From Minisyncoccota bacterium (GTDB lineage: Bacteria > Patescibacteriota > Minisyncoccia > Phycocordibacterales > VMEP01): a stretch of DNA of 64,000 nt. The translations under genes were made by a program, and so were the position numbers. Positions 1-64,000 of this stretch are shown here, piece after piece; positions within the stretch are counted from its first letter, which is position 1; each line of letters opens with the position of its first letter. The stretch is taken from positions 234,101 to 298,100 of the forward strand of contig JBAZUR010000001.1 in the NCBI GenBank assembly GCA_041661305.1, written 5' to 3'. Under the pieces are notes generated by a model. The model was not told where the DNA came from, searched no databases, and saw only the letters and a list, made by a program, of their open reading frames with translations.

Positions 1-429
1 ATCTACTTGGGAAACGTAAATATCTTCAGGGCGTGTTCCACTCTTAAGCTCATCGAGTCTTGCTTGCTCAACCCTCACTGTCGCCTTGGCGCCTTCTAGT
101 TGGGCAGAAATATCAGCACTACTAACAGCAGCGATTGGTTCTCCTGCGTAAACGTGTTCGCCAACATCACGGTAGACCGCAATAACTCTCCCCCCTTTTT
201 CAAAAGAAAGATTTACGTCTTCGGCTGGCTTAACTTTGCCGGTAACAGAAACGATTTGAGATACCGTCCCCTTTTCCACGGTCGCATAATTTACAACTGG
301 GACCTCGGTCACGTTTTTGTATACAGAATAACCAACAAAAAGAGTGACGATGACGATGATAGCGGTCACCCAAGGTCGCCTAACTGAGAACGTTTTTATT
401 AAATTAAAATAGCGTAGAAAAAATGACAT
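1..429 (-). CDS. Efflux/secretion periplasmic adaptor (HlyD/MFP-like) protein, N-terminal part. The CDS runs off the window edge.
   Basis: Reverse-strand translation from the ATG at 429 gives MSFFLRYFNLIKTFSVRRPWVTAIIVIVTLFVGYSVYK... with a single N-terminal TM segment followed by a biotin-lipoyl-like beta region (EGAKATVRVEQARLDELK). This is typical of membrane fusion proteins. The ORF is open to position 1. Confidence 0.5.
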   Translation of the reverse strand, partial: MSFFLRYFNLIKTFSVRRPWVTAIIVIVTLFVGYSVYKNVTEVPVVNYATVEKGTVSQIVSVTGKVKPAEDVNLSFEKGGRVIAVYRDVGEHVYAGEPIAAVSSADISAQLEGAKATVRVEQARLDELKSGTRPEDIYVSQVD

Positions 430-519
430 TTCTTTGTTGAATTAGAAAAAACAAAGCGAATAATAGGTGAATTATATCATAAGTAGGAGTTTTGTTCACT
501 TCATTTTAGAATACATATT

Positions 520-1707
520 ATGCGTACTTCTTACTCAGCACTCGAAACATTCAAGACCTGCCCGCTGAAATACAAATATCAAGTTATTGAAAAACGCGGA
601 GCCCCAAAAAGAATTGAGGCAATTTTTGGAACCCTTGTTCATAGCGCCCTGAAGTTTATGTTTGAGCGCAACCCCCTATACCCCACACTAGATGAGGTTA
701 TTAATTTTTTTACAATAAAATTTAACGAAAAAGCTGATGGAGTTTTGTTTAATGATGAAAAAACCAAAGAAGCTGAAGAGAAAATGTACCTTGAAGAGGG
801 TGTGCGAATGTTGAAAAATTTCTATAAAAAAAATCAACCCTGGAATTTTAACGCACTCGAACTTGAAACGAGGTTTTCCTTGGATATAGAAGATGAAAAA
901 ACAAAACGCACCCACACGCTCGCCGGAATAATTGATCGCATCGACAAAAACGAGGAAAATGAGACGTACGAAATAATTGATTACAAAACCTCAAAAAAGA
1001 TGCCAGCGGAGTCAACGCTCGAAGAAAATTTACAGCTCAATTTGTATCATTTGGCGCTAACAAGGCGGTGGCCGTCAATAACATCTGGGAAAGTTAAGCT
1101 ATCACTCTATTTTTTGAAGCATAACGAAAAAATTTCATTAACCCCAAACCAAGCTGTAATCAAACGCGCGCAGGAAATGCTTCTTTCTACAATTCGTGAA
1201 GTAGAAGACAAAACAGAGAAAGACGATTTCCCACCTACACCAGGACCTTTGTGTAATTACTGTGGCTTCCGCCCTGTCTGTCCTATGTGGTCACACGAAT
1301 ACAAAGTCGAAAAAAATGAGCCTGACGAAAAAATGGTTTCTTCTGCAATTAGTGAATTCTTTGAACTAAAAGATAGTGAGGACAAAAATAAAGACAGACT
1401 CGGAGAGCTCAGAGAAATAATTATTGGTTATATGGATAAAGAAAAAGTAGAGCGTGTGTTTGGTGCTGACGGTTTTATCACGCGAACAAACCAAGAACGA
1501 GTCTCTTATGATTTAGAGAAGTTGCGCCCCACACTTGAAGCACATGGACATTGGCAAAAACTTCTTACGCCTGACGCAAAAAAGCTTGATGAAATTAACG
1601 CTGAACTTACCGAGGAGGAAATACTAGCCGTCAAAGAAGCACAAATTATAAAAAAGTTCGCAACCCTAAAATCAACAAAGAAAAAAGGGGCTGTTGAAGA
1701 AGAGTAA
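520..1707 (+). CDS. PD-(D/E)XK nuclease family protein (Cas4/RecB-exonuclease-like) with a C-terminal Cys cluster
   Basis: 395 aa. Motifs IIDRIDK...EIIDYKTSKK (D/E-x-K nuclease core) and C-terminal CNYCGFRPVCP, as in Cas4/AddB-type Fe-S nuclease domains. Confidence 0.65.
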   Translation: MRTSYSALETFKTCPLKYKYQVIEKRGAPKRIEAIFGTLVHSALKFMFERNPLYPTLDEVINFFTIKFNEKADGVLFNDEKTKEAEEKMYLEEGVRMLKNFYKKNQPWNFNALELETRFSLDIEDEKTKRTHTLAGIIDRIDKNEENETYEIIDYKTSKKMPAESTLEENLQLNLYHLALTRRWPSITSGKVKLSLYFLKHNEKISLTPNQAVIKRAQEMLLSTIREVEDKTEKDDFPPTPGPLCNYCGFRPVCPMWSHEYKVEKNEPDEKMVSSAISEFFELKDSEDKNKDRLGELREIIIGYMDKEKVERVFGADGFITRTNQERVSYDLEKLRPTLEAHGHWQKLLTPDAKKLDEINAELTEEEILAVKEAQIIKKFATLKSTKKKGAVEEE

Positions 1708-1714
1708 TTTTCTG

Positions 1715-2098
1715 TTAACTTGAAAGCCCTGGGCAATTTGCAGCAGGAGTATATCCAGCATTACGGGCCTCCTTTTCAGTTGAAAATGTTATCAAGTTTT
1801 GAGGGCTTATAGCAGAAGCGCCAGAGCACCACGGCAAAAAATACTTCTTACCGTTCTTTGAGGCAACAAAACCACTATCTACCTTTATCGAACTAATAGT
1901 GGCAGCTTTTTGCTCAAAACTGGCATTCTGTATTATTCTTACCGGCATTTTCAGCTCCTCAATTTTCGACAGCCTTCCCAAGCCAAACGACGCAAAAGCA
2001 ACCAAAATTATGGTAATTGCGGTAAATACTCCACGCTCCCCTAGCGTTCTAGCCAAATCCTTGATTTTTAGTAACAAATAATCTATAATCCGCATCAA
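1715..2098 (-). CDS. Hypothetical membrane-anchored protein with a C-terminal Cys-containing motif
   Basis: 127 aa. Has an N-terminal TM helix (FTAITIILVAFASFGLG) and a C-terminal KYFLPWCSGASAISPQNLITFSTEKEARNAGYTPAANCPG motif. Confidence 0.4.
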   Translation of the reverse strand: MMRIIDYLLLKIKDLARTLGERGVFTAITIILVAFASFGLGRLSKIEELKMPVRIIQNASFEQKAATISSIKVDSGFVASKNGKKYFLPWCSGASAISPQNLITFSTEKEARNAGYTPAANCPGLSS

Positions 2099-2154
2099 CG
2101 TAATCTTACCATAAGACCTTACGGGAAAAGGCTTTTTTAACTATTTAAAACAAT

Positions 2155-2427
2155 ATGGCAACACGAAAAGCTGGAGGTACAGCTAAAAACCTCAGAGATT
2201 CAAACGCAAAGTACTTAGGTACGAAGCTTCATGACGGCGAGACTGCAAAGTCTGGCTCTATTATTGTTCGTCAGCGCGGTACAAAAATCATGCCTGGAAA
2301 AAATGTTGGCCTCGGCAGTGATCATACTATTTTCGCCCTCAAAGACGGAAAAGTTAAATTCACATCAAAGAGAAAGGTTGGTTTCGATGGCGTAACATCT
2401 GTCAAAAAAGTTGTAAGCGTTATCTAG
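2155..2427 (+). CDS. rpmA: 50S ribosomal protein L27
   Basis: 90 aa. [16 protein letters not shown]...[34 protein letters not shown] is a canonical L27 signature. Confidence 0.9.
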
Positions 2428-2444
2428 TAAAAATTTATACTTGC

Positions 2445-2477
2445 AACAAAAAAAGGGCGATTGCCCTTTTTTTGTTT
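2445..2477. terminator. Bidirectional rho-independent terminator between rpmA (+) and rplI (-)
   Basis: Sequence AAAAAAAGGGCGATTGCCCTTTTTTTG: a GC hairpin flanked by an A-run and a T-run. Confidence 0.7.
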
Positions 2478-2495
2478 TCTTTTTTATGTAAAAGA

Positions 2496-2942
2496 TTATG
2501 CGAGGGTCTCGATAGTTAGCAAAACTTTTGCTTTCTTGTCTTTGATTGCAACTTCGATTGAAAATTCTCCAGTTTGACGAATTGGCTCTTCAAGTAAGAT
2601 CATTTCTGGTTTAACAGAAAGACGTGTTGTTTCAGCAATAGCCTTAGCAATCTCTTCTTTGTGAACTCCCGCAAACAAATGGCCGAGTTCATTAGCCTTC
2701 TCTTTCATAACAACCGCTACCCCGTTTAAATCCTGAATATTCTTTTCCAAAAGATCTTCCTGAATTTTTCGCTCAGATACTTCTGCTTTTTTCATAAGTT
2801 CAAGGCGAGCCAGTGCCTTATCGGTCGCAACCTCAACCAACTTCCTTGGAAAAAGGAAATTCTTAACAAAACCATCGGAAACCTCTTTCACTTCGTATTT
2901 CTTCCCCTGTCTTGGAACATCGTGTAAAAATATGACTTTCAT
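2496..2942 (-). CDS. rplI: 50S ribosomal protein L9
   Basis: 148 aa. MKVIFLHDVPRQGKKYEVKEVSDGFVKNFLFPRKLV is the typical L9 N-terminus. Confidence 0.85.
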   Translation of the reverse strand: MKVIFLHDVPRQGKKYEVKEVSDGFVKNFLFPRKLVEVATDKALARLELMKKAEVSERKIQEDLLEKNIQDLNGVAVVMKEKANELGHLFAGVHKEEIAKAIAETTRLSVKPEMILLEEPIRQTGEFSIEVAIKDKKAKVLLTIETLA

Positions 2943-2969
2943 GTATTTTGAATTGATTAGAGCGACAGT

Positions 2970-4190
2970 CTAGCTTTTTTTCAAAAGAATTTCAACTGCC
3001 TTCTCCATTTGAACGTCTTTACCAGCAATTAAGTCCTTTTCTGACGTAGTCGCAACAAACGTAGGGGTAATTCCGCCTTCAGAAATTGAAAGTCCATTTG
3101 GCGTGAGCCATCTTGCAATAGTTACCTTAAGTGACGTTTCTGGGGTTATTTTGACCAACTCCTGAACCGAACCCTTGCCAAAACTACGCTCCCCCACCAC
3201 AACAGCCTTTCCGTGCTCAAGAAGCGCGCCGGTCAAAATTTCTGAAGCTGAAGCTGATCCACGGTTTATTAAAATAACCATTTTCAATTTATCGTTAAAG
3301 ATGTCGTACCCTCGACTTCGATAAACTTCCTCCTCTTGATTTTTACCCAAATCTTCGCGAACGATTATCTTGCCTGCTGGTAAAAACCAACTAGCCATAT
3401 CAACAGCCGCCTCGAGATATCCGCCTGGGTTACCGCGCAAATCCAAGACGAGCTTATCACTACCAGACACAATAAATTCTCGCAAAGCCTTTGCGAATAA
3501 ATTTGGAGAATTTTCTGAAAAACTATACAGGCTAATAACAAAAACTCCATCATCTCTCAATTTAGTGTCAATTGTTGGAATATTTATCGTGTCTCTAGTT
3601 ATAGAAATTTCGATGGGCTTTGAATCACCGTTGCGAACAATAGAAAGTTTTACTGCCGTTCCTTTTTCTCCGCGAATTAATTTAACAGCGGCGTCTACTG
3701 CCATATCGGTAGTAATCTTGTCGTCAATCTTAAAAATTCTGTCACCAGCCCTAATGCCAGCCTTCTCTGCGGGCGAACCCTTAAGTGGCGAAACGACAGT
3801 CAAAACCTCATCACGCAAACCAATCTCCATACCAACTCCGCCAAACTCACCTTTTATGTCTTCCGCAAAAGCTTTTGATTCAACTGGTGGGAAAAATACA
3901 GTGTACGGATCGTCAAAAGATTTAGTAAGCCCAGAAATTGCACCCCAAACTTTTTCTTGGTCTGTTGGAATTTTCTTTTTTGAAACAAATTTTTCGTTCA
4001 AAACTGTCCAAGTCTTCCAGAAAGCTTCGAAGTCGGTCTCTATTCCCGCTGGTGCTGTTTTGTTTAATAGGGCAACTTCGTCAATGGAAGGGGAAGATTT
4101 TTTACCGAAATAAAATCCGGAACCAAAAACAACGACGAAGACAGCAACGACTAACGCGTAGTAAAAAGATTTTCGATAGCGTGAGAACAT
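2970..4190 (-). CDS. ctpA: Carboxyl-terminal processing protease (S41 family) with a PDZ domain
   Basis: 406 aa. N-terminal TM segment, GGVGMEIG and PDZ motif, GNPGGYL, and ASASEI catalytic serine region. Confidence 0.85.
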   Translation of the reverse strand: MFSRYRKSFYYALVVAVFVVVFGSGFYFGKKSSPSIDEVALLNKTAPAGIETDFEAFWKTWTVLNEKFVSKKKIPTDQEKVWGAISGLTKSFDDPYTVFFPPVESKAFAEDIKGEFGGVGMEIGLRDEVLTVVSPLKGSPAEKAGIRAGDRIFKIDDKITTDMAVDAAVKLIRGEKGTAVKLSIVRNGDSKPIEISITRDTINIPTIDTKLRDDGVFVISLYSFSENSPNLFAKALREFIVSGSDKLVLDLRGNPGGYLEAAVDMASWFLPAGKIIVREDLGKNQEEEVYRSRGYDIFNDKLKMVILINRGSASASEILTGALLEHGKAVVVGERSFGKGSVQELVKITPETSLKVTIARWLTPNGLSISEGGITPTFVATTSEKDLIAGKDVQMEKAVEILLKKS

Positions 4191-4303
4191 TTGTGGATTA
4201 TCTCACACCGAAACACCTCAGGTCAATTTTTTATAAAATTCATATTTAATTCCTTTTCTTTCTTCATTAAAACATAGTAATCTTTTTGTATTTAAACACT
4301 CTC

Positions 4304-4393
4304 AAAATACCTCCTAAAAACATTGCGCAGTGCGACGGCACGAGCATAGTAAATTTTCAGCAGAAAATTATACGCGTTTTTGGGAGGTATTTT
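4304..4393 (+). repeat. Copy A of the dispersed structured repeat family (AGCA-loop element)
   Basis: Outer 18-bp inverted repeat AAAATACCTCCTAAAAAC / GTTTTTGGGAGGTATTTT. Core CATTGCGCAGTGCGACGGCACGAGCATAG. Inner hairpin AATTTTC-AGCA-GAAAATT followed by TATACGCG. Related copies lie at 22699-22788, 22090-22220, 47631-47717, 13700-13850 and 40760-40850. Confidence 0.7.
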
Positions 4394-4464
4394 AAAAACA
4401 ATAAATAGAAACTTATTAAATCACTTGGATTAAGCGTGCAAACCGTTATATAATATCAAGAATT

Positions 4465-5379
4465 ATGCGGACCATATACAAATACAACAATGTAACTTGG
4501 ATAGATTTGGAGTCTCCAAATAAAGAAGAAATCCGGGAACTAATCGAGGAATATCAAGTTCATCCATTAGTTGCTGAGGAATTATTGGTTCCAACAATTC
4601 GCCCAAAGGTTGATTTGTATGATGATTGTATTTATTTAATACTCCACTTCCCTTCCGTGGTTCATTCACATTCAAGACATAAATCAAACGAAATTGATTT
4701 TATTATCGGGAAAAACTATATCGTCACAAATCACTACGAATCGATTGATGCAATTCATCAATTTTCAAAAATATTTGAGGTAAATTCAATTCTGAACAAA
4801 AGCAATATGGGAGACCATAGTGGCTATCTACTTTTTTATCTTCTCCGTGAGCTTTATAAAAACTTAATGGAGCAACTTTTTGACCTTGACCACAATCTAA
4901 AAAGTATCGAGGAAAGAATTTTCCGTGGCGAAGAAAGAGCAATGGTTAAAACAATTTCCCATATCAACCGGAAGCTACTAACCTTTAAGCAGGCTATTCA
5001 ATATCACAAAGGAGTGCTTGAATCGTTTGAAACTGCTGGACGACGTTTTTTTGGAGAAAATTTTGATTATCACCTACGCTCAATGCTTTCTGAGTATCAT
5101 AAGGTTTCTAGTACTCTTGAGGGTCACCGCGATACCGTCAACGAACTCCGCGACACAAACGACTCACTTCTTTCAAGTAAAACCAACGAGATTATGAAAA
5201 CTCTCACCATTATGGCTTTCATAATTTTGCCTATGACCTTTGTTGGACAAGTTTTCGGGGTTAGCTTACAAAATATCCCATTCCAAAATTCCCCTAATGG
5301 ATTTTGGATTGTAATCGGATTAATGGCATTCGTCGGAGTATTTGGCTTTTCAATATTTAAATATAAAAAATGGCTATAA
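4465..5379 (+). CDS. corA: CorA-family magnesium/cobalt transporter
   Basis: 304 aa. Cytoplasmic N-domain, then two C-terminal TM helices with MTFVGQVFGVSL at the position of the CorA GMN-loop. Confidence 0.7.
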   Translation: MRTIYKYNNVTWIDLESPNKEEIRELIEEYQVHPLVAEELLVPTIRPKVDLYDDCIYLILHFPSVVHSHSRHKSNEIDFIIGKNYIVTNHYESIDAIHQFSKIFEVNSILNKSNMGDHSGYLLFYLLRELYKNLMEQLFDLDHNLKSIEERIFRGEERAMVKTISHINRKLLTFKQAIQYHKGVLESFETAGRRFFGENFDYHLRSMLSEYHKVSSTLEGHRDTVNELRDTNDSLLSSKTNEIMKTLTIMAFIILPMTFVGQVFGVSLQNIPFQNSPNGFWIVIGLMAFVGVFGFSIFKYKKWL

Positions 5380-6761
5380 GAATTTACAACACTCTCATTC
5401 GCGACAAAGCCTTCTTTGAGCCTATTCACGAAGGTGAGGTTTATATGTATCACTGTGGGCCAACGGTATACGACTATGCCCATATTGGAAATATGCGAGC
5501 TTATGTTTTTGCTGATATTTTGCGAAGGACTTTTGAGTGGAATAAATACAAGGTTAAACAAATTATCAATATCACGGACGTTGGACACCCTTCTTCAGAT
5601 GAAGATGACGGAGAAGATAAGATAGAAACAGCTTCACAGCGTGAGCATAAATCCGCAGAAGAAGTCGCAAAATTTTATACAGATATTTTTTTTAGTGACT
5701 TAAAAAAGCTAAACGTAAATACAACAGATACTATTTTCCCAAGAGCTTCAGAACATATTCCAGAACAAATTGAATTGGTGCGAATCCTTGAAGAAAAAGG
5801 TTTTGCCTATAAGACAAGTAAGGGTATTTATTTTGACACAATGAAGTTTCCGGATTATGGAAAATTGGCCCTTTTAGATATAAAAAATTTGCGCGAAGGT
5901 GCTCGAGTTGAAATTAATCCTGAAAAAAGAAATCCTACAGATTTTTCACTTTGGAAATTCTCGCCTACCCCCGGGGTTCGTCAGCAAGAATGGGACTCAC
6001 CTTGGGGTATCGGATTTCCTGGTTGGCATATTGAATGCTCAGCAATGTCGATGAAGTATCTTGGCAATCATTTCGATATTCATACCGGAGGGGTTGACCA
6101 TATTTCTGTTCACCACACAAACGAAATCGCGCAGTCCGAAGCTGCTACAGGTGAACACCTCGCCAACTATTGGATGCATTCCGCGTTTCTAAGTATCGAT
6201 GGACAAAAGATGTCGAAGTCTATTGGAAATTTCACCACATTAACCGATATTGAAAAAAGTGGTATTTCCCCTCTCGCCTTTCGTTATTTTCTTTTGGGAA
6301 CAAACTACCGCATGCCTTTGAACTTCACGTGGTCAGCGCTTTCTGGTGCTGAAAAAGCTCTTCTGGGAATCTATCGCGAAGCTTCTCTTTTTCCAAAAGG
6401 TGGCACAGTCGACGAAGACTTCTCTTCTAGGTTTAAGGATGTTATCAACAATGACTTCAACACCCCCCAAGCGCTTGCTCTTATTTTTGAGCTTTTGAGA
6501 TCCCCTCTTCCGCCAGAAACAAAGTTCGCAACCCTTCTTGAATTTGATAAAGTTTTGGGGCTTGATATTGAAAATAGCCAAGTAGTCACAACGATTCCAG
6601 ACGAAGAAGTACCCATTCCTGTTAAAAATCTTATAGACGAAAGAGAGATCGCTAGAGCAAAGAAAGATTTCGAGAGATCAGACCTTATTCGTACAGAAAT
6701 AGCCAAATTAGGCTATCTTGTTGATGATTCTGCTGAAGGCCCTAAAGTGACCAAAAAATAG
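5370..6761 (+). CDS. cysS: Cysteinyl-tRNA synthetase
   Basis: 463 aa. CGPTVYDYAHIGN (HIGH region), KMSKSIGN (KMSKS motif) and zinc-binding Cys/His pattern. Confidence 0.9.
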   Translation: MAIRIYNTLIRDKAFFEPIHEGEVYMYHCGPTVYDYAHIGNMRAYVFADILRRTFEWNKYKVKQIINITDVGHPSSDEDDGEDKIETASQREHKSAEEVAKFYTDIFFSDLKKLNVNTTDTIFPRASEHIPEQIELVRILEEKGFAYKTSKGIYFDTMKFPDYGKLALLDIKNLREGARVEINPEKRNPTDFSLWKFSPTPGVRQQEWDSPWGIGFPGWHIECSAMSMKYLGNHFDIHTGGVDHISVHHTNEIAQSEAATGEHLANYWMHSAFLSIDGQKMSKSIGNFTTLTDIEKSGISPLAFRYFLLGTNYRMPLNFTWSALSGAEKALLGIYREASLFPKGGTVDEDFSSRFKDVINNDFNTPQALALIFELLRSPLPPETKFATLLEFDKVLGLDIENSQVVTTIPDEEVPIPVKNLIDEREIARAKKDFERSDLIRTEIAKLGYLVDDSAEGPKVTKK

Positions 6762-6855
6762 CTAAATTGGCTATTTTTATCCCCCACATACACACAGCTT
6801 AGCCCCAAACGTGACTTAAACTACCTGGGCGACAATGTGCTAATATGGAGCAACT

Positions 6856-8226
6856 ATGGCACAACTAAAAGGAAGTTCTGTTCGTGTTCCCCCACAAAAT
6901 ATTGACTCCGAGAGAGCTCTTCTTGGTGCAATAATGGTTCGATCAGATGCAATCAACGAGATTGTTGATTCTATAGAACCGGAATCTTTTTACGCTGAAA
7001 AACACCGCATAATTTACAATGCAATTCGAGAACTTTTTGCCAGAAATGAACCAATCGACGTAATTACTGTTTCTTCCAGACTAAACGACAAGAATGACCT
7101 AGAACGTATTGGTGGTCGTGCATACCTTATTGAATTAATTAATACCGTCCCTTCAACGTCAAACGTTTTACACTATGCCAATCTTGTCGACAAGACGAGT
7201 ATCTTGCGCAGACTAATCGACGCCGCAGATCATATTTCTGATTTGGGCTTTACTGAATCAAAAGAACTTGATCAAGTTTTAGACGAAGCAGAGAAAAAAA
7301 TATTCGGCATCACCAATTCCCCAAAGGTTCACAAATTCGTTAATATCAAAGACACTTTGACTGAGGCGTGGGAAAGACTGGATCATCTAAATAAGTCTGG
7401 CGACGAAATTCGCGGTGTCCCAACTGGATTTCCAGACCTTGATGCAAAAACTGCTGGTTTCCAAAAGTCTGACCTAATCATTCTCGCGGCTCGCCCATCA
7501 ATGGGTAAAACTGCTTTAGCTCTCGATATCGCAAGACTCGCCTCTACTCGTCACAATATCCCGGTTGGAATTTTTTCTCTTGAAATGAGCGCACATCAAC
7601 TCACCGACCGTATGCTTGCCGCCGAATCCCGCGTTGACGCATGGAAACTACGCACCGGCAAAATTAGCGCCGATGAAGATTTTTCTCGTTTACGCGACGC
7701 AATGAGTGTTCTTTCAAAAGCCCCTATCTATATCGACGACCAAGCCGGTAACTCCATTCTTAAAATGCGTTCTGTTGCACGTAGATTAAAAAGCGAACAT
7801 GGTCTCGGCCTTATCATTGTCGACTACCTCCAACTCATGACCACCTCAAAAAATTACGATTCTATGGTCAACCAAGTGACTGAGATCTCTCGCTCCCTAA
7901 AGAGCCTCGCTCGCGAGCTAGATATTCCAGTCCTCGCACTTTCTCAGCTCTCACGTGCCGTTGAATCACGCGGCGGACGCCCTCGCCTTTCCGACCTCCG
8001 TGACTCCGGTTCTATTGAACAGGATGCTGACTTGGTTATGTTTATTCACCGCGAAGACAAGTACAAAGATGATTCCGAGCGACCAAATATTGCTGAAATT
8101 CTTATCGAAAAACATCGAAATGGTCCAACAGGTAAAATTGAATTGTATTTCGATGACAAAAAAACAACCTTCCTCCCTGTTGATAAGGGCGACTACGCAA
8201 CACTTAGTAAGGATGATGACTTTTAA
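6856..8226 (+). CDS. dnaB: Replicative DNA helicase DnaB
   Basis: 456 aa. N-terminal ERALLGAIM, Walker A ARPSMGKT, then RecA-like C-domain motifs. No intein. Confidence 0.9.
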   Translation: MAQLKGSSVRVPPQNIDSERALLGAIMVRSDAINEIVDSIEPESFYAEKHRIIYNAIRELFARNEPIDVITVSSRLNDKNDLERIGGRAYLIELINTVPSTSNVLHYANLVDKTSILRRLIDAADHISDLGFTESKELDQVLDEAEKKIFGITNSPKVHKFVNIKDTLTEAWERLDHLNKSGDEIRGVPTGFPDLDAKTAGFQKSDLIILAARPSMGKTALALDIARLASTRHNIPVGIFSLEMSAHQLTDRMLAAESRVDAWKLRTGKISADEDFSRLRDAMSVLSKAPIYIDDQAGNSILKMRSVARRLKSEHGLGLIIVDYLQLMTTSKNYDSMVNQVTEISRSLKSLARELDIPVLALSQLSRAVESRGGRPRLSDLRDSGSIEQDADLVMFIHREDKYKDDSERPNIAEILIEKHRNGPTGKIELYFDDKKTTFLPVDKGDYATLSKDDDF

Positions 8227-8232
8227 TTATCT

Positions 8233-8847
8233 ATGGATGCTCGAGAAAAACTAGAACGTCTTTTTGCAATGTTCCCCGGCATAGGTCCACGTCAGGCTAA
8301 GAGATTTGTATATTTTCTTCTAACTCGAAATAGTAATTTTATCTCGGAACTTTCTTTAGCCCTCGCAGATGTAAAGAAAAATGTTTCTCAGTGCGCTTCT
8401 TGCTATAGATTTTTCCCTAGCGACACGAATACAATGTGTCAGATATGTCGTGGTGCAAACACCGACCAGAGCACTGTCCTTGTTGTTGAAAAAGATGTTG
8501 ATTTTGAAAACGTAAATAAAAGTGGTTTCTATAATGGTCGTTTCTTTATCCTCGGCGGACTACTCCCAATCCTCGAAGAAGAGCCTGCTAAAAAAATCCG
8601 AGCTCGCGAGCTAGTTGCAGAAATTGAGCGCCAAGCAAAACTCGGAGCTCTTAAAGAAATAATTATCGCCCTTTCGCTAAATCCCGAAGGTGAAAATACC
8701 TATCAATATGTTAAGCGCATTCTCGAACCAGTCACACAAAAATATTCTATTAGTTTAAGTACTCTTGGGCGCGGTCTTTCCACTGGTTCCGAACTCGAAT
8801 ACTCAGACGGAGAAACACTTAAATACGCAATCGAAAATAGAAAATAA
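8233..8847 (+). CDS. recR: Recombination protein RecR
   Basis: 204 aa. HhH N-terminus, C4 zinc finger (CASCYRF...CQIC) and Toprim domain. Confidence 0.9.
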   Translation: MDAREKLERLFAMFPGIGPRQAKRFVYFLLTRNSNFISELSLALADVKKNVSQCASCYRFFPSDTNTMCQICRGANTDQSTVLVVEKDVDFENVNKSGFYNGRFFILGGLLPILEEEPAKKIRARELVAEIERQAKLGALKEIIIALSLNPEGENTYQYVKRILEPVTQKYSISLSTLGRGLSTGSELEYSDGETLKYAIENRK

Positions 8848-8878
8848 AAAAAATCCGCCATCAGCGGATTTTTTTTTA
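8846..8878. terminator. Bidirectional rho-independent terminator between recR (+) and rplU (-)
   Basis: Sequence AAAAAAATCCGCCATCAGCGGATTTTTTTTT. Confidence 0.75.
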
Positions 8879-9235
8879 TTTTATCTTCTCTATAGCAACC
8901 TTGAAAAATGGCTGGCGATGTCCTCTAATCTTCAAATAGCGACTCTTGGCCTTGTATTTCATCACCTCTACTTTCTTTGCCTTTCCAATTTCTTTCAATA
9001 CTCCGGTCACTTTTGCTTCTTTTATATATGGAGTTCCGATGGTTGTATCTTTGCCGTCATCAACGAGCAAAACCTTATCAAAGACGATAGCCTCGCCCTC
9101 TTTGTGCTCACCATCCATTATTTCAATAGTAACAACATCGCCAACCGCAACGCGATATTGCTTTCCACCAGTCTTTATTACGGCAAATTCACTTGATTCT
9201 GCCTTCTTTCCTGCGGTTTTCTTGGTTACAGCCAT
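8876..9235 (-). CDS. rplU: 50S ribosomal protein L21
   Basis: The ATG at 9235 gives MAVTKK...FAVIKTGGKQYRVAVGDVV, the L21 signature. The longer GTG-initiated ORF to 9289 is rejected. A TTGCGT-16-TAAAAT promoter-like element lies just upstream on the minus strand. Confidence 0.85.
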   Translation of the reverse strand: MAVTKKTAGKKAESSEFAVIKTGGKQYRVAVGDVVTIEIMDGEHKEGEAIVFDKVLLVDDGKDTTIGTPYIKEAKVTGVLKEIGKAKKVEVMKYKAKSRYLKIRGHRQPFFKVAIEKIK

Positions 9236-9282
9236 GACAGAGTATTTTACATAAAACGAGTAAAAACGCAAGATTACCGTTG

Positions 9283-9452
9283 TTGACACTATATATATAG
9301 AATGCTACAGTCTTTTAGGAAACGAGCTAATCGCTCTTTATCGAAATAACAGCTTTCCTGACCGCACCTCCCTTCCGCTCCATGGCTTGATGGGGCGACC
9401 GCGGTCAGCCCCCGCGCCTACCTCCCCCTTCCCTTTGGCGCGGGGTTTTTTT
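9283..9452 (+). ncRNA. Candidate small structured RNA with its own promoter-like element and intrinsic terminator. Its function is unknown.
   Basis: TTGACA at 9283-9288 followed about 17 nt later by a weak -10 (TACAGT). Then comes a roughly 130-nt noncoding GC-rich segment (about 65% GC in an AT-rich genome) with nested stems: CTGACCGC...GCGGTCAG, and CGCTCCAT-GGCTTG-ATGGGGCG. It ends in the hairpin CCCGCGCC..GGCGCGGGG plus a T7 run. There is no ORF. Confidence 0.4.
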
Positions 9453-9600
9453 ATTGTTTTGTCTAATGTAATCAGTAGCAACAAAACAATAATCCCGTAC
9501 CAAAAACATCTTTGTGGACCAAAAAAGAATAGCGGAACAAAAGGTTAAAAATAATCCTCTACCTAAATGTTCGTTTTTGGTATCGAGATATTTTTTCTTC

Positions 9601-10656
9601 CTATTCGTCTTCTCGGTCGGGTCCTTCCAATATTGGAATTTCGAGTCCTGGGCTCATTCCAGTAATACGTAAAACATCCTTGTCTACCTTCTTCAATTCC
9701 CTTCCAGAAGAATTGTAATGATTGGTCACTGTTTTCAATGAATTCCCAAGCTTGCTGTGATATTCTTCGTACCCTTTTAAATGCTTTCCAAGCTCCTCCA
9801 CCCTCCTTACAATATCTTTTGCGGTCTCTTCAATCTGCATTGCTTTAAGCCCCTGAAGGACTGTTTGTAAGTATGCGAGGAATGATGTTGGAGAAACAAT
9901 AATGACGTGATACTTCCCTGCCGCGCGTTGTATCAAATTCTCTTCGTTCTCTTTTATTGAACCAACCTTATTCACCAAAAGATCATAATAAATCGCTTCG
10001 TGTGGGATAAACATAAAAGCGAAGTCCATCGTTCCCTCGTTCGGGCGAATATATTTTGCCGTTTCAGAAATACGTAATTTCAAATCGTTTAAGAACAGCT
10101 TTGCTAGACGCTCACGCTCCGCTGGATTTTTTTCGTCAATAACACGATTATAATTTTCAAGAGAAAACTTCGAGTCAACAGGAATTATTTTATCTTTTAC
10201 AAAAACAACTGCGTCAACAATTTCTCCGTCTCCAAATGCGTACTGCATTTGATAATCATTAGGAGCCATTACGTTCTTGAGTAATGTTTCCAAATAGTAT
10301 TCCCCCAAAACACCTCTTTGTTTTGGATTCTTCAAAATATCCTGCAATCCTTGAAGCTGATCTGTGACGGAAATAACCTGCTTGTTCGTTTCATCAAGAC
10401 GAGTCAACTTCTCGGTAATATCGCGAATTAAACTCTGCGATTCCACAAATTGATGCCTAACAGCTTCCTGCATATCTTTATTAGACGCGCCAAGCTTGTC
10501 ATCCATCGTCTTCGCCAAAGTCGCGAGTTGGTTTTGAATAAGTAAAAGACTATCAGTTTCAACTGCTGGTTTCCCCTGTTTTGCTGTGATTATCCAAACA
10601 ACAAAAGCTCCGATAAAAACACCAATGACTACAAAAATAATAGTTCCAACTTCCAT
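9601..10656 (-). CDS. rmuC: DNA recombination protein RmuC
   Basis: 351 aa. N-terminal TM helix, long coiled coil, and a conserved C-terminal RmuC nuclease-like region (DFAFMFIPHEAIYYDL). Confidence 0.8.
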   Translation of the reverse strand: MEVGTIIFVVIGVFIGAFVVWIITAKQGKPAVETDSLLLIQNQLATLAKTMDDKLGASNKDMQEAVRHQFVESQSLIRDITEKLTRLDETNKQVISVTDQLQGLQDILKNPKQRGVLGEYYLETLLKNVMAPNDYQMQYAFGDGEIVDAVVFVKDKIIPVDSKFSLENYNRVIDEKNPAERERLAKLFLNDLKLRISETAKYIRPNEGTMDFAFMFIPHEAIYYDLLVNKVGSIKENEENLIQRAAGKYHVIIVSPTSFLAYLQTVLQGLKAMQIEETAKDIVRRVEELGKHLKGYEEYHSKLGNSLKTVTNHYNSSGRELKKVDKDVLRITGMSPGLEIPILEGPDREDE

Positions 10657-10666
10657 GAGAAATATT

Positions 10667-11452
10667 TTACCACAACGAAGCTGTTCCCCCTCCTTTTTTC
10701 TTTGGCATCACTTCGGAAACGGCTTCACGATACAAGCAATAATCACAATCTTCAGATTCTTTTGGTGGTTCATCAAGAAGTAAACATTTCTTCGCCCCAA
10801 TTAGAGCTTCCTCAATCCACTCATCCGAACCTTTGTAAGGAATGACTTTCACATTAAATTCAAGCTTGGCGTCAAAAGCTTCTTTATCTGAGATGCCGTT
10901 GCAGTAGACGAAATACCCCACGTTTGAAACAATATGATCATTTTGGCGTAGAAGCCACTGATACACCTCCATTTGTCGCTTATATCCATCTTGCCATTCA
11001 GCATCAAGAGACACTTCCCCTTCTTTACTTGTCGCTTTGTAGTCAACAACCATTATCTCGCCGGACGGCGCTTCCCAAATATCATCCACCGCACCAGTCA
11101 CGACGAAATTTGTTTTCTTGTGTAAATATCGCACCCCGACAAAGTTGTTTCGCCAATCCTCTAAATTATCGTGCTTGAAAGGGACAGCGTCGATTTTGTA
11201 ATTTGTCATCAAAGGATGAGCTATTCCTTTGGCGCGATAAATATCAAACTCTTTTTTAAGAAGCTTATCTACGGCAGAGTTTAGAGAAAAAGGAAAACCT
11301 GGTGGCCTCCCTACCCCGAGTCTTCGGTCTAAATAAAAGCATCTTGGACACTCTAAAAATAAATCAATTTTTGAACGCGAGAGCGCAAATGGTTCGGCGC
11401 TATCAGGACTAAATTTATTCTTGGTTCGGCGCGGATTGTAATATTGGGACAT
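10667..11452 (-). CDS. PD-(D/E)XK nuclease family protein (Cas4-like), second copy
   Basis: 261 aa. LECPRCFYL N-terminal Cys pair, VVDYKATSKEGE (D-x-K core), and C-terminal CDYCLYREAV Cys cluster. Confidence 0.65.
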   Translation of the reverse strand: MSQYYNPRRTKNKFSPDSAEPFALSRSKIDLFLECPRCFYLDRRLGVGRPPGFPFSLNSAVDKLLKKEFDIYRAKGIAHPLMTNYKIDAVPFKHDNLEDWRNNFVGVRYLHKKTNFVVTGAVDDIWEAPSGEIMVVDYKATSKEGEVSLDAEWQDGYKRQMEVYQWLLRQNDHIVSNVGYFVYCNGISDKEAFDAKLEFNVKVIPYKGSDEWIEEALIGAKKCLLLDEPPKESEDCDYCLYREAVSEVMPKKKGGGTASLW

Positions 11453-11504
11453 ATCTGTGGTTTTTAATTTCTACTATTGTATACTTAAATCCACTTATAC
11501 AAAA

Positions 11505-11963
11505 ATGACACTTTACGAACAACTCAAAGGAGAACTAATAACAGCAATGAAGGCGAAGGATGAGGTCGCGCTAAACACTGTCCGCGGAATACTTTCTGCT
11601 TGCACAAACGAACTCGTTGCAACAAAGCGTACCCCACACGACACTTTAACCGACGAAGAAATTACGGCTGTTATAAAACGCGCCGTTAAGCAACGAAAGG
11701 ACTCTGTCGAGCAATACATGAAAGGCAACCGCGCTGATCTTGCTCAAGTTGAAGTAGCAGAGATTTCTCTTCTTGAAAAATACCTCCCAGAAACAATGGG
11801 TCGTGATGATATTGCTCGTGTTGTTAAAGCAAAGATTGCTGACCTTGGCGGTATCGTCGACAAATCTAAAAAAGGAATGCTAATGGGAATGGTGATGAAC
11901 GAACTAAAAGGTGTTGCTGATGGAAACGATGTTAAGGATGTAATTGACGAGCTTCTAGTCTAG
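11505..11963 (+). CDS. GatB/YqeY domain-containing protein
   Basis: Starts at the internal ATG (MTLYEQLKGELITAMKAKDEVALNTVRGIL...), matching the YqeY family N-terminus. An upstream in-frame extension is unlikely. Confidence 0.75.
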   Translation: MTLYEQLKGELITAMKAKDEVALNTVRGILSACTNELVATKRTPHDTLTDEEITAVIKRAVKQRKDSVEQYMKGNRADLAQVEVAEISLLEKYLPETMGRDDIARVVKAKIADLGGIVDKSKKGMLMGMVMNELKGVADGNDVKDVIDELLV

Positions 11964-12078
11964 TTTTCTTTTTGTTTCTAGTGTTGCCTGCCCCGTACTA
12001 AGCTTTGCTCTAGTACGGGCTTGACATATCCCTCTTTTCTGGTATGATATCAGGAGGTTACTTCATGGAGGATTTGTC

Positions 12079-12342
12079 ATGGCGACCGAGCCGTTTCACC
12101 AGAAGCTTGCCGAGCAAATTTTTTCGAAAATGACTGCGGATCACGTAACGTCGTTTGACGAAAACGTCTTCTACAAAGACCTTTACCGTCTTTTGCAACG
12201 AAACAACGCATTCGACGGAAAGGGTTACCACGGGCGAAAAATCAAACCGCTCGTGATGAAGATGTACGAAGGATACAAGGTTCCTCTCAAAGCGCCGACT
12301 GAAGCGCCCGTGCAAGAGAGCCTCGACCTCTTCGCTACGTAA
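12079..12342 (+). CDS. Hypothetical protein (87 aa) in a GC-rich island
   Basis: GGAGGA Shine-Dalgarno 6 nt upstream of the ATG. The ORF is about 50% GC versus about 38% in flanking DNA. It is followed by terminator GCGCCCCATCATGGGGCGCTATTTTTTT. Confidence 0.5.
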   Translation: MATEPFHQKLAEQIFSKMTADHVTSFDENVFYKDLYRLLQRNNAFDGKGYHGRKIKPLVMKMYEGYKVPLKAPTEAPVQESLDLFAT

Positions 12343-12360
12343 TTCCGCTCGCGTAGCAAA

Positions 12361-12392
12361 CCGCGCCCCATCATGGGGCGCTATTTTTTTGC
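12361..12392 (+). terminator. Rho-independent terminator after the 12079 gene
   Basis: Sequence CCGCGCCCCATCATGGGGCGC followed by TATTTTTTT. Confidence 0.7.
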
Positions 12393-12414
12393 CTAATATA
12401 TTTAAGAACATAAT

Positions 12415-12464
12415 CAACACATACACTATAATCTTGCTATAGCAAGATTATAGTGTATGTGTTG
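12415..12464. repeat. Perfect 50-bp palindrome (23-bp arms, TATA centre)
   Basis: CAACACATACACTATAATCTTGC-TATA-GCAAGATTATAGTGTATGTGTTG has exact reverse-complement arms. Confidence 0.9.
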
Positions 12465-12539
12465 AACCAAGTTTTTTGCCTAAATATTAAAAACAAGGCC
12501 ACCCGATATGGGTGGCAAATTCAAAACGTTGTTCGTGAT

Positions 12540-12695
12540 CTATTTCCAGCTCTCAAAGGAGTCGGTTTCGACCATCATGGGTACTTGATCCGGCTCAACT
12601 TCGGTCAGAGCCAGCGTGTCTTCTTCGAGAAGGTCGGCGATGAACTCCTCAACTGCCTGGGCAAAATTACCCCAGAGATTCTTCAAAAACTTCAT
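12540..12695 (-). CDS. Small acidic hypothetical protein (51 aa)
   Basis: MKFLKNLWGNFAQAVEEFIADLLEEDTLALTEVEPDQVPMMVETDSFESWK. GGGGGAGG Shine-Dalgarno 6-8 nt upstream. A TTCCCA-17-TATTAT promoter-like element lies upstream. A downstream hairpin GCCACCCATATCGGGTGGC plus T-run follows on the minus strand. GC-rich. Confidence 0.4.
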   Translation of the reverse strand: MKFLKNLWGNFAQAVEEFIADLLEEDTLALTEVEPDQVPMMVETDSFESWK

Positions 12696-12825
12696 GGCTG
12701 TTTCCTCCCCCGATAAGTTGAACAAAACTACCTCATTTATAATACCACGAGAGTTGAGGGATGGGAAGAGTGGAAAAATGCGCATCAAACCCCAACACCC
12801 CAAAGCTCTATGATATAATTTTTTT

Positions 12826-13245
12826 ATGTTACAAGACGACATTTTAAGTATTAAGTGGGCAAAACGTGGAGTAGTTGGTTCCATCATGCTAACTCTCATT
12901 ATTACCGCCCTAGAGTTTCCCCCACCAATTGGGTTTGAAACAAGACCTCAAGATAACGTCTCTCTTCTTTGGTTAGCGTATTTTTTTATAATTTTAATTG
13001 CTGAAATATCTGCGATACCTCTAATTTACAAAAGACCAATGCTTGGTGCGTATCTTGCAATAACCTCAGCAGTTTTAAATATTCTTTTTGTAATCGCCGA
13101 CCAGCTTCATCTACTACAGCCGGAAGTAGCAACTCCGCTCTATTCAATAATCGAGGGTGTTGGCGCGATTGTTTCAATGGCTCTTATATATTTTGCGTGG
13201 AAAGTACTTCAATTCAATTCCGAAGTTAATAATTTAATCAAATAA
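12826..13245 (+). CDS. Hypothetical integral membrane protein (139 aa, about 4 TM)
   Basis: Hydrophobic segments throughout. No recognisable domain. Confidence 0.5.
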   Translation: MLQDDILSIKWAKRGVVGSIMLTLIITALEFPPPIGFETRPQDNVSLLWLAYFFIILIAEISAIPLIYKRPMLGAYLAITSAVLNILFVIADQLHLLQPEVATPLYSIIEGVGAIVSMALIYFAWKVLQFNSEVNNLIK

Positions 13246-13249
13246 TATT

Positions 13250-13618
13250 ATGGAAATTACAATATTTTTAGCAAAATTCTGGGGTAGTCTTTTTATGGTT
13301 CTTGGTGGATTATCTATTGGAGCAAAGTTTTTAGGAAGAGTCATTGAATATACCGAGGATAAATCTGTAACAATATCTACTGGGTATATTACTTTTTTAC
13401 TTGGCTTAGCTACTGTTGTTGCACATAGCGTCTGGGTTAATGATTGGAGGCTCGTCATTACTCTTTTGGGTTGGACTACCCTACTTAAAGGAGTTATGAA
13501 AATCGGATTTCCGGAACATATCAATAAAAAAGCTCAGATGTTTAGGGGCCAGTCAGCCCTCTGGGGTGCTGTTATATTTATTTTTGGAACTTGGCTGTTT
13601 TGGATGGGGGTTAATTAA
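13250..13618 (+). CDS. Hypothetical integral membrane protein (122 aa, about 4 TM)
   Basis: Tandem with the preceding membrane ORF. Hydrophobic throughout. Confidence 0.5.
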   Translation: MEITIFLAKFWGSLFMVLGGLSIGAKFLGRVIEYTEDKSVTISTGYITFLLGLATVVAHSVWVNDWRLVITLLGWTTLLKGVMKIGFPEHINKKAQMFRGQSALWGAVIFIFGTWLFWMGVN

Positions 13619-13699
13619 GAGAAGTGGTCACGCATAATTTTCTAAGGCTTTGCAAATTTTAATGGTCACAAGTCACTAAGTTTTTTGTAGCTAACCACT

Positions 13700-13850
13700 A
13701 CAGAGAACCGCGAGTACGCTTCGGTCACGGATAAATTTTTGCTAAAATTTTCCGCTACCCCGACTCGCGCCGTCACGCTCCGTCTTTCGATTCTCTGACG
13801 CGAGTAAAGTGATTTACTCGCTTAGGGTCGCAAAAATTGGGCTTTGCTAA
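13700..13850 (-). repeat. tRNA-Glu-proximal copy of the AGCA-loop repeat family, with an additional partial fragment at 13621-13665
   Basis: In minus orientation: CAGAGAATCGAAAGACGGAGCGTGACGGCGCGAGTCGGGGTAGCGG, then the hairpin AAAATTTT-AGCA-AAAATTT, then TATCCGTGACC...CGGTTCTCTG. The outer stem CAGAGAA/TTCTCTG resembles the tRNA-Glu T-stem. This copy is close to the one at 40760-40850. Confidence 0.6.
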
Positions 13851-13856
13851 TTTTTG

Positions 13857-13928
13857 CGACCCTACAGAGAATCGAACTCTGATTCCCGCCTTGAGAAGGC
13901 GGTGTCCTAACCGTTAGACGATAGGGCC
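13857..13928 (-). tRNA. tRNA-Glu (anticodon CUC)
   Basis: GGCCCUAUCGUCUAACGGUUAGGACACCGCCUUCUCAAGGCGGGAAUCAGAGUUCGAUUCUCUGUAGGGUCG folds as a cloverleaf with a 7-bp acceptor, D-arm, anticodon loop UUCUCAA and T-loop UUCGAUU. It resembles E. coli tRNA-Glu. CCA is not encoded. Confidence 0.8.
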
Positions 13929-14034
13929 TCTTTAAAACAAAATACCAAAAAATCATAGCAATTTAAGAGGAAATTTACAATTCAAAAATGATGAAGCCCG
14001 CATTCCTGCGGGCTTTGGTCTGAGGTGAGTTGGC

Positions 14035-14232
14035 CTAGCGGGGAAAGATGATTTCCCAGATATCCCTGTAGGTTGTGGCAATCTTTTCGTTGATCCCCAG
14101 CAGATCGCCATAAATACAGGCAATTGCTATGACCACGATGATCGCGACAATGACCAGCGTTATTTCACCACTCCTGACATCCTGAAAGCGCTTGACGGCT
14201 TCCTCTCCAGGATACAAGTCATTTCCTCCCAT
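14035..14232 (-). CDS. Small single-TM hypothetical protein (65 aa)
   Basis: AAGGAGGAA Shine-Dalgarno 4 nt before the internal ATG (MGGNDLYPGEEAVKRF...). Hydrophobic core LVIVAIIVVIAIACIYG. Followed on the minus strand by terminator AAAGCCCGCAGGAATGCGGGCTT plus T-run. Confidence 0.4.
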   Translation of the reverse strand: MGGNDLYPGEEAVKRFQDVRSGEITLVIVAIIVVIAIACIYGDLLGINEKIATTYRDIWEIIFPR

Positions 14233-14357
14233 GATTCCTCCTTCGATGTCGTTATATCCACCACCTAGGCCCATCCCAAGTAGCTATGTACCATTTGCTT
14301 CCGCTACTCTACGACATTAAATACATGATTGTCAACGCTTTCAAATGAGGGCTACTT

Positions 14358-15668
14358 TTAACGGAAGCTCCACTCCTCCTCCTGTCTCACAAGAAGTTCT
14401 TTTCTTTTCTCAGGCTCCGCCATCACTTCAAGCACCGCTTTTTCCATTCGCACTCCTTGTGAACCTTTAACGAGCGCTATATCCCCTGCTTTAATTTTTT
14501 GTTCCAAAAATTTACCCGCTTCCACTGAATTCTCAAATTGAAAAATCTTTTTCTCAGAGAGCCCCGCAATGAGAGCTCCTTCGGCGATATGTCTTGCACG
14601 AATACCGACAGTAATGACCATGTTGCAAATTTTACCCGCAATTTCACCCATTCGACGATGTTCATCACTAGCGTGTTTACCAAGCTCAAGCATTTCCCCG
14701 AGCACTGCAATTTTTCGTCCGTCGCACTTCATTTTTGAAAGCGTGTCGAGAGCAGACTCCATTGCGACCGGAGAAGCGTTATATGTGTCATCGATGATAA
14801 TACTTTCCTTCACCCCTTTAATTAATTTCATTCGTCCTGGCGCCATTTCATACGTATGAAGCGCTTCTGCTGCGCGAACCATATTGAGTTCACACACATC
14901 AGCGACGGCAAGTGCGGCGAGTGCTGCATAGATATGATTCATTCCAAATCCGCCAGCCAAGTGCACGGGGATACTTGCTCGTTTTGAGTCGACACGGAAA
15001 GTTATGCCCAAGGGATATTTATCGCCATCATCTTTTTGGTATTCAATATTTTCATACGAAGCAACGAGTGTGGCATCTTTGTTAAATCCATAGCTTTCAG
15101 TTCGAGCTTTTGTTTTTTCCTTGAGAGACATTACGTCTTCATCATCTCCGTTTAAAATAAGAGTCCCGCCTGGCGATACTTCTTGAGCAAGCTCTCCTTT
15201 TTCTGCCTTTATTGCTTCTGGCGACTCAAAAAACTCCACATGAGCCGGAACTTTGCTTAAGCGCGTGATGATAGCGATATCTGGCTTAATCCATGATGCT
15301 GTTTTTTTAATATCACCTGGTCTATCGGCGCCAACCTCAAGAACAAGCCACTCAGGGTATGGCTTCCTTTGAATCAAAAGAGAAAGTCCATCAAGAAAAT
15401 TTTTTAGCCACATAAGTGGGTTGTTCCACGCATTAGGGCAACCAATAACAGTGAGTGGTACTCCGATTTCGCTATTAAAACTTTTCTCACTTTTTCGTGT
15501 TGTATAAAAATGCGACAACACGGCATAAATAGCATCCTTCGCAGAAGTTTTGCCGACAGTGCCTGTAATAGCCACAACTTTCGGTTTGTATTTCTTTAAA
15601 ATAAGTCGCGCTTCTAATGTAAGAATCGCGACTATTATTTTTTTTAGGATTGTTTTTAGAAACTGCAT
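14358..15668 (-). CDS. murF: UDP-N-acetylmuramoyl-tripeptide--D-alanyl-D-alanine ligase
   Basis: 436 aa. Mur ligase P-loop AITGTVGKTS. Last gene of the dcw cluster. Confidence 0.85.
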   Translation of the reverse strand: MQFLKTILKKIIVAILTLEARLILKKYKPKVVAITGTVGKTSAKDAIYAVLSHFYTTRKSEKSFNSEIGVPLTVIGCPNAWNNPLMWLKNFLDGLSLLIQRKPYPEWLVLEVGADRPGDIKKTASWIKPDIAIITRLSKVPAHVEFFESPEAIKAEKGELAQEVSPGGTLILNGDDEDVMSLKEKTKARTESYGFNKDATLVASYENIEYQKDDGDKYPLGITFRVDSKRASIPVHLAGGFGMNHIYAALAALAVADVCELNMVRAAEALHTYEMAPGRMKLIKGVKESIIIDDTYNASPVAMESALDTLSKMKCDGRKIAVLGEMLELGKHASDEHRRMGEIAGKICNMVITVGIRARHIAEGALIAGLSEKKIFQFENSVEAGKFLEQKIKAGDIALVKGSQGVRMEKAVLEVMAEPEKRKELLVRQEEEWSFR

Positions 15669-15683
15669 AAAGTATGTATTTTC

Positions 15684-17405
15684 CTACCTATCGGGAGGAA
15701 CTTCATAATAACTCAGTAAAAACTTGGTAATATCTATAAATGGGTAGGTTAAGGTATGTGATGCGTACTTCTCCCCTTTCGGAAATTTCGTATAAATAAA
15801 TATCAAAAACTTTGGGTTATACGCCGGGAAATATCCAAAAAACGAATGTAGATACCTATCCTCATAGTAACCTTTGCCGTTCGGGAGTGCAATTTGTGCC
15901 GTACCTGTTTTTGCAGCGATACTATAATGTTGCATTTTTACAGCCCCACCCAAGAGAGCTTTGTCGACAACCTCAACCAGCATTCTAGTTATTTCTTCTG
16001 ATGTCTCTTTTTTAAGAACTTGAGCTCCTTTTGGAGTTTCAATCACCTTGTTTAATCCTCCTTTGTAATCAATTTCGGAAACTAAATGCGGAGTAATAAT
16101 AAAACCCCCATTTCCCAAAACTGCGAGAGCTCGCACCATGCTAATTGGGGTCAGAGCAATTCCTTGCCCATACGAAGCATTCACAAACTCAATATCACGA
16201 TTGGTATTTAGGTTTGAAATAAGATTTCTTCCTTCGTTTGGTAAATCGATTCCCGTTCTCTCTGCTAAGCCAAAAGCTAAGAAATATTTTTTGAAATCTT
16301 CTTTTCCAACCTTTTGCATTGCATAGGCCGCGCCAGTATTGAGTGATTCATCAAGCACATTTTGCATCGTGGTAACACCTCGTCCGCGCTTGTCATAATT
16401 GTAAATCGTGTAGCCATTGAACGTGAGAGAGCCTGTGTCGTTGTATGTTGTTTTGGCTGTGACAACGCCCTTATCAAGAGCTACCGCCATCGTAAGAGGC
16501 TTTACTATCGAACCCATTTCGTAGACGTTTTCCACTAAAGGGTTAGAAAATATTCCCGCATTTTCCACGTCTTGGAATTTATTTAAATCAAAACTAGGGG
16601 TTATAACAATTGCATAGATACTGCCGTCATTTGGATTGATAACAATCGCCCCTGTTTCTTCTGAATCATACTTTTTGTTAATTTCCTTAGCAACTTTTTC
16701 TACATAGCTTTGTACAGAAGGGTCCATTGTTAAAACCAAATCACCTTCTTTGTCTAAAACATCGCTAGACAAATTACTCCTCAAGCTTGAAAAAACTTCT
16801 GCAAAAAAATTAACATAAAGACCATTTTTACCCCGTTCAAGAATGCCGTCATATTGTCGTTCAAGCCCATAGCGACCACCAATAACATCCCCTTTGTAAG
16901 CGGTAAAACCGATTGTCTGAGCTGCCATTTCTCCAGCTGGGTAAAACCTCCACTTTTCTTTATAAGCAGAAACTCCGGGGGCTTTTAGCGCTGTTATTGC
17001 GTCGACACTTTCTCTTGAAACCCTATGTGCTATTTCCTCATACGGGTCTTTTTCTTTTGTCGCCTTTTTAATAAAAGTATCGTGCTCTAGCTCTGGTATA
17101 TATTTTTTTAAATTCAAATATAACTCCTCTGCATTTGTTATTTTTTGAGGATTAACTGCAACGATATACCCAGATTTTAGTCCAGCAGCAGAAATTAATT
17201 TTCCATCAATCTCCTTAAAAAAAATCGAGCCACGATCAAAAATCGAGCCACGTGGTGTTGCATATTGGCGGTCTGCTATCTCGCTATAATAAGAACCGTT
17301 AACAACCTGAACAAAGAAAAGCCTGAGGATGATGAATCCCACGGCAAAGACTAAAAGGGATGAAATTAACCTAATTCTACTAGTGTGATTAATATGATGA
17401 GCCAT
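15684..17405 (-). CDS. ftsI: Peptidoglycan D,D-transpeptidase FtsI (PBP3)
   Basis: 573 aa. N-terminal TM, SIVKP (SxxK), SxN and KTGTA motifs. dcw cluster context. Confidence 0.85.
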   Translation of the reverse strand: MAHHINHTSRIRLISSLLVFAVGFIILRLFFVQVVNGSYYSEIADRQYATPRGSIFDRGSIFFKEIDGKLISAAGLKSGYIVAVNPQKITNAEELYLNLKKYIPELEHDTFIKKATKEKDPYEEIAHRVSRESVDAITALKAPGVSAYKEKWRFYPAGEMAAQTIGFTAYKGDVIGGRYGLERQYDGILERGKNGLYVNFFAEVFSSLRSNLSSDVLDKEGDLVLTMDPSVQSYVEKVAKEINKKYDSEETGAIVINPNDGSIYAIVITPSFDLNKFQDVENAGIFSNPLVENVYEMGSIVKPLTMAVALDKGVVTAKTTYNDTGSLTFNGYTIYNYDKRGRGVTTMQNVLDESLNTGAAYAMQKVGKEDFKKYFLAFGLAERTGIDLPNEGRNLISNLNTNRDIEFVNASYGQGIALTPISMVRALAVLGNGGFIITPHLVSEIDYKGGLNKVIETPKGAQVLKKETSEEITRMLVEVVDKALLGGAVKMQHYSIAAKTGTAQIALPNGKGYYEDRYLHSFFGYFPAYNPKFLIFIYTKFPKGEKYASHTLTYPFIDITKFLLSYYEVPPDR

Positions 17406-17742
17406 CTCTCAATGTTAGACCCTTTGCAACAGTGTTTTCTGAGACGAAAACAGCATTATTTGCTTCTTGGTAGCCCAAGGAGCGTGCTAAATCAAGAGAA
17501 ATAGAGTTGCCTGATGCAAGGTATTCAAGCTCAATCTCACTTAAAGATGATTTAACTATTCTAAGTTCGTTTTCCACATTTGCTCTTCCTGCAACATTAA
17601 AAATTGTACTAGCAACTAAGTAGAAATAAAATGCCATCGTAATACCCAAGACACCGAGAGCTATGTGCATTGTTGCGCCTGAAACCTCGCCCCAAGCTAT
17701 TACCGAACTTCTTGTATTTAATTTTGAAATATTTTTTTTCAT
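17389..17742 (-). CDS. ftsL: Cell division protein FtsL-like
   Basis: 117 aa single-TM protein with a coiled-coil, positioned between rsmH and ftsI as in canonical dcw clusters. Confidence 0.55.
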   Translation of the reverse strand: MKKNISKLNTRSSVIAWGEVSGATMHIALGVLGITMAFYFYLVASTIFNVAGRANVENELRIVKSSLSEIELEYLASGNSISLDLARSLGYQEANNAVFVSENTVAKGLTLRDGSSY

Positions 17743-17758
17743 AAAGAACTTTTTGAAC

Positions 17759-18727
17759 TTAAATTTTTTCGAGGATTCTCAATTTGGCACTGCGGGCTCT
17801 TGGATTTTCTTTTGTCTCTTCGTCAGTCGCAATCAATGGTCTTTTTGTAATAATTTTTGCGACACCTTCTTTTGCTTTCTCTTGAAAATATCTCTTCACG
17901 ATTCTGTCTTCGATACTATGAAATGAGATGACGGCCATTCTTCCACTTGCGTTGAGAGCCTCAAATGCCTTTGGTAGCGCATCGTTTAAGGCTCCTACCT
18001 CATCATTCACCGCCATTCGAATTCCCTGAAAAGTACGTGTTGCCGGATGAATCTTTTGTTTCTTTCTTGCGCCGTAAGGAATCGCTTGCTCAATGATTGT
18101 GGAAAGTTCGGTAGTGCTTGTGATTGGACGTGCTTCCCTGTTTTCGATAATCGCTTTGGCAATTCGTCTGGCAAATTTTTCTTCACCGTATGACGAGATG
18201 ATTAGCGTTAGTGTCTCTTCACTCCAACTATTCACTACATCAAGCGCCGTAACCTCTTCTGGTTTTGGCTCTTCGGCAAATGTCATCACTAGTGGTTCAT
18301 CTTGCCTAAAACTGAATCCTCTTCCCGATATTTCTATCTGAGGAGAACTTAGCCCAAGATCAAACAACACTGCATCGATTTTTTCCACGTTCGCATCTTT
18401 CAGTACTAAGTCGAGATTTCGAAAGTTTGTATTAAAAAATTTTATCTCGCCCTTAAAACCAAAATCAGAAAGTGTTGCTTTTGCGCGCGTGATTGCGGCA
18501 CTATCAGCATCAATGCCAATTAGTGTGCCCTTTGCTCCAATCTTTTCTGCAATTGCTTTCGTGTGACCACCAACACCAAGTGTTGCGTCAAGTGCGACAG
18601 CTCCTGCTTTTAGACTGAGACCTTCTATTGCTTCTTGTAAAAGAACTGATACATGTGAGCCCTTAGCTTCGCCCTCTTTTAGCTTATTAGGTTCAGATGG
18701 AGCACCTTTTAATATTTTCTTTTCCAT
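17759..18727 (-). CDS. rsmH: 16S rRNA (cytosine1402-N4)-methyltransferase RsmH (MraW)
   Basis: 322 aa. DATLGVGGHT SAM-binding motif and the FSFRQDEPL family signature. Confidence 0.9.
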   Translation of the reverse strand: MEKKILKGAPSEPNKLKEGEAKGSHVSVLLQEAIEGLSLKAGAVALDATLGVGGHTKAIAEKIGAKGTLIGIDADSAAITRAKATLSDFGFKGEIKFFNTNFRNLDLVLKDANVEKIDAVLFDLGLSSPQIEISGRGFSFRQDEPLVMTFAEEPKPEEVTALDVVNSWSEETLTLIISSYGEEKFARRIAKAIIENREARPITSTTELSTIIEQAIPYGARKKQKIHPATRTFQGIRMAVNDEVGALNDALPKAFEALNASGRMAVISFHSIEDRIVKRYFQEKAKEGVAKIITKRPLIATDEETKENPRARSAKLRILEKI

Positions 18728-18766
18728 GTTTTCCTAATCAGCTAACAGCTAGTTCCTAACAAGCTG

Positions 18767-19222
18767 TTATATTGCCCCTATCTCACCTAACTTCTCTGCC
18801 ATCAAATCTGCCTGCTTACCGATATTTGCTTTGTATTCACCCCAAAGCTTTTCGTTCCAAATCTCGATGCGTCCATAAACGCCCGCGATGACGACCTTGC
18901 TCTTGAGCTCTGCGAAATCTTTTAATGCATCGGGAATCAAAACTCTTCCCAATGAATCAACGTCTGTCTCAAACGCGCTCGAAAGCATAAAACGAGAGAA
19001 GCCACGCATATCTCCTCGTCCTAGTGGTAGCTCGGAAAGTTTATCCGCAAGCTTTTCCCACTGAGGCATGGTGTACACGAAAAGACACTTATCCAGTCCG
19101 TTCGTTATTACCACTTTCTTCCCCACCTCTTTTCTGAACTTGGCGGGCAAAGAAACTCTTTTTTTATCATCCAACGTGTGGACGTATTCCCCTATAAGCA
19201 TGGCTTTTAATTTCGTACCCAT
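18767..19222 (-). CDS. mraZ: Transcriptional regulator MraZ
   Basis: 151 aa. Duplicated MraZ halves (LDDKKRVSLPAKFR and LDSLGRVLIP). Confidence 0.85.
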   Translation of the reverse strand: MGTKLKAMLIGEYVHTLDDKKRVSLPAKFRKEVGKKVVITNGLDKCLFVYTMPQWEKLADKLSELPLGRGDMRGFSRFMLSSAFETDVDSLGRVLIPDALKDFAELKSKVVIAGVYGRIEIWNEKLWGEYKANIGKQADLMAEKLGEIGAI

Positions 19223-19295
19223 CGTTTCCGTTAAATGGCTAAAAACAGAAGCGATGTGGATAAAGTGGGCTAGCTAAAAATTTTCCACTTCATAC

Positions 19296-19312
19296 CACTG
19301 CATACCATTATA
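19296..19312 (-). promoter_or_regulatory. Putative mraZ (dcw) promoter -10 element
   Basis: Minus-strand GGGGTATAATGG, with TATAAT at 19305-19310, about 80 nt upstream of the mraZ ATG. Confidence 0.4.
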
Positions 19313-19416
19313 CCCCACCAGCTACCACTACATAGCAAAGTTATCCACAAAATTACACCAGGAAATAACTTCCATTAAAAGGCAATGGCGCTTCGTTTTT
19401 ATCCTTATGTACAAAC

Positions 19417-19466
19417 AAAAAACCACCCTAGCATTTACGCCAAGGTGGTTTTTTGTTGATAATATA
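19417..19466. terminator. Bidirectional rho-independent terminator
   Basis: AAAAAACCACCCTAGCATTTACGCCAAGGTGGTTTTTTG, with an A-run before and a T-run after. Confidence 0.7.
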
Positions 19467-19786
19467 TTTCCCTAAAATCGCCGGTCTTAAAAGATGAGTG
19501 ATCTTGGGGAAATTATTTGATTTACGCTAAATCAACAGCCTCTGTGGTTTCTTCTGTTGAAGAAGCTTCAGCAACTGTACCTTCGTCTGCAACAACGACA
19601 GTTTCTGTCGTCTCTTCTGTTCCTTCGTTTAAAATAACATCCATAGTAGTTTTTCTAAAAGGTTATCCTGACAATAAAATCCCGATTCGACTGCGTTATA
19701 TTAACACGAAAAAATAAAACACGCAAGTAGGTATTTAGAGGCTTCGCCTCCAAGTGGTTATTTTCTTTTCTAATTAACTAAAATCT

Positions 19787-20446
19787 CTATTTATCGAGCG
19801 TCCAATAATCACCCCTTCCAACAATTTCTAACCTAGAGCCATCTATTTTAATTGCTGTCTCATCGTCGGTGGCATACACTAAAACATTAAACCTTGTTTT
19901 CTCTATATTATTTAAAAATTCTTTTCTTACGTGTTTAAACCACTCAGAATTAAGGTGTGGTATAAAAGCAAAATCATACAATCCCATTGGAGTTCCCTCT
20001 TCGCCACCATAGTCCTCTTCTGGAAATATTTCACTATTTAAATCTTCTGACAAAAAGTGCCCAGCAACCATGCTCCCTGCGCTTATTCCCATGTACACTT
20101 TTGTATTAAGTAACGGTAAAAGAAATTCTCTTATTTTATTTTCTTTAATTATTCTCGATAGATATTTTTCATTTCCTCCACCAAAGCAAATTATGTCTGC
20201 CGCCAAAAAGTGAGGTTCCCAAACCCCTGCCGGTAAAGCAACGTCGATGATGTCAATTGATTTAAAACTATATTTCTGAAAATCTTTTAAATTTTCTATA
20301 ACCCAACCCTTATCATCTATTCCAGGGTTTGCTGCTGTTGGGACAAAAAGAATAGATACTTCTGCTAGTGGTTTACCAACAAGCTCTTCGAGAGCTTTTG
20401 CTATGTGCTCATTTTTTAACCCACTAGAGGTAAGTAATAATCTCAT
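19787..20446 (-). CDS. Peptidase E-like S51 family peptidase
   Basis: 219 aa. Class I glutamine amidotransferase-like fold signature with catalytic Ser in GISAGSMV. Confidence 0.7.
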   Translation of the reverse strand: MRLLLTSSGLKNEHIAKALEELVGKPLAEVSILFVPTAANPGIDDKGWVIENLKDFQKYSFKSIDIIDVALPAGVWEPHFLAADIICFGGGNEKYLSRIIKENKIREFLLPLLNTKVYMGISAGSMVAGHFLSEDLNSEIFPEEDYGGEEGTPMGLYDFAFIPHLNSEWFKHVRKEFLNNIEKTRFNVLVYATDDETAIKIDGSRLEIVGRGDYWTLDK

Positions 20447-20454
20447 TTATTGTT

Positions 20455-21924
20455 TTATTCTCTCGGTCGCATCGTTGGGAACAAAATAACCTCTTTAATA
20501 TTTTTCGTATTTGTCAGAATCATTACTAGTCTATCAATTCCAATTCCAACTCCAGCAGCTGGTGGCATTCCGTATTCCATTGACTCAAGGTAGCTCTCGT
20601 CCGATGGAGAAACTTCCCCTTCTCCAGCACGCTTCTTTTTGTCTTGTTCAACATATCTTTCACGCTGGTCACTTGGATCGTTGAGCTCAGAAAAAGCATT
20701 AACAACTTCAAATCCTCCGACAACAAGTTGGAATCTATCAATAAAATTCTGATTGTCTTCTTTTCGTTTTGCGAAAGGAGAAAATTCTACAGGATAATCA
20801 ACAATGAATGTTGGTTGAATTAGTTTTGGTCGACAGGTTTTTTTATAAATATTGTCGATAATTTTTTCTTTTGCGTCCGAAGGAGCAACATCAATACCAA
20901 GTTGTTTTGCTTTTAAGGATAATTCATCTTTTGTTGCCACTATCAAATCAGGGATAAGGGCGTGTCGCTTTAGCAAATCAGAATAAGAAATAACACTGAA
21001 TGGTTTTCCGAAATCAATTATTTCTTCCCCGTGTTCTACTTGCCCTTTCTTCACAACTTTCTTTGCAACGCGTCTTACAAGCGCTTCAACAAACTTCATC
21101 GCCTTCTTGGCATCACTATATGCCTCATAAAATTCAAGCATCGTAAACTCGGGGTTATGAGTGACATCAATCCCCTCGTTTCTAAAATTACGCCCAAGTT
21201 CAAAAACTTTTCTGAACCCTCCAACCAAAAGTTGTTTCAAATATAGTTCTGGCGCGATACGCAAAAACAAATCAATATCTAGCGCATTGTGGTGAGTTGA
21301 AAAAGGCTCGGCGGTTGCTCCGCCTGCAAGTGGTTGGAGAAGTGGTGTTTCTACCTCAAGAAATCCATTCTCATTAAGCGCTAGACGAATTTCACTTATA
21401 ACCGTTGAGCGAACAATAAAACGATCACGAATTTCTGGTGCCATTAATGTGTCGAGATAACGACGACGGAATCTTTCCTCAACATCCTGTAATCCATGCC
21501 ACTTGTCAGGAAGCGGACGTAAACTCTTTGAAAGCATTCTCCAGTTGGTGACAAGAATTGTTTTTTCTTTTCGTTTCGTTACAAATAAATTTCCAGATAC
21601 TTCGACAAAATCTCCTATATCAACAGTATCTCTAAAAAGCTCAAAGACTGCGTCTTCTATTTCTCCCTTTTTAAGAAGCCCCTGAAACACTCCTGTGCCG
21701 TCGTTTAAATCAAAAAATATTAGCGCACCCTGTCCCCGCACAGACATAATACGCCCAACCAAAGACAATGGTTTCTTGCGCTTGGATAATTTAGAAAATT
21801 GAGTAACCGCCTCAAGAAGTGTGGCATCTACGTTTGAAACGATTGGGTAAGGCAAAACGCCCATCTCCTTCAAGACCGCGAGCTTTTTTAACCTTTCGTT
21901 TCGAATCTCTTCAAGTGAAGCCAT
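20455..21924 (-). CDS. lysS: Lysyl-tRNA synthetase (class II)
   Basis: 489 aa. OB-fold anticodon-binding N-domain, class II motifs 1-3 (FRNEG, GGxxxGxGIDR). Confidence 0.9.
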   Translation of the reverse strand: MASLEEIRNERLKKLAVLKEMGVLPYPIVSNVDATLLEAVTQFSKLSKRKKPLSLVGRIMSVRGQGALIFFDLNDGTGVFQGLLKKGEIEDAVFELFRDTVDIGDFVEVSGNLFVTKRKEKTILVTNWRMLSKSLRPLPDKWHGLQDVEERFRRRYLDTLMAPEIRDRFIVRSTVISEIRLALNENGFLEVETPLLQPLAGGATAEPFSTHHNALDIDLFLRIAPELYLKQLLVGGFRKVFELGRNFRNEGIDVTHNPEFTMLEFYEAYSDAKKAMKFVEALVRRVAKKVVKKGQVEHGEEIIDFGKPFSVISYSDLLKRHALIPDLIVATKDELSLKAKQLGIDVAPSDAKEKIIDNIYKKTCRPKLIQPTFIVDYPVEFSPFAKRKEDNQNFIDRFQLVVGGFEVVNAFSELNDPSDQRERYVEQDKKKRAGEGEVSPSDESYLESMEYGMPPAAGVGIGIDRLVMILTNTKNIKEVILFPTMRPRE

Positions 21925-22089
21925 AATTGGCCAATTATACCGTTTTTAATAAAAAAACGAAAATCATAATGATTTTTTTATAATTATTTATTATTAAGCT
22001 TTTGCATTAAAAAACACACATGTCCGCCCCTGCTGTAAAAGTCGCGCGTCAATGGACGGTCGTGCGACATGATTTCGCCTAAATCATAT

Positions 22090-22220
22090 TCTCGTGCCAC
22101 GCATAATTTCTTGCTAGAAATTAGCTCGGCCCCGACTCGCCTCGTCAGGCTCCGTCTCTCAATTGCTTCACATATCGCAATTGAGCGTCGCACTGCGCAA
22201 TGTTTTTTGAGGGGTATTTT
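22090..22220 (-). repeat. Copy C of the AGCA-loop repeat family (a longer variant)
   Basis: In minus orientation: AAAATACCCCTCAAAAAACATTGCGCAGTGCGACG, then an inserted hairpin CTCAATTGC..GCAATTGAG, then GACGGAGCCTGACGAGGCGAGTCGGGGCCGAGC, then the hairpin TAATTTCT-AGCA-AGAAATTA, then TATGCGTGGCACGAG. Confidence 0.6.
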
Positions 22221-22294
22221 GGTGATATTGAATTCAAAAATACAACTCGCTTGGATTTTAGGAAAACACAGATGAGCCTGCTACAATTTAATAT

Positions 22295-22633
22295 ATGTCA
22301 GAAAAATTCAACCCACAACCAAATGAAAATGAGGTGAAAAATCCCTCAGAAAGGATAGCTGATTTGTCTATACTATTTAGCGAAGCCGAGTCTATTCTCT
22401 CTTCCGAGGGACGAGAGAGCGCAAAGTTATTAACACCTAAAATTTACAATGAATTAATCTCTTTAAACAAAAGGGATAAAGGAGAATATTTAACTTTATG
22501 GGTTTGGAACCCAGATGGAGATTTGAGTGAGGAGGAATTTAACGCCTTAAATCTTAAAAGAAAGTTACTGTCCAACGCCATTGGTATTATGACCGCATCT
22601 GGTGAAGTTAGGCACGACTTAAACGAGATTTAA
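22295..22633 (+). CDS. Hypothetical protein (112 aa)
   Basis: ORF with typical AT-rich codon usage. No recognisable domain. Confidence 0.45.
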   Translation: MSEKFNPQPNENEVKNPSERIADLSILFSEAESILSSEGRESAKLLTPKIYNELISLNKRDKGEYLTLWVWNPDGDLSEEEFNALNLKRKLLSNAIGIMTASGEVRHDLNEI

Positions 22634-22698
22634 ATACAAGTAACACTTTCAGTGGTATCTCGAAAAAAACCAAAGTCTATTGTATTCCTGATACCCCA

Positions 22699-22788
22699 GA
22701 GATACTATAGAAAGACATTGCGCAGTGCGACGGCACGAGCATAGCAAAAACTTAGCAAAGTTTTATGTGTGTCTTTCGATAGTATCTC
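22699..22788 (+). repeat. Copy B of the AGCA-loop repeat family
   Basis: Outer stem GAGATACTATAGAAAGACA / TGTGTCTTTCGATAGTATCTC. Core CATTGCGCAGTGCGACGGCACGAGCATAG identical to copy A. Inner hairpin AAAACTT-AGCA-AAGTTTT, which is compensatory relative to copy A. It is flanked by the direct repeats GTATCTCGAAAAAAA at 22663-22677 and 22779-22793. Confidence 0.7.
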
Positions 22789-22798
22789 GAAAAAAATC

Positions 22799-23257
22799 TT
22801 ATTCTATATCTACGATTTCGTATTGAGTGACTCCTCCTGGAGTTTTGAACTTAACAACTTCTCCTTTTTTCTTACCAAAAAGCGCTATTCCGAGAGGAGA
22901 CATATTTGAAATCTTACCAACAGACATATCTGCTTCCTCAGAACCAACAACCTCAAATTTTTGAGTTACAGAACTTCCTGATTTTTTAACGTGAACAGTT
23001 GAACCAACTTCCACCATATTGCTGTGGTGTTTTTCAATAACAACAGCTGACTTTAGTATTTCCTCAATCTGAGCTATGCGCTCTTCTGTTTTGGCCTGAT
23101 CTTCGCGGGCTTGAAGGTATTCTGCATTTTCCGAAAGGTCTCCAAGAGACTTTGCATATTCAAGTTGTTCCGCAATTTCTTTGCGTTTTGTCCCTTTCAA
23201 GAACAAGACCTCAGCCGATAATTCCTCAATTTTTTGTTTACTTAATTGATATTCCAT
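22799..23257 (-). CDS. greA: Transcription elongation factor GreA
   Basis: 152 aa. N-terminal coiled coil and a C-terminal FKBP-like domain (SPLGIALFGKKKGEVV). Confidence 0.9.
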   Translation of the reverse strand: MEYQLSKQKIEELSAEVLFLKGTKRKEIAEQLEYAKSLGDLSENAEYLQAREDQAKTEERIAQIEEILKSAVVIEKHHSNMVEVGSTVHVKKSGSSVTQKFEVVGSEEADMSVGKISNMSPLGIALFGKKKGEVVKFKTPGGVTQYEIVDIE

Positions 23258-23389
23258 AATTTAATAGTTGCGGTATTGTAGCGAAAAAGTGACCCGAAAG
23301 CAACAAACAGTAAAACTACAAAAGAAATAGCTAGATTAGTAAAATTAGTTCATTTAAACACAATAGAAACTATCCACTAACCAAATTCC

Positions 23390-25075
23390 CTATTTAAAAT
23401 ACTCCGGAGTATTAACTGTCATCCACTCAAGAACCTGACGCATAACATAAAGCCCTCCGATTGTATTTTCATGAGGCCCTCTCTCCATCACCACAACAAA
23501 AGCATAGCGTGGATTTTCGTATGGGAAAAATCCAGTAATCCAAGAGTTAACAAACTGTTTCTGTGCGCCGAGCTCTGCAGTACCGGTCTTTGCCCCAACA
23601 GAAACACCACCCATCTGAAGACCTTTTGCGGTACCCTCATCAACAGCCAACTTCATCCCCTCTCGTATAATCCTAAAATTATCAGCGGAAATAGAAACAA
23701 CTTTCGTTGGAAGATTCTGTTCTCCTGTTGTTATATGTGGGGTATAAAGTTTCCCCCCGTTTGCAACTGCAGCTATAGCGCGCACTAATTGAAGTGGCGA
23801 AACCTGAGAACCATATTGCCCAATCGAAGTATGATACGTGTCGCCTAAAAGCCATTTTGCACCATCGAAATTTTTTTCTTTCCACTCTGGGCTAGGAATG
23901 GTTCCTGCAACCTCTGTCGCAAAGTTAATACCAATTTTCTCGCCAAAGCCAAAAGCTCGCATTATGTTTCCAATCTCCACAACACCCAATCCTTTTTGGT
24001 CCGCATATCCACCGCCGATAGCATAAAAATAAACGTCACTCGAGACAGCGAGGGCTCGCCTTACATCTGTCCATCCATTTGCCCTCCAGTCCTTAAAAAT
24101 AGATGGTTTGTCTGGAAAATACGGATTTGGGATAGAGATGGAGCCAGAAGAATAAATCTGCTTGTTTGGGTCAATTATCTTTTTTTCTAGAGCACCTGCA
24201 GCAAGAAACGGTTTTACGGTTGACCCCGGAGTATACAACCCCGCTGTCACGCGGTTTAGAAATGGTTTATTTTTATTTGAAAGAAGCGCATTTATGATGC
24301 GAGTCTCATCTCCGTTTGAAAGTATTTGGGAGTTATATTCTGGATAACTAGTAAGTGCGAGTATCTCTCCATTATTAACATCTATGATAACCCCCGCCCC
24401 GCCCGTAAAACCAACCTGATTTGAAAGAGCCTCCATACTCTCGTAAAGCTTCGCAGAAACACGTGCGTCAACAGAAAGCGTCACGTTTCCTCCATCAACA
24501 GGAAGCCTCTGTGACACTTCTGATTTTAATTTTCCCGTCACATCTGACTCAACCAATCTGACCCCATTTTCGCCACGCAACATTTCATCAAATTCTCTTT
24601 CTGCACCCTGCTGGCCGGTTATTTCTGTTTGCCAAAAGTTACCACTGGAATCTAGTTTGGGATGACTTACGTAACCAACAAGATGAGCAAGACCGGGCGC
24701 AGTAGAATAGCTACGTTTTGGAAACAAATCATTTTCCCCAATCGTATTCCAAGCCAATTCAGTTTTATTTCGATCATAAATAACCCCCCTCACTGAAAAA
24801 ATCGGGATGTGTTTGAGGTGATTGCGCTCACTTGTTCGAGCGTATTCTTCCCCGAGAGCAACTTGGAACCACCAAACACGACCAACGAAAATCAAACCAA
24901 CCAACGCAAAAAACCCTCCAATCAAAAAAATACTCCCCCTAGAAATTGGCTTTTCAATTCTTCCTTCCATGTGATGAGTATCAAACCCGGGACGGTTCGC
25001 AGAATCTAGAAAAATCTCATCGGGGTCGAAGTTTTTTGAGATTATTGAATTTCTTTTATTTCTTCTAAATATCAT
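23390..25075 (-). CDS. mrdA: Peptidoglycan D,D-transpeptidase MrdA (PBP2)
   Basis: 561 aa. STVKPF (SxxK), SSD, KTGTAE. Lies downstream of mreBCD. Confidence 0.85.
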   Translation of the reverse strand: MIFRRNKRNSIISKNFDPDEIFLDSANRPGFDTHHMEGRIEKPISRGSIFLIGGFFALVGLIFVGRVWWFQVALGEEYARTSERNHLKHIPIFSVRGVIYDRNKTELAWNTIGENDLFPKRSYSTAPGLAHLVGYVSHPKLDSSGNFWQTEITGQQGAEREFDEMLRGENGVRLVESDVTGKLKSEVSQRLPVDGGNVTLSVDARVSAKLYESMEALSNQVGFTGGAGVIIDVNNGEILALTSYPEYNSQILSNGDETRIINALLSNKNKPFLNRVTAGLYTPGSTVKPFLAAGALEKKIIDPNKQIYSSGSISIPNPYFPDKPSIFKDWRANGWTDVRRALAVSSDVYFYAIGGGYADQKGLGVVEIGNIMRAFGFGEKIGINFATEVAGTIPSPEWKEKNFDGAKWLLGDTYHTSIGQYGSQVSPLQLVRAIAAVANGGKLYTPHITTGEQNLPTKVVSISADNFRIIREGMKLAVDEGTAKGLQMGGVSVGAKTGTAELGAQKQFVNSWITGFFPYENPRYAFVVVMERGPHENTIGGLYVMRQVLEWMTVNTPEYFK

Positions 25076-25085
25076 TCTTTTAATT

Positions 25086-25376
25086 TTAATAGAAAGAGAG
25101 ACGACGCTTAAGCCAAGAAATCACAAAGTAAAAAACAGTAGCAAAAAGAGTGGAGACCAAGGGGAAATTGTAAAACTTTTCCTCTGGTATGCCATAAAGA
25201 AGGTCAATTAATAATAATGCAAAAATTCCCTCGAAGTATTTTTCAAATAAAAATAATCCAGCAATGTATAAAACAAAACTACACCACCATGGCGCAAAAA
25301 ATATACTGGAAACAAGAATCGCAAAAAACAAGATTCGAACTCCTAAAATAAATGAAAAAGACTTTTCGTTATTCAT
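25086..25376 (-). CDS. mreD: Rod shape-determining protein MreD-like small membrane protein
   Basis: 96 aa polytopic membrane protein between mreC and mrdA. Confidence 0.5.
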   Translation of the reverse strand: MNNEKSFSFILGVRILFFAILVSSIFFAPWWCSFVLYIAGLFLFEKYFEGIFALLLIDLLYGIPEEKFYNFPLVSTLFATVFYFVISWLKRRLSFY

Positions 25377-25377
25377 T

Positions 25378-26169
25378 TCAATTGATTAGTACCTCAACAA
25401 GTTTTAATTCCTGCATATTAAACGGGGTCTTCAGCAAGATAACCTGAAAAGGGCTTCGTGGATCATTCACAACTGCACCAACCGTAGCAATCAAAAATGG
25501 GTTGAGTCCTAAAGAAACAACTTGTGCATCAACAGGAACATTAACATCCCTCGGAAGAGTAGCTTCAAAATTGCCGTTTCCTAAACCACGTAAAGAGACG
25601 CTTATATTGCCTTCAGATATTAGCCCTGCAGTTATCTTTCCTGGTGAAGAAAACATTTCAACTTTGGAAGTGGCGTCACCAACATTAAAAACTTCGCCAA
25701 CAACCGTACCTCCATATGTCAAAACCTGAGCTCCATTAACTATTCCACTATCAACCCCAACATCAAGGACCATGGTGTCATACGGAGAACGATTTGGTTT
25801 TGCAATTATTGCAGCGAGTACTGATCTTTTTTCAGATTTTCTCCCAAGAATATCCTTGAGTTCTGTGTTTTCCTGTGCCAATCTATCTCGCTCAAGAGAA
25901 AGAAGAGCAAAGCCAACATGTTCTGCTTTTAGGCGTGTATTTTCTTGAGAAAGTGAATTCTTAAACTGTATTGCTGACCAAAAACCAGAAAAGAAACTAG
26001 CAACACCGTCCTTTCCTTCAGAAACCAAAGCCAAAGAATTTTGAGTGCTATTTCCAAGCTGTGCAACAAACCCTTTCGCATAAACACCAGACACCACAAT
26101 GAGAGTGAGGGCAATCACAGGAACAAATACTTTAAAATAATTTTTCTTTTTATCTCGGTGGTAAATCAT
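25378..26169 (-). CDS. mreC: Rod shape-determining protein MreC
   Basis: N-terminal TM, coiled coil, and a C-terminal beta domain. Start placed at the internal ATG to avoid a long overlap with mreB. Confidence 0.8.
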   Translation of the reverse strand: MIYHRDKKKNYFKVFVPVIALTLIVVSGVYAKGFVAQLGNSTQNSLALVSEGKDGVASFFSGFWSAIQFKNSLSQENTRLKAEHVGFALLSLERDRLAQENTELKDILGRKSEKRSVLAAIIAKPNRSPYDTMVLDVGVDSGIVNGAQVLTYGGTVVGEVFNVGDATSKVEMFSSPGKITAGLISEGNISVSLRGLGNGNFEATLPRDVNVPVDAQVVSLGLNPFLIATVGAVVNDPRSPFQVILLKTPFNMQELKLVEVLIN

Positions 26170-27205
26170 CTTGTTTTTCAATAAGAATATCCTGATGGAA
26201 AACAAGGTCTTCCAAAATAATTCCAGTTCCTCTCGCTACAGCCGAAAGAGGATCGTCAGAAATATAAACTGGAATCTTCAAAACGCTATTGAGGTATGGG
26301 GCAAGTCCTTGAATAAGAGCTCCTCCTCCAACCAAGACGATACCACGATTCATAATATCGGATGTAACTTCGGGTGGTGTTCGTTCAAGCACCTCTTTAA
26401 CTGAATCCATCAAATTACCAATGGATGCGGAAATCGCTTCTCTAATGTCAGCGTCGGTGACTATAACTTCGCGAGGTAATCCTGTTATCAAGTCTCGTCC
26501 TTTTATTGATGACTCAATTGTCTCTCCTGTATCGAAAACAGAACCAATTGCAATCTTTACGCCTTCAGCTGTTTTCTCCCCTATCAATATTTTAAACTCA
26601 TCACGCAAATACGAAATAATATCTTCATTCAATCTATCTCCGGCAATTTTCAGATTTTTCGAAGCAACAATACCACCAAGAGAAATGACGGCAATGTCTG
26701 TTGTTCCACCACCAATATCAATAATCATTGAACCAACAGGATCTTTAACAGGAAGACGAATTCCAATCGCTGCAGCCATTGGTTCCTCAACAATGTGCAC
26801 TTCGCGAGCGCCAGCGTTCCTGGTTGCATCATAAACCGCGCGAATCTCCACGTTGGTAATACCGGAAGGCACACCCACAACAACGCGAGGGCGAATTGGT
26901 TTTTTTGCAATACGGTCAGCTTTGTTGATTAGATAAGCAATCATCTCCTCTGTCACTTCAAAGTCAGATATAACTCCATCAACCAATGGACGAATGGCCT
27001 TGATATGCCCTGGCGTACGTCCCAACATTTGCTTTGCTTCCATACCGACAGCAACAACTTGTCCCGTTTTTTGATTAACAGCGACAACAGACGGTTCGTT
27101 GATAACAATGCCGTGCCCTTTCAGATAAACAAGCGTATTTGCAGTACCAAGATCAATACCGATATCGTTTGAGAAAACTGAGTAAATTTTGTCGAATGGT
27201 TTCAT
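26150..27205 (-). CDS. mreB: Rod shape-determining protein MreB
   Basis: 351 aa actin-like ATPase (IGIDLGTANTLVY, DIGGGTTD). Confidence 0.9.
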   Translation of the reverse strand: MKPFDKIYSVFSNDIGIDLGTANTLVYLKGHGIVINEPSVVAVNQKTGQVVAVGMEAKQMLGRTPGHIKAIRPLVDGVISDFEVTEEMIAYLINKADRIAKKPIRPRVVVGVPSGITNVEIRAVYDATRNAGAREVHIVEEPMAAAIGIRLPVKDPVGSMIIDIGGGTTDIAVISLGGIVASKNLKIAGDRLNEDIISYLRDEFKILIGEKTAEGVKIAIGSVFDTGETIESSIKGRDLITGLPREVIVTDADIREAISASIGNLMDSVKEVLERTPPEVTSDIMNRGIVLVGGGALIQGLAPYLNSVLKIPVYISDDPLSAVARGTGIILEDLVFHQDILIEKQDDLPPR

Positions 27206-27213
27206 TTAATTAT

Positions 27214-28458
27214 TTAGGAAAGTTCTGCGATTATCTTATCGATTGCCACAATACTGGAATCTTTTTCTGTACGCTTTTTTACTTCAACTCCCCCAGCCTT
27301 CAAACTTTTTTCTGATACCAACACTCGATATGGGATTCCAATCAAATCCGCATCTGCAAATTTTTCTCCCGCAGTTTTATCTCCACGGTCATCATGAAGA
27401 GTTTCAATCCCTGCACTGTTCAACATTTCATAAACCTCCTTCGCTTTTTTAGAAACCTCTGCATCAGAACTAGCAAGCTCAAGTAGGTGCACTTTGAAAG
27501 GGGCAATCTCTTCTGGCCAAACCATTCCCTTATCGTCGGAAGTAACTTCAACCACGGTCCCCATTAATCTTCCTAGCCCAATACCATAACAACCCATGAT
27601 CACATCTTTGTCGCTACCATCTTCATCTTTGTATACAAGATTGAAAGGTTTGGAATATTTTGTCTTAAGTTCAAAAATGTTTCCAACTTCAATCGCCTTT
27701 TCTTTACGCAAATCAGATTCTCCACACTTGGGGCAAGTGCTCTGGTCGGCAATTATTTCCTCGTTAACAGCGATGCGGCAATTGTCGCAAATATGAATAG
27801 TATCTTCCCCCGCCACTGCGATTGTCTGAAATTCGTGGGAATATCTAGAAAAGCTACCACCCGAAGCAAAAGTAAAATATGTATTTTCGCCAATGCCTGC
27901 ACGCTTAAAGATATTTTCGTATGAAGTCTTCATAACTTCATAGTACTTTTTCAAATCTTCTTCGTCTTTGTGGAAGGAGTACAAATCTTTCATTATGAAT
28001 TCGCGCCCGCGCAAAATACCAGACTTCGCGCGCAACTCCATACGAAATTTATTTTGAATTTGATAAAGATAAACTGGAAGATCGCGATATGAAGAAACAA
28101 ATTTTTTCACCAACGGAACGACGACCTCTTCGTGCGTCGGACCGAGAGCATTCTCACGCCCAGAACTATCGGACACTTTATAAAGATCGTCCATTGTCTC
28201 CCAGCGACCAGTTGTCTCCCAATTTTCTTTCGGATGAAGCGATGGCATCAAAATTTCAACGCCTTCTGCCTTGTTCATTTCCTCGCGGATTATATTTTCA
28301 ATCTTTTTTAAAACACGTAAACCAAGTGGTAGGTATGTATAGACACCAGCTTGTAATTTATCGACAAAACCAGCTCTTATGAGAAGCTCCGCGTTTTTAG
28401 ACACCTCATCGGCAGGCGCTTCCTTTCGTGGTTTTGTAAAGAGTTTTGATTGCAACAT
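27214..28458 (-). CDS. proS: Prolyl-tRNA synthetase (short class II form lacking the editing insertion)
   Basis: 414 aa. MLQSKLFTKPRKEAP N-terminus, class II motifs, and a C-terminal Zn-binding CDNC...CPKCG. Confidence 0.85.
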   Translation of the reverse strand: MLQSKLFTKPRKEAPADEVSKNAELLIRAGFVDKLQAGVYTYLPLGLRVLKKIENIIREEMNKAEGVEILMPSLHPKENWETTGRWETMDDLYKVSDSSGRENALGPTHEEVVVPLVKKFVSSYRDLPVYLYQIQNKFRMELRAKSGILRGREFIMKDLYSFHKDEEDLKKYYEVMKTSYENIFKRAGIGENTYFTFASGGSFSRYSHEFQTIAVAGEDTIHICDNCRIAVNEEIIADQSTCPKCGESDLRKEKAIEVGNIFELKTKYSKPFNLVYKDEDGSDKDVIMGCYGIGLGRLMGTVVEVTSDDKGMVWPEEIAPFKVHLLELASSDAEVSKKAKEVYEMLNSAGIETLHDDRGDKTAGEKFADADLIGIPYRVLVSEKSLKAGGVEVKKRTEKDSSIVAIDKIIAELS

Positions 28459-28581
28459 AGTGCTATCTTACACTACTTTTTTAAGAAAAAGAAAAAATTG
28501 ACAAAACGAGGTAAATGACGTAAAGTTCGAAACAGAAATAATCTAGCTGGTTCTGTCACAAAACTGAATAAGGAGAATATC

Positions 28582-29037
28582 TTGACCAAACTTGACTTTA
28601 AGATACTGGCAATACTAACCACCATCGCTCTGTTTATTGGTGCGATGATTGCAACCGCCACCGAAAGCAAAACGCTTTTGTTTCTGGTAATAACCGCTTT
28701 CGTCACCTTTTGGGTAGGCGTAGCGTGGGCGTCTTTTCTGACCGAGCGTGGAATGCGGGAAAAATTCAGCCACCCACTCCCGCTCATCGACGAAGACGGG
28801 AACCTTCATCTTTTCATGAAGGTCGGGGGCTACTACAAAGTTCTCGCGTGTCTGAACTCTCACCGTGAAGCCGGAGAACATCTGTACGTACTTCGTGCAA
28901 CAAGTGGCGGTGAGGACGGCAAGGTTTTACTCGCATGGGCAGAAGAACGTCTCAATCTACCAACCAATTTCCAGGTCGTCAAAATGACCGAACAGCGTGG
29001 GGAGAGAATACGGATAACGTCCTTCGTCTTCGAGTAA
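28582..29037 (+). CDS. Hypothetical protein with an N-terminal 2-TM anchor and a cytoplasmic domain, in a GC-rich island
   Basis: AGGAGA Shine-Dalgarno 5 nt upstream of a TTG start. About 50% GC. Followed by terminator AATCGCCCGCTATATGCGGGCGATTTTT at 29053-29086. Confidence 0.5.
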   Translation: MTKLDFKILAILTTIALFIGAMIATATESKTLLFLVITAFVTFWVGVAWASFLTERGMREKFSHPLPLIDEDGNLHLFMKVGGYYKVLACLNSHREAGEHLYVLRATSGGEDGKVLLAWAEERLNLPTNFQVVKMTEQRGERIRITSFVFE

Positions 29038-29084
29038 GTTCCGCCAGTTTTTCAATCGCCCGCTATATGCGGGCGATTTTTCAT

Positions 29085-30188
29085 TTACCCAATCAATCTT
29101 GCAATATCGTGATACGTCACAACGAGCATCAAAATAATCAAAATTGCAAAACCGATAAGATTAACAGTATTGGCTACTATCGGTTTTATTGGCGAACCCT
29201 TAATCCATTCGATAATCACAAAAAAGAATCGTCCGCCGTCTAACGCTGGAAATGGAAGAAGGTTCAAGATTGCAAGGTTAACAGAAATCAAAGCGGTAAA
29301 AGAAAGCAAGTAAGCAAAACCAAACTTACTTGCCTCCCCTACCATCCCAACAATTCCAACCGGACCAGTGAGTGACGATATTTCAGATTTACCATTAAAC
29401 ATTCCACCAACCAAATCCCCGAGCGATGCGATAGTAAGATACGAAAGTGAACCTGTCGTCTTGAGCCCTTGCCAAATAGCTTCAGTTGGCGAGAGTTTTA
29501 TAATTCCAATTTCATCAATAACAACACCAACAGCATAAGTGCCACCAGGAACACTAGCAGGAGTAACAGAAATGTCGTTTGTCACACCGGCACGAGAAAA
29601 ACTAATATCAATAGACTCGCCCTTATGCTCCTGAACAAACTTTCTAAAATTATCTGGTTTTAATTGTGCTAATTTTTCCGCCTCAACTTCAACAGATAAG
29701 ATTTGATCCCCTGCTTCCAGCCCTGCCACATTCGCAGGAGAACCTTTTGAAACATCGAGCACCACCAATTTTGTATCACGTAAGCCTTCGGCAAATACTG
29801 ACTGGGCGGATGTTGGCAACCCAACCATATAGCTTGTGGAAAAAAGTACCCACGCCAAAAGGGCGTTAAAAAATATACCGGCAAGCAAAACTCCGCTTTG
29901 AACCCACTTTGGCTGAGCACCAAAACTTCGTGACAAGTCCTCCTTACTTTCTTTCACCTCGTCTTCAAATTCTGCCGGATTCTCACCAAAAATTTTAACG
30001 AAACCTCCAAACGGCAAAAGATTTAGGCTGTATTGTGTTTCTCCTCTCTTCCACGAAAAAATCTTTGGAGGAAAACCAATAGCAAATTCATCAACGCGAA
30101 TTTTTGCCCATTTTGCTGTTATAAAATGCCCAAACTCATGCACCAAAATGAGGACGAAAAGAATTATAAGAAAAAGAATAATTGACAT
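29085..30188 (-). CDS. rseP: RIP metalloprotease RseP (site-2 protease, M50)
   Basis: 367 aa. HEFGHF zinc motif, PDZ domain, LDGG motif. Confidence 0.85.
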   Translation of the reverse strand: MSIILFLIILFVLILVHEFGHFITAKWAKIRVDEFAIGFPPKIFSWKRGETQYSLNLLPFGGFVKIFGENPAEFEDEVKESKEDLSRSFGAQPKWVQSGVLLAGIFFNALLAWVLFSTSYMVGLPTSAQSVFAEGLRDTKLVVLDVSKGSPANVAGLEAGDQILSVEVEAEKLAQLKPDNFRKFVQEHKGESIDISFSRAGVTNDISVTPASVPGGTYAVGVVIDEIGIIKLSPTEAIWQGLKTTGSLSYLTIASLGDLVGGMFNGKSEISSLTGPVGIVGMVGEASKFGFAYLLSFTALISVNLAILNLLPFPALDGGRFFFVIIEWIKGSPIKPIVANTVNLIGFAILIILMLVVTYHDIARLIG

Positions 30189-30191
30189 GTA

Positions 30192-30743
30192 TTAACTTAA
30201 GATATCTTTCTCTTTGCGTTGTGTAAATTCTTCAAGTCTAGAATTAGCCTCATCTACAAACTTTTGAAGCTCATCTTTGTATCTAAATTTTTCATCCTCT
30301 GTTATTAAGCCGTCACGTTCTTGAGCTTGAATATCGGACCAAACTTTCTCTCTTTCTGTTCGCACAGAAATACGAGCTTCTTCTAGTTTGCTCTTTGATA
30401 ATTTTATTAACATCTCGCGACGCTCAGAAGAAAGTTGAGGGAAAGAAACCCTAAGACCTTCGTCGTCTGTTGAAACAGAGAGTCCAAGATTTGCCGAGGA
30501 GATAGCACGTTCTATTTCTTTAACATGAGCTTTGTCCCATGGCGCAATACGTAAAGTACGTGGGTCTTCAATCGAAACTGTTGCCAAGTGAACTATCGGG
30601 GTACGAGCGCCATAAGCCTCAACCAAGACACCGTCTAAAATAGCTGGGGCTGCTCGACCAGTATGAAGCGAAGTAAATTCGTGGAGTAACCACTCGTCTA
30701 CTTTCTTAAGTTCATCTTTAAATTGCTGAAAACTGTAAGCCAT
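30192..30743 (-). CDS. frr: Ribosome recycling factor
   Basis: 183 aa, full-length RRF signature. Confidence 0.9.
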   Translation of the reverse strand: MAYSFQQFKDELKKVDEWLLHEFTSLHTGRAAPAILDGVLVEAYGARTPIVHLATVSIEDPRTLRIAPWDKAHVKEIERAISSANLGLSVSTDDEGLRVSFPQLSSERREMLIKLSKSKLEEARISVRTEREKVWSDIQAQERDGLITEDEKFRYKDELQKFVDEANSRLEEFTQRKEKDILS

Positions 30744-30792
30744 ATTGATGTGTAGTATATGGTATTTTTTAATGAATTCAAACTTTTAAGCG

Positions 30793-31482
30793 CTAGAGCG
30801 TAATTGCCAAATATTCCACAATCATTTTTATTGATGGCGAGCGGTCTCGCAAATAACCGCGGAATTTTATTACCGTCTCAAGGGTTGCCACTTCTTCTGG
30901 TGTTGTCTTTCCATTAATTTTTTTACTTAAAACCTCTTGAAGTGCGTCCATAAAAAGAGAAGTGCGCTCTCGGTCTTTGTCTGCTATAAGTTTTTTTATG
31001 AACGGCATTTGGAGCCTCTCTGTTGGTTCCTTCTTTAAAAACTCATTGGCAATCTCCTGTATTTCACCCGCCTCGTCTAATGTTTCCCCTCCCAAAACCA
31101 CAACCATTCGTGAACGTAGCGTTGGAAGTATTGCCCGCGCATCTTTAAGAACAATAAAAAAATGAGTTCCTGCTGTTGGTTCTTCAAAAACTTTAAGGAG
31201 AGAATTTTGAGCCTCACGAGTAAAGCTCAAAGCCGAAACTACAAAAATTTTATAATCACCGCCAAGTGATTTTTCGGACTGCTTGCGCTTAAGTTCTCGC
31301 CCTTCGTCTATTCCAAGCGTTTCGTAATGAGCAATAAAAAAATCAGGATTAGCCTGACTTACAAGTCCAAAGGCTTTTTCAATTTCTGAAACAAGTTCTG
31401 GCACCAAGGTGGTTTCTCCCTCAATCAAATAAGCGTGGTGTAAGTTACCACTACCTTTATATGTCTCAAAAATTGTTTTCAT
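30793..31482 (-). CDS. holB: DNA polymerase III delta-prime subunit-like AAA+ protein
   Basis: 229 aa. HHAYLIEG, FEEP, PTLRSR motifs. Confidence 0.7.
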   Translation of the reverse strand: MKTIFETYKGSGNLHHAYLIEGETTLVPELVSEIEKAFGLVSQANPDFFIAHYETLGIDEGRELKRKQSEKSLGGDYKIFVVSALSFTREAQNSLLKVFEEPTAGTHFFIVLKDARAILPTLRSRMVVVLGGETLDEAGEIQEIANEFLKKEPTERLQMPFIKKLIADKDRERTSLFMDALQEVLSKKINGKTTPEEVATLETVIKFRGYLRDRSPSIKMIVEYLAITL

Positions 31483-31512
31483 TTTAATTTACAAGATTAA
31501 GCCTTGTAAAAA

Positions 31513-32526
31513 CTATCGCTTCGCGATTATCGACTTTTTGTAAACATCGAGGTGCTCAAGTGCGATTCCAGTCCCCTTCGCCACACAATACAATGGGTCC
31601 TCGGCCATAGTCGCCTTAACTCCAGTGCGACGAAAAACAAGTTCTGGAAAATTACGAAGCATAGAGGTTCCTCCGGTCATGATTATTCCATTATCTATAA
31701 TATCCGCCGAGAGCTCTGGTGGAGTATCCTGAAGAACGTCTTTAATCGCTTTTATCATCTGTCTTAGTTCTTTATCTATCGCCTTAACGATTTCATTTGT
31801 TGAAATTTGTGCAGTACGTGGAAGTCCTGCGATGAAATCGCGACCTTTGATGGTCATCGTCAATTCTTCGTCCATTGGCGTTGCCGAACCAATCTGAATT
31901 TTTATATCTTCTGCTGTCTTGTCTCCGATAGCCAAGTTAAAAGTTTTTTTAATGTAATCCGTAATTGCAGCATCAATACGATTGCCTGCGCACTTCACAG
32001 AGTTTGATGCAACAATCCCACCGAGCGAAATAACAGCAACGTCTGTCGTACCACCACCAATATCAACAACCATATGCCCTCGAGGTTCATGAATTGGAAT
32101 ACCTGCGCCGATTGCCGCCAAAATTGGTTCCTTCACAACATAGGCGTTTTTTGCCCCAGCTTTAATTGCAGCCTCCACGACAGCACGACGTTCTGTTGAC
32201 GTTACCCCCGCAGGAACAGAAACCATCACCTCTGGTTTAAAAATACTAAACTTCCCCATCGCCTTACCAATATAATAACGAAGCATCGCTTCGGTCACGC
32301 GATAATCAGCAATCACACCATCTCTCATTGGTCGATAAGCAATAATGCTATCTGGAGTTTTACCAATCATATCTTTTGCTTCAATACCAACAGCCAAAAT
32401 TTTGTTTTCTTGTTCAGAAACAGCAACAACTGAAGGTTCGTTTAAAACAACTCCCTTTCCAGGAAGGTACACGAGGGTATTTGCTGTCCCTAAATCTATT
32501 CCAAGTTTTTTTGTAAAAAATGACAT
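31513..32526 (-). CDS. MreB-like actin homolog (second copy)
   Basis: 337 aa. LGIDLGTANTLVY, DIGGGTTD. Stand-alone, not next to mreCD. Confidence 0.85.
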   Translation of the reverse strand: MSFFTKKLGIDLGTANTLVYLPGKGVVLNEPSVVAVSEQENKILAVGIEAKDMIGKTPDSIIAYRPMRDGVIADYRVTEAMLRYYIGKAMGKFSIFKPEVMVSVPAGVTSTERRAVVEAAIKAGAKNAYVVKEPILAAIGAGIPIHEPRGHMVVDIGGGTTDVAVISLGGIVASNSVKCAGNRIDAAITDYIKKTFNLAIGDKTAEDIKIQIGSATPMDEELTMTIKGRDFIAGLPRTAQISTNEIVKAIDKELRQMIKAIKDVLQDTPPELSADIIDNGIIMTGGTSMLRNFPELVFRRTGVKATMAEDPLYCVAKGTGIALEHLDVYKKSIIAKR

Positions 32527-32538
32527 TTATTTCGTGTG

Positions 32539-33864
32539 TTAAGCCACCACCGAGTCCGCGACCGGCATCCTTTCAATTGAAACGCCGATTGCTCTTAGGC
32601 GCTCCTCAACTCTCTCATACCCTCTATCAATGTTATAGACATTATGGATAACAGATTCACCTTTGGCAACAATACCCGCAATAACAAAGGCTAGCCCCGC
32701 TCGAAGGTCTGGGCTTTCAAGCTCCTTAGAATTAAGGGGTGTTGGTCCAGAAATTTTTACACGATGAGGATCAAACATTGTTATTTCTGCCCCCATTCTG
32801 TTTAACCATTCAACATAATTTAAACGTCCCTCAAAAATTGTCTCGAAAACCAAACTGTCACCTTTTGCTTGTGTAAGAAAAACCACCATTGGCGCTTGGA
32901 TGTCAGTTGGGAATCCTGGGTATTCGTGTGTCTTTATATCAACAGCGTTGAGTTGAACTTTTTTCTTTCCAGAAACTTTTACCGTAATAGTATTTGTGCC
33001 GACCTTAATCGGAACTCCAGAATACGTAAGTACTTCAATCAAAGATTCTAAATGTTTTGGTTCGCAGTCTGTGATAGTGACATCCTCTCCGAGTAGCGCC
33101 GCGATAACAAGAAAACTACCAGCTTCAATTCTGTCAGGTGTCGTAATGTAAGCCTTACCTTTACTCTTTAATTTTGAAGTTCCAGTAATTGTGATTGTTG
33201 ATGTTCCTGCGCCAATAATCTTTGCCCCACAACTATTCAAATATTCCGCTAATGTCTCAATTTCAGGCTCAAGAGCAGCATTTTTAATGACTGTTTTACC
33301 CTCGGCTAAAACCGCTGCCATCATAAACGTTTCTGTTCCTGTAACGCTTTGGTTCCTGAAAAATATTTCTGCCCCCCGAAGTTTTCCGCCACGAGCAGAG
33401 ATGACGTAATAAGCTTTCCCTTTTTCCCCAGACACAGAAATCTTTGCCCCCATTTTTTTGAAACCTTCCAAGAATAAATCAATCGGTCGCGCACCAATAA
33501 CACATCCACCTGGATGTGGAAAATGGACTGTCCCAAAACGTGCAAGTAGTGGACCAGTAAGGACAATAGAAGCACGCAAGCGCTTGGCGATCTCAACTGA
33601 CATTTTCCCGTTACGCATTCCTGTAGTAGAAATTTCCAAGACCCCTTTATTCTTATACTGCACATCAGCTCCTAAGTCGGTGAGTAAATCCCCCATTCGA
33701 TTAACATCTTCAATCTCAGGAACATTCTTCATTGTGAGCTTGTCGTCAAAAAGAATAGAAGCAGCCATAACCTTTAGGGCTGCATTTTTTGCGCCACGTA
33801 CGGCAATTTTTCCACGCAATTTTCGCATGCCTGCCAACCCTTTGATTAGAAAAATCTCTTTCAT
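32539..33864 (-). CDS. murA: UDP-N-acetylglucosamine 1-carboxyvinyltransferase
   Basis: 441 aa EPSP-synthase fold with the catalytic Cys region (GGCVIGARPID). Confidence 0.9.
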   Translation of the reverse strand: MKEIFLIKGLAGMRKLRGKIAVRGAKNAALKVMAASILFDDKLTMKNVPEIEDVNRMGDLLTDLGADVQYKNKGVLEISTTGMRNGKMSVEIAKRLRASIVLTGPLLARFGTVHFPHPGGCVIGARPIDLFLEGFKKMGAKISVSGEKGKAYYVISARGGKLRGAEIFFRNQSVTGTETFMMAAVLAEGKTVIKNAALEPEIETLAEYLNSCGAKIIGAGTSTITITGTSKLKSKGKAYITTPDRIEAGSFLVIAALLGEDVTITDCEPKHLESLIEVLTYSGVPIKVGTNTITVKVSGKKKVQLNAVDIKTHEYPGFPTDIQAPMVVFLTQAKGDSLVFETIFEGRLNYVEWLNRMGAEITMFDPHRVKISGPTPLNSKELESPDLRAGLAFVIAGIVAKGESVIHNVYNIDRGYERVEERLRAIGVSIERMPVADSVVA

Positions 33865-33948
33865 TGCACCATCTTACTTGGTTTTTAGTGCATCTCCAAA
33901 TTCTACTTAAAAACTAGTTTGTGGAGCATTTTTGCTATACTGGAATTT

Positions 33949-35865
33949 ATGCAGATTAGCCTCGTGACCGTTATGCCAATCGGAAAAAGCGTCTTCAAAG
34001 AACGCTTGTCTTATTTTTCGGTTGAAAACTTACCACTTGGCTCGGTTGTTAATGTCCCCCTCCGAGGACGAAGTATTCCTGCACTCGTTGTTTTGGTTGA
34101 AAGTGCAGAGGATAGTAAGGCAAAAATACGAGCTGCTTCCTTTGCAATAAAGAAAATAGAAAACGGAAAACCACGTCAACTTTTCTCGTCTGCCTTTATC
34201 GCCGCGGCCGACGAAGCGGCAGAATATTTCGCGGCACCAGCTGGCGCAATCATTGAACTATTTTCACCAAAAGCAATTCTTGAAGAAAGCGCCACCGCCG
34301 GAGAAGTAATTTCTGTTCCAAGAAAAGAACGCCCAATAACAGCAGAACAATTTGTTTTTCAGTCTGACGAGGAAGAACGACTCGTTACTTATCGTAGTTT
34401 ATTTAGAGAAGAGTTCGCCCGAGGGTTTTCCCTTTTTCTTTGCCTTCCAACCATAGAAGACGTAGAACGTTATACAACTCTCTTAGCCAAAGGCATTGAA
34501 GGATATGTCGTCACCCTACACAGCGAACTCTCAAAAAAAGAAATGGTTAGTCGTTGGCAAAGAATTGCTTCCGATACTCATCCACTTTTAATAATTGGAA
34601 CTAGTACATTCCTATCAGTTCCTCGAAATGACATTTCGACGTTTATCGTCGAGAAAGAATCGAGCAATGCTTATCGTCGTATGGGGCGTCCACACGTTGA
34701 CGCCCGCACGTTTGCCGAATTTTTGGCTAAAAAAAGTGGGGCTAGACTTATTTTTGGAGACACAATTCTTCGCGCCGAAACCCTCTACCGCCATGATGAG
34801 CACGAGTTCCCAGAATGGCGCCCCGTAAAATTACGCCTTCGCGCGCAAGCTGAAACAGTTGTTATTGATATGAAAAAAGAGCTTGAAAAGGCGTCTCCCA
34901 AAAAAACATACCCAATAATAAGTGAGCGCCTTGTTAACGAAATAAGGGAAACGATAGAACGTAACGGAAATATTTTCGTTTTTGCTGGACGACGTGGACT
35001 TGCTCCAGTAACCGTCTGCGAAGACTGCGGGGAAACTCTTATGTGTGGGCACTGCACAAGTCCTATGGTTCTTCACGAAGAAGGATCTCTCCGTTTTTAT
35101 CTTTGTCATCAATGTGGAAAGAAAATAATTTTAGGAAAACAAACCGAAGACTTGTGTCGCAATTGCGGAAGCTGGCGAATGAAACCACTTGGTACCGGAA
35201 GTGGTCGTATTGAAAGCGAACTTGAAAAAAAGTTTCCACGCTTAAACATTGTTCGCCTCGATAGCGATGTCGCTAAAACCCGAAAATCAATCACTAAGGC
35301 TATTAAAGAATTCTACGGCTCGAAAGCAACTCTGCTTATCGGAACAGAACTTGCCCTTCCGTACCTCACAGAAGAAATTGACTGTGTTGCGGCCGTCGGT
35401 ATTGATTCTCTTTTTACAATTCCAGATTTTCGAATAGAAGAACGGGTATTCCAAACACTCTCATACTTAAAAACACGAGCACGAAGAATATTTATTATTC
35501 AAACAAGGGACAAAGACAGAGAACTATTAAGCGATGTTTCAAAAGGAGACCTAGTGGGCTTCTACAGACGTGAACTTGCTGAAAGAAAACAATTTGGCTA
35601 TCCGCCTTTCGCTAAGCTTCTCAAAATCACCTACCGTGGAAAACGCGACGAGGCCGAGCGCGAAATGGCGCGACTTCACAACTATCTTCGAGTTGATCAA
35701 TTCCCAATTTTCCCCGCTTTTATACCAGAAGTTAAAAAGGAGTACCGCCTACATGGCCTACTTTCTTTCGAACCAAAACAGTGGCCCCGCAAAGATCTTA
35801 TCGAAAAGCTAAAGAGTCTCCCACTTCAATTTGATATTGAAGTCGATCCTGAAACAATTTTATAA
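33949..35865 (+). CDS. priA: Primosomal protein N' (PriA)-like protein with degenerate Walker A and DExH motifs
   Basis: PriA architecture, including the C-terminal Cys4 zinc ribbons (CEDCGETLMCGHC, CHQCGKK, CRNCGS) and C-terminal domain. Where GVTGSGKTEVY is expected it reads QSDEEERLVTY, and where DEEHD is expected it reads VEKESSNAY. Confidence 0.8.
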   Translation: MQISLVTVMPIGKSVFKERLSYFSVENLPLGSVVNVPLRGRSIPALVVLVESAEDSKAKIRAASFAIKKIENGKPRQLFSSAFIAAADEAAEYFAAPAGAIIELFSPKAILEESATAGEVISVPRKERPITAEQFVFQSDEEERLVTYRSLFREEFARGFSLFLCLPTIEDVERYTTLLAKGIEGYVVTLHSELSKKEMVSRWQRIASDTHPLLIIGTSTFLSVPRNDISTFIVEKESSNAYRRMGRPHVDARTFAEFLAKKSGARLIFGDTILRAETLYRHDEHEFPEWRPVKLRLRAQAETVVIDMKKELEKASPKKTYPIISERLVNEIRETIERNGNIFVFAGRRGLAPVTVCEDCGETLMCGHCTSPMVLHEEGSLRFYLCHQCGKKIILGKQTEDLCRNCGSWRMKPLGTGSGRIESELEKKFPRLNIVRLDSDVAKTRKSITKAIKEFYGSKATLLIGTELALPYLTEEIDCVAAVGIDSLFTIPDFRIEERVFQTLSYLKTRARRIFIIQTRDKDRELLSDVSKGDLVGFYRRELAERKQFGYPPFAKLLKITYRGKRDEAEREMARLHNYLRVDQFPIFPAFIPEVKKEYRLHGLLSFEPKQWPRKDLIEKLKSLPLQFDIEVDPETIL

Positions 35866-35867
35866 AA

Positions 35868-35900
35868 AAATAAAGGGCCCATCTTGCGACGAGCCCTTTT
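35868..35900. terminator. Bidirectional terminator between priA-like (+) and the 35916 gene (-)
   Basis: AAAAAAATAAAGGGCCCATCTTGCGACGAGCCCTTTTG. Confidence 0.65.
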
Positions 35901-35915
35901 GAGCACCACGTGTTG

Positions 35916-36404
35916 TCAAGCGGTACAGATAACACTCATTTCCACCATCCGCCCAAGCGGAATGTCGTCCGATGAACACTCGGAAACGGGGTCAATGATT
36001 TCGACGAAACCTCGGCCGTCGTCAGGGTCACCTTCGTAGCCGGTAATTTTGAACGACACCTGAACTCCGTTGTTCAAAGTGAATTCACAACTGTCGTTGA
36101 GTTCGCCGCGGATAAAGCTCGGAATCTTCAGCGCCATCTGTAAACCGCGAATTTCCTTTTCCGCGATAATCTTTGCCGTGTCGTTGGTGAACCGGAGGTA
36201 CCCCAACTCGTCGCCCCTACAGTGAAACGCGAGTTGTTGTATTCCGTTCCCAATGGGCGCGTCGTCGGGAAAACTTTCCCAATGTGACACCTCTCGTGCT
36301 CCGATATCGCACAGATCCAAAAAGGTCTCGGTCAAGAGGGCGTGTTGGGTCAGGAAAACGTAGAAAAACAGGTGGTTGTTTCGCGCAAGCGCGTTTTTGT
36401 CCAT
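35916..36404 (-). CDS. Hypothetical protein (162 aa) in a GC-rich island
   Basis: AAGGAG Shine-Dalgarno 7 nt upstream. About 50% GC. Cys-containing acidic protein with no recognised domain. Bounded by the bidirectional terminator. Confidence 0.5.
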   Translation of the reverse strand: MDKNALARNNHLFFYVFLTQHALLTETFLDLCDIGAREVSHWESFPDDAPIGNGIQQLAFHCRGDELGYLRFTNDTAKIIAEKEIRGLQMALKIPSFIRGELNDSCEFTLNNGVQVSFKITGYEGDPDDGRGFVEIIDPVSECSSDDIPLGRMVEMSVICTA

Positions 36405-36551
36405 GTGTACACTCCTTATATAGTGGACGGTTTTAAACTACAGGAGAACTTTAGGCTGTTGCCACGCTACCACCCATAATCAAATACGTCAACGATACGC
36501 AATTTACCAGCACTACGTAGTGTTTTCAAAAATCATACGTATAATTAACAA

Positions 36552-37112
36552 ATGCCTAAAAAGATAGTCCAAAACGGTGAGCCGGTCCTTCGTTCACTGG
36601 CTAAGGTCGTTCCACCCGCCGAAATTGACTCTAAAAAAATAAAGCGGGTAATAGCAGACATGAAAGTGGCTTTATCTAAGGAGCCTGACGGCGTTGCTAT
36701 AGCTGCCCCTCAAATTGGAGAATCCTTTCGTATTTTCGTCGTTGCTGGGCGCGTTTTTGCTCTTCGCACCAACGAAGAAGACCCCGAGAAAATTATGGAT
36801 CAAAAACTTTACCCCGATAAAGCCTTCATCAACCCACAAATAATTAAGCGTTCAAAAAAAGAGCGTGAGCTTCTAGAGGGATGTCTCTCTGTGCGTCACA
36901 TCTACGGCAAAATAAAGCGTAGCGAAAAAGCGACAGTGAAGGCACAGGATGAAGATGGAAAAGTTTTTACTCAAACAGGTAGTGGACTACTCGCCGAAAT
37001 ATTCCAACACGAAATTGACCATCTCGACGGAATTCTTTTTATAGACAAAGCAAAAGAACTAAGAGAGCTACATCCCGAAGACGAGGAGGGCTACAATGAA
37101 AACAATGAATAA
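36552..37112 (+). CDS. def: Peptide deformylase
   Basis: 186 aa. GVAIAAPQIG, EGCLS, HEIDHLDG motifs. Confidence 0.85.
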   Translation: MPKKIVQNGEPVLRSLAKVVPPAEIDSKKIKRVIADMKVALSKEPDGVAIAAPQIGESFRIFVVAGRVFALRTNEEDPEKIMDQKLYPDKAFINPQIIKRSKKERELLEGCLSVRHIYGKIKRSEKATVKAQDEDGKVFTQTGSGLLAEIFQHEIDHLDGILFIDKAKELRELHPEDEEGYNENNE

Positions 37113-37965
37113 TATTCCGTTTGTATTTTTTGGAACACCAGAATTTGCGGTGTCCATTTTAGAAGAACTCAAAAACGCCAAAATTGTGCCTTCTCTTATT
37201 GTCACGGCCCCCGACAAACCAAAAGGCCGTGGACTTATCCTCACCCCACCACCTGTAAAGATTTGGGCACAAGCGCACAACATCCCAGCTGTACAACCAG
37301 CAAAACTCGACAATGACTTTACTAATAAACTAAAAAATAGTTCCTACAATCTGTTCGTCGTTGCCGCTTATGGGAAAATAATTCCTAAAACAATTTTGGA
37401 TATTCCAACTAATGGAACACTCAACGTCCATCCATCACTCCTACCAAAATATAGAGGTGCCTCCCCTATTCAATCCCAAATACTTGCTGATGAAAAAGAA
37501 GTTGGGATCACAATCATGCTCATCGACGAAGAAATGGATCACGGCCCAATATTAGATATTAAAAAAATAGGAACTGAAGAAAGCACAACAGCTCCAGAAC
37601 TAGAAAATCTTTTAGCTCACGAGGGAGGGAAACTTCTTTCTGTTGTTATTCCAAAATGGATTGCAGGGGAAATAAAACCAAAGGAACAAAACCACAACGA
37701 AGCAACCTTCACAAAAAAAATAACAAAAGAAAATGGTTTAATTGTTTTGTCTGACGACCAACACAAAAATTATTTAAAATACAGAGCTTTAACACCGTGG
37801 CCGGGCGCTTATTTTTTTGCAACAAAAAATGGAAAAAAATTAAGGGTATCTATTAAAAAAGCTGAACTAATTGAAGGTAAACTAGTAGTAAAACAAGTTG
37901 TTCCAGAAGGTGGAAAAGTAATGAACTTTGATGATTTCTTGCGCGGAGACGTTGTGATAGAATAG
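37096..37965 (+). CDS. fmt: Methionyl-tRNA formyltransferase
   Basis: 289 aa. N-terminal formyltransferase domain (SLLPKYRGASPIQ) and C-terminal domain. Overlaps the def stop, as in def-fmt operons. Confidence 0.9.
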   Translation: MKTMNNIPFVFFGTPEFAVSILEELKNAKIVPSLIVTAPDKPKGRGLILTPPPVKIWAQAHNIPAVQPAKLDNDFTNKLKNSSYNLFVVAAYGKIIPKTILDIPTNGTLNVHPSLLPKYRGASPIQSQILADEKEVGITIMLIDEEMDHGPILDIKKIGTEESTTAPELENLLAHEGGKLLSVVIPKWIAGEIKPKEQNHNEATFTKKITKENGLIVLSDDQHKNYLKYRALTPWPGAYFFATKNGKKLRVSIKKAELIEGKLVVKQVVPEGGKVMNFDDFLRGDVVIE

Positions 37966-38012
37966 AAATTGGCAAGGCAGTTCCTATCAACAAAACAGCA
38001 GGAGATTAAAAA

Positions 38013-38603
38013 ATGAAAGCGACCGGAGCCGGGGTAAGACCGGGCCAAGGCAGTGCTCAAGCACCACTCGAGGTAGCGCCAACGCGGAAAGGACCGCGCC
38101 CGCCACAAATCGTTGTGGTCGCAAGAGTTCCAGGTGAGCTGAAGTCAGAAGGTGTCCGTATGGTTGGAGCCTACCAACCACTCCTTCTCGATAACGCAAA
38201 CCAAGAGCATGGTGGCGACGCATTTCGTCTTTTTTGTACAAGTGCTTCCTATAAGGTTGAGGACGAGGTCGAAATCTCGGGACAAGTCCGGATCCTCACC
38301 GCAAACGGAAGCAACGGCACCGCAGCTGAGATTATTGGGATCCAGATTTCTGGCTTCCTCAAGACGCTCGGCAAAGCAGTGGCCAAAATGCCGGGAAAGG
38401 AAACTGACCTAGCGACAAACGGCGAGCCACTACCTGTTCCCCGGGGGATTTTACCGGGAGAGTTGATTGCACTAATTCACGAAATGAACGCAGTCGTCGT
38501 CGGCAAAAAAGAATCCGAACTACTTTTGGCTCTTGCGAAAAGCGACCTGGGGAAAACCCGCCTGGACATACGGAAGGATGTCCTCGAATATCCCCCGCAA
38601 TAG
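38013..38603 (+). CDS. Hypothetical protein (196 aa) in a GC-rich island
   Basis: AGGAG Shine-Dalgarno 8 nt upstream. About 55% GC. Followed by terminator GAAGCCCGCGTTCACGCGGGCTTTTC at 38626-38652. No recognisable domain. Confidence 0.5.
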   Translation: MKATGAGVRPGQGSAQAPLEVAPTRKGPRPPQIVVVARVPGELKSEGVRMVGAYQPLLLDNANQEHGGDAFRLFCTSASYKVEDEVEISGQVRILTANGSNGTAAEIIGIQISGFLKTLGKAVAKMPGKETDLATNGEPLPVPRGILPGELIALIHEMNAVVVGKKESELLLALAKSDLGKTRLDIRKDVLEYPPQ

Positions 38604-38669
38604 CCGGTTCCCTTCAAGGAAACCAGAAGCCCGCGTTCACGCGGGCTTTTCTAATGGGTCAGATTTTTA

Positions 38670-39347
38670 TTATCGAATTTCTATCGACTGAATAATCACT
38701 GGCTCAACTGGTCTATCGCTCGTCTCGGTCTTAACGCTTTCAATCTTTAGAGCTACTTCAATTCCAGAAGTAACGTGACCAAAGACAGCATAGCTAGGTG
38801 GAAGTGGTGCCTCTGGTTGCGCCGTCACGATAAAAAACTGACTACCGTTTGTATTTGGGCCGGCATTGGCCATTGCAACAGTCCCTGTTGGATATTTTTC
38901 TTGACCAGTAAGTTCATCGTTGAATTTGTAACCAGGGCCACCGGTTCCCCATCTTTCTTTAATACTATCGTCTTTAGAAAACGGATCTCCAGTCTGAATC
39001 ATAAACCCTTTAATAACGCGATGAAACTTAATTCCATCATAGAATTTTTCTAGTGCCAATTTTGTAAAATTTGCCACCGTGTTTGGTGCTTGGTAATCAA
39101 ACTCAAATGCTATTGAACCGTAGTTCGTGTTAATTATTGCCTGTGTTGCCTTAGTATTGTCCATATTATTTTCCGTAGAATTATTGATAACCTGGTTTGT
39201 GGAGCCCGGCACGGGAATTTGTGTTTCTGTGGTGTTTGTTTTTTCGCTAGAAACAGTACTCTTTATCGATCCATAATAAACAGCTGTGCCAATGCCAGCT
39301 ATTAAAACAAGCAAACCACCCCAAACAGCAAGAGTCTCTTTATCCAT
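38670..39347 (-). CDS. ppiB: Peptidyl-prolyl cis-trans isomerase (cyclophilin type) with an N-terminal TM anchor
   Basis: FHRVIKGFMIQTGDP cyclophilin signature. Start chosen at the internal ATG to avoid overlap with hpf. Confidence 0.8.
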   Translation of the reverse strand: MDKETLAVWGGLLVLIAGIGTAVYYGSIKSTVSSEKTNTTETQIPVPGSTNQVINNSTENNMDNTKATQAIINTNYGSIAFEFDYQAPNTVANFTKLALEKFYDGIKFHRVIKGFMIQTGDPFSKDDSIKERWGTGGPGYKFNDELTGQEKYPTGTVAMANAGPNTNGSQFFIVTAQPEAPLPPSYAVFGHVTSGIEVALKIESVKTETSDRPVEPVIIQSIEIR

Positions 39348-39357
39348 ATTTAAATAA

Positions 39358-39756
39358 TTATTTTCTAAATCTTTTAATTTTCCCGAATTGCTCCCCAAAA
39401 CCACGCATCACGTCTTTCACTAACGCCTGCCCTCGACGAAGTAGCTTCCTTCTTCGGCTACGGTGTGAGTTCACTTCACTAATAATTTCGTCCTTCACCG
39501 CGTCGATTGCTGAATACAAATCAGACTCCTCAGCAACAGCGTAAAAATCCCCACCGGCAATATGCAAATTTATTTCCGCAAAGAAAATATCTCCTTGCTG
39601 ATGGTGTTTTGTTTTTACACCCACCTCAATAGACACCACGGCGCTTTCATCATTTTTATCAACAACTTTTTCTAAACTAGAAAGCTTCTTCTGCACATAC
39701 TCCGCGATGGCAGGAGTTAAGTCTGTGTTTGTAGCTTTAATTGTGTTTATTTTCAT
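39358..39756 (-). CDS. hpf: Ribosome hibernation promoting factor / RaiA family
   Basis: 132 aa. The beta-alpha-beta-beta-beta-alpha fold sequence pattern typical of YfiA/HPF. Confidence 0.8.
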   Translation of the reverse strand: MKINTIKATNTDLTPAIAEYVQKKLSSLEKVVDKNDESAVVSIEVGVKTKHHQQGDIFFAEINLHIAGGDFYAVAEESDLYSAIDAVKDEIISEVNSHRSRRRKLLRRGQALVKDVMRGFGEQFGKIKRFRK

Positions 39757-39814
39757 GTGATTAAAAATGATTAATTATTCACTTATTATAACAAAATAAC
39801 CCAACTACTAAAAA

Positions 39815-40036
39815 CTAGATATCAACCCTAAATATTTTACTGGGGCTTCTATGGCCTGAAACAAGGCGAACCTTGCCTTTAGCTACTTCAAAATGATACG
39901 CCACGAGCTCCAAAACTCGATTGTTGGCTAAATTGCGCTCAGCTGGTTCACGCACAGAAGCGTTGAAGTGGTCTTCGCTTTTTTTTACAAAAGATTCCTT
40001 TTTGGCACCTGGAATTACTTTGACTTTACAGTACAT
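39815..40036 (-). CDS. DUF167 (YggU-like) family protein
   Basis: 73 aa. MYCKVKVIPGAKKESF...KGKVRLVSGHRSPSK matches the UPF0235 pattern. Confidence 0.6.
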   Translation of the reverse strand: MYCKVKVIPGAKKESFVKKSEDHFNASVREPAERNLANNRVLELVAYHFEVAKGKVRLVSGHRSPSKIFRVDI

Positions 40037-40044
40037 TAATTAAA

Positions 40045-40470
40045 TTAAAGCACAGCTGAAATTTCCCTAAGAACGTCCTCAATCTCAGAATCGGACATAA
40101 CTGCTCTTTCGTTGCCATTGTGGTCTAGATCGCCAATTCTCACTTCTGGAATAACATGATTGTGAAGGTGTGGAATTGATTTAGATGTATTGTCTCCTTC
40201 CCTCTCTAAAACGGACATATTTTTATATCCAAGTTTTTTAAAAATCTTAAGCGCTTCTTCCTGTAAAAAATCCATATCTAAAATCTCCTTTTCAGAGAGA
40301 CCAAGAATTATTTCTTCGTGCCTAAATGGCACAACCAATAAATGGTGTTTATGATATGGCGCCAGCGCATAGGTTAAGTAAGCGGTTTCTGTTTTTAAAA
40401 TGTGACGCCCATTCCCGTTGTCGCAAAATGGACATTTGTCTAAATTCTGAAGAAAATCTTTGTATAACAT
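40045..40470 (-). CDS. HIT family (histidine triad) hydrolase
   Basis: 141 aa. CPFC zinc motif and HLHNHVIP histidine triad. Confidence 0.75.
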   Translation of the reverse strand: MLYKDFLQNLDKCPFCDNGNGRHILKTETAYLTYALAPYHKHHLLVVPFRHEEIILGLSEKEILDMDFLQEEALKIFKKLGYKNMSVLEREGDNTSKSIPHLHNHVIPEVRIGDLDHNGNERAVMSDSEIEDVLREISAVL

Positions 40471-40603
40471 GAAAAATAGTATACCTCACGAAAGATAATG
40501 AATAAACTTTTCATTTTTCTATTTTTTTGATAGCATACTAGCCACATTCCGGAGTAGTTGAAATGCGAATAAATAGAGCATTTCTACCACTCCGCATAAT
40601 ATA

Positions 40604-40675
40604 TTCCGGAGTAGCTCAGCGGTAGAGCGGTCGCCTGTTAAGCGATTGGTCACAGGTTCGAATCCTGTCTCCGGA
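40604..40675 (+). tRNA. tRNA-Asn (anticodon GUU)
   Basis: UCCGGAGUAGCUCAGCGGUAGAGCGGUCGCCUGUUAAGCGAUUGGUCACAGGUUCGAAUCCUGUCUCCGGAG has a 7-bp acceptor, D-arm GCUC/GAGC, anticodon loop CUGUUAA and T-loop UUCGAAU. CCA is not encoded. Confidence 0.85.
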
Positions 40676-40687
40676 GTTGCCAAAAGT

Positions 40688-40715
40688 AAGACGCCCCAAA
40701 AGGGCGTTTTTACTT
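40688..40715 (+). terminator. Rho-independent terminator after tRNA-Asn
   Basis: GACGCCCCAAAAGGGCGTTTTTACTTTTG. Confidence 0.6.
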
Positions 40716-40759
40716 TTGTTGCAACTCCGAGAGAGCAAGTGGCTTAAGCCACTTGCGTG

Positions 40760-40850
40760 CAGGATTCGAAAGCCGGAGCGCGACGGCGCGAGGCGGGGTC
40801 GCAGAATTTTTCAGCAGAAAAATATCTGTGACCGGACTGTCTCCGGAGCA
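40760..40850 (+). repeat. tRNA-Asn-proximal copy of the AGCA-loop repeat family
   Basis: GGATTCGAAAGCCGGAGCGCGACGGCGCGAGGCGGGGTCGCAG, then the hairpin AATTTTTC-AGCA-GAAAAAT, then ATCTGTGACCGGACTGTCTCCGGAG. The outer stem CCGGAG/CTCCGG reuses the tRNA-Asn acceptor sequence and ends with an exact 12-nt copy of the tRNA 3' end. Confidence 0.6.
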
Positions 40851-41109
40851 TTAAAAACAAAGCCGCCCTTCGTGGGCGTTTTTTGTTTTTAACTACTTGG
40901 TGCGGGATTCAAACCGAAGGCGCCTAAAAATAAGGAGTGGAACGACTATATTTTTAGTGCGTTTCGAGGCTTTGCGAGAGGCGAATCCCGTCTTATTTAT
41001 CCGTGGCCGAATCCAGTTCTCCGGAAATATTCTAAATCTTTGCTTTAGGTAGCCAACTTTTTTAACCTAAATATGGTCCCAAATTTTGGTATACTTCATA
41101 TAAGAATCT

Positions 41110-41610
41110 ATGAATAAATATTTAATAGCAGTCCTCAGTATTTTCCTTCTTGTTATAACAACTTGGTACTTTTTCGCATCACGTCCTTCGACCCCCTCTA
41201 TCTCGATAGAGTCTGGCAAATCCATTAAGCTATATTTTTATAACCCAACTCTAGACCAGGGTCCTGGTGGCGTACAATGCAGTAAAAACGGACTCGTAGC
41301 TGTTCAGCGGGTCATTCCGGAAACAACGACTCCCCTCGCGGACACAATAAAGCTTCTTCTCCGTGGTGAAATTTCCGATAAGGAGCGGGCATCGGGAATT
41401 GAAAGTGAGTTCCCGCTTCCAGATGTCACACTTAAAAGTGCAACTATTACCAATGGAGTTGCCACACTCGTATTCGACGACCCGCAAAACAAAACAGGCG
41501 GTGGTTCTTGTCGGGTTGCCATTTTGTGGGCACAAATTGAGGCAACGACAAAACAATTTCCAACAGTTAACAACGTTCGCTTCATACCCGAAGAATTGTT
41601 TCAACCATAA
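41110..41610 (+). CDS. GerMN domain-containing (sporulation/germination-like) secreted protein
   Basis: 166 aa. N-terminal signal/TM, then YFYNPTLDQGPGGVQCSKNGLVAVQRV...GGGSCRVAILWAQIEATTKQFPTVNNVRF, matching the GerMN domain pattern. Confidence 0.55.
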   Translation: MNKYLIAVLSIFLLVITTWYFFASRPSTPSISIESGKSIKLYFYNPTLDQGPGGVQCSKNGLVAVQRVIPETTTPLADTIKLLLRGEISDKERASGIESEFPLPDVTLKSATITNGVATLVFDDPQNKTGGGSCRVAILWAQIEATTKQFPTVNNVRFIPEELFQP

Positions 41611-41679
41611 AACTGTCTATCCTGTCTCAGCATCAACCCCTCTTAACTAATCGGAAGTAATTACGGTATTATTCTTATC

Positions 41680-41847
41680 ATGAATAAAATTAAAGTAATG
41701 TATTCTACTCTCGCAATATTATTTGGTGCATTTATGTTTGTTTTTGGCGAAATCGATGATAGCCCAGGCGCACAACTACTCGGGGTCATATTATTTGTAG
41801 CTGGTATCTTAATTGCCGTAAAAAATAGGAGAAAAAATTCTAACTAG
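41680..41847 (+). CDS. Small membrane protein (55 aa)
   Basis: MNKIKVMYSTLAILFGAFMFVFGEIDDSPGAQLLGVILFVAGILIAVKNRRKNSN has two hydrophobic helices. It is not in the supplied ORF track because it is under 60 aa. Confidence 0.3.
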   Translation: MNKIKVMYSTLAILFGAFMFVFGEIDDSPGAQLLGVILFVAGILIAVKNRRKNSN

Positions 41848-41984
41848 CCTACATAATACAAAATATAAATATCCCTTTATGGGGATTTTCATATTAATCG
41901 ACAATGGTTTTACTTCGTGATATAAAAACAACCAGTAAGCACTCTGTCCCAGCACATTCCACCACAAATTAGGAGGATCTCGCG

Positions 41985-42485
41985 ATGCGTTTTACACAAG
42001 GGTGTACGCGCTTGGTCATCCTCACGGAGACCATCGCGATCAAAATTGCTTTGCCATTTCGGCCATTTATTCCTTTTATAATCGTCATCCAGGCAATTTT
42101 AAGAGGTGACCTCAAGAGAAAACTGGAAAAACATAACGGAAACCTGCTTAAGGTACTGGTTCGCTGTATGACCATTGCTGGTATTGACGCAAATCGTCGT
42201 GAGATGCGGATTTCCACAATGTACCCAGAATACCCAATTGCTCGCGTACTTCGCTCTTATCTTTGGGGTTTTGTAATCGTTATGACCAAAGGAGAGCAGA
42301 TTGCGGAATCTCTTGAGCCTTGGGTTATCAACCAACTGTCGCTTCCCGACCATCTCCAGAAATCTGATCTGTTCAAGAATGACAACACTTGTTGTATCGA
42401 CGGGAGGTTCCACTTCGTTGATTACGGCGATCCATCCGCTGACGAAGTCCTACCTTTACTCTTCGGCACCCGGAGCACCAACTAG
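41985..42485 (+). CDS. Hypothetical protein (166 aa) in a GC-rich segment
   Basis: Higher-GC ORF followed by the hairpin AGCCATTTCGCGCAAGCAAGTGGCT plus a T8 run at about 42486-42520. No recognisable domain. Confidence 0.4.
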   Translation: MRFTQGCTRLVILTETIAIKIALPFRPFIPFIIVIQAILRGDLKRKLEKHNGNLLKVLVRCMTIAGIDANRREMRISTMYPEYPIARVLRSYLWGFVIVMTKGEQIAESLEPWVINQLSLPDHLQKSDLFKNDNTCCIDGRFHFVDYGDPSADEVLPLLFGTRSTN

Positions 42486-42567
42486 AGCCATTTCGCGCAA
42501 GCAAGTGGCTCTGTTTTTTTTCATTTTTATCCGCACTAAAACTGACTATGATATAGTTATCAAAATT

Positions 42568-43218
42568 ATGATTAAAAAACTAGAAAAAGACTTGAGTGTT
42601 AAACAACTGGAGGCAGAGATAGCCAGACTGAAAAATCTTGTCTATCGTGACGAGCTTACCGGAATGTTGAATAGACGTGGTTTCAACGAAGAAGCTGGTA
42701 AGGTTTTCAAATACATGTATTCAAAACATGGACTAAGTCTAAATCGACAAGGTGACACACTCCCCTTCAGTATTGTTTTTATAGACATAGATGATTTTAA
42801 GAAAGTAAACGATAAGTATGGGCACGATGAGGGAGACAAGGTTCTAAAACACACAGCAAAGATAATGGGTCGTGTTTTGAGAGAAAATGACATCTATGCA
42901 CGATGGGGTGGCGAAGAATTTGTTGTTGCATTACCTCAAGCAAACAAAAAAACAGCAGTTAAGGTTGCCGAAAAATTATGTAATGCGTTTGCAGATTCAA
43001 AAATAAAACTCGGCGGGAAGCCTGTACAAGTAACAATGAGTGTTGGCATTGTTATGCATAGCAACGAAATAAACCTTCACCAAATGATAGAGAAAGCAGA
43101 CCAGGCTATGTACAAAGCTAAAAAAAGAGGAAAAAATCAAGTTGTTACTTTCACCCACGGAGAGGAGGAAGGTAATTATTTCTTAAAATTATTACACCTA
43201 GTTAAGGGTCGAGGTTAA
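42568..43218 (+). CDS. Stand-alone GGDEF-domain diguanylate cyclase with an N-terminal coiled-coil
   Basis: Starts at the internal ATG (MIKKLEKDLSVKQLEAEIARLK...). Contains RDELTGMLNRRGF, DIDDFKKVNDKYGH, the intact GGEEF active-site motif, and KADQAMYKAKKRGKNQV. Confidence 0.8.
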   Translation: MIKKLEKDLSVKQLEAEIARLKNLVYRDELTGMLNRRGFNEEAGKVFKYMYSKHGLSLNRQGDTLPFSIVFIDIDDFKKVNDKYGHDEGDKVLKHTAKIMGRVLRENDIYARWGGEEFVVALPQANKKTAVKVAEKLCNAFADSKIKLGGKPVQVTMSVGIVMHSNEINLHQMIEKADQAMYKAKKRGKNQVVTFTHGEEEGNYFLKLLHLVKGRG

Positions 43219-43956
43219 ACCCTGTATCTCCCACTCACCAACCTTCGTTCTTTTAATTGAGTACGCCAAAGCTGGTACGCCCAATTTTTTACCTAAATCA
43301 TGGGCAAATTGCCTAACATAAAAACCAGAAGAAACTTTTAACTCCACTTCAAATAACTTAAAATCTATTTCTCCACTATTGAGTGACATCTCCCATCTTT
43401 CTTTAATTTCCTTTTGTCTAAAATCGCCTAGAACCAAATCAGCCAAAAAAAGAGCGTTTTCTAAAACATCTTTCCCTGTAATTTTCTTATGGGATATTAT
43501 TTCTGCACCACATAACGAAACTTCGTGCTCTGGGATTTCCACAATCTCTCCTTTTCTGCTTAGTTCGTGTAGCTGAACACCACCCACTGTCTTTGACGAA
43601 AACGCTGGATATTTCTGAGTAAACTTACCAACAAAATAACTCACTGACTCGGTAAATTTTTTCAGAGTAATTTCTTTTGCCCCAACTTCTGTGACCAAGC
43701 CGAGTAAATCGTGCGTATCGGTTGAAGCGCCACATAATATTTCTACTGTGTATGTTTTATCTAAACCTAGATATTTTTCTCTATTTTTATTTTCTTCGCC
43801 AATAAGCACCAACATCAATCCTTCTGCAAGCGGGTCAAGCCTTCCCGCATAAGAAAGAGTTTCGTTTGCAAGCTCTGACTTCTCTTCACGTAAACGACTT
43901 AAAGCTTGAAGAGGTGTCTCCCCTCTCTTTTTATAAATAGCCAGAACTGAATCCAT
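43198..43956 (-). CDS. truB: tRNA pseudouridine(55) synthase TruB
   Basis: 252 aa. GRLDPLAEGLMLVLIGE with the catalytic Asp, and the YTVEILCGASTDTHD motif. Confidence 0.85.
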   Translation of the reverse strand: MDSVLAIYKKRGETPLQALSRLREEKSELANETLSYAGRLDPLAEGLMLVLIGEENKNREKYLGLDKTYTVEILCGASTDTHDLLGLVTEVGAKEITLKKFTESVSYFVGKFTQKYPAFSSKTVGGVQLHELSRKGEIVEIPEHEVSLCGAEIISHKKITGKDVLENALFLADLVLGDFRQKEIKERWEMSLNSGEIDFKLFEVELKVSSGFYVRQFAHDLGKKLGVPALAYSIKRTKVGEWEIQGLTSTLN

Positions 43957-43960
43957 TTTT

Positions 43961-44371
43961 TTATTTGTGGCACTTTATACACTTACACCCTCTAGGTTTT
44001 ATGTATGCATCAAAATACTCAGTGTCATAATCATAGTTTAATTCTTCTCCAGCCTTAATATTCTTTTTAGCCAAAATATACGCACCACCTCTCCATATTT
44101 CTAATTCACAATTTGGACGACAAGAATGATTTATATAACGAGCTGTATTTGTTTTCGCGCTACCGTCAATAGTTATTTTAGAATTTATCTCAAGTAAATA
44201 TTTTCCCCGACTATAGATCTTTTCTCTTTCGGAAATCTCTCGGCCAACATATTGAATAATACACGCTCCTTTTTTTATCGGATCAAGAGTAAAAAGCCCA
44301 ATTCCCGTCTTTGAGCGCTTGGTTATGAGATTATATTCACCAGGTGTAAATTTTCCTTTTCTCACAGGCAT
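43961..44371 (-). CDS. SET-domain protein (putative protein lysine methyltransferase)
   Basis: 136 aa. NHSCRPNC, EELNYDY, and a post-SET Cys cluster CKCIKC. Confidence 0.7.
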   Translation of the reverse strand: MPVRKGKFTPGEYNLITKRSKTGIGLFTLDPIKKGACIIQYVGREISEREKIYSRGKYLLEINSKITIDGSAKTNTARYINHSCRPNCELEIWRGGAYILAKKNIKAGEELNYDYDTEYFDAYIKPRGCKCIKCHK

Positions 44372-44438
44372 ATGTATAACACGTAAATTACAATTTTCAA
44401 AAAAATTAATGGTTTTATAGTATAATTACAAAACAAAA

Positions 44439-44801
44439 ATGAATCATAAATTAGCAAAAAGTTTTACTTACGCAATAAACGGACTGAGAACCTGTTGGAA
44501 TGATGAGGCTAATTTTAAAATTGAAGTTTTCTTGGGGCTTCTTTCTATAATCACTGCGTTTTTTCTCCAAATTAAAACAATTGAGTTTGCGGTAGTTTTT
44601 ATTACTATCACCATAGTCTTAGCTGTCGAAATATTAAACACGGCTTTTGAGGAGCTCTGCGATAAATTGCGTCCAGAAAACGACCCTTATGTAGCGAAGA
44701 TAAAAGACCTCGCGGCAGCGGCGGTGCTCATTTCCTCAATGGGAGCTGTCGCAATTGGAATATTTATTTTTGGACCATACATTCTTGGCTTAAATCTTTA
44801 G
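44439..44801 (+). CDS. dgkA: Diacylglycerol kinase / undecaprenol kinase family (DgkA)
   Basis: 120 aa. Three TM helices, EELCDKL and NTAFEE motifs. Confidence 0.8.
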   Translation: MNHKLAKSFTYAINGLRTCWNDEANFKIEVFLGLLSIITAFFLQIKTIEFAVVFITITIVLAVEILNTAFEELCDKLRPENDPYVAKIKDLAAAAVLISSMGAVAIGIFIFGPYILGLNL

Positions 44802-44848
44802 TCCTAGCGGAGACCGTGCTGTTCTGATAGAAATACCAGTGAATATAC

Positions 44849-45589
44849 ATGATTACTAAAAAGTACTACAAAAAGAAGGCAAAAAAGCCACTCCCTAAGT
44901 CGGTAAAAAACCCCGACCTTATTCGTATTAATAAGTACATAAGAGACAAGGGGCTAGCCTCTCGAAAAGAAGCCGACAAGCTGATAGAAAAAGGTTTTGT
45001 CTTGGTCAATGGTAAACGAGCCGAAATGGGTATGCTAGTTGGAGCAAAAGACAAAGTAACCCTCAAGGAAAGCGGAGCGCAGAAAAAAACCTGCCTTGCC
45101 TATTACAAACCACGTGGACTGGCGACACAAACATCAACCGACGCCCCTTCGGTTATCGATGAGTGGCAAAAGAAAGGGCTATTTCCCGTCGGTCGCCTTG
45201 ATAAAGAATCAGAAGGCTTACTCCTCCTAACAGACGACGGGCGTATCACAACCTCAATTCTTGGAGCTGACTCAAAGCTAGACAAAGAATACACTGTTAA
45301 GGTTCGCGAAAAATTACGCCCGGGAATAATTGCTATTTTTGCAAAAGGAATGGAAACCAAAACATTTGGAAAACTCCTTCCCGCAAAAGCGAGAATCTTG
45401 GACGAACACGTTCTTTCAATCACAATCCACGAAGGAAAGCGTCACCAAATTAGAATCATGCTCGACGAGTTAAATTACACAGTCACATCCCTAAAGCGTA
45501 TTCGTATCGGTAAAATTTCTCTTGGAGCCTTGCGTCCCAACAACACTCGAGCATTGCGTGATTCTGAAATTGAAGAACTCCTAAAATAG
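44849..45589 (+). CDS. rRNA pseudouridine synthase (RsuA/RluB family) with an S4 domain
   Basis: 246 aa. S4 RNA-binding motif (RINKYIRDKGLASRKEADKLIEKGFVLVNGK) and catalytic VGRLDKESEGLLLLTDDG. Confidence 0.8.
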   Translation: MITKKYYKKKAKKPLPKSVKNPDLIRINKYIRDKGLASRKEADKLIEKGFVLVNGKRAEMGMLVGAKDKVTLKESGAQKKTCLAYYKPRGLATQTSTDAPSVIDEWQKKGLFPVGRLDKESEGLLLLTDDGRITTSILGADSKLDKEYTVKVREKLRPGIIAIFAKGMETKTFGKLLPAKARILDEHVLSITIHEGKRHQIRIMLDELNYTVTSLKRIRIGKISLGALRPNNTRALRDSEIEELLK

Positions 45590-46690
45590 ATGGTCTTCAA
45601 CAATTTTACTTTCTAGTTTTTCCGCTCGCACTCCAAGTAGCCTTATTTTCTTTTTTTGCGGATTTTCCTGCCTATCAAGAAAAGGAATCACTAGAGCAAG
45701 AATTGTTTGTTCAAGCTCTCTTGCTGTCTTAAAGATTTTCTTCGAAGTGAAAGAGCGTGTCTTTGTTTCAAAATCAGCAAACCTCACAGTCAGTACAACG
45801 GTACGGAAACCAACAAACCCCTCTAATTTAATTTTCTCAAACACATCAACACAAAGTGTGTTGATTTTTTTCATAACAAATTTCAAATCGAGTGTATCAA
45901 TCTCGAATGTCTCTTGCTCACCGCACGACTTCGCAATATCTGGCTCAGAAACAACATCGGAGTCGTCAACGCCGAGTAATTTCTGAAAAAGGTCGCTCCC
46001 CCATTTGCCGAACATTGAAACTAGCTTATCTTCCGAGAGTAAACGAGCCTCTTTGATGGTTTTAATTTTATTCGCACTAAAAACATCTAACGTTTTTGGA
46101 CCAACTCCAGAAATTACTGAAACTGATTTGCTAGCCAAAAAATCTGCAGACTGCTCTGGCAAAACCACGGTTAAGCCGTCGGGCTTCTCTTCTTGTGCAG
46201 CAATCTTAGAGAGCATCTTATTTGAAGCAATGCCAACAGAACAGGTAAGCCCCTCCTCTCTCTTTATCTCATCTTTTATTTTTTGAACAATTTTCTCAGC
46301 CTTCTTAAAACTACCGGCCATTGAAATATCAAAATATGCCTCGTCAATGCTTGCCTCTTCCACTAATGGCGTATATTTTCTCAAAATCGCCATAACTCTA
46401 TGAGAACTTTCAACATACTTATGAAATGCTGGTGTGATAAACACCACCCCCTGGTCCCCTCTTTTTTTTGCTTCTTCGGAAAATCGCCATGCTTTTGATA
46501 TTGGCAAAGCTGAATGAATTCCATATCTCCTCGCTTCATAGCTTGCTGTTGAAACAACACCTCGTCCGCTTCCACCTTTTGGGTCAGCACCAATAACAAT
46601 CGGCATTCCTTTCAAATATGGTTTATCGCGCACTTCAACAGAAGCGAAGAAGGCATCCATATCAAGGTGGGCAATAATACGCTCGTTCAT
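45581..46690 (-). CDS. dinB: DNA polymerase IV (Y-family)
   Basis: 369 aa. HLDMDAFFASVE, SIDEAYFD, and the little-finger domain. Confidence 0.9.
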   Translation of the reverse strand: MNERIIAHLDMDAFFASVEVRDKPYLKGMPIVIGADPKGGSGRGVVSTASYEARRYGIHSALPISKAWRFSEEAKKRGDQGVVFITPAFHKYVESSHRVMAILRKYTPLVEEASIDEAYFDISMAGSFKKAEKIVQKIKDEIKREEGLTCSVGIASNKMLSKIAAQEEKPDGLTVVLPEQSADFLASKSVSVISGVGPKTLDVFSANKIKTIKEARLLSEDKLVSMFGKWGSDLFQKLLGVDDSDVVSEPDIAKSCGEQETFEIDTLDLKFVMKKINTLCVDVFEKIKLEGFVGFRTVVLTVRFADFETKTRSFTSKKIFKTARELEQTILALVIPFLDRQENPQKKKIRLLGVRAEKLESKIVEDHLF

Positions 46691-46767
46691 TTGGATATAG
46701 ATTTTAGCACTACTAAAACAAAAACAACCGCTTGTGCGGTTGTTTTTGCAATACCGCGCGGTATTGC

Positions 46768-46980
46768 CTACATTCCCATTCCGTCTCCTTCGCTACACAT
46801 TTTGCAGTTACCACGGTGTGTGACCAATTCATACACAGCGGCCAAACCGACCAAAATGTAAACAACTTGAGCTACTGTCGAACCAAGCAATTCCACAACA
46901 TTATAACCAAACGCTACAAGCAACCAATTCAAACCTCCCACGACGAGAAGGATGAAGGAAGCCATGTGGAGCCATTTCAT
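46768..46980 (-). CDS. DUF378 family small membrane protein
   Basis: 70 aa. VVGGLNWLLVAFGYN matches the DUF378 GxNWxLVG motif. Confidence 0.55.
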   Translation of the reverse strand: MKWLHMASFILLVVGGLNWLLVAFGYNVVELLGSTVAQVVYILVGLAAVYELVTHRGNCKMCSEGDGMGM

Positions 46981-47105
46981 ATGTATTTAGTTGTTACTTA
47001 AAACTTGTAATATCGACGCTTACTAATATTGTAGTACTCACACAAAAGCGCGCCAGCAAGTAATGCACAGGTAGTAAAATTGTCATAACCTGAAAACTAG
47101 TGGGG

Positions 47106-47134
47106 TTGACTTTTCGTCAGCATTCTGCTAGTAT
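47106..47134 (+). promoter_or_regulatory. Sigma-70-like promoter upstream of the RRM protein gene
   Basis: TTGACT-17 nt-TAGTAT. It lies about 115 nt upstream of the ATG, implying a long 5' UTR. Confidence 0.5.
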
Positions 47135-47250
47135 ATTTTCATTGTAGGTTTTCTCGTGCTGTCTCTCGCAAAAGAACGTTAGTTCGGAACCGAAGCTACT
47201 CGAGATCTAGTCGCCTCACAATTGTTATTAATTAGAGACTGGATAGTTTT

Positions 47251-47529
47251 ATGGCAAAGAAATTGTATGTCGGAGGTATTCCTTATACTTCTACAGCCGA
47301 TGCTTTGAAGAATTTCTTCCAAGCTGCTGGCCCGGTTGCATCGTCAACCATTATTACTGATAAGATGACCGGCCGCTCACGCGGATTTGGATTCGTCGAA
47401 ATGGAGAACGACGCTGACGCAGATCGCGCAGTTGAACAGTTCCATGGAAAAGAATTCGAAGGACGAACTCTTACAGTTAATGAGGCTAAGCCCCGCGAGG
47501 AAGGAGCCAATCGAGAGCGCCGCTTCTAA
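47251..47529 (+). CDS. RNA-binding protein with an RRM domain (glycine-poor)
   Basis: 92 aa. RNP-2 LYVGGI and RNP-1 RGFGFVEM. Confidence 0.8.
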   Translation: MAKKLYVGGIPYTSTADALKNFFQAAGPVASSTIITDKMTGRSRGFGFVEMENDADADRAVEQFHGKEFEGRTLTVNEAKPREEGANRERRF

Positions 47530-47544
47530 TACTTAAATGTATGC

Positions 47545-47574
47545 AAAAAACTCCGCATTATGCGGAGTTTTTTG
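47545..47574 (+). terminator. Rho-independent terminator after the RRM gene
   Basis: AAAAAACTCCGCATTATGCGGAGTTTTTTG. Confidence 0.75.
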
Positions 47575-47630
47575 TTGCTTAAAAATAAAACAAAATTCGT
47601 ATATTTAACAATAGTTTGTTTATTTTTTTA

Positions 47631-47717
47631 TTTTTCCCTTAAAAAACGCGCATATCCGCCTGCTGGCGGATTGCTATGCTCGTATCGCCATACTGCGCAA
47701 TGTTTTTTAAGGGAAAA
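47631..47717 (-). repeat. Copy D of the AGCA-loop repeat family
   Basis: In minus orientation: TTTTCCCTTAAAAAACATTGCGCAGTATGGCGATACGAGCATAG, then the hairpin ATCCGCC-AGCA-GGCGGAT (GC-rich stem, same AGCA loop), then ATGCGCG, then the outer stem partner TTTTTTAAGGGAAA. Confidence 0.7.
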
Positions 47718-47792
47718 ATCTAGAGTTTTTAAGAAAAAAATTATACGTGTTTTAAAAAAGCAAAAATAAAAAATTGTTGATATAATTCACCT

Positions 47793-48416
47793 ATGAATAA
47801 AAAGGTACTTACCGGAGCAGAAAAGAAAATATTTCAAAAATTAAATACCCCACAGAAGATTCAGGATTTTATAAACAAAATACCAAATAATTTTGAGACT
47901 GGGGGCGAAACCTGCCAATCGCCAAGACGCGTGCTAAAAAGCCGTCGGGCACATTGTATTGAAGGGGCACTACTTGCAGGCGCAATACTTAATTTTCATG
48001 GACGACCTGCACTCGTTGCCCATATGCACACAACCAGGGAAGACCAAGACCACGTCATAGCGATATTCAAAGAGGGCGACCGTTTTGGCGCAATAAGCAA
48101 ATCAAACCACCTTGTCCTGCGATATCGAGATCCTGTATACCTTAATATTCGCGAACTTATGATGTCCTATTTTCATGAGTACTGGGGATTAAAAACTGGG
48201 CGTAAAAACTTACGCTCATACACCGAACCAATTGATATTATAAAGAAGTTTGGCGAATCTTGGATTATAGAAGAGAAAGAACTTTGGAATATAAATGATT
48301 TTATCTTCCACACACCACACAAAGAGATGGTTCCTAAAAATATTCTAAGAAAATTACGAGATGCAGACAAATTTGAAACACAAAATATAAGTAAAACTAT
48401 AGAGTGGAAAAAATGA
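47793..48416 (+). CDS. Transglutaminase-like (papain-fold Cys-His-Asp) domain protein
   Basis: 207 aa. RRAHCIEGALLAGAIL (Cys), DHVIAI (His), and a downstream Asp. Preceded by an extended -10 TGATATAAT very close to the ATG. Confidence 0.4.
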   Translation: MNKKVLTGAEKKIFQKLNTPQKIQDFINKIPNNFETGGETCQSPRRVLKSRRAHCIEGALLAGAILNFHGRPALVAHMHTTREDQDHVIAIFKEGDRFGAISKSNHLVLRYRDPVYLNIRELMMSYFHEYWGLKTGRKNLRSYTEPIDIIKKFGESWIIEEKELWNINDFIFHTPHKEMVPKNILRKLRDADKFETQNISKTIEWKK

Positions 48417-48456
48417 TTGTGCTATGATGTATCTCAATTAGTAATTTTCAAAAAAA

Positions 48457-49170
48457 ATGGAACATAAAAAAGAAAAAATTGAGTTATCAATACCTGGTGC
48501 CATCGTCTTAGCTGGTGTCATAATTGCGGGGGCTATTATCTTTAGTAATTCCTACAAATCTTCAGCGAACGAAGGGGTTAATTTGGGTCAAAACGCAGTT
48601 AATCCTGGGGCTCAACTTAAAGCTGTTCCTCCGATAGATGGAGATCATGTAAAGGGTGATCTTTCAAAAGCAGAAATTGTGCTTATTGAATATTCCGACC
48701 TTGAGTGTCCATTTTGTAAGCGCTTCCAGCCAACAGCAACACAAATTGTTGAACAATACGGAGGTAAGGTTGCTTTGATTTATCGCCATTTCCCCTTAGA
48801 CGCTCTACACAAAAAAGCACGAAAAGAAGCTGAAGCTTCTGAGTGTGCAGCGGAGCAAGGTGGTGACGTTGCGTTTTTCAAATACATTGAGCGCTTATAT
48901 GAAATAACACCAGCAAATGATGGTTTGGATCAAGCAGAACTTCCTAAAATTGCTGAAACTATAGGTCTTGATGTTGCTAAATTTAATGCTTGTCTTTCAA
49001 GTGGTAAATTCGCCACACTGGTTGAGGAGCAATTCCAGAGTGGAGTAAAAGCTGGCGTCACTGGAACCCCAACATCTTTTGTTCTAAACAAAAAAGGAAT
49101 ACAGGAATCAATTGTTGGTGCACAACCGATAGAAACAATCAAACAAACAATCGACAGATTGCTTAAGTAA
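48457..49170 (+). CDS. DsbA-family thiol:disulfide oxidoreductase with an N-terminal TM anchor
   Basis: 237 aa. CPFC active site in a thioredoxin fold. Confidence 0.75.
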   Translation: MEHKKEKIELSIPGAIVLAGVIIAGAIIFSNSYKSSANEGVNLGQNAVNPGAQLKAVPPIDGDHVKGDLSKAEIVLIEYSDLECPFCKRFQPTATQIVEQYGGKVALIYRHFPLDALHKKARKEAEASECAAEQGGDVAFFKYIERLYEITPANDGLDQAELPKIAETIGLDVAKFNACLSSGKFATLVEEQFQSGVKAGVTGTPTSFVLNKKGIQESIVGAQPIETIKQTIDRLLK

Positions 49171-49183
49171 AAAAATTCAAACA

Positions 49184-49216
49184 ACAAAAAACCAAGGGCG
49201 TTCCTTGGTTTTTTTT
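49184..49216. terminator. Bidirectional terminator between the dsbA-like gene (+) and the DUF59 gene (-)
   Basis: AAAAAACCAAGGGCGTTCCTTGGTTTTTTTTG. Confidence 0.75.
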
Positions 49217-49218
49217 GT

Positions 49219-49512
49219 TTAGCTACTTAACCCCATCATTGTTTTCAATTCTTCAGATGGTTGCCATGCCGGCTCAAAAGTAATCTCCACGCGAGCTTCC
49301 CCGCTCTTTAGTGAATTAATCGCATTTTCTACAGACGCAATTAGCTCATCCGCAAAAGGACACATCGGTGATGTTAGTGTCATTAAAACCTCAACCGCCT
49401 CTTCGTCTATTTTTATTTCATAAATAAGTCCTAAGGTCCAAACATCAATTCCAAGCTCTGGATCTTTAACTGTCTTTAGTTTTTCGATAACCTGTTCTTT
49501 TGTAATTTGCAT
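49219..49512 (-). CDS. sufT: DUF59 (MIP18/SufT-like) Fe-S assembly protein
   Basis: Starts at the internal ATG (MQITKEQVIEKLKTVKDPELGIDVWTLGLIY...). Contains the TSPMCPF motif. Last gene of the suf cluster. Confidence 0.7.
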   Translation of the reverse strand: MQITKEQVIEKLKTVKDPELGIDVWTLGLIYEIKIDEEAVEVLMTLTSPMCPFADELIASVENAINSLKSGEARVEITFEPAWQPSEELKTMMGLSS

Positions 49513-49513
49513 A

Positions 49514-50245
49514 CTATTCAAATCCTTTCTCTTTAAGTTCTTTGATAATTTCAACTCCACCAGAGCGAACAATCTTCCCCTCCTTCATAACATAAACCAT
49601 GCTTGGTGTTATATATTCCAAAATATTTGGATGGTGAGTCACCAAAAGAAAACCTGTCCCTTTTTCGGCAAGTGTTTTTATCGCACTGAAAACTTTCTTC
49701 ATTGAGTCCATATCAACCCCTGAATCAATCTCATCAAGTAAGGCTATGCTTGGATTTAAAACAGCGAGCTGAAGCATTTCGCTTAATTTTTTTTCACCAC
49801 CAGAAAGACCTTTGTTTACCGAGCGTTTCAAAAATTCTTCAGGAACACCAATCTCTCGCGCAGTGTTCACCGCTTCTTTGTAAAAATCGAGGGTATTTTT
49901 TTCTTCACCAACTAAATCTTTTCTAGCTTGATAGAGAAAACTAGCCAACGGAACACCAGAGATTTCTGGCAAATGTTGCATTGAAAGAAACAAACCTTGT
50001 TTGGCTTTTTTCTCTGGGTTGAAGGCGGTTATATCCTCTCCGTTTAGGTTGATACTTCCAGCAGTTATTTCGTATTTAGGATGACCCATAACAGCATTGA
50101 GAACACTTGATTTACCGGAACCGTTCGGACCCATGAGTACTGCAATATCCCCTCCGCCAACTGAGATTGAGATGTCTGTTGCAACAACCTTGCCTTCCCT
50201 TGTCGCAACGCTTAGGTCTTTTATTTCTAGATTTTTACTTACCAT
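49514..50245 (-). CDS. sufC: Fe-S cluster assembly ATPase SufC
   Basis: Walker A GPNGSGKSS, ABC signature LSGGEKK, Walker B LLDEIDSG. Confidence 0.9.
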   Translation of the reverse strand: MVSKNLEIKDLSVATREGKVVATDISISVGGGDIAVLMGPNGSGKSSVLNAVMGHPKYEITAGSINLNGEDITAFNPEKKAKQGLFLSMQHLPEISGVPLASFLYQARKDLVGEEKNTLDFYKEAVNTAREIGVPEEFLKRSVNKGLSGGEKKLSEMLQLAVLNPSIALLDEIDSGVDMDSMKKVFSAIKTLAEKGTGFLLVTHHPNILEYITPSMVYVMKEGKIVRSGGVEIIKELKEKGFE

Positions 50246-50621
50246 ATTTTGTAATACCGTCTGATAATGCCTCATATGCCAAAAGAGCGCAACGAGTTCG
50301 CGTGTGACTTATCTGCACACCCAAAAGAGAGTACATAACGCCAGGGGCAAGAAGTTTTGCTTCGGAAAGTTTCATCCCCTTAAGCTTCTCTGTAAAAAGA
50401 GATGCGCCAGCCAAACTTATTGCACAACCGTCACCTTGGAACTTCACCTCTTCAATTGTTTCCCCGTCATCCCCTAAGCGAACAGAAAAAATAAGGTTAT
50501 CTCCGCAATTAGCATTTTTCCCAACACCTGCAAATGTAGCGTCAGAAAGAGCGCCACGATTATGTGGGTGGCGATAATGCTCCATTATATTTTCTCGGTA
50601 AAGTTCTTCTTCGAAGCTCAT
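50235..50621 (-). CDS. sufU: SUF system Fe-S scaffold SufU (NifU N-terminal domain)
   Basis: 128 aa. NANCGDN, GDGCAIS, and the conserved Cys in HTRTRCALL. Confidence 0.8.
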   Translation of the reverse strand: MSFEEELYRENIMEHYRHPHNRGALSDATFAGVGKNANCGDNLIFSVRLGDDGETIEEVKFQGDGCAISLAGASLFTEKLKGMKLSEAKLLAPGVMYSLLGVQISHTRTRCALLAYEALSDGITKYGK

Positions 50622-50622
50622 G

Positions 50623-51846
50623 TTATTTTTTGAAAAATTCCTGCGCTTTTTTAACGCTCGCTATTAAGGCGTCTATATCTTCCTTTGTATTATAAAGATA
50701 AATGCTCGCTCGCACAGTCGCAGGCACCCCGAGAGCTCGCACAAAAGGTAAAGCACAGTGATGCCCACCACGTACCGCAACGTTGTCTCTACTCAAAAAT
50801 TCAATTACGTCGTGTGGGTGAATATCCAAAAGAGTAAAAGAAACTGTCCCAACATTCTCCTTTACATTTCTCTCGGAAAAAATATTAACCCCAGAAATTT
50901 CTCCAAGTTTCTCAATTAAATAAGAAGTTAATTCTTCTGTATGTGTTTTTATATTCTCAACCCCAACTTCTGTTAAATACTTCACAGCCTCAGCCATACC
51001 AATAGCTCCAGAAATATTTGGTGTCCCCGCTTCAAACTTTTCAGGACTTGAGACGAATTGCGCCTCGCTCAAATTCACATCAGTGACAATTCCACCACCA
51101 AAAAATGACGGGGTTAACTTCTCCCCAAGTTCACTTTTTAGATAAAGGGCGCCAATTCCTGTTGGTCCGCACATTTTGTGTCCTGAGAAAAACAAAGCGT
51201 CACAATCAAGCTCTTTTACAGAAACGGGCATGTGCCCAACAGCTGCAGTAGCGTCAACAACAACCAATGCTCCAACTTTGTGGGCGATATCAGCGATGCG
51301 CCGAACGTCGTTCACGACACCAGTTATGTTGCTTGCTAGTGTAATTCCAACAATTTTTGTCTTCTCCGTAATAAGCGCTTCTGCCGATTTATAATCAAGC
51401 TTAAAATTCTCATTAATATTTATATATTTCAAATTAAGTTTCTGGCGCTTTGCAAGTTCTTGTAGCGGCAGAAGCATTGCGTGATGCTCCATAATAGAAA
51501 CAACAATCTCGTCGCCTTCTTTTAAGTCGAGAGATTGCTCGAGCGTGTACGCCAACATATTTGCTGACCCTGTTGCACCAGCGGTAAAAATAATTTCATT
51601 TTTATTGGCGCCAATAAACTTGGCAACAATTTCGCGCGCGCTTTCATATGACTCACTAGCCTTCTCGCTAAGAGCGTATGCGCCACGATGAACATTACTC
51701 CTAAAACCACGGTAGTATTCATCCATTGCAGAAATTACACACTCTGGAGTTTGTGAGGATGCGGCTGAGTCTAGATAGTGCAAAGTTGCCCCGTCCGGGG
51801 TTTCAAAAATTGGAAAATTCTCTTTTATTTTCTTCACATCAAACAT
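50623..51846 (-). CDS. sufS: Cysteine desulfurase SufS
   Basis: 407 aa. PLP-lysine region (SGHKMCGPTGIG) and catalytic Cys (RGGHHCA). Confidence 0.9.
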   Translation of the reverse strand: MFDVKKIKENFPIFETPDGATLHYLDSAASSQTPECVISAMDEYYRGFRSNVHRGAYALSEKASESYESAREIVAKFIGANKNEIIFTAGATGSANMLAYTLEQSLDLKEGDEIVVSIMEHHAMLLPLQELAKRQKLNLKYININENFKLDYKSAEALITEKTKIVGITLASNITGVVNDVRRIADIAHKVGALVVVDATAAVGHMPVSVKELDCDALFFSGHKMCGPTGIGALYLKSELGEKLTPSFFGGGIVTDVNLSEAQFVSSPEKFEAGTPNISGAIGMAEAVKYLTEVGVENIKTHTEELTSYLIEKLGEISGVNIFSERNVKENVGTVSFTLLDIHPHDVIEFLSRDNVAVRGGHHCALPFVRALGVPATVRASIYLYNTKEDIDALIASVKKAQEFFKK

Positions 51847-51956
51847 AAATATCGGGCAATTATGACATATTTTGTTGTTGTTGACAACTCACTCATATTG
51901 CGGTTAAATCAGTGAAGTTCGCTAGTCCTATCAACAAAACAGAGGAGTTCTCGTTA

Positions 51957-52175
51957 ATGGAAAAACATTTCGTCGCATACGTCATCAGCCGTCACGGCCA
52001 ACAGCCGTATGCAGTTAACAGGATGATCTATCGCAAATCGCGTATTGTCATCCAGTCGATGGCCGATGTCAAAAAACTGGAAAAAGAACTGTACGAATCC
52101 CACTTCAGGGGGCACAAGAAATACGCCGGCGACTGCTGTACTCTCGTCTCTATCCAGCCGATGCCAATCAAATAA
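51957..52175 (+). CDS. Hypothetical protein (72 aa), GC-rich, inserted antisense within the suf cluster
   Basis: GAGGAG Shine-Dalgarno 9 nt upstream of the ATG (MEKHFVAYVISRHGQQPYAV...). About 48% GC. Followed by terminator AAAGCCCCCAACTCGGGGGCTTTT at 52197-52224. Confidence 0.45.
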   Translation: MEKHFVAYVISRHGQQPYAVNRMIYRKSRIVIQSMADVKKLEKELYESHFRGHKKYAGDCCTLVSIQPMPIK

Positions 52176-52220
52176 CGGCCTTAACGGCCGACACACCAAA
52201 AGCCCCCAACTCGGGGGCTT

Positions 52221-52940
52221 TTATAATACTTCTAAAAATCCAGAGACTAAAAGTTCTTGCGCTTTGTTTTCTTCTAGCCCGCGAGACATCGGATAAAAAA
52301 GTTCATCACCTGAAATATCTTTTATTGAGAGTGAGTGTGAACATCGAACATCGTTACTTGCAATATCAAGGGATGGAATAGCGTCCACTCGCGCTTCGGG
52401 AGACAAGATTAAAAATGAAGCCGATTCTTCCCCCACCGCTTTCACTTCTTTTGCCATCGCAATATCACTCCTATATATGACGTGCGCTGTGTCTTTAAGC
52501 ACACCCTTCACTTCAATTTTTGAAACAGTTTCGGAAGCTTCGTGGTAAACCTTGTGATAGACATCAACTTCTGAATCGCCAGATAAATCATAACGGCTCG
52601 TTATCGAAGCGCTTGCGCCACGACCCGCCAAAATAATATGAATGTCATTTTTTCCTTTTGCTTTCCCTTCACACGATTCACGATATTCAAACGTTGCTCC
52701 TTCCTCTACGTGAACAACAATAAGTCTTGATTTAGACAAATCATTTTCCAAAACTTTTCTTTCTCCCTGAGCAACTTCAATCACCTCTCCACCTTTTTGA
52801 ACAATAGACAAAAATTCCTCCGAAAAAGAAGATGCGATTTTGAGTCCATATTTAAAAGCATTCGGACCGGCATAAGTATATAAAATTTCTTTAGTATTTT
52901 TCATATCTTTATCCAACACTACCTTCCATCTCAAGCTCAA
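52221..52940 (-). CDS. sufD: Fe-S cluster assembly protein SufD (short form)
   Basis: 239 aa. Beta-helix repeat region homologous to the SufB C-terminus (DVRCSHSLSIKDIS). Confidence 0.7.
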   Translation of the reverse strand: MSLRWKVVLDKDMKNTKEILYTYAGPNAFKYGLKIASSFSEEFLSIVQKGGEVIEVAQGERKVLENDLSKSRLIVVHVEEGATFEYRESCEGKAKGKNDIHIILAGRGASASITSRYDLSGDSEVDVYHKVYHEASETVSKIEVKGVLKDTAHVIYRSDIAMAKEVKAVGEESASFLILSPEARVDAIPSLDIASNDVRCSHSLSIKDISGDELFYPMSRGLEENKAQELLVSGFLEVL

Positions 52941-54258
52941 TCAACTTATTTAGTTCAATTGCGTATTCAAGTGGCATGGCTTTAACAATTGGCTCTAGAA
53001 ACCCACCAACAATAAGGCGCTCCGCTTCCCTTTCGGAAAATCCACGTGAGCGGAGATAAAAAACTTCATCATCACCAAGCCGTCCAACCTTTGCTTCGTG
53101 AGAAATATTAACCCTCTTGTTATCGTTCTTTGTAGACGGGTAAGTATTTGAAACTGATTTGTCGTCTAAAATTAAAGCATCGCAAACAACAGAAGAGACT
53201 GCTCCAGTTGCTCGCTTTCCTATTTGTACAAAACCGCGATAAGTAGAGATGCCACCATCTTTAGAAACTGATTTTGAGCGAATTGTAGAAACAGTATCCG
53301 GCGCCAAGTGTAGAGCTTTTGCTCCAGTGTCCTGATTCTGCCCTTCCCCCGCGAGAACTATCCCTAAACTATCGGCCTTGGCTCCACGCCCCAAAAGTAC
53401 TGACGATGGATAAAGCATAGTCACACAAGAACCCATATTGCCGTTGACCCACTGCATCTCACCATCTTCATAAACCATCGCCTTCTTTGTATTCAAGTTG
53501 TAGGTATTACGTGACCAATTTTCAATACTTAGATATTTTACTTTCGCTCCTTTCAGCACAAAAACCTCCACACAACCAGCATGAAGTGACGAGGATGTAT
53601 ATCGTGGCGCAGAACATCCTTCAATATATTCAATCTCCGAACCTTCATCAGCAATAATTAGAGTGTGTTCAAACTGCCCCGATGACGAGCGATTCATTCT
53701 AAAATAAGCTTGCAATGGCAATCCAACTTTTACCCCTTTAGGAACGTAAATAAAAGTGCCACCACTCCAAGCTGCGCCATGTAGCATTGTGAATTTGTGG
53801 TCAGAGGATGGAACGCAGTCGGTCATAAAATATTTTTCCACAAGCTCTGGATATTTTTGCACTGCCACATCCATGTTTTCAAAAATTACTCCTTTATCGG
53901 CGAGTGACTTTTGCAAATTGTGATAAACAATTCCTGAGTCGTATTGTGCACCCACTCCACCTAAATATTCTCTTTCTGCCTTTGGAATACCAAGTTTTTC
54001 GAAAGTATCCGTGATTTCTTTTGGAAGCTCTTTCCAGTCTGTTTTCTCTTCAACGGCTGGATCAACATAGTAGACCAAGTCGTCCAAATTGAGCTGAGAG
54101 AGCGACGGCCCCCAGTCTGGTATCTTTGTCTTCTCCCACAGAGAAAAGGCCTCCAAGCGCTTTTTTAGCATCCAGGCGGGTTCTTTTTTGCTCTCTGAAA
54201 TATGGCGCACCAAAGACTCAGAAAGACCCATATTTACTGTTTTCTCCTCTATTGACAT
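52909..54258 (-). CDS. sufB: Fe-S cluster assembly protein SufB
   Basis: 449 aa, canonical SufB including CSAP and the C-terminal GFLEP region. Confidence 0.9.
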   Translation of the reverse strand: MSIEEKTVNMGLSESLVRHISESKKEPAWMLKKRLEAFSLWEKTKIPDWGPSLSQLNLDDLVYYVDPAVEEKTDWKELPKEITDTFEKLGIPKAEREYLGGVGAQYDSGIVYHNLQKSLADKGVIFENMDVAVQKYPELVEKYFMTDCVPSSDHKFTMLHGAAWSGGTFIYVPKGVKVGLPLQAYFRMNRSSSGQFEHTLIIADEGSEIEYIEGCSAPRYTSSSLHAGCVEVFVLKGAKVKYLSIENWSRNTYNLNTKKAMVYEDGEMQWVNGNMGSCVTMLYPSSVLLGRGAKADSLGIVLAGEGQNQDTGAKALHLAPDTVSTIRSKSVSKDGGISTYRGFVQIGKRATGAVSSVVCDALILDDKSVSNTYPSTKNDNKRVNISHEAKVGRLGDDEVFYLRSRGFSEREAERLIVGGFLEPIVKAMPLEYAIELNKLIELEMEGSVG

Positions 54259-54332
54259 AGAGATGAATTATATTGTAATATCACGCCAGTTGCAAATCCA
54301 ATTAAATTTAAACAAAAAAGAGGAGGGTTGCC

Positions 54333-54575
54333 GTGAGTGCTGACTTCAACGCAAATGCCATACTGAAAGGCAACGAAGACTTCGTCGCTTTTCTCCATGA
54401 ACGTGCAAGGTGGGAAAACATCCCCGCAACCTGCGACAAGAAGTGGCTTGCAGGTTTTTGGCAAAATAACAGGGGTTTGCTTTCACACCTCTTCGTTATG
54501 GAAACCGGCAAGGTGCTCTTCGTTCCAAACGATACTGCTTTCTTCCAGCAAGCCGCCGAAGCCTATCAAGGCTAG
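54333..54575 (+). CDS. Hypothetical protein (80 aa), paralog 1 of a tandem pair
   Basis: AGGAGG Shine-Dalgarno 6 nt upstream of a GTG start. KGNEDFVAFLHERARWENIPATCDKKWLAGFWQNN...QQAAEAYQG. Followed by terminator CCCCGCATCACGCGGGG plus T-run at 54594-54622. Confidence 0.5.
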   Translation: MSADFNANAILKGNEDFVAFLHERARWENIPATCDKKWLAGFWQNNRGLLSHLFVMETGKVLFVPNDTAFFQQAAEAYQG

Positions 54576-54699
54576 CTCTCTTCCGTCCCAACCAAAAACC
54601 CCGCATCACGCGGGGCTTTTTAACATATTAACGTTTTCGAAAAACATGATAGTATCAACGCAGTTGCAACTTTAACTCAACCAATCACCGGAGGGCGAA

Positions 54700-54942
54700 A
54701 TGAACACCAGTGAAATCAAAAAGGACGCAATTAAGGGCAATGAAGAATTTGTTGCGTTCTTGCACCAACACGCGAAACAGGCGAAAATTCCCAGCAGTTG
54801 CGACAAGGCATGGCTGGCGAGTGTATGGCAACGAAACAAGGTTGTTTTCATGTTTCATTTCGCTGTACAAAAAGGGGAATCAGGCTCAACCCCGCCCACT
54901 GATGAATTTCTCAGGCAGGCCGCCGAAGCCTATCAAGGCTAG
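54700..54942 (+). CDS. Hypothetical protein (80 aa), paralog 2 of a tandem pair
   Basis: GGAGGG Shine-Dalgarno upstream of the ATG. KGNEEFVAFLHQHAKQAKIPSSCDKAWLASVWQRN...RQAAEAYQG. Followed by the near-identical terminator CCCCGCATCGCGCGGGG at 54960-54988. Confidence 0.5.
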   Translation: MNTSEIKKDAIKGNEEFVAFLHQHAKQAKIPSSCDKAWLASVWQRNKVVFMFHFAVQKGESGSTPPTDEFLRQAAEAYQG

Positions 54943-55027
54943 TTCTCTTCCGTCCCAACCAAAAACCCCGCATCGCGCGGGGCTTTTTAATTTTCTAAAA
55001 GCTATCTGCCTAAAAACTAAAAGCTTC

Positions 55028-56284
55028 TTAATAATTTCTTAACCTATCTGCCTTCTCGTGTTGGCGGATTTTTTCGTGTACTTTAGCTTCAATCTGGCGA
55101 ATACGTTCACGTGTCACACCGAACTCCTGTCCCACCTCTTCAAGTGTATGCATTACTCCATCAACAAGACCATGTCTCATTTCAAGAATTTTTCTTTCCT
55201 TTGGAGAAAGATCATTTAAAATTTCTTTAACCTGATCAGAAAGAATACGGCGCGAAGATTCCTGCGCTGGAGAAAGAATAGTCTCATCAGCAATAAATTC
55301 ACCGAGAGTTGATTTGTCTTCATCATCACCGATTGGTTTTTCAAGGGAGACTGTATCTTGATTGATATTTTCAATCATGTGGATTTTTTCTACATCGATT
55401 CCCATTTCAGTTGCAATCTCTTCTGGTAATGGGTCACGTCCCAAATCTTGAGACAAACGTCGTGATACTTGTTTGTATTTAGCGATTGTTTCCACCATGT
55501 GCACAGGAATACGAATTGTTCTTGATTGATCAGCAAGAGCGCGTGTAATAGCCTGGCGAATCCACCATGTTGCATAGGTTGAAAACTTAAATCCTTTGGT
55601 CCAATCGAACTTATCAACCGCTTTATGTAAACCAAGATTTCCTTCCTGAATAAGATCGAGGAGTGTTAAGTCTGAGCTACGTCCAACGAATTTCTTTGCA
55701 ATAGAAACAACGAGGCGAAGGTTGGCGCGCCAGAGCAAATCTCTCGCTTCTTTATCCCCTTTTTCAATACGGCGGGCATACTCCTTTTCCTCATTTGCAG
55801 AAAGAAGCGGGTATTGTCCAATCTCTCTAAGATACATTTGAATAGCGTCGTACGAAGATGATTCACGGCCATAACCTCTTTTCTCTAAAATCTCTTTGGC
55901 ATCAACATCAAGTAAATTTCCACCCTCAAGAACGTCTATGCCAGCACTACCAAAGCGTTCGTAAAGTTCATCCAAAAATAAAATATTATTTTCAACGTTT
56001 GGGAATTCTTTTAAAATTTCATCATAGGTGATGAAACCACGCTTTTTACCCTTAGCGATAAGGATATCTGCTTTATCAACCAACAAATCATGCTTTGTTT
56101 TCTTTACTGGTTTTGCTGGTTTAGCCGGCTTCTTAGCCTTCACAGGTTTTTTTACAGCCACTTTCTTTACCTTCTTTGCAGGTACTTTCTTTTTTGGAGC
56201 AACCTTTTTAGCCACCTTTTTCTTAGCTGGTTTCTTCACCTTTTTTGGTGCTACTTTTGTTTTTTTGGCTTTTGCTTTTGGCAT
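55028..56284 (-). CDS. rpoD: RNA polymerase sigma-70 factor RpoD with a lysine/alanine/proline-rich N-terminal extension
   Basis: 418 aa. Regions 1.2-4.2 conserved ([29 protein letters not shown], region 4 HTH). The first roughly 60 aa read [26 protein letters not shown]... Confidence 0.9.
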
Positions 56285-56307
56285 ATTTTTAAAATTATAA
56301 AATTAAA

Positions 56308-58032
56308 TTATTGGTGGCGACTATTTTTTAAACTGTTTATTTTTTGTGAAATTTCGTTGCATTTTTTTGTTAATTCGCTGATTTCGTTTTCTCTTTTTGC
56401 GTCTCCGGAACTTTCTGCTTCTTTTAATTTTCTTACCTCTTCCTTAAATCTTTCTTCCAGACAATCTAGTTCCAGATTAATAAAAAGTTCATCCACTTCG
56501 CGAAGCAGTTTCTTTTCCTCATTATAATTATTTTCGAAAACTAAAATCATTCGCTCTCGCTCCATATCTGGAACAAGATCTATCTCCATCAAACCATAGG
56601 TGCGAGCAAGAACATCATATCGTTCCCTTAATATTTTTGGGTCGATGAGTGGATTTTTTATCCCTTCTTGCCACGACGTAATGCCGGCTATAGTAGCACG
56701 TATTTTGTTTAAGCGCGATATAGTTGGCTTCTCGGCTGTCGCAACAGAATCCTCTACAATAGGCGTACTTGGTAATTTCTTAACTTCCTCCCAAACATGT
56801 TCTTCTGCAACCTTGAGTTCATTTGCAACTTTTCCCACAAAATGAGCTTGGTCAATTTTGTTTGATATTTCTGCAATATACGGAATTACACGCTTCCCTA
56901 CTTCTCTTCTAAACGCTGGTTCATCTAATTTTTTCTCGCGAATTCCATTTAAGACAAAATCAACAATATGATTGGCCTCCTTAATAACTTTATTCCATTC
57001 ATCTTTATCTTTCGCAATTAAATCAGCAGGATCAACATCTTTTGGTAGACGCGCGACTTTCACATCAATCCCTAGAGAAATTGCTAAGCGAAATGCGCGC
57101 TCCGAAGCGTTTAGTCCGGCATCGTCACCATCAAGTGCAACAATCAAACTATCAGCAAATCTCTTTATCATCTGAAGATGGTCTGCCGTAAGCGCTGTTC
57201 CAGACAATGCCACAGTGTTGAAAGTTCCCGCTTGATGAGCCAAGAGCAAGTCCATCTGGCCTTCAACCAAGATAGCTGTGTTGCTCTGAAGCATTGCGCG
57301 CTTCGCCTTATCGTATCCATATAAGACACTGGACTTGTGATAAAGCGGTGTCTCTGGAGTATTCACGTATTTTGCGGCCTCTCCTTTGCTCGGTGCATCA
57401 AACAATCTTCCAGAAAATCCAACAATACGACCAATCGTGTTTGAAAGAGGAAACATAATTCTTCCGCGGAAACGATCATAATAACCACGATTCCCCATTA
57501 TGCTTAAGCCTGCTTTTTCAATTTCTTGGTCGGTAAAACCTTTGCTTTTTAAAACATCGTAAAGTGTGGACCAATTGGTGTCAGCATAACCCAATCTCCA
57601 GTCGGCGATTGTGCCGACATTAAGTCCCCGCTTTGTTATATATTCTTTTGCCGAAGGATTGGCACCCAAACTATTTTCAAAGAAACGGGTCGCCTCTTCA
57701 AGTACGCTATATAGTCTTTCGTATTCGCTTTTTAGTTTTGGGTCAACTGCTCGCAATTCCACACCAGCCTTATCAGCCAATGTTTTTAGCGCCGAAGCAA
57801 AATCAACTCCTTCTATTTCCTCAACAAAGCTGAAAATGTCTCCACCTCGGTTACACCCAAAACAGTGGTAAGTTCCACGAGCTGGCGAGATAAAGAAGGA
57901 CGGAGTGCGTTCGTTATGGAACGGACATCGCGCTTTGTAATTACTACCGGCCTTTTCTAATTTGATATAGGAAGAAGTAACATCAACAATAGAGAGGCGT
58001 TCTTTTATTTGTTCAACTGGTGTTGTGGACAT
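56308..58032 (-). CDS. dnaG: DNA primase DnaG
   Basis: 574 aa. Zinc-binding CPFHNERTPSF...CFGC, Toprim domain (EGQMDLL, DGDDAG). Confidence 0.9.
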   Translation of the reverse strand: MSTTPVEQIKERLSIVDVTSSYIKLEKAGSNYKARCPFHNERTPSFFISPARGTYHCFGCNRGGDIFSFVEEIEGVDFASALKTLADKAGVELRAVDPKLKSEYERLYSVLEEATRFFENSLGANPSAKEYITKRGLNVGTIADWRLGYADTNWSTLYDVLKSKGFTDQEIEKAGLSIMGNRGYYDRFRGRIMFPLSNTIGRIVGFSGRLFDAPSKGEAAKYVNTPETPLYHKSSVLYGYDKAKRAMLQSNTAILVEGQMDLLLAHQAGTFNTVALSGTALTADHLQMIKRFADSLIVALDGDDAGLNASERAFRLAISLGIDVKVARLPKDVDPADLIAKDKDEWNKVIKEANHIVDFVLNGIREKKLDEPAFRREVGKRVIPYIAEISNKIDQAHFVGKVANELKVAEEHVWEEVKKLPSTPIVEDSVATAEKPTISRLNKIRATIAGITSWQEGIKNPLIDPKILRERYDVLARTYGLMEIDLVPDMERERMILVFENNYNEEKKLLREVDELFINLELDCLEERFKEEVRKLKEAESSGDAKRENEISELTKKCNEISQKINSLKNSRHQ

Positions 58033-58118
58033 GACATCTAGCTTCTTTAGCTTTCAGCTTCTTTAGCGTTAATGCTTCACCTAACCACCTAAAAGCTAAT
58101 GCCTAAAAGCTGACTAAA

Positions 58119-61100
58119 TTATTCTTCGTCCTCTTCTTCTACGACTTCTTTTCCGCCTTTTGCCTTGAATCCAGTTCCAGCAGGAATCAATCGCCCAACA
58201 ATTACGTTTTCTTTCAAGCCACGCAAATCGTCAATCTTTCCACGAACTGCTGAGTTGATAAGCACACGTGTGACATTTTGGAATGATGCTGATGAAAGCC
58301 AACTTTTTGTTGAAAGTGCAACCTCGGTAATACCAAGAATGACTGACTCTCCTTCAGCAACATCACCGCCAGCTTCTTTGGTGCGTGCATTCTCAAGTGC
58401 AAATTCCATATTTTCTACAAGCTCTCCGACAGTAAATGAAGTATCTGCACTCTCCTTGATACGTCTTCGTGAGAACATCTGACGAATAATGATTTCTATG
58501 TGCTTACGCGAAATAGAAGCTCCTTGTAGTTCGTAAATGTTATTAATTTCTTTAATAACATATTCTTCTGCAGCTTCACGTCCACCATACTTATAAAGTT
58601 CTGCCAAATCAGCTGAACCGTCAGTAATGATGTCTCCCTTCTTTATTTTACTTCCAACTTTAACAAGCGGACTTCGTCTGAACGGAGCAACAAACTCTAC
58701 TTCTCCAACCTTACCTTTCTTTACGTCTGTTTCATCAAGTAATACTTTGATGACTTTCTCGCGGCCAACTTCGTTTATTTCAATCACTTCTCCATTAACA
58801 CTTGAAACAACAGCTGGTGATTTTGGAATTCGACGTTCGAAAATTTCTTCAACACGTGGAAGACCCATCGTAATGTCGACACCCGCAACACCTCCAGCGT
58901 GGAACGTACGCATCGTCAACTGAGTACCTGGTTCACCGATAGCTTGTGCCGCGATAATACCGACAGCTTCACCTTTTTCAACCATTCTGTTTCTTGCAAG
59001 ATCAAGACCGTAACACATACGACAAATGCCGTGCAATGTTTTACAAGTAAGAGGTGTTCTAACAAACACTTCTGTTATTCCAGCGGCTTCAATCCTCATC
59101 GCGTCGCTCTTGAGAATAAGAAATCCTTTCTTGTACATTACTTCACCTTTCTCGTCTTTGATATCAGTTGCCAAAATACGTCCGCGAATACTCTTTGAAA
59201 TTGGCACTTCGATTCCAGAAAGAGTTTCTTTTGTGATTCTCTTTGTTTCCTTCGTACCACAGTCATCTTCTGTAATCACTGAATCTTGAGCAACGTCAAC
59301 AAGCTTTCTTGTGAGATATCCTGCCTTTGCCGTGTTGAGTGCCGTGTCGGCCAAACCTTTACGAGCACCGTGAGTAGTAGTGAAGTATTCAATTGGTGAA
59401 AGACCTTCTTTATATGATGGAATGATTGGGAAATCGATTGTTCGTCCAGCAGTGTTGATAATGAGACCTTTCATTCCAGACATCTGACTCAACTGAGTAA
59501 TAGAACCTCGAGCTCCAGAAGTAACCAAGTCGTGAGCTGAACCGTTTCTATCAAGTGTTTCTGGAACAAGCTTATCAAGCTCTCCTTTAACACCCTGCCA
59601 GACCTCGATTGTCTTTCTGTATCTTTCTTCTTCAGCCAACAAACCATCGTTAAACTGACTTAGAATTTCATCAACCTTCTTTCTTCCAACAGCAACAATT
59701 TCTTTCTTTCTTGGGTGAACCTTAACATCGTCCATTCCCCATGTTGTTCCAGAGACTGTGGCGTACTTATAACCAAAGGTTTTAATCTTATCCAAAACTG
59801 CAGGAGTTTTCTCAATACCATAACGAGCAATCAATTCATCAACTAAAGCAGCGAGCTTCTTAATGTTGACCTCTTCGTTCATGTAAGGAAAATCTTTTGG
59901 CAAAATTGAATTGAAAAGAAGACGACCAACAGATGTTTCAAAAACCTTACCTTCAAACTGGTTATACTTTGGACTGTCTGTTGGTAAAACTTTAATCTTT
60001 GAACGGAAAGCAACTATATCAAAGTCGTAGGACATAATTGCGTTGTTTGGACTTGGGAAGAATTTTCCTTCACCTTTTTCACCATCAACAACTTTTGTCA
60101 TCCAGTAACAACCAAGCACGATATCGAGCTTTGGGTTAACGATTGGATCACCGTTTCCTGGCTTCAAAAGATTTCTGTTTGCAGCCATTAAGCTACCAGC
60201 TTCTTCTTGGGCTTCTTTAGAAAGCGGAACGTGAACGGCCATCTGGTCTCCATCGAAGTCAGCGTTGAAAGCTGTACAAACTAGTGGGTGCACCTGGATT
60301 GCGTTTCCTTCAATTAGTACTGGGTGGAAAGCCTGAATACCTAAACGGTGAAGTGTTGGTGCGCGGTTTAGAAGAACGTATTTTCCCTTGATTACTTCTT
60401 CAAGAATTGCCCAAACCTCTGGCACACCTTCGTCGATTAAACGACCGGCGCCACGAATGTTGTAAGCAAGCTCTCTTTCAAGAATTTTAGAAATAACAAA
60501 TGGGCGGAAAAGTTCAAGCGCCATATGCTTTGGCAAACCACACTGGTCTAAGTGAAGCTGAGGTCCAACGACGATAACTGAACGTCCAGAATAATCTACA
60601 CGCTTACCCAAAAGGTTTTGACGGAAGAGACCCTGCTTTCCCTTCAAATTGTCTGAGAGTGATTTAAGTGAACGGCGCTGAGATTGATTCATTGCCATTG
60701 CCTCAGACTGTCGACGAATTGAATTGTCGATAAGTGAGTCAACAGCTTCCTGCAAAATACGCTTTTCGTTACGCAAGATAACATCTGGTGCGCCGATTTC
60801 GAGAAGCTTTCTCAAACGATTGTTTCGGTTGATAACACGACGATAAAGATCGTTCACGTCTGATGTTGCATGACGTCCACCTTCAAGGGCAACCATTGGA
60901 CGAAGTGCTGGAGGAATTACTGGAATAACAGTCAAGAACATCCAATCTGGACGAACGTTTGAATTGATCATTGCACGAATAAGCGATAAGCGCTTTTCGG
61001 TTTTTTCTCTTTCAATAGCAGTTGTCTTTTTTGTGTTGCTTGTAAGTTCGTTCTCGAGTTTTTTCAAATCTAGATTTTTGAAAAGATTGAAGATAGCTTC

Positions 61101-61745
61101 TGCTCCGATTGTTGCCTCAAAGACTGAACCGTATTTTAAGGCATAACGGTGATATGTTGCCTCATCAAGAACTTTTCCGGTAACAATTTCACCAACTTCT
61201 TTCTTTGCAGTTGAAAGCATTTCTTTGATTTTTTCACGAGATGCTTCATCGGTCATTGATTTAACCTTTGCTTTGTATTCTGATTCTAGATTTTTAATGA
61301 TTTTATCTTTTTCCTCATCATTTATTTTTGTGACGATATAGCCAGCAAAATAAATAACCTTTTCAAGATCTGTAACTGGTACGTTCATCAAAAGACTCAT
61401 TCTTGATGGAACTCCACGGAGAAACCAAATATGAGCAACTGGACTTGCGAGTTCAATGTGACCCATTCGTTCACGGCGAACAATAGAGCGAGTTACTTCA
61501 ACTCCACATTTCTCACAAACAATATCCTTATAACGAATACGACGATACTTTCCGCAGTAACACTCAAAGTCTTTCTCAGGACCAAAGATGCGCTCATCGA
61601 AAAGACCTCCGCGTTCTGAACGGCCAGTTCGATAATTAATTGTTTCTGGTTTTGTTACCTCACCATATGACCATTCTCTGATTTTGTCTGGAGACGCAAC
61701 CGAGAGTGAAATGGCATCGAAATCGCTTGTATCAAATGTTTTCAT
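58119..61745 (-). CDS. rpoC: DNA-directed RNA polymerase subunit beta-prime
   Basis: 1208 aa. Zn-binding CYCGKY...CEKCGVEV, catalytic NADFDGD, trigger loop and bridge helix regions. Confidence 0.95.
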
Positions 61746-61758
61746 ATGTTTATTTTAA

Positions 61759-64000
61759 TTAATTGCGTCTCTTTTTTCTAAGTTCGACATCAAGGGCCAA
61801 TCCGCGTAAGTAATTGAGCATAACCGTAAATGATGCAGGTGCGTTTGGCGTTCTCACATCTTCACCCTTAATAATGGAATCAAACGTCTGTGAACGACCG
61901 ACGATATCGTCTGACTTAACAGTGAGCATTTCACGGAGAGTATGGGCTGCGCCATATCCTTCGAGAGCCCACACTTCCATTTCACCGAAGCGCTGACCTC
62001 CACCTTGCGCCTTTCCACCAAGTGGTTGCTGAGTAATGAGCGAGTACGGTCCGATGGAGCGCATGTGAATCTTGTCTTCCACCATGTGGTGAAGCTTCAT
62101 GATATACATGTATCCAATGGCAATTTCTTGATTGAACGAATCACCAGTACGACCGTCGTAAAGTTTAACCTTACCTGTTTCCGCAAATCCGGCTTTCTTA
62201 AGTTCATCACGAATTTCCTGGTCAGTTGCTCCTTGGAAAGGAGGAACGATTGCTTGGTAATTCAAAGTGTTTGCCGCGAGACCCATGTGAAGCTCGAGAA
62301 TCTGTCCCAAGTTCATACGAGAAGGAACTCCAAGTGGCGTTAAAATAACATCGATTGGCGTACCGTCTTCCATGTATGGCATGTCTTGCTCAGGCAAAAT
62401 GAGGGAGATAACACCTTTGTTTCCGTGACGTCCTGCTAGTTTGTCTCCAACAGAAATGTTTCTAAGCTGAGCGACTTCGATATGGATTCTCTTAATGATT
62501 CCGCTATCAAGTGAGTCACCACTATCGCGAGAGAAAACCTTCACACCAACAATACGCCCACGCTTACCGTGTTCCATGCGAAGTGAAGTATCTTTAACAT
62601 CGCGAGCTTTCTCGCCGAAAATCGAACGAAGGAGTCTTTCTTCTGGTGTAAGCTCTGATTCGCCTTTTGGTGTAATTTTACCAACCAAAATATCGTTTGG
62701 ACGAACTTCGGCACCAATACGAACAATTCCATCAATGTCGAGATCTTTCAATTTTGTTTCTCCAACGTTTGGAATGTCGCAAGTTGTGACCTCGGGTCCA
62801 AGTTTTGTATCACGAACATTCACAACGAACTCTTCGATGTGAATACTTGTAAACTTACTATCCTTAACAAGTCTTTCTGAAAGGATGATGGCGTCTTCGT
62901 AGTTCGAACCGTCCCAAACCATAAAACCAACCAAGACGTTTTGTCCGAGTGCTACCTGTCCGTGGTCAGACGATGATGTGTCCGCCATAACCTCACCCTT
63001 TTTAACTTTTTGGCCAACTGAAACTATTGGGCGCTGGTGGAAAACGCTAAAGTCGTTTGTTCTAGAGTAATTAACTAAAGTATATTCTTTTTCTTTTCCT
63101 GACTTTGTTCCTTCAACTTTAATTTTCTTTGCATCAACATAGGTAACCGTTCCCTCTTCCTCTGAAAGAATTAGTCGTCCAGTAAAGTGAGCAACCGAGT
63201 GTTCCATTCCTGTCGCAACAAGTGGAGCTTCCGGGATGATACAAGGCGTTGCTTGCTTCTGCATGTTGGAACCCATGAGTGCGCGACCGGCGTCGTCGTG
63301 TTCCAAGAATGGAATGAGTGATGTTGCTACAGAGAAAGGCTGTGTTGTTGAAACGTCGATGTAATCAACTTCGTTTTTATCAACCAAACCTGGTTCTGTC
63401 TTAACGCGAGCTTCAACTTTCTTTTCTAAAATATTTCCTTCTTCATCATAAGGAATGCCAGCGTGGGCAATAATGCTTCCCTCTTCTTCAAGAGCGTTCA
63501 AGTAAACAATTTCTTTTGTGATTTTTCCGTTCTTAACCTTAACGTAAGGTGTTTCGATAATACCGAAATCATTGATACGAGCATGTGTCGAAAGGTGCAA
63601 AATAAGACCGATGTTCTGACCTTCTGGAGTGTGAATTGGACAAACGCGACCGTAGTGTGAAGTGTGCACGTCACGAACTTCAAGACCGGCTCTTTCACGG
63701 GTAAGACCGCCTGGTCCAAGTGCTGAAAGCGTTCGAAGGTGTTCAATTTCGTCCAAAACGTTACCCTGACTCATAAACTGAGAGAGTTGGTTTGTTGTAA
63801 AGAATTCTTTGATACGAGCTTGGAGTGGGCGTTGGTTAACTATCTGAATTGGGAGTGTTGTCTCAGCATCAATAGTAGACATTCTGTCTTGAATGTTTCT
63901 TTTCATCTGAGCCATACCAACACGGATTTTTGCTTGAAGCATTTCTCCAACGTATCTAACACGACGAAGACCCAAGTGGTCGATATCATCAGCTTCTGCT
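61759..64000 (-). CDS. rpoB: DNA-directed RNA polymerase subunit beta, C-terminal roughly 745 aa. The 5' end lies beyond the window.
   Basis: DHLGLRRVRYVGEML, the rifampicin region, and C-terminal GGQRFGEMEVWALE. The ORF is open to the window edge. The M in the track is an internal TTG. Confidence 0.95.
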   Translation of the reverse strand, partial: AEADDIDHLGLRRVRYVGEMLQAKIRVGMAQMKRNIQDRMSTIDAETTLPIQIVNQRPLQARIKEFFTTNQLSQFMSQGNVLDEIEHLRTLSALGPGGLTRERAGLEVRDVHTSHYGRVCPIHTPEGQNIGLILHLSTHARINDFGIIETPYVKVKNGKITKEIVYLNALEEEGSIIAHAGIPYDEEGNILEKKVEARVKTEPGLVDKNEVDYIDVSTTQPFSVATSLIPFLEHDDAGRALMGSNMQKQATPCIIPEAPLVATGMEHSVAHFTGRLILSEEEGTVTYVDAKKIKVEGTKSGKEKEYTLVNYSRTNDFSVFHQRPIVSVGQKVKKGEVMADTSSSDHGQVALGQNVLVGFMVWDGSNYEDAIILSERLVKDSKFTSIHIEEFVVNVRDTKLGPEVTTCDIPNVGETKLKDLDIDGIVRIGAEVRPNDILVGKITPKGESELTPEERLLRSIFGEKARDVKDTSLRMEHGKRGRIVGVKVFSRDSGDSLDSGIIKRIHIEVAQLRNISVGDKLAGRHGNKGVISLILPEQDMPYMEDGTPIDVILTPLGVPSRMNLGQILELHMGLAANTLNYQAIVPPFQGATDQEIRDELKKAGFAETGKVKLYDGRTGDSFNQEIAIGYMYIMKLHHMVEDKIHMRSIGPYSLITQQPLGGKAQGGGQRFGEMEVWALEGYGAAHTLREMLTVKSDDIVGRSQTFDSIIKGEDVRTPNAPASFTVMLNYLRGLALDVELRKKRRN

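Follow-up and report, generated by a model that had tools for sequence, protein, structure and literature searches.

Direct repeats around a tRNA-Asn gene of a Minisyncoccota bacterium probably stem from stacked insertions of a small protein-less element with a structured RNA core

Both ends of the tRNA-Asn gene are repeated

How did a tRNA-Asn gene come to be flanked by exact 12-nt direct repeats of both of its ends? In the 64 kb of Minisyncoccota DNA analysed here (the window), ATTCCGGAGTAG is present at 40546-40557 and 40603-40614, and CTGTCTCCGGAG, identical in 12 of 12 nt, at 40665-40676 and 40837-40848. The initial annotation had placed the two outer copies correctly and both inner ones off by one (40602-40613 and 40664-40675). 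Each 12-mer occurs exactly twice in the 64 kb, even if one mismatch is allowed. By chance, 0.11 and 0.18 copies are expected for the two 12-mers, and two or more copies were obtained in none of 100 shuffles. A longer tandem duplication of which the 12-mers would be a piece had also been considered; the repeats lie outside any tandem array. The palindromic and GC-rich sequence CTCCGGAG favours spurious pairing and thereby a reading as chance repeats or as a simple tandem duplication around the tRNA. This reading is nevertheless refuted already by the shuffles and by recurrence of the identical architecture at tRNA-Glu and more than 50 other loci, and we give it practically no credence.

Anatomy of the tRNA-Asn locus

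All features of this locus are located on the + strand. The upstream copy of ATTCCGGAGTAG (40546-40557) comprises the leader nucleotides AT and positions 1-10 of tRNA-Asn and holds the ancestral position beside the promoter/leader. It is followed at tRNA position 10/11 by a 45-bp insert without core module (40558-40602), consisting of an 'H' hairpin (GAAATGC-GAATAAATAGA-GCATTTC, 40560-40584) and an antisense copy of the tRNA 5' end, TACCACTCCG (40585-40594), then CATAATAT. The 5' site is empty in the syntenic relatives L142 and L147, L142 showing a single copy (...TAGCCACATTCCGGAGTAGCTCAGCGG). Hence the upstream 12-mers flank a hairpin insert. Hairpins of the H type are also found before full cores in L002, L012, L040 and L108.

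The second copy of ATTCCGGAGTAG (40603-40614) marks the start of the functional tRNA-Asn (GTT), which is intact (40605-40676; 73.2 bits for Rfam RF00005 at a gathering threshold of 29; 40604-40677 according to ARAGORN). CCA is encoded in relatives but not here, where the next bases are TTG. The tRNA alone reaches a cloverleaf score above threshold; the downstream copies are fragments.

On the 3' side, the segment repeated downstream is X(1), reaching from C56 to G73 of the tRNA (CGAATCCTGTCTCCGGAG, 40659-40676). The adjoining terminator region (40677-40734) contains a hairpin (40688-40710) with T run; in the extended stem of this hairpin, 3' end plus trailer of the tRNA (40672-40685) are paired with the antisense copy TTGTTGCAACTCCG (40716-40729). 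A small side hairpin (GCAAGTGGCTT/AAGCCACTTGC, 40735-40756) breaks the antisense copy at the acceptor/T-stem boundary. X' (CAGGATTCGAA, 40760-40770) is the exact reverse complement of the T-loop/T-stem sequence TTCGAATCCTG (40657-40667). According to folding, 40655-40775 forms one long hairpin (-75.8 kcal/mol, z = -12.9).

The 65-nt core module (40769-40833) is recognised by covariance model R1 with 98 bits (E 9e-28, match 40757-40844). It consists of J1/2 (AAA), P2a (40772-40774/40792-40794) with internal loop GGA/GA, P2 (40778-40781/40786-40789) with loop GACG, J2/3 (GGG), P3 (40798-40812/40817-40832) with loop AGCA and a G.U pair, and a terminal C. Terminator and AGCA-loop element had been noted between the 3' copies before, and both are indeed found within these 160 nt (40688-40710 and 40757-40844). 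The proposal that CCGGAG is a strand of the outer stem does not hold, as 40774-40779 belongs to the family-conserved core (helix P2a and internal loop). The outer stem predicted for this copy pairs CUCCG.AGA (40724-40732) with UCU.CCGGAG (40840-40848).

The displaced copy of the tRNA 3' end, X(3) (CGGACTGTCTCCGGAG, 40833-40848), is mutated in its T-loop part; its ortholog in L142 is GCCTGTCTCCGAAG, behind the distal unit. A second terminator (40864-40885) follows; X(3) with this terminator and X(1) with the first one share 72% identity over 53 nt. The degenerate tRNA-Asn-end copies described further downstream are real and represent a second, older and decayed unit (40900-41027) when the sequence is read against the family consensus. 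It starts with an X'-like GTGCGGGATTCAAACC (40900-40915) and a core remnant (...GCGAGAGG), followed by the tRNA-end copy CGAATCCCGTCT (40982-40993), a remnant of the P3 3' strand, TTATTTATCCGTGGCC (40993-41008), and another tRNA-end copy, CGAATCCAGTTCTCCGGAAA (41008-41027).

A 643-bp segment of the window haplotype (40994-41636) is absent in L122, L124, L127, L129, L139 and L148. It harbours a Germane-domain gene (41110-41610) and is bounded by the tRNA-Asn-end copies CGAATCCCGTCT and CTATCCTGTCTC (41617-41628). The pattern matches X3 and X5 are non-significant when taken alone (13 expected at ≤ 3 mismatches) and derive their weight from their position at indel boundaries only. Neighbouring genes are HIT-like, PF1765-like, S30AE, Germane, GGDEF and TruB.

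The core belongs to a conserved RNA family of Patescibacteria

The AGCA-loop element is a three-way-junction module of 64-65 nt, 65 nt being the length in 101 of 110 copies. The exact core pattern matched at least 120 species genomes, ~116 of those Patescibacteria, and had no match in 2.9 M viral contigs; the family is found almost only in Patescibacteria (CPR). Across 103 distinct copies, a sample biased to well-preserved ones by a seed pattern that demanded an intact P2 region, P2a, P2 and P3 are paired at 97-99.5%. Double changes are seen at 27 of the 34 pairs, a level matched by none of 500 shuffles, and RNAalifold independently recovered identical helices. The G.U pair at columns 47/75 is invariant (103/103 copies), which makes the core structure strand-specific.

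The core element has no match in Rfam 15 at gathering or E-value thresholds. Only the two tRNAs were returned at gathering and at E ≤ 10, weak hits to SpF41, mir-9457 and rnk reflecting tRNA and terminators; hammerhead, HDV-like, twister, pistol, hatchet and hairpin ribozymes gave no match over 40300-41300 even at E ≤ 10. A scan of 12 loci with enlarged variants yielded nothing at the elements, and RF00028 (group I intron) matched no element of the window or of these loci. On reading, junctions AAAG and GGG do not fit a hammerhead core. By eye, the conserved junctions resemble none of hammerhead, k-turn, SRP, tmRNA and ZTP. A riboswitch or T-box was dismissed given the lack of an Rfam match and a location 3' of tRNAs instead of in the 5' leader of a regulated gene, and a group I intron given the lack of an RF00028 match and an intact upstream tRNA. 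No description of the element was found in the literature, and the family is apparently undescribed so far.

Helices that are kept by compensatory changes in nearly every copy point to selection on each RNA copy. Selfish copies that decay neutrally are not expected to keep them, which counts against a mobile element and leaves room for a host function. The element might then be a cis-acting RNA device of the host in which X' toggles between the 3' third of the tRNA (long hairpin) and the decoy X(3) (P1). By binding a protein or ligand, the core would gate folding, processing or decay of a read-through pre-tRNA, and the repeats would be working components of the device instead of insertion scars. 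Such a device is favoured by strong purifying selection on the structure of practically every copy, the invariant G.U, the constant co-orientation with the tRNA and the very stable, mutually exclusive folds (-75.8/-62.4 kcal/mol for tRNA-Asn, -50.1/-37.7 kcal/mol for tRNA-Glu). Moreover, X(3) is often identical to the tRNA over 19-23 nt while X' drifts through G.U. We regard both the toggle and the gating role as unlikely in view of the distribution of the element described below.

The element is linked to tRNA genes by a precise junction

Ends of tRNAs or tmRNA lie on the same strand within 200 nt upstream in 56 of 101 copies, with all isotypes represented. The order is constant: tRNA, hairpin/terminator, antisense copy from T-loop to 3' end, core, sense copy of the 3' end. 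The sense copy begins exactly at C56, immediately behind the core sequence GTGAC, in 27 of 39 loci. The family-wide repeats of the tRNA 3' segment start at C56 and measure 18-23 nt; across copies, repeat length ranges from 12 to ~100 nt. The antisense copy is specific to each tRNA (CAGGATTCGAA for Asn, CAGAGAATCGAA for Glu), is 2 nt longer than the sense copy and exclusively carries the G.U substitutions. A second junction class places the unit 3 nt before the tRNA end. CCA follows the sense copy in ~6 of 35 loci, not above chance.

A search at other tRNAs had been suggested initially and was positive for tRNA-Glu in the window (13712-13799, - strand) and, in other genomes, for tmRNA and tRNAs of no fewer than 14 isotypes. 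Among bystander tRNAs, no more than 13% (11 of 84) are occupied. This rules out a universal role in tRNA processing and weakens the case for a host device.

Other origins of the flanks were considered and rejected. Against a tmRNA or permuted tRNA, suggested by the T-loop-like flanks, stand the intact tRNAs upstream and a 5' flank that is clearly antisense, and not a T-stem 5' strand, where the T-loop is non-palindromic (TTCAAGT, L041). Reverse transcription of a mature tRNA (PBS-like, with a stop at m1A58) disagrees with antisense copies that hold the genomic trailer instead of CCA and run through A58 to T54.

The same layout is present at tRNA-Glu

The sole other tRNA in the window, tRNA-Glu (CTC; 13857-13928, - strand), is followed by a unit at 13690-13856 (- strand), so that both window tRNAs show the full layout of tRNA, hairpin, antisense copy, core and sense copy. 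The unit comprises a hairpin in which the 3' end of the tRNA is paired, a side hairpin at the position equivalent to that in the tRNA-Asn unit, X' CAGAGAATCGAA, the core (84.5 bits with the covariance model), a small P4 hairpin and the sense copy TTCTCTGTAG. Its long hairpin reaches -50.1 kcal/mol (z = -9.9). A nested copy is located at 22084-22250. Copies of the element in this genome are only 70-80% identical to each other, hence there was no recent burst, which speaks against a mobile element. Exact-protein matches around tRNA-Glu were confined to identical strains.

Related genomes are polymorphic for the element

A comparison with related genomes, likewise suggested by the initial annotation, revealed empty, different, extra-unit and indel states. 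At the 5' site, a ~91%-identical strain (L126, L128) carries a different insert with full core. Empty 3' sites were found in 7 genomes (among them L141, L143, L145, L146, L149 and L150) not syntenic with the window; the states seen in synteny with the window are the empty 5' site and the extra unit only. L142, L147 and L153 hold a different or extra unit. In L142 and L147, the tRNA is separated from the ortholog of the unit seen in the window by an additional unit whose X' is perfect over 20 nt. In L153, CCA comes after X(3), then a terminator like that after the tRNA at the empty L149 site. Sites occupied by other core variants exist too, and stacked units in other genomes have the younger ones nearest the tRNA. 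Nested copies (L003, L009, L016, L025, L096), a tandem pair (L065) and decayed remnants were observed as well, and assemblies break at the element. Insertions also reside within decayed tandem tRNA and 5S copies beside intact ones, and cargo between X copies amounts to 1.1 kb in L011 and 2.5 kb in L013.

Several of these observations are difficult to reconcile with a device serving the host. Occupancy and core type differ between syntenic and near-identical strains, copies are stacked, nested or decayed, and cargo genes lie between the X copies of L013. Some copies reside in antisense partial 5S genes, others in decayed tRNA copies that precede an intact gene, and still others in the loops of terminator-like hairpins remote from tRNAs. 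In the window, tRNA and module are set apart by an intrinsic terminator.

Genes for integrase, transposase or reverse transcriptase were not detected in the ORFs of the 64-kb window (family scans; ORFs of 1-31500 by reading translations), the ORFs other than the neighbouring genes named above being housekeeping. In agreement with the initial annotation, no integrase is encoded in the unit, within ±4 kb or in the examined window ORFs; no ORF of the unit has a family match, and the L013 cargo holds no recombinase.

The locus as a probable stack of insertions

A small non-autonomous element targeting tRNA genes, with repeated integration and/or a decayed hotspot, had been proposed from the outset and is supported by the copies at other tRNAs and by the polymorphic relatives. 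As to integration and excision, repeated insertion is supported; excision, or an excised or circular form, was not observed. We therefore consider it probable that small protein-less elements homing to stable-RNA genes have inserted repeatedly at the tRNA-Asn locus and form a stack there. A unit on the 3' side would bring along a fresh X (C56 to 3' end), the hairpin/terminator, at which occasional cargo of up to 2.5 kb may be carried, the antisense X' and the 64-65 nt three-way-junction core. The insertion point would be exactly the bond joining positions 55 and 56 of the T-loop or, in the second class, lie 3 nt short of the tRNA end. The unit would thereby regenerate the tRNA and displace its former 3' end downstream, which then appears as the 12-mer direct repeat. 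Repeated events would lead to stacking, with the youngest unit beside the tRNA and decay of the older ones. The upstream 12-mer pair would reflect the same phenomenon at position 10/11, caused by a 45-bp hairpin insert without core.

X' would act as a guide pairing with X in a helix P1 that abuts the core. The T-loop sequence GGTTCGAATCC is near-universal, and the match of the core-proximal part of X' to it would account for a target range that takes in any tRNA or tmRNA. Insertion may come about through recombination or strand exchange inside X, promoted by a trans-supplied factor or by the RNA itself. If the unit circularised, X and X' would form a single helix closed by a hairpin cap and a core cap, resembling a dumbbell. 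A point against a mobile element is that it would have to gain X together with X' at every new tRNA.

A more far-reaching version, which we put forward tentatively and do not consider likely, takes the core for a new catalytic or recombination-guiding RNA. X' would pair with the tRNA from T-loop to 3' end, strand exchange would take place exactly 5' of C56, and the mobile form would be a ~150-nt dumbbell of circular RNA or ssDNA that is free of protein genes, RNA-guided and repairs the tRNA it invades. The invariant G.U, four pairs from the junction, would belong to the part of the core promoting the exchange, a logic that would be common to three or more related core types (core1, 'core2' and 'core3').

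The forward-inverted-forward layout could alternatively originate from snap-back repair synthesis. Units would then be scars of snap-back or template switching (tandem-inversion-duplication type) at tRNA breaks, with the core copied passively from elsewhere in the genome via T-loop microhomology. The layout and the hairpins at both junctions are found at 3' and 5' sites, young units have perfect antisense copies (20/20 in L142), and these extend 2 nt beyond the sense copy, all of which suits repair. It fails to account for the conserved 65-nt length, covariation and invariant G.U of the core, for the single-nucleotide C56 junction in 27 of 39 loci and for the homologous, element-borne hairpins at tRNA-Asn of L142, L147 and L153. 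We judge such scars improbable.

If insertion of a protein-less element is correct, ultra-small CPR genomes host an abundant class of mobile elements made of a folded RNA, target copies and little else. It would insert at one T-loop phosphodiester bond of essentially any tRNA or tmRNA and restore the gene meanwhile, a natural example of programmable, base-pair-guided insertion beside tRNA genes. Such sites may take up gene cargo (the 643-bp Germane segment here, 2.5 kb in L013). With the core, a new family of structured RNAs would be added that might act as a ribozyme or guide a host enzyme; its more than 100 covarying sequences are enough for the design of experiments. Such insertions would also account for breaks in the assembly of CPR MAGs and for tRNAs mis-annotated there. 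Should the element be a switch of tRNA maturation instead, it would represent a novel type of tRNA regulation.

Comparison with known systems

Direct repeats from the T-loop to the 3' end are, as Williams is said to have stated in 2002, the textbook identity block of tRNA-targeting integrases. The repeats studied here likewise start in the T-loop and run to the tRNA 3' end. They might accordingly be what is left of attL/attR after a prophage or an island with a tyrosine or serine integrase had entered the T-loop and later been almost wholly deleted, and the gene-bearing 643-bp segment between tRNA-end copies would be in line with this. To our knowledge, an antisense copy of the target is foreign to integrase att sites. 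As in tRNA/tmRNA-integrating islands and prophages, the target gene is regenerated, the direct repeat reaches from the T-loop to or beyond the 3' end, and tmRNA is among the targets. Successive insertions are stacked in such islands too, with precedent in the tandem arrays of gene-end repeats at Dehalococcoides ssrA (PMC3146451). Yet integrase, phage and ICE genes are missing from a unit of only 110-170 bp with a conserved folded core, and many different tRNAs are targeted per genome. The tRNA 3' direct repeat is present, whereas a recombinase gene is absent in and adjacent to the insert, and 2.9 M viral contigs, compared with the core pattern, contained no attP counterpart. Since the same ~130-170 bp unit with its covarying core recurs at dozens of different tRNAs in more than 100 genomes, independent deletions cannot be its source. 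We consider att remnants very improbable.

With the bridge RNA or seekRNA of IS110/IS1111, the element shares a structured ncRNA with target complementarity, structured or repeated targets and possibly a 2-nt junction offset. It differs by the lack of a DEDD/RuvC-like recombinase ORF, none being found in the window, and by generating a target repeat of 18-20 nt. The unit measures less than 200 bp and contains no ORF. Two internal loops serve as target and donor guides in IS110/IS1111, whereas the element is a three-way junction with one target-complementary strand (P1 only).

REP/BIME, Rickettsia palindromic elements, Correia and MITE-like repeats are also short, multi-copy, hairpin-forming, protein-less and nested, and occupy intergenic regions, terminators and sometimes RNA genes of reduced genomes. 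In contrast to REP and MITE-like repeats, sequence and structure of the element are conserved with covariation across whole classes of a superphylum and are strand-specific (G.U). Unlike in MITE/REP-RAYT systems, its flanks are target-derived (X, X') without TIRs of its own, repeat length varies and the window lacks a transposase.

R2-type retrotransposons with HDV-like ribozymes share site-specific insertion in a stable-RNA gene and an RNA-target helix beside a compact core. The element differs in having no ORF or reverse transcriptase, a bacterial host, no Rfam ribozyme match including HDV-like ones and an intact target gene.

Group I introns in Patescibacteria tRNA genes, with insertion site 35/36 (PMC13011429), are likewise abundant structured RNA insertions in CPR tRNA genes. 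They are set apart from the element by its uninterrupted functional gene, a size of 65 nt that is too small and the lack of an RF00028 match. L153 exhibits a partial tRNA duplication that starts at the 35/36 site reported for these introns (PMC13011429).

Unit structure at tRNA-Asn and tRNA-Glu

The window (G+C 41%) contains two tRNA genes, tRNA-Glu(CTC) on the minus strand (13857-13928) and tRNA-Asn(GTT) on the plus strand (40605-40676). The initial annotation had described 12-bp direct repeats of both tRNA-Asn termini. All four copies are present, but two coordinates are shifted by one: the 5' 12-mer ATTCCGGAGTAG is located at 40546-40557 and 40603-40614, the 3' 12-mer CTGTCTCCGGAG at 40665-40676 and 40837-40848. 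Each occurs exactly twice in the 64 kb, allowing up to one mismatch. Chance expectation is 0.11 and 0.18, respectively, and two copies were obtained in none of 100 shuffles; a chance origin is practically negligible. As described, an intrinsic terminator (40688-40710) and an AGCA-loop module lie between the 3' copies. The bases following the tRNA (40677-40679) are TTG, without CCA, and an encoded CCA follows the same tRNA-Asn in four relatives (L140, L141, L142 and L143).

Downstream of tRNA-Asn we find the reverse complement of its own T-loop-to-trailer segment. The acceptor end and trailer have their antisense counterpart in GCAACTCCG (40721-40729). Then come a 22-nt side hairpin (40735-40756) and CAGGATTCGAA (40760-40770), which is antisense to TTCGAATCCTG of the tRNA. 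The region 40655-40775 is predicted to form a single hairpin (-75.8 kcal/mol, z = -12.9). The 65-nt module (40769-40833), a sense copy of the tRNA end that carries mutations (CGGACTGTCTCCGGAG, 40833-40848) and a second terminator (40864-40885) complete the arrangement. On the opposite strand tRNA-Glu exhibits the identical layout, but built from its own sequences: the tRNA 3' end is paired in a hairpin, the side hairpin is at the matching position, and antisense CAGAGAATCGAA precedes the module (79% identity to that at tRNA-Asn) and sense TTCTCTGTAG. The long hairpin at this tRNA has -50.1 kcal/mol (z = -9.9). Hence both tRNAs of the window carry the device, each tailored to its own tRNA. In the following, X is the tRNA segment from C56 to the 3' end, or its downstream sense copy, X' the antisense copy and core the module; hairpin, X', core and X form a unit.

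A conserved three-way junction

The search pattern GGAGCNNGACGNNGCGAGNCGGGG was derived from three module copies of the window and matches at least 120 species-representative genomes. Among the matches listed all are Patescibacteria (Saccharibacteria, Paceibacteria, Nomura-, Kaiser-, Zambryski-, Campbell- and Taylorbacteria) save about four chance matches. A scan of 2.9 M viral contigs gave no match. Of 110 module copies, 101 have a length of 65 nt. When 103 distinct copies are aligned without gaps (A2), the alignment supports a three-way junction in which P1 is made by the flanks. It consists of junction J1/2 (AAAG), P2a (GNC/GN'C), an internal loop (GGA/GA), P2 with a GACG loop, J2/3 (GGG), and P3 with a bulged A and the AGCA loop.

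Across the 103 copies, pairing in P2a, P2 and P3 is 97-99.5%, and compensatory double changes occur in 27 of 34 pairs. For covariation the score is 0.451 vs 0.183 in shuffles (0 of 500 as high) and at most 0.141 with slid partners. RNAalifold recovers P2a, P2 and P3 independently. One G.U pair is invariant (103/103). As G.U pairs would be C-A mismatches on the opposite strand, the selected structure belongs to the strand co-transcribed with the tRNA; it is an RNA or, conceivably, single-stranded DNA.

Our own covariance model R1 detects six copies in the window, of which three are full (type A: 40757-40844, 98 bits; 13712-13799, 84.5 bits; 22084-22171, 69 bits) and three shorter (type B: 22704-22783 and 4309-4388, plus strand; 47633-47714, minus strand; 31-38 bits). 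Type B copies occupy the loops of 18-bp terminator-like hairpins whose enclosing stem covaries between copies. They are devoid of basal P3, have a GACG or GGCG P2 loop, and none adjoins any tRNA. At 22084-22250 (minus strand) there is a nested insertion: a type A copy together with an H hairpin of its own (CTCAATTGC...GCAATTGAG; H hairpins are a type that precedes some cores) interrupts the GACG loop of a type B module; the site reads ...GTGCGACG, insert, GCACGAG... A hairpin directly 3' of tRNA-Glu (13825-13860; GGGTCGCAAAAATT-AGCAAAGCCC-AATTTTTGCGACCC) looks like P3: it contains AGCA, its 5' strand is the tRNA's own 3' end GGGTCGC, and its covariance-model scores, 7.7-10 bits, are weak. Core2 (X'-AAGACC..hairpin..GGTGTACAG-NNCC-TGTAAG-GGNN-X) is a second module family, seen at loci L097, L037, L015 and L071 and nested in L003, L009, L025 and L059. 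Its flanks are antisense and sense tRNA-end copies as in the first family, and composites of both cores and H hairpins exist.

Linkage to stable RNA genes

Of 101 analysable copies, 56 have a tRNA or tmRNA 3' end on the same strand at most 200 nt upstream of the core. Ser, Leu, Glu, Val, Arg, Ile, Lys, Trp, Tyr, Ala, Asp, Pro, Thr and Phe are among the tRNA isotypes, and L046 and L114 have a tmRNA in this position. The order tRNA, hairpin, X', core, X is invariable. A clear repeat is present at 39 loci, and at 27 of these the sense copy starts 19 nt before the ARAGORN tRNA 3' end, i.e. at T-loop C56 abutting the GTGAC of the core; in a second junction class the start lies 3 nt before the end of the tRNA. 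On its right side the repeat is of variable extent (0 to +9 nt, up to +25; ~100 nt in L013). X' reaches 2 nt beyond the sense copy, to the complement of T54 and T55, and tolerates G.U on its own side only.

A mirror-image class is located upstream of tRNAs (L009, L012, L032, L035, L107, L120) in the order tRNA 1-10 or 1-26 copy, H hairpin, core, decayed tRNA remainder, intact gene. Partial 5S genes in antisense, beside intact 5S, show this arrangement as well (L002, L027). Bystander tRNAs in the examined loci carry a downstream unit in 11 of 84 cases (13%) and an upstream unit in three, and 53 of 156 core matches lie away from any tRNA. The tRNA and X'-core-X are separated by 1.1 kb in L011 and by 2.5 kb in L013, where three ORFs, one for a DnaJ-type zinc-finger protein, include no recombinase.

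Empty, occupied and stacked sites

Relatives were collected by searching for exact protein matches and by scanning metagenomes with the 3' half of tRNA-Asn, and the locus proved polymorphic. L142 and L147 have the upstream HIT-like gene and leader in common with the window. They read ...TAGCCACATTCCGGAGTAGCTCAGCGG, where the window has ATTCCGGAGTAG, a 45-bp insert and ATTCCGGAGTAG again. The upstream 12-mer pair thus resembles a target duplication around an insert at tRNA position 10/11. This insert consists of an H hairpin and the tRNA 5' end copied in antisense (TACCACTCCG), without core; in a ~91% identical strain (L126, L128) the same site is occupied by a 1-26 copy that has diverged, another H hairpin and a complete core.

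On the 3' side tRNA-Asn is directly followed by CCA or a plain terminator in L141, L143, L145, L146, L149, L150/151 and L140/152, and these 3' sites are empty. In L142 and L147 an additional unit adjoins the tRNA; its antisense copy matches the tRNA end perfectly over 20 nt and its core is rearranged (core3). Core3, a third arrangement in the first ~190 nt after tRNA-Asn, starts with the AGCA-loop hairpin and carries the GACG hairpin within P3. In L142 a unit with flanks orthologous to those of the window follows (CTCCGAAGAGCAAG...CTTGCGTACAGGATTCGAAAG..., ending in GCCTGTCTCCGAAG). Thus young units adjoin the tRNA, and older ones are distal and more mutated. In L153 the distal sense copy precedes CCA and a terminator resembling that after the tRNA at the empty L149 site, hence this copy is the displaced original tRNA end. 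L153 also shows (~4267-4330, oriented) a complete tRNA-Asn, 24 nt and a partial copy from anticodon position 35/36, a reported group I intron site in CPR tRNA-Asn (PMC13011429). The segment 40994-41636, with a Germane-domain gene and bounded by the tRNA-end copies CGAATCCCGTCT and CTATCCTGTCTC, is absent from L122, L124, L127, L129, L139 and L148 (haplotypes 99.4% identical). Contig breaks are frequent within the element.

Taken together, the units are probably tiny non-autonomous insertion elements homing to stable RNA genes and rebuilding the displaced gene end. A small non-autonomous element targeting tRNA genes had initially been proposed as one of two possibilities, and it is the best supported reading, the more so as tRNA-Glu and many other tRNAs carry the unit. 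The main rival, a host switch governing tRNA maturation, would fit purifying selection and two exclusive folds. It is however at odds with the 13% occupancy, and strain polymorphism, nested copies, copies away from tRNAs and the terminator between tRNA and module do not fit; we consider it unlikely. Repair scars as a source of the repeats are less likely still.

Potential mobility and comparison with known systems

The unit contains no ORF. Genes within 4 kb encode HIT-like, PF1765-like, S30AE, peptidyl-prolyl isomerase, formyltransferase, deformylase, Germane, GGDEF, TruB and SET proteins. The noted lack of a nearby integrase holds for these 4 kb, and among the window ORFs examined neither integrase nor transposase nor reverse transcriptase was seen. 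Integrative elements at tRNA genes are similar in the regenerated gene, the T-loop start of the identity block and stacking, but their defining integrase, encoded or neighbouring, is missing. Classical integrase footprints are very improbable and rank behind a host switch. Bridge-RNA IS110 elements and R2 ribozymes likewise have an element RNA pairing with target sequence, whereas their proteins and folds are both absent here. REP, RPE and MITE repeats are comparable in size and copy number; in contrast to them, our element has no element-specific inverted repeats and alone shows deep, covarying conservation. No family in Rfam 15 matches the module, and no description of the candidate insertion element was found in the searchable literature.

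The 12-bp repeats would represent junctions of inserted elements. Conservation of the core implies a role for the RNA itself, which could be a guide or scaffold for a host factor, a ribozyme or a device rendering insertion harmless. P1 would set the target copy directly against the core junction. Near the core, X' matches the T-loop, a near-universal sequence; this would account for the breadth of targets. In a circularised unit the pairings of X' with the tRNA segment and with the downstream sense copy would be one helix, resulting in a dumbbell of ~150 nt.

The rest of the window is housekeeping (two MreB, MurA, PriA, DinB, Suf operon, RpoD, DnaG, RpoB and, identified by reading, CysRS, DnaB, RecR, LysRS and ProRS). 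It also encodes two PD-(D/E)XK (Cas4-like) nucleases and RmuC (520-1707, 9601-10656, 10667-11452). Elsewhere RmuC is annotated as a limiter of inversions at short inverted repeats, which may be relevant to a genome rich in hairpin elements. The MreB-like genes (26150-27205, by reading only; 31513-32526, confirmed by NCBIfam) lie ~5.3 kb from each other and are ~70% identical at the DNA level over 145 nt. Two 76-nt copies of 96% identity (54548-54623 and 54915-54990, 367 bp apart), each ended by a terminator (CCCCGCATCACGCGGGG), lie at the 3' ends of two small unannotated ORFs (54397-54675, 54710-55042). A perfect 52-bp palindrome with overlapping 29-nt arms (12414-12465) is located between the divergent ORFs 12058-12426 (minus) and 12453-12716 (plus).

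What the first reader, a model, noticed from the sequence alone, without database searches (positions are those of the whole stretch)
54300..55010. Tandem duplicated GC-rich module: two 80-aa paralogs, each with its own RBS and a near-identical terminator
Two units of about 360 bp each (54300-54660 and 54665-55010) encode 80-aa paralogs. They share KGNE(D/E)FVAFLH..A....IP..CDK.WLA..WQ.N and a C-terminal (Q/R)QAAEAYQG. Each is followed by CTCTTCCGTCCCAACCAAAAACCCCGCATC(A/G)CGCGGGGCTTTTTAA. The module sits divergently next to sufB and before rpoD, and is GC-richer than its surroundings. A recently duplicated, compositionally foreign small gene implies selection for dosage or diversification, for example immunity-like or anti-defence-like proteins. 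The family is unknown to me.
Basis: seen in the sequence. Interest (0 to 1): 0.5.

Follow-up and report, generated by a model that had tools for sequence, protein, structure and literature searches.

The report
Recombining small-gene array beside sufB
Two old, diverged copies of an uncharacterised 80-residue helical protein, found only in one narrow group of Paceibacteria (CPR bacteria), sit in a strain-variable array between sufB and rpoD, and their near-identical tails come from recombination between copies, not from a recent duplication.

Summary
Window 54333-54575 and 54700-54942 encode 80-aa paralogs (49% identical). Each has its own promoter, RBS and terminator, and 72 nt at the 3' end are 70/72 identical.

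- The duplication is old. Synonymous sites are saturated (pS 0.83) except in the last 10 codons (0.23).
- The gene is a clade resident. Its dS matches flanking sufB/rpoD, and orthologs are under purifying selection (omega 0.07-0.17).
- The identical tails are a gene-conversion or unequal-crossover tract.

Across 12 related arrays, copy number is 1-3 and at least 5 paralog types occur in different orders. Promoters follow array position, coding bodies follow type, and 3' ends tend to follow genome. N- and C-halves are reshuffled at the conserved TCDK codons (PHI p<0.001).

The nearest outgroup has rpoD-sufB adjacent with no such gene. One ingroup genome uses the same promoter platform for an unrelated ORF.

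Function is unknown. My best guess (about 30%) is partner-specific binding proteins, immunity-like. A Suf-linked thiol role (about 25%) is the main rival.

The parts
54252..54296 (.). Back-to-back bidirectional control region shared with sufB. On the + strand: -35 TTGACA (54252-54257), 18-nt spacer, -10 TAATAT (54276-54281) for small gene 1. On the - strand: -35 TTGCAA (54295-54290), 17-nt spacer, -10 TATAAT (54272-54267) for sufB, whose ATG (54258) lies 8 nt after the -10.
   Evidence: Promoter scan. A 48-nt core is almost invariant in 11 arrays, although synonymous sites of the flanking genes are 45-63% diverged. Promoter activity itself is inferred, not measured.
54287..54295 (+). CAGTTGCAA motif at the predicted transcription start of unit 1. 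It coincides with the sufB -35 element.
   Evidence: 4 exact matches in the window against 0.79 expected. It is present upstream of nearly every unit in every array, internal ones included. It marks the point where slot-specific promoter sequence changes to type-specific 5'UTR sequence.
54320..54327 (+). Shine-Dalgarno GAGGAGGG of copy 1.
   Evidence: Read from the sequence. It lies 5 nt before the GTG start.
54333..54575 (+). Copy 1 ('A type'), an 80-aa soluble five-helix protein.
   Evidence: ORF. Orthologs at 61-91% aa identity with omega 0.07-0.17. AlphaFold pLDDT 86.
54552..54623 (+). Homogenised 3' tract of copy 1. It comprises the last 7 codons (AAEAYQG), the stop, the CU-rich tract CTCTCTTCCGTCCC (54576-54589), the A-run, the terminator hairpin (54599-54615) and the T-run.
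   Evidence: 70/72 identical to 54919-54990. pS is 0.23 here against 0.83 in the body. Terminator called.
54628..54669 (+). Internal-slot promoter: TTAACG (54628-54633), 16-nt spacer, TGn-extended -10 TAGTAT (54650-54655), then CAGTTGCAA (54661-54669).
   Evidence: My own reading. It scores 8/12, below the scan's threshold of 9/12, so one search did not list it. Support comes from conservation of the same block upstream of the internal units of five other arrays.
54690..54695 (+). Shine-Dalgarno GGAGGG of copy 2.
   Evidence: Read from the sequence.
54700..54942 (+). Copy 2 ('B type' body with an A-type C-terminal end), 80 aa, same fold.
   Evidence: ORF. 49% aa identity to copy 1. B-type orthologs in L004, L013 and L015. 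AlphaFold pLDDT 84.9 with the same helices.
54919..54990 (+). Homogenised 3' tract of copy 2, with a terminator hairpin (54966-54982) flanked by an A-run and a T-run. It can also terminate convergent rpoD (stop at 55028).
   Evidence: The downstream flank (TTTTCTAAAAGCTATCTGCC...) is the one that follows an A-type unit in L004. Bidirectional use is inferred from the sequence.

Best explanation
What it is (well supported): a clade-specific array of autonomous expression cassettes, inserted antiparallel into the rpoD-sufB spacer of one genus-level group of Paceibacteria.

Cassette anatomy:
- Each cassette is a promoter, a short 5'UTR beginning at CAGTTGCAA, a strong RBS, an ORF of about 80 codons and an intrinsic terminator.
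- The ORFs belong to an orphan family of soluble, roughly five-helix proteins. At least five long-diverged types (A-F) share a conserved scaffold: N14, H22, P31, C34, K36, W43 and the C-terminal QAAExYxG. They differ mainly in helix 4 and the following loop.
- The first cassette shares a tightly conserved back-to-back promoter region with sufB.

How the array evolves (well supported): homologous recombination at three short conserved joints.
- Joint 1: the promoter/AGTTGCAA region.
- Joint 2: the ACCTGCGACAAG (T-C-D-K) codons.
- Joint 3: the CAAGCCGCCGA (Q-A-A-E) codons plus the terminator.
These events add, delete and reorder cassettes, swap N- and C-halves between types, and homogenise ends within a genome. 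The window's near-identical terminators are one such tract: copy 2 is a B-type body that carries copy 1's A-type tail.

What the proteins do (inferred, about 30%): they are small cytoplasmic binding proteins. Specificity would be set by the variable helix-4 face, giving each strain its own repertoire of partner-specific binders, immunity- or antagonist-like.
For: Orphan family:
- 17 clusters in 5.8e9 sequences.
- Only 3 true family clusters in 1.84e9 representatives.
- No Pfam, NCBIfam, PHROG, PADLOC or PDB match.

Real coding genes and old paralogs:
- Omega is 0.07-0.17 between orthologs.
- pS between the window copies is 0.83 in the body and 0.23 in the last 10 codons (Fisher p 1e-4).

Resident in the clade: dS of the A type is close to dS of sufB and rpoD.

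Clade-specific insertion:
- All arrays with flanks lie between sufB and rpoD.
- The outgroup with 80% SufB identity has rpoD-sufB adjacent and no family member.

Recombination:
- Bodies cluster by type, 5' regions by slot, and 3' ends by genome.
- Within-array tails are 86% identical against 75% between arrays (p 0.0017).
- PHI p<0.001.
- L006_2 against L015_2 shows 3/96 differences in the N-half and 52/96 in the C-half (Fisher 2e-16). The break falls right after ACCTGCGACAAG.

Replaceable cargo: L017 uses the same platform for an unrelated ORF.

Not an artefact: L007 reproduces the array independently.
Against: - The functional claim has no direct evidence. There is no toxin, defence gene or mobile element nearby, no PADLOC or PHROG hit and no structural similarity to known immunity proteins.
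- Orthologs are under purifying, not positive, selection.
- The array sits in a core housekeeping neighbourhood and shares a promoter region with sufB, which fits a Suf/redox role as well.
- Promoters, transcription starts and terminator function are predicted only.
- Several mosaic examples come from short metagenome contigs (about 1-2 kb). Chimeric assembly cannot be fully excluded there, although exact runs across the junction between types are at most 20 nt. The key homogenised arrays (window, L001, L012) are on 86-476 kb contigs.
- 3' homogenisation is weak in L004 and L015.
Confidence: 0.55

Rival explanations
1. Suf-linked thiol/redox accessory protein. The nearly invariant Cys34 sits at the N-terminus of helix 3 (IPATCDK), where it could be a reactive thiolate. 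It would act as a persulfide or redox relay, or as a modulator of Fe-S assembly, co-regulated with sufB through the shared bidirectional promoter.
For: - Divergent, interlocked promoters with sufB, with a 48-nt core almost invariant in 11 arrays.
- Cys34 is present in 17 of 18 aligned family sequences, and the model places it at a helix start.
- The neighbourhood has a thiol/redox theme: the suf operon, a Thioredoxin_4/DsbA gene, an AhpC/Redoxin gene next to the array in L001, and a CxxC-rich ORF in the same slot in L017.
Against: - P0011 (slot 1 of L012) lacks the Cys.
- The nearest outgroup runs the same suf operon without the gene.
- Strain-variable copy number, type shuffling and replacement by an unrelated ORF are unusual for a core pathway component.
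- A SufU-like NifU_N gene is already present in the operon.
Confidence: 0.25
2. Small DNA-binding autoregulator. The helical protein would bind the AGTTGCAA(CT) element at its own transcription start. In slot 1 this element is also the sufB -35, so the protein would control itself and the suf operon.
For: - The motif is conserved upstream of nearly every unit, including internal ones that lack a sufB promoter.
- AGTTGCAACT is a perfect palindrome upstream of copy 2 (read from the sequence).
- There is weak motif resemblance to INT_rpt units (E 7.8e-4).
Against: - hhalign probability is only 17%, and the Pfam INT_rpt model does not hit the proteins at E<=10.
- pI ranges from 4.8 to 9.2 with no consistent positive charge.
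- Motif conservation can be explained by its promoter/TSS role and by gene conversion.
- Multiple shuffled paralogs are atypical for an operator-specific repressor.
Confidence: 0.1
3. The 3' identity reflects selection on an RNA element. The CU-rich tract after the stop codon would pair with the Shine-Dalgarno sequence of its own mRNA (translational auto-occlusion), or act as a 3'UTR-derived anti-SD small RNA. This could add to recombination rather than replace it.
For: - Every unit in every genome has a pyrimidine-rich tract between the stop and the hairpin, although its sequence differs.
- MFE folds of both window transcripts pair the SD with this tract.
- Mean predicted pairing probability is 0.38 against 0.12 for random replacement tracts (Wilcoxon p 0.016). 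6 of 13 units exceed all controls.
Against: - 5 of 13 units show no such pairing (L001_A, L005_A, L008_A, L004_C, L010_E).
- The units are not independent, so the p-value is optimistic.
- Any CU-rich tract will be predicted to pair with a purine-rich SD.
- There is no Rfam match and no covariation is possible in the invariant hairpin.
- The homogenised tract extends into the coding sequence with sharp edges, as expected for a conversion tract.
Confidence: 0.15
4. Recent tandem duplication or assembly artefact of one foreign gene.
For: The 76-nt 3' repeat is 96% identical, and GC3 is elevated.
Against: - The bodies are saturated at synonymous sites.
- Each copy has its own orthologs elsewhere.
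- An independent assembly of a slightly different strain gives the same array.
- dS of the gene matches its neighbours.
Confidence: 0.02

Closest known systems
Orphan immunity-gene arrays of polymorphic toxin systems (colicin/pyocin Im proteins, CDI/Rhs/T6SS orphan immunity clusters). This comparison rests on my own knowledge.
   Same: Small (about 80-110 aa), often all-helical cytoplasmic proteins. They occur in tandem with strain-variable number and order, often with their own promoters, and are rearranged by recombination at conserved segments. Discrete specificity types sit on a shared scaffold.
   Different: - No toxin or delivery genes nearby, and no mobile element.
- The location is a core rpoD-sufB spacer.
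- Orthologs are under purifying selection.
Concerted evolution of bacterial paralogs by gene conversion or unequal crossover (for example tufA/tufB and rRNA operons). This comparison rests on my own knowledge.
   Same: Within-genome homogenisation of segments, so that paralogs resemble each other more than their orthologs do. It is seen here for the 3' tails of the window, L001 and L012, and for the 5' regions of L012.
   Different: Only short flanking segments (about 70-90 nt) are homogenised, while the coding bodies stay at about 50-60% nt identity. Recombination also reshuffles half-genes and cassette order, so it diversifies as well as homogenises.
Pfam INT_rpt (PF14882, 'Integrase repeat unit')
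   Same: A shared short pattern, E-[DE]-[FW]-x-A-F ... I-P-x-x-[CP]-D-[KQ]-x-[WY] ... W, over about 38 residues. The family profile hits a 1205-aa INT_rpt repeat protein at E 7.8e-4.
   Different: - Profile-profile probability is 17%.
- The Pfam model does not match the proteins.
- X is a single-domain 80-aa protein with an extra C-terminal helix and tail.
- No function is known for INT_rpt, and full-text hits gave no characterisation.
Integron gene-cassette arrays. This comparison rests on my own knowledge.
   Same: Tandem small ORFs with a conserved inverted repeat at each 3' end, and variable cassette number and order.
   Different: - Each unit has its own promoter.
- The 3' repeat is a simple 6-bp G-C hairpin with A and T runs (about 30 nt), too short and simple for an attC site.
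- No integrase or attI is seen in the loci.
- Rearrangement joints are ordinary homology segments inside the UTRs and coding sequence.
IscX/YfhJ-type small helical modulators encoded with Fe-S assembly operons. This comparison rests on my own knowledge.
   Same: A small, soluble, helical protein encoded next to an Fe-S cluster biogenesis operon.
   Different: - No sequence or structural similarity was detected.
- It is transcribed divergently from its own cassettes.
- It is multi-copy, strain-variable and absent from the nearest outgroup.

Membership tests
Any curated protein family (Pfam-A, NCBIfam) | Score at or above the family's gathering cut-off | tested here: not met
   Best Pfam hits were DUF6287 (12.2 bits against a cut-off of 26.3) and Prok-JAB (13.5 against 25). 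NCBIfam gave nothing meaningful.
INT_rpt (PF14882) | Match to the Pfam model | tested here: not met
   The Pfam model was not reported at E<=10 for either window protein.
INT_rpt (PF14882) | Significant profile-profile similarity to INT_rpt units | tested here: inconclusive
   The family profile hits the INT_rpt repeat protein P0012 at E 7.8e-4, summed over 4 stretches. hhalign against 12 units of P0012 gives probability 17% over 38 columns.
Known anti-phage defence or phage protein families (PADLOC, PHROGs) | HMM match to a defence-system or phage protein family | tested here: not met
   0 of 9 members match PADLOC. The best PHROG E-value is 0.22.
Bacteriocin/polymorphic-toxin immunity proteins | Cognate toxin gene adjacent, or a fold match to a known immunity protein | tested here: not met
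Bacteriocin/polymorphic-toxin immunity proteins | Strain-variable tandem repertoire of discrete specificity types | tested here: met
   1-3 copies, at least 5 types, and a different order in 12 arrays.
Bacteriocin/polymorphic-toxin immunity proteins | Specific binding and neutralisation of a toxin | not testable with these tools
   This needs protein interaction or protection assays.
Multigene family under concerted evolution or gene conversion | Paralog segments more alike within a genome than between genomes, plus statistical evidence of recombination | tested here: met
   Within-array tails are 86% identical against 75% between arrays (p 0.0017). PHI p<0.001. Mosaics have Fisher p down to 2e-16.
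Integron gene cassettes | attC site (57-141 bp with paired core sites), promoterless cassettes and an integrase | tested here: not met
   The 3' element is a terminator hairpin of about 30 nt. Each unit has a promoter-like block. No integrase is among the called genes of any locus.
Sulfur-relay / Fe-S accessory proteins (SufE, SufU, TusA, IscX) | Sequence or fold similarity to a member, and an invariant active Cys | tested here: not met
Rfam RNA families (for the conserved 3' element) | Covariance-model score at or above gathering | tested here: not met
   The best hit scores 22.6 bits against a gathering score of 54.

The most novel reading that the evidence does not exclude
The rpoD-sufB spacer of this Paceibacteria clade is a dedicated 'plug-in' expression platform. 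A fixed bidirectional promoter, 5'UTR and RBS drive interchangeable small-protein cassettes. Three built-in microhomology joints let cassettes and half-genes recombine combinatorially. The result is a strain-specific repertoire of binding specificities, that is, a self-diversifying immunity or host-interaction locus in an ultra-small episymbiont genome. The CU-rich 3'UTR may additionally gate translation.
Probability: 0.2. Interest if true: 0.7.

Novelty: new variant of a known kind. Interest (0 to 1): 0.42.

Why it matters
- CPR/Patescibacteria genomes are tiny and full of uncharacterised small proteins, and very few of these families have any evolutionary or mechanistic description.
- This locus is a compact and unusually clear example of modular recombination. 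Promoter, N-half, C-half and tail each have their own history. It lies inside a core housekeeping neighbourhood.
- It identifies a genus-restricted protein family with a confident new-looking fold.
- If the proteins prove to be partner-specific binders, the array would be a marker of strain-level conflict or host interaction in episymbiotic bacteria.
- If instead they are Suf-linked thiol proteins, they would be a lineage-specific add-on to Fe-S biogenesis.
- It is also a caution for sequence-only reading. Near-identical terminators beside diverged coding bodies indicate conversion, not recent duplication.

Tried and rejected
- **Family libraries.** Pfam, NCBIfam, PHROGs, PADLOC and PDB sequence searches gave nothing above noise.
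- **Rfam on the module.** Only sub-threshold chance hits.
- **INT_rpt lead.** I followed it by cutting 12 repeats from P0012 and running hhalign. The probability was 17%, so it is not accepted as homology. Full-text searching turned up no characterisation of INT_rpt.
- **Extra copies.** tblastn found none elsewhere in the 64-kb window.
- **Terminator as a genome-wide repeat.** Three other CCCGC...GCGGG hairpins exist (13997, 29059, 38630), but they lack the CU-rich spacer and flanks. Only the generic hairpin style is shared.
- **GC-rich orphan genes elsewhere in the window.** They do not share the array's promoter, UTR or tail architecture.
- **Integron-cassette idea.** Rejected, because the hairpin is too short, each unit has its own promoter and there is no integrase.
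- **Assembly artefact or chimera.** Rejected for the window through the independent assembly L007. It is unlikely for the mosaics, because exact runs across the junction are at most 20 nt.
- **Paper on the LiPW_30 genome.** The search found none.
Full report
**1.

- Window 54333-54575 (GTG start) and 54700-54942 (ATG start) are 80-codon ORFs on the + strand. Their products align without gaps at 34/70 identities (E 9e-26).
- They share KGNE(D/E)FVAFLH, IPxxCDKxWLA, a tryptophan and the C-terminal QAAEAYQG.
- Each ORF is preceded by a strong Shine-Dalgarno sequence (GAGGAGGG at 54320-54327; GGAGGG at 54690-54695).
- Each is followed by a hairpin with six G-C pairs and a T-run, which the terminator scan calls (54599-54615 and 54966-54982).
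- The repeat period is 367 nt.
- A 76-nt direct repeat spanning the last codons, the 3'UTR and the hairpin is 96% identical. Its core, 54552-54623 against 54919-54990, is 70/72 identical with sharp edges.
- No further copy exists in the 64 kb.
- The module lies between sufB (52909-54258, minus strand, divergent) and rpoD (55028-56284, minus strand, convergent), with dnaG beyond.
- Overall GC is only mildly raised: 0.47-0.50 against 0.409, z about 2.
- Third-position GC is clearly high: 0.57 and 0.53 against 0.355 +/- 0.07 for 47 long ORFs.

**2. These are real protein-coding genes of an orphan family**

- Orthologs from other metagenomes differ mostly at synonymous sites, with omega 0.07-0.17.
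- No Pfam, NCBIfam, PHROG, PADLOC or PDB sequence match exists.
- The word-indexed search of 5.8 billion clusters found 8 relatives, and 17 with a broader profile.
- The exhaustive HMMER scan of 1.84 billion representatives found only three true family clusters. It also gave a marginal hit (E 7.8e-4) to a 1205-aa protein made of Pfam INT_rpt units.
- The shared pattern E[DE][FW]xAF...IPxx[CP]D[KQ]x[WY]...W is suggestive. Profile-profile comparison gives only 17% probability, so I do not accept homology.
- AlphaFold gives confident and concordant models for both paralogs (pLDDT 86.0 and 84.9). The helices are at 15-27, 36-45, 47-58 and 68-76, plus a less certain N-terminal helix.
- The proteins are soluble, have no signal peptide or transmembrane segment by inspection, and have pI from 4.8 to 9.2.

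**3. The duplication is old; only the tail is young**

- Between the two window copies, the proportion of synonymous differences is 0.83 in codons 2-70, which is saturated. It is 0.23 in codons 71-80. The contrast is significant (Fisher p 1e-4).
- Each copy has its own orthologs elsewhere.
  - A-type genes occur in L002, L003, L004, L005, and more distantly in L001, L008 and L012.
  - B-type genes occur in L004, L013 and L015.
- The window's copy 2 is a chimera. Its body is B type. Its last codons (EAYQG), CU-rich 3'UTR and downstream flank are those that accompany A-type genes (L003, L004_A). B-type orthologs end in ETYKG or ESYKG.

**4. The gene is a resident of a narrow clade, not recent foreign cargo**

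- For the A type, dS against the window is 0.76 (L002) and 0.75 (L005). For sufB the values are 0.70 and 0.91, and for rpoD 0.63.
- dN is about ten-fold higher than in the neighbours (omega 0.11-0.17 against about 0.02).
- All loci with enough flank show the same placement, sufB on one side and rpoD-dnaG-rpoC on the other.
- SufB identity falls from at least 94% in array-bearing genomes straight to 80%.
- In that nearest outgroup, rpoD is followed directly by sufB across a 146-nt spacer. No family member is detectable in six frames.
- The array is therefore an innovation or insertion of one genus-level lineage. NCBI names for members include Candidatus Paceibacterota bacterium and Parcubacteria group bacterium LiPW_30.

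**5. The locus is a recombining cassette array**

- I extracted 21 units from 12 distinct arrays. Copy number is as follows.

| Copies | Arrays |
|---|---|
| 1 | L002, L003, L005, L008, L010 |
| 2 | window, L001, L013, L015 |
| 3 | L004, L012 |
| At least 2 (contig fragment) | L006 |

- Types appear in different orders.

| Array | Order of types |
|---|---|
| Window | A-B |
| L001 | A-C |
| L004 | B-C-A |
| L012 | F-E-A' |
| L013 | B-D |
| L015 | B-E |

- Coding bodies cluster by type.
- The 100 nt upstream cluster by position. Slot-1 units all carry the sufB-proximal promoter, whatever their type. Internal units carry a different conserved block, ATATTAACGTTTTCGAAAAACATGATAGTATCA.
- 3' tails are more alike within an array (mean 86%) than between arrays with equally diverged bodies (75%; Mann-Whitney p 0.0017). 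L001 shows 100% identity, and L012 has an array-specific UTR shared by all three units.
- The upstream regions of L012_2 and L012_3 are 87/88 identical, while their bodies are 58% identical.
- Inside the genes, N- and C-halves have separate histories.
  - L006_2 against L015_2 differ at 3/96 sites in codons 2-33 and 52/96 in codons 37-69 (Fisher 2e-16).
  - L004_1 against L015_1 show the reverse pattern.
  - L010_1 combines an L004_1-like N-half with an L015_2-like C-half.
- The break falls right after ACCTGCGACAAG, the T-C-D-K codons.
- A PHI permutation test on 167 informative sites gives p<0.001.
- Exact runs shared across that junction by different types are at most 20 nt. That is shorter than common assembler k-mers (Logan k=31 is from my own knowledge), so chimeric assembly is unlikely. 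The homogenised arrays of the window, L001 and L012 are on contigs of 86-476 kb.
- An independent assembly of a slightly different strain (L007, 9 mismatches in 3627 nt) reproduces the window's array.
- Against L003 the region is itself mosaic. dS is 0.10 for the small gene, 0.29 for sufB and 0.72 for rpoD. L003 lacks copy 2.

**6. The control region**

- Between sufB and unit 1 lies a back-to-back promoter pair.
  - On the + strand: TTGACA, 18 nt, TAATAT.
  - On the - strand: TTGCAA, 17 nt, TATAAT.
  - Each -35 element lies inside the other's initial transcribed region.
- The sufB ATG is 8 nt after its -10 and has no Shine-Dalgarno sequence. sufB is therefore probably leaderless (inference).
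- A 48-nt core is almost invariant in 11 arrays.
- The AGTTGCAA element is both the sufB -35 and the predicted start of the small-gene transcript. It is also kept upstream of internal units, where no antisense -10 exists. There it marks the joint between slot-specific and type-specific sequence.
- In L017 (SufB 94% identical) the same platform drives an unrelated 95-aa ORF with a hydrophobic N-terminal helix and two CxxC pairs, and a different terminator. The platform there still has TTGACA, ATTATATTGT, CCAGTTGCAA and GGAGGGG.
- In L006 an unrelated 79-aa ORF is coupled behind a B-type gene, ahead of the usual CU-rich 3'UTR.
- The platform is thus conserved while the cargo is replaceable.

**7. 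The 3'UTR**

- Every unit has a pyrimidine-rich tract between the stop and the hairpin, followed by CAAC(C)AAAAA. Its sequence differs between arrays.
- Folding the predicted transcripts pairs this tract with the Shine-Dalgarno region in both window units.
- Across 13 units, mean pairing probability is 0.38 against 0.12 for random replacement tracts (p 0.016). Five units show none.
- I treat translational occlusion as a secondary, unproven idea.
- The A-run and T-run flanking the hairpin make it plausibly bidirectional. The last one can also terminate rpoD.

**8. Composition**

- GC3 is high in all 21 units (mean 0.58, range 0.46-0.65). It stays high across orthologs separated by dS of at least 1, so it is maintained rather than decaying.
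- Two readings remain open.
  - GC-biased gene conversion at a recombination hotspot. This process has been proposed for bacteria (PMC4450053).
  - A property common to lineage-specific genes of this genome. Three other GC3-rich ORFs in the window are also orphans.
- I cannot separate these two readings.

**9. Function**

Shown:
- a conserved scaffold with a variable helix 4 and loop that defines the types;
- purifying selection within types;
- a strain-specific repertoire;
- a replaceable slot.

Inferred, with my probabilities:

| Hypothesis | Probability |
|---|---|
| Partner-specific binding proteins, immunity- or antagonist-like | about 0.3 |
| Suf-linked thiol/redox accessory using Cys34 | about 0.25 |
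| DNA-binding autoregulator at AGTTGCAA | about 0.1 |
| Something else | about 0.35 |

- Against the first: no toxin, no defence hit, and a core-genome location.
- Against the second: a Cys-less member, absence from the outgroup, and the variable repertoire.
- Against the third: no consistent basic charge and no convincing DNA-binding fold match.

**10. Verdict**

- It is an uncharacterised, genus-restricted small-protein family in a recombining cassette array.
- The evolutionary process is of a known kind. The family, its fold and the modular platform are new.
- Interest is moderate.

Noticed in passing
window 51912-52175 (+), overlapping 51954-52199 (-): There is a gap of about 400 nt inside the suf operon, between sufS and sufD. 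It holds an 87-aa ORF antisense to the operon. That ORF is conserved at protein level in L001, L002, L003, L008, L010 and L012 (47-100% aa; 106 aa in L012 and L010). It is better conserved than the minus-strand ORF one gene caller chose. No Pfam match.
   Followed up: partly
window 54256-54272 (- strand): The sufB start codon lies 8 nt downstream of a TATAAT box and has no Shine-Dalgarno sequence. The same holds in all relatives, and the outgroup L016 also has a very short upstream region. sufB is probably translated from a leaderless or near-leaderless mRNA.
   Followed up: partly
L017 2716-3003 (- strand in the locus): In a genome with 94% identical SufB, the same promoter/5'UTR/RBS platform drives an unrelated 95-aa ORF instead of the 80-aa family. 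That ORF has a hydrophobic N-terminal helix and two CxxC pairs, and no Pfam match.
   Followed up: partly
L006 718-957: An unrelated 79-aa ORF starts 7 nt after the stop of a B-type copy. The usual CU-rich tract and CAACCAAAAAC follow it, so it was inserted between the coding sequence and the 3'UTR of a cassette. Only a sub-threshold DUF749 hit.
   Followed up: partly
window 35916-36404 (-), 28582-29037 (+), 38013-38603 (+): Three other ORFs with unusually high GC3 (0.63, 0.55, 0.52) have no Pfam domain. Two of them end at CCCGC...GCGGG terminators (29059, 38630). Lineage-specific genes of this genome seem generally GC3-rich.
   Followed up: partly
L001 6663-7121; L003 5440-5590; L005 2540-2620; L010 6240-6440; L012 4808-5575: The whole sufD-sufB-rpoD neighbourhood is plastic.
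- L001 has an AhpC/Redoxin gene between the array and rpoD.
- The L003 spacer resembles that gene's 3' end.
- L005 and L010 have a GGAGGTTGA(A/G)CCTCC hairpin.
- L012 has a Peptidase_M15 gene, and L003 has two extra ORFs, between sufB and sufD.

   Followed up: no
window 54259-54266 and the equivalent positions in other arrays: The 8 nt between the sufB -10 and its ATG come in two co-varying haplotypes on the + strand, AGAGATGA and TGCGACAA, differing at 4 positions. They split the arrays into two groups that do not follow paralog type.
   Followed up: no
window 56000-56300: The N-terminus of RpoD is a long lysine/alanine/proline-rich low-complexity tail (KKxxAKK repeats). This produces a strong AT-skew dip and a low-GC stretch.
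   Followed up: no
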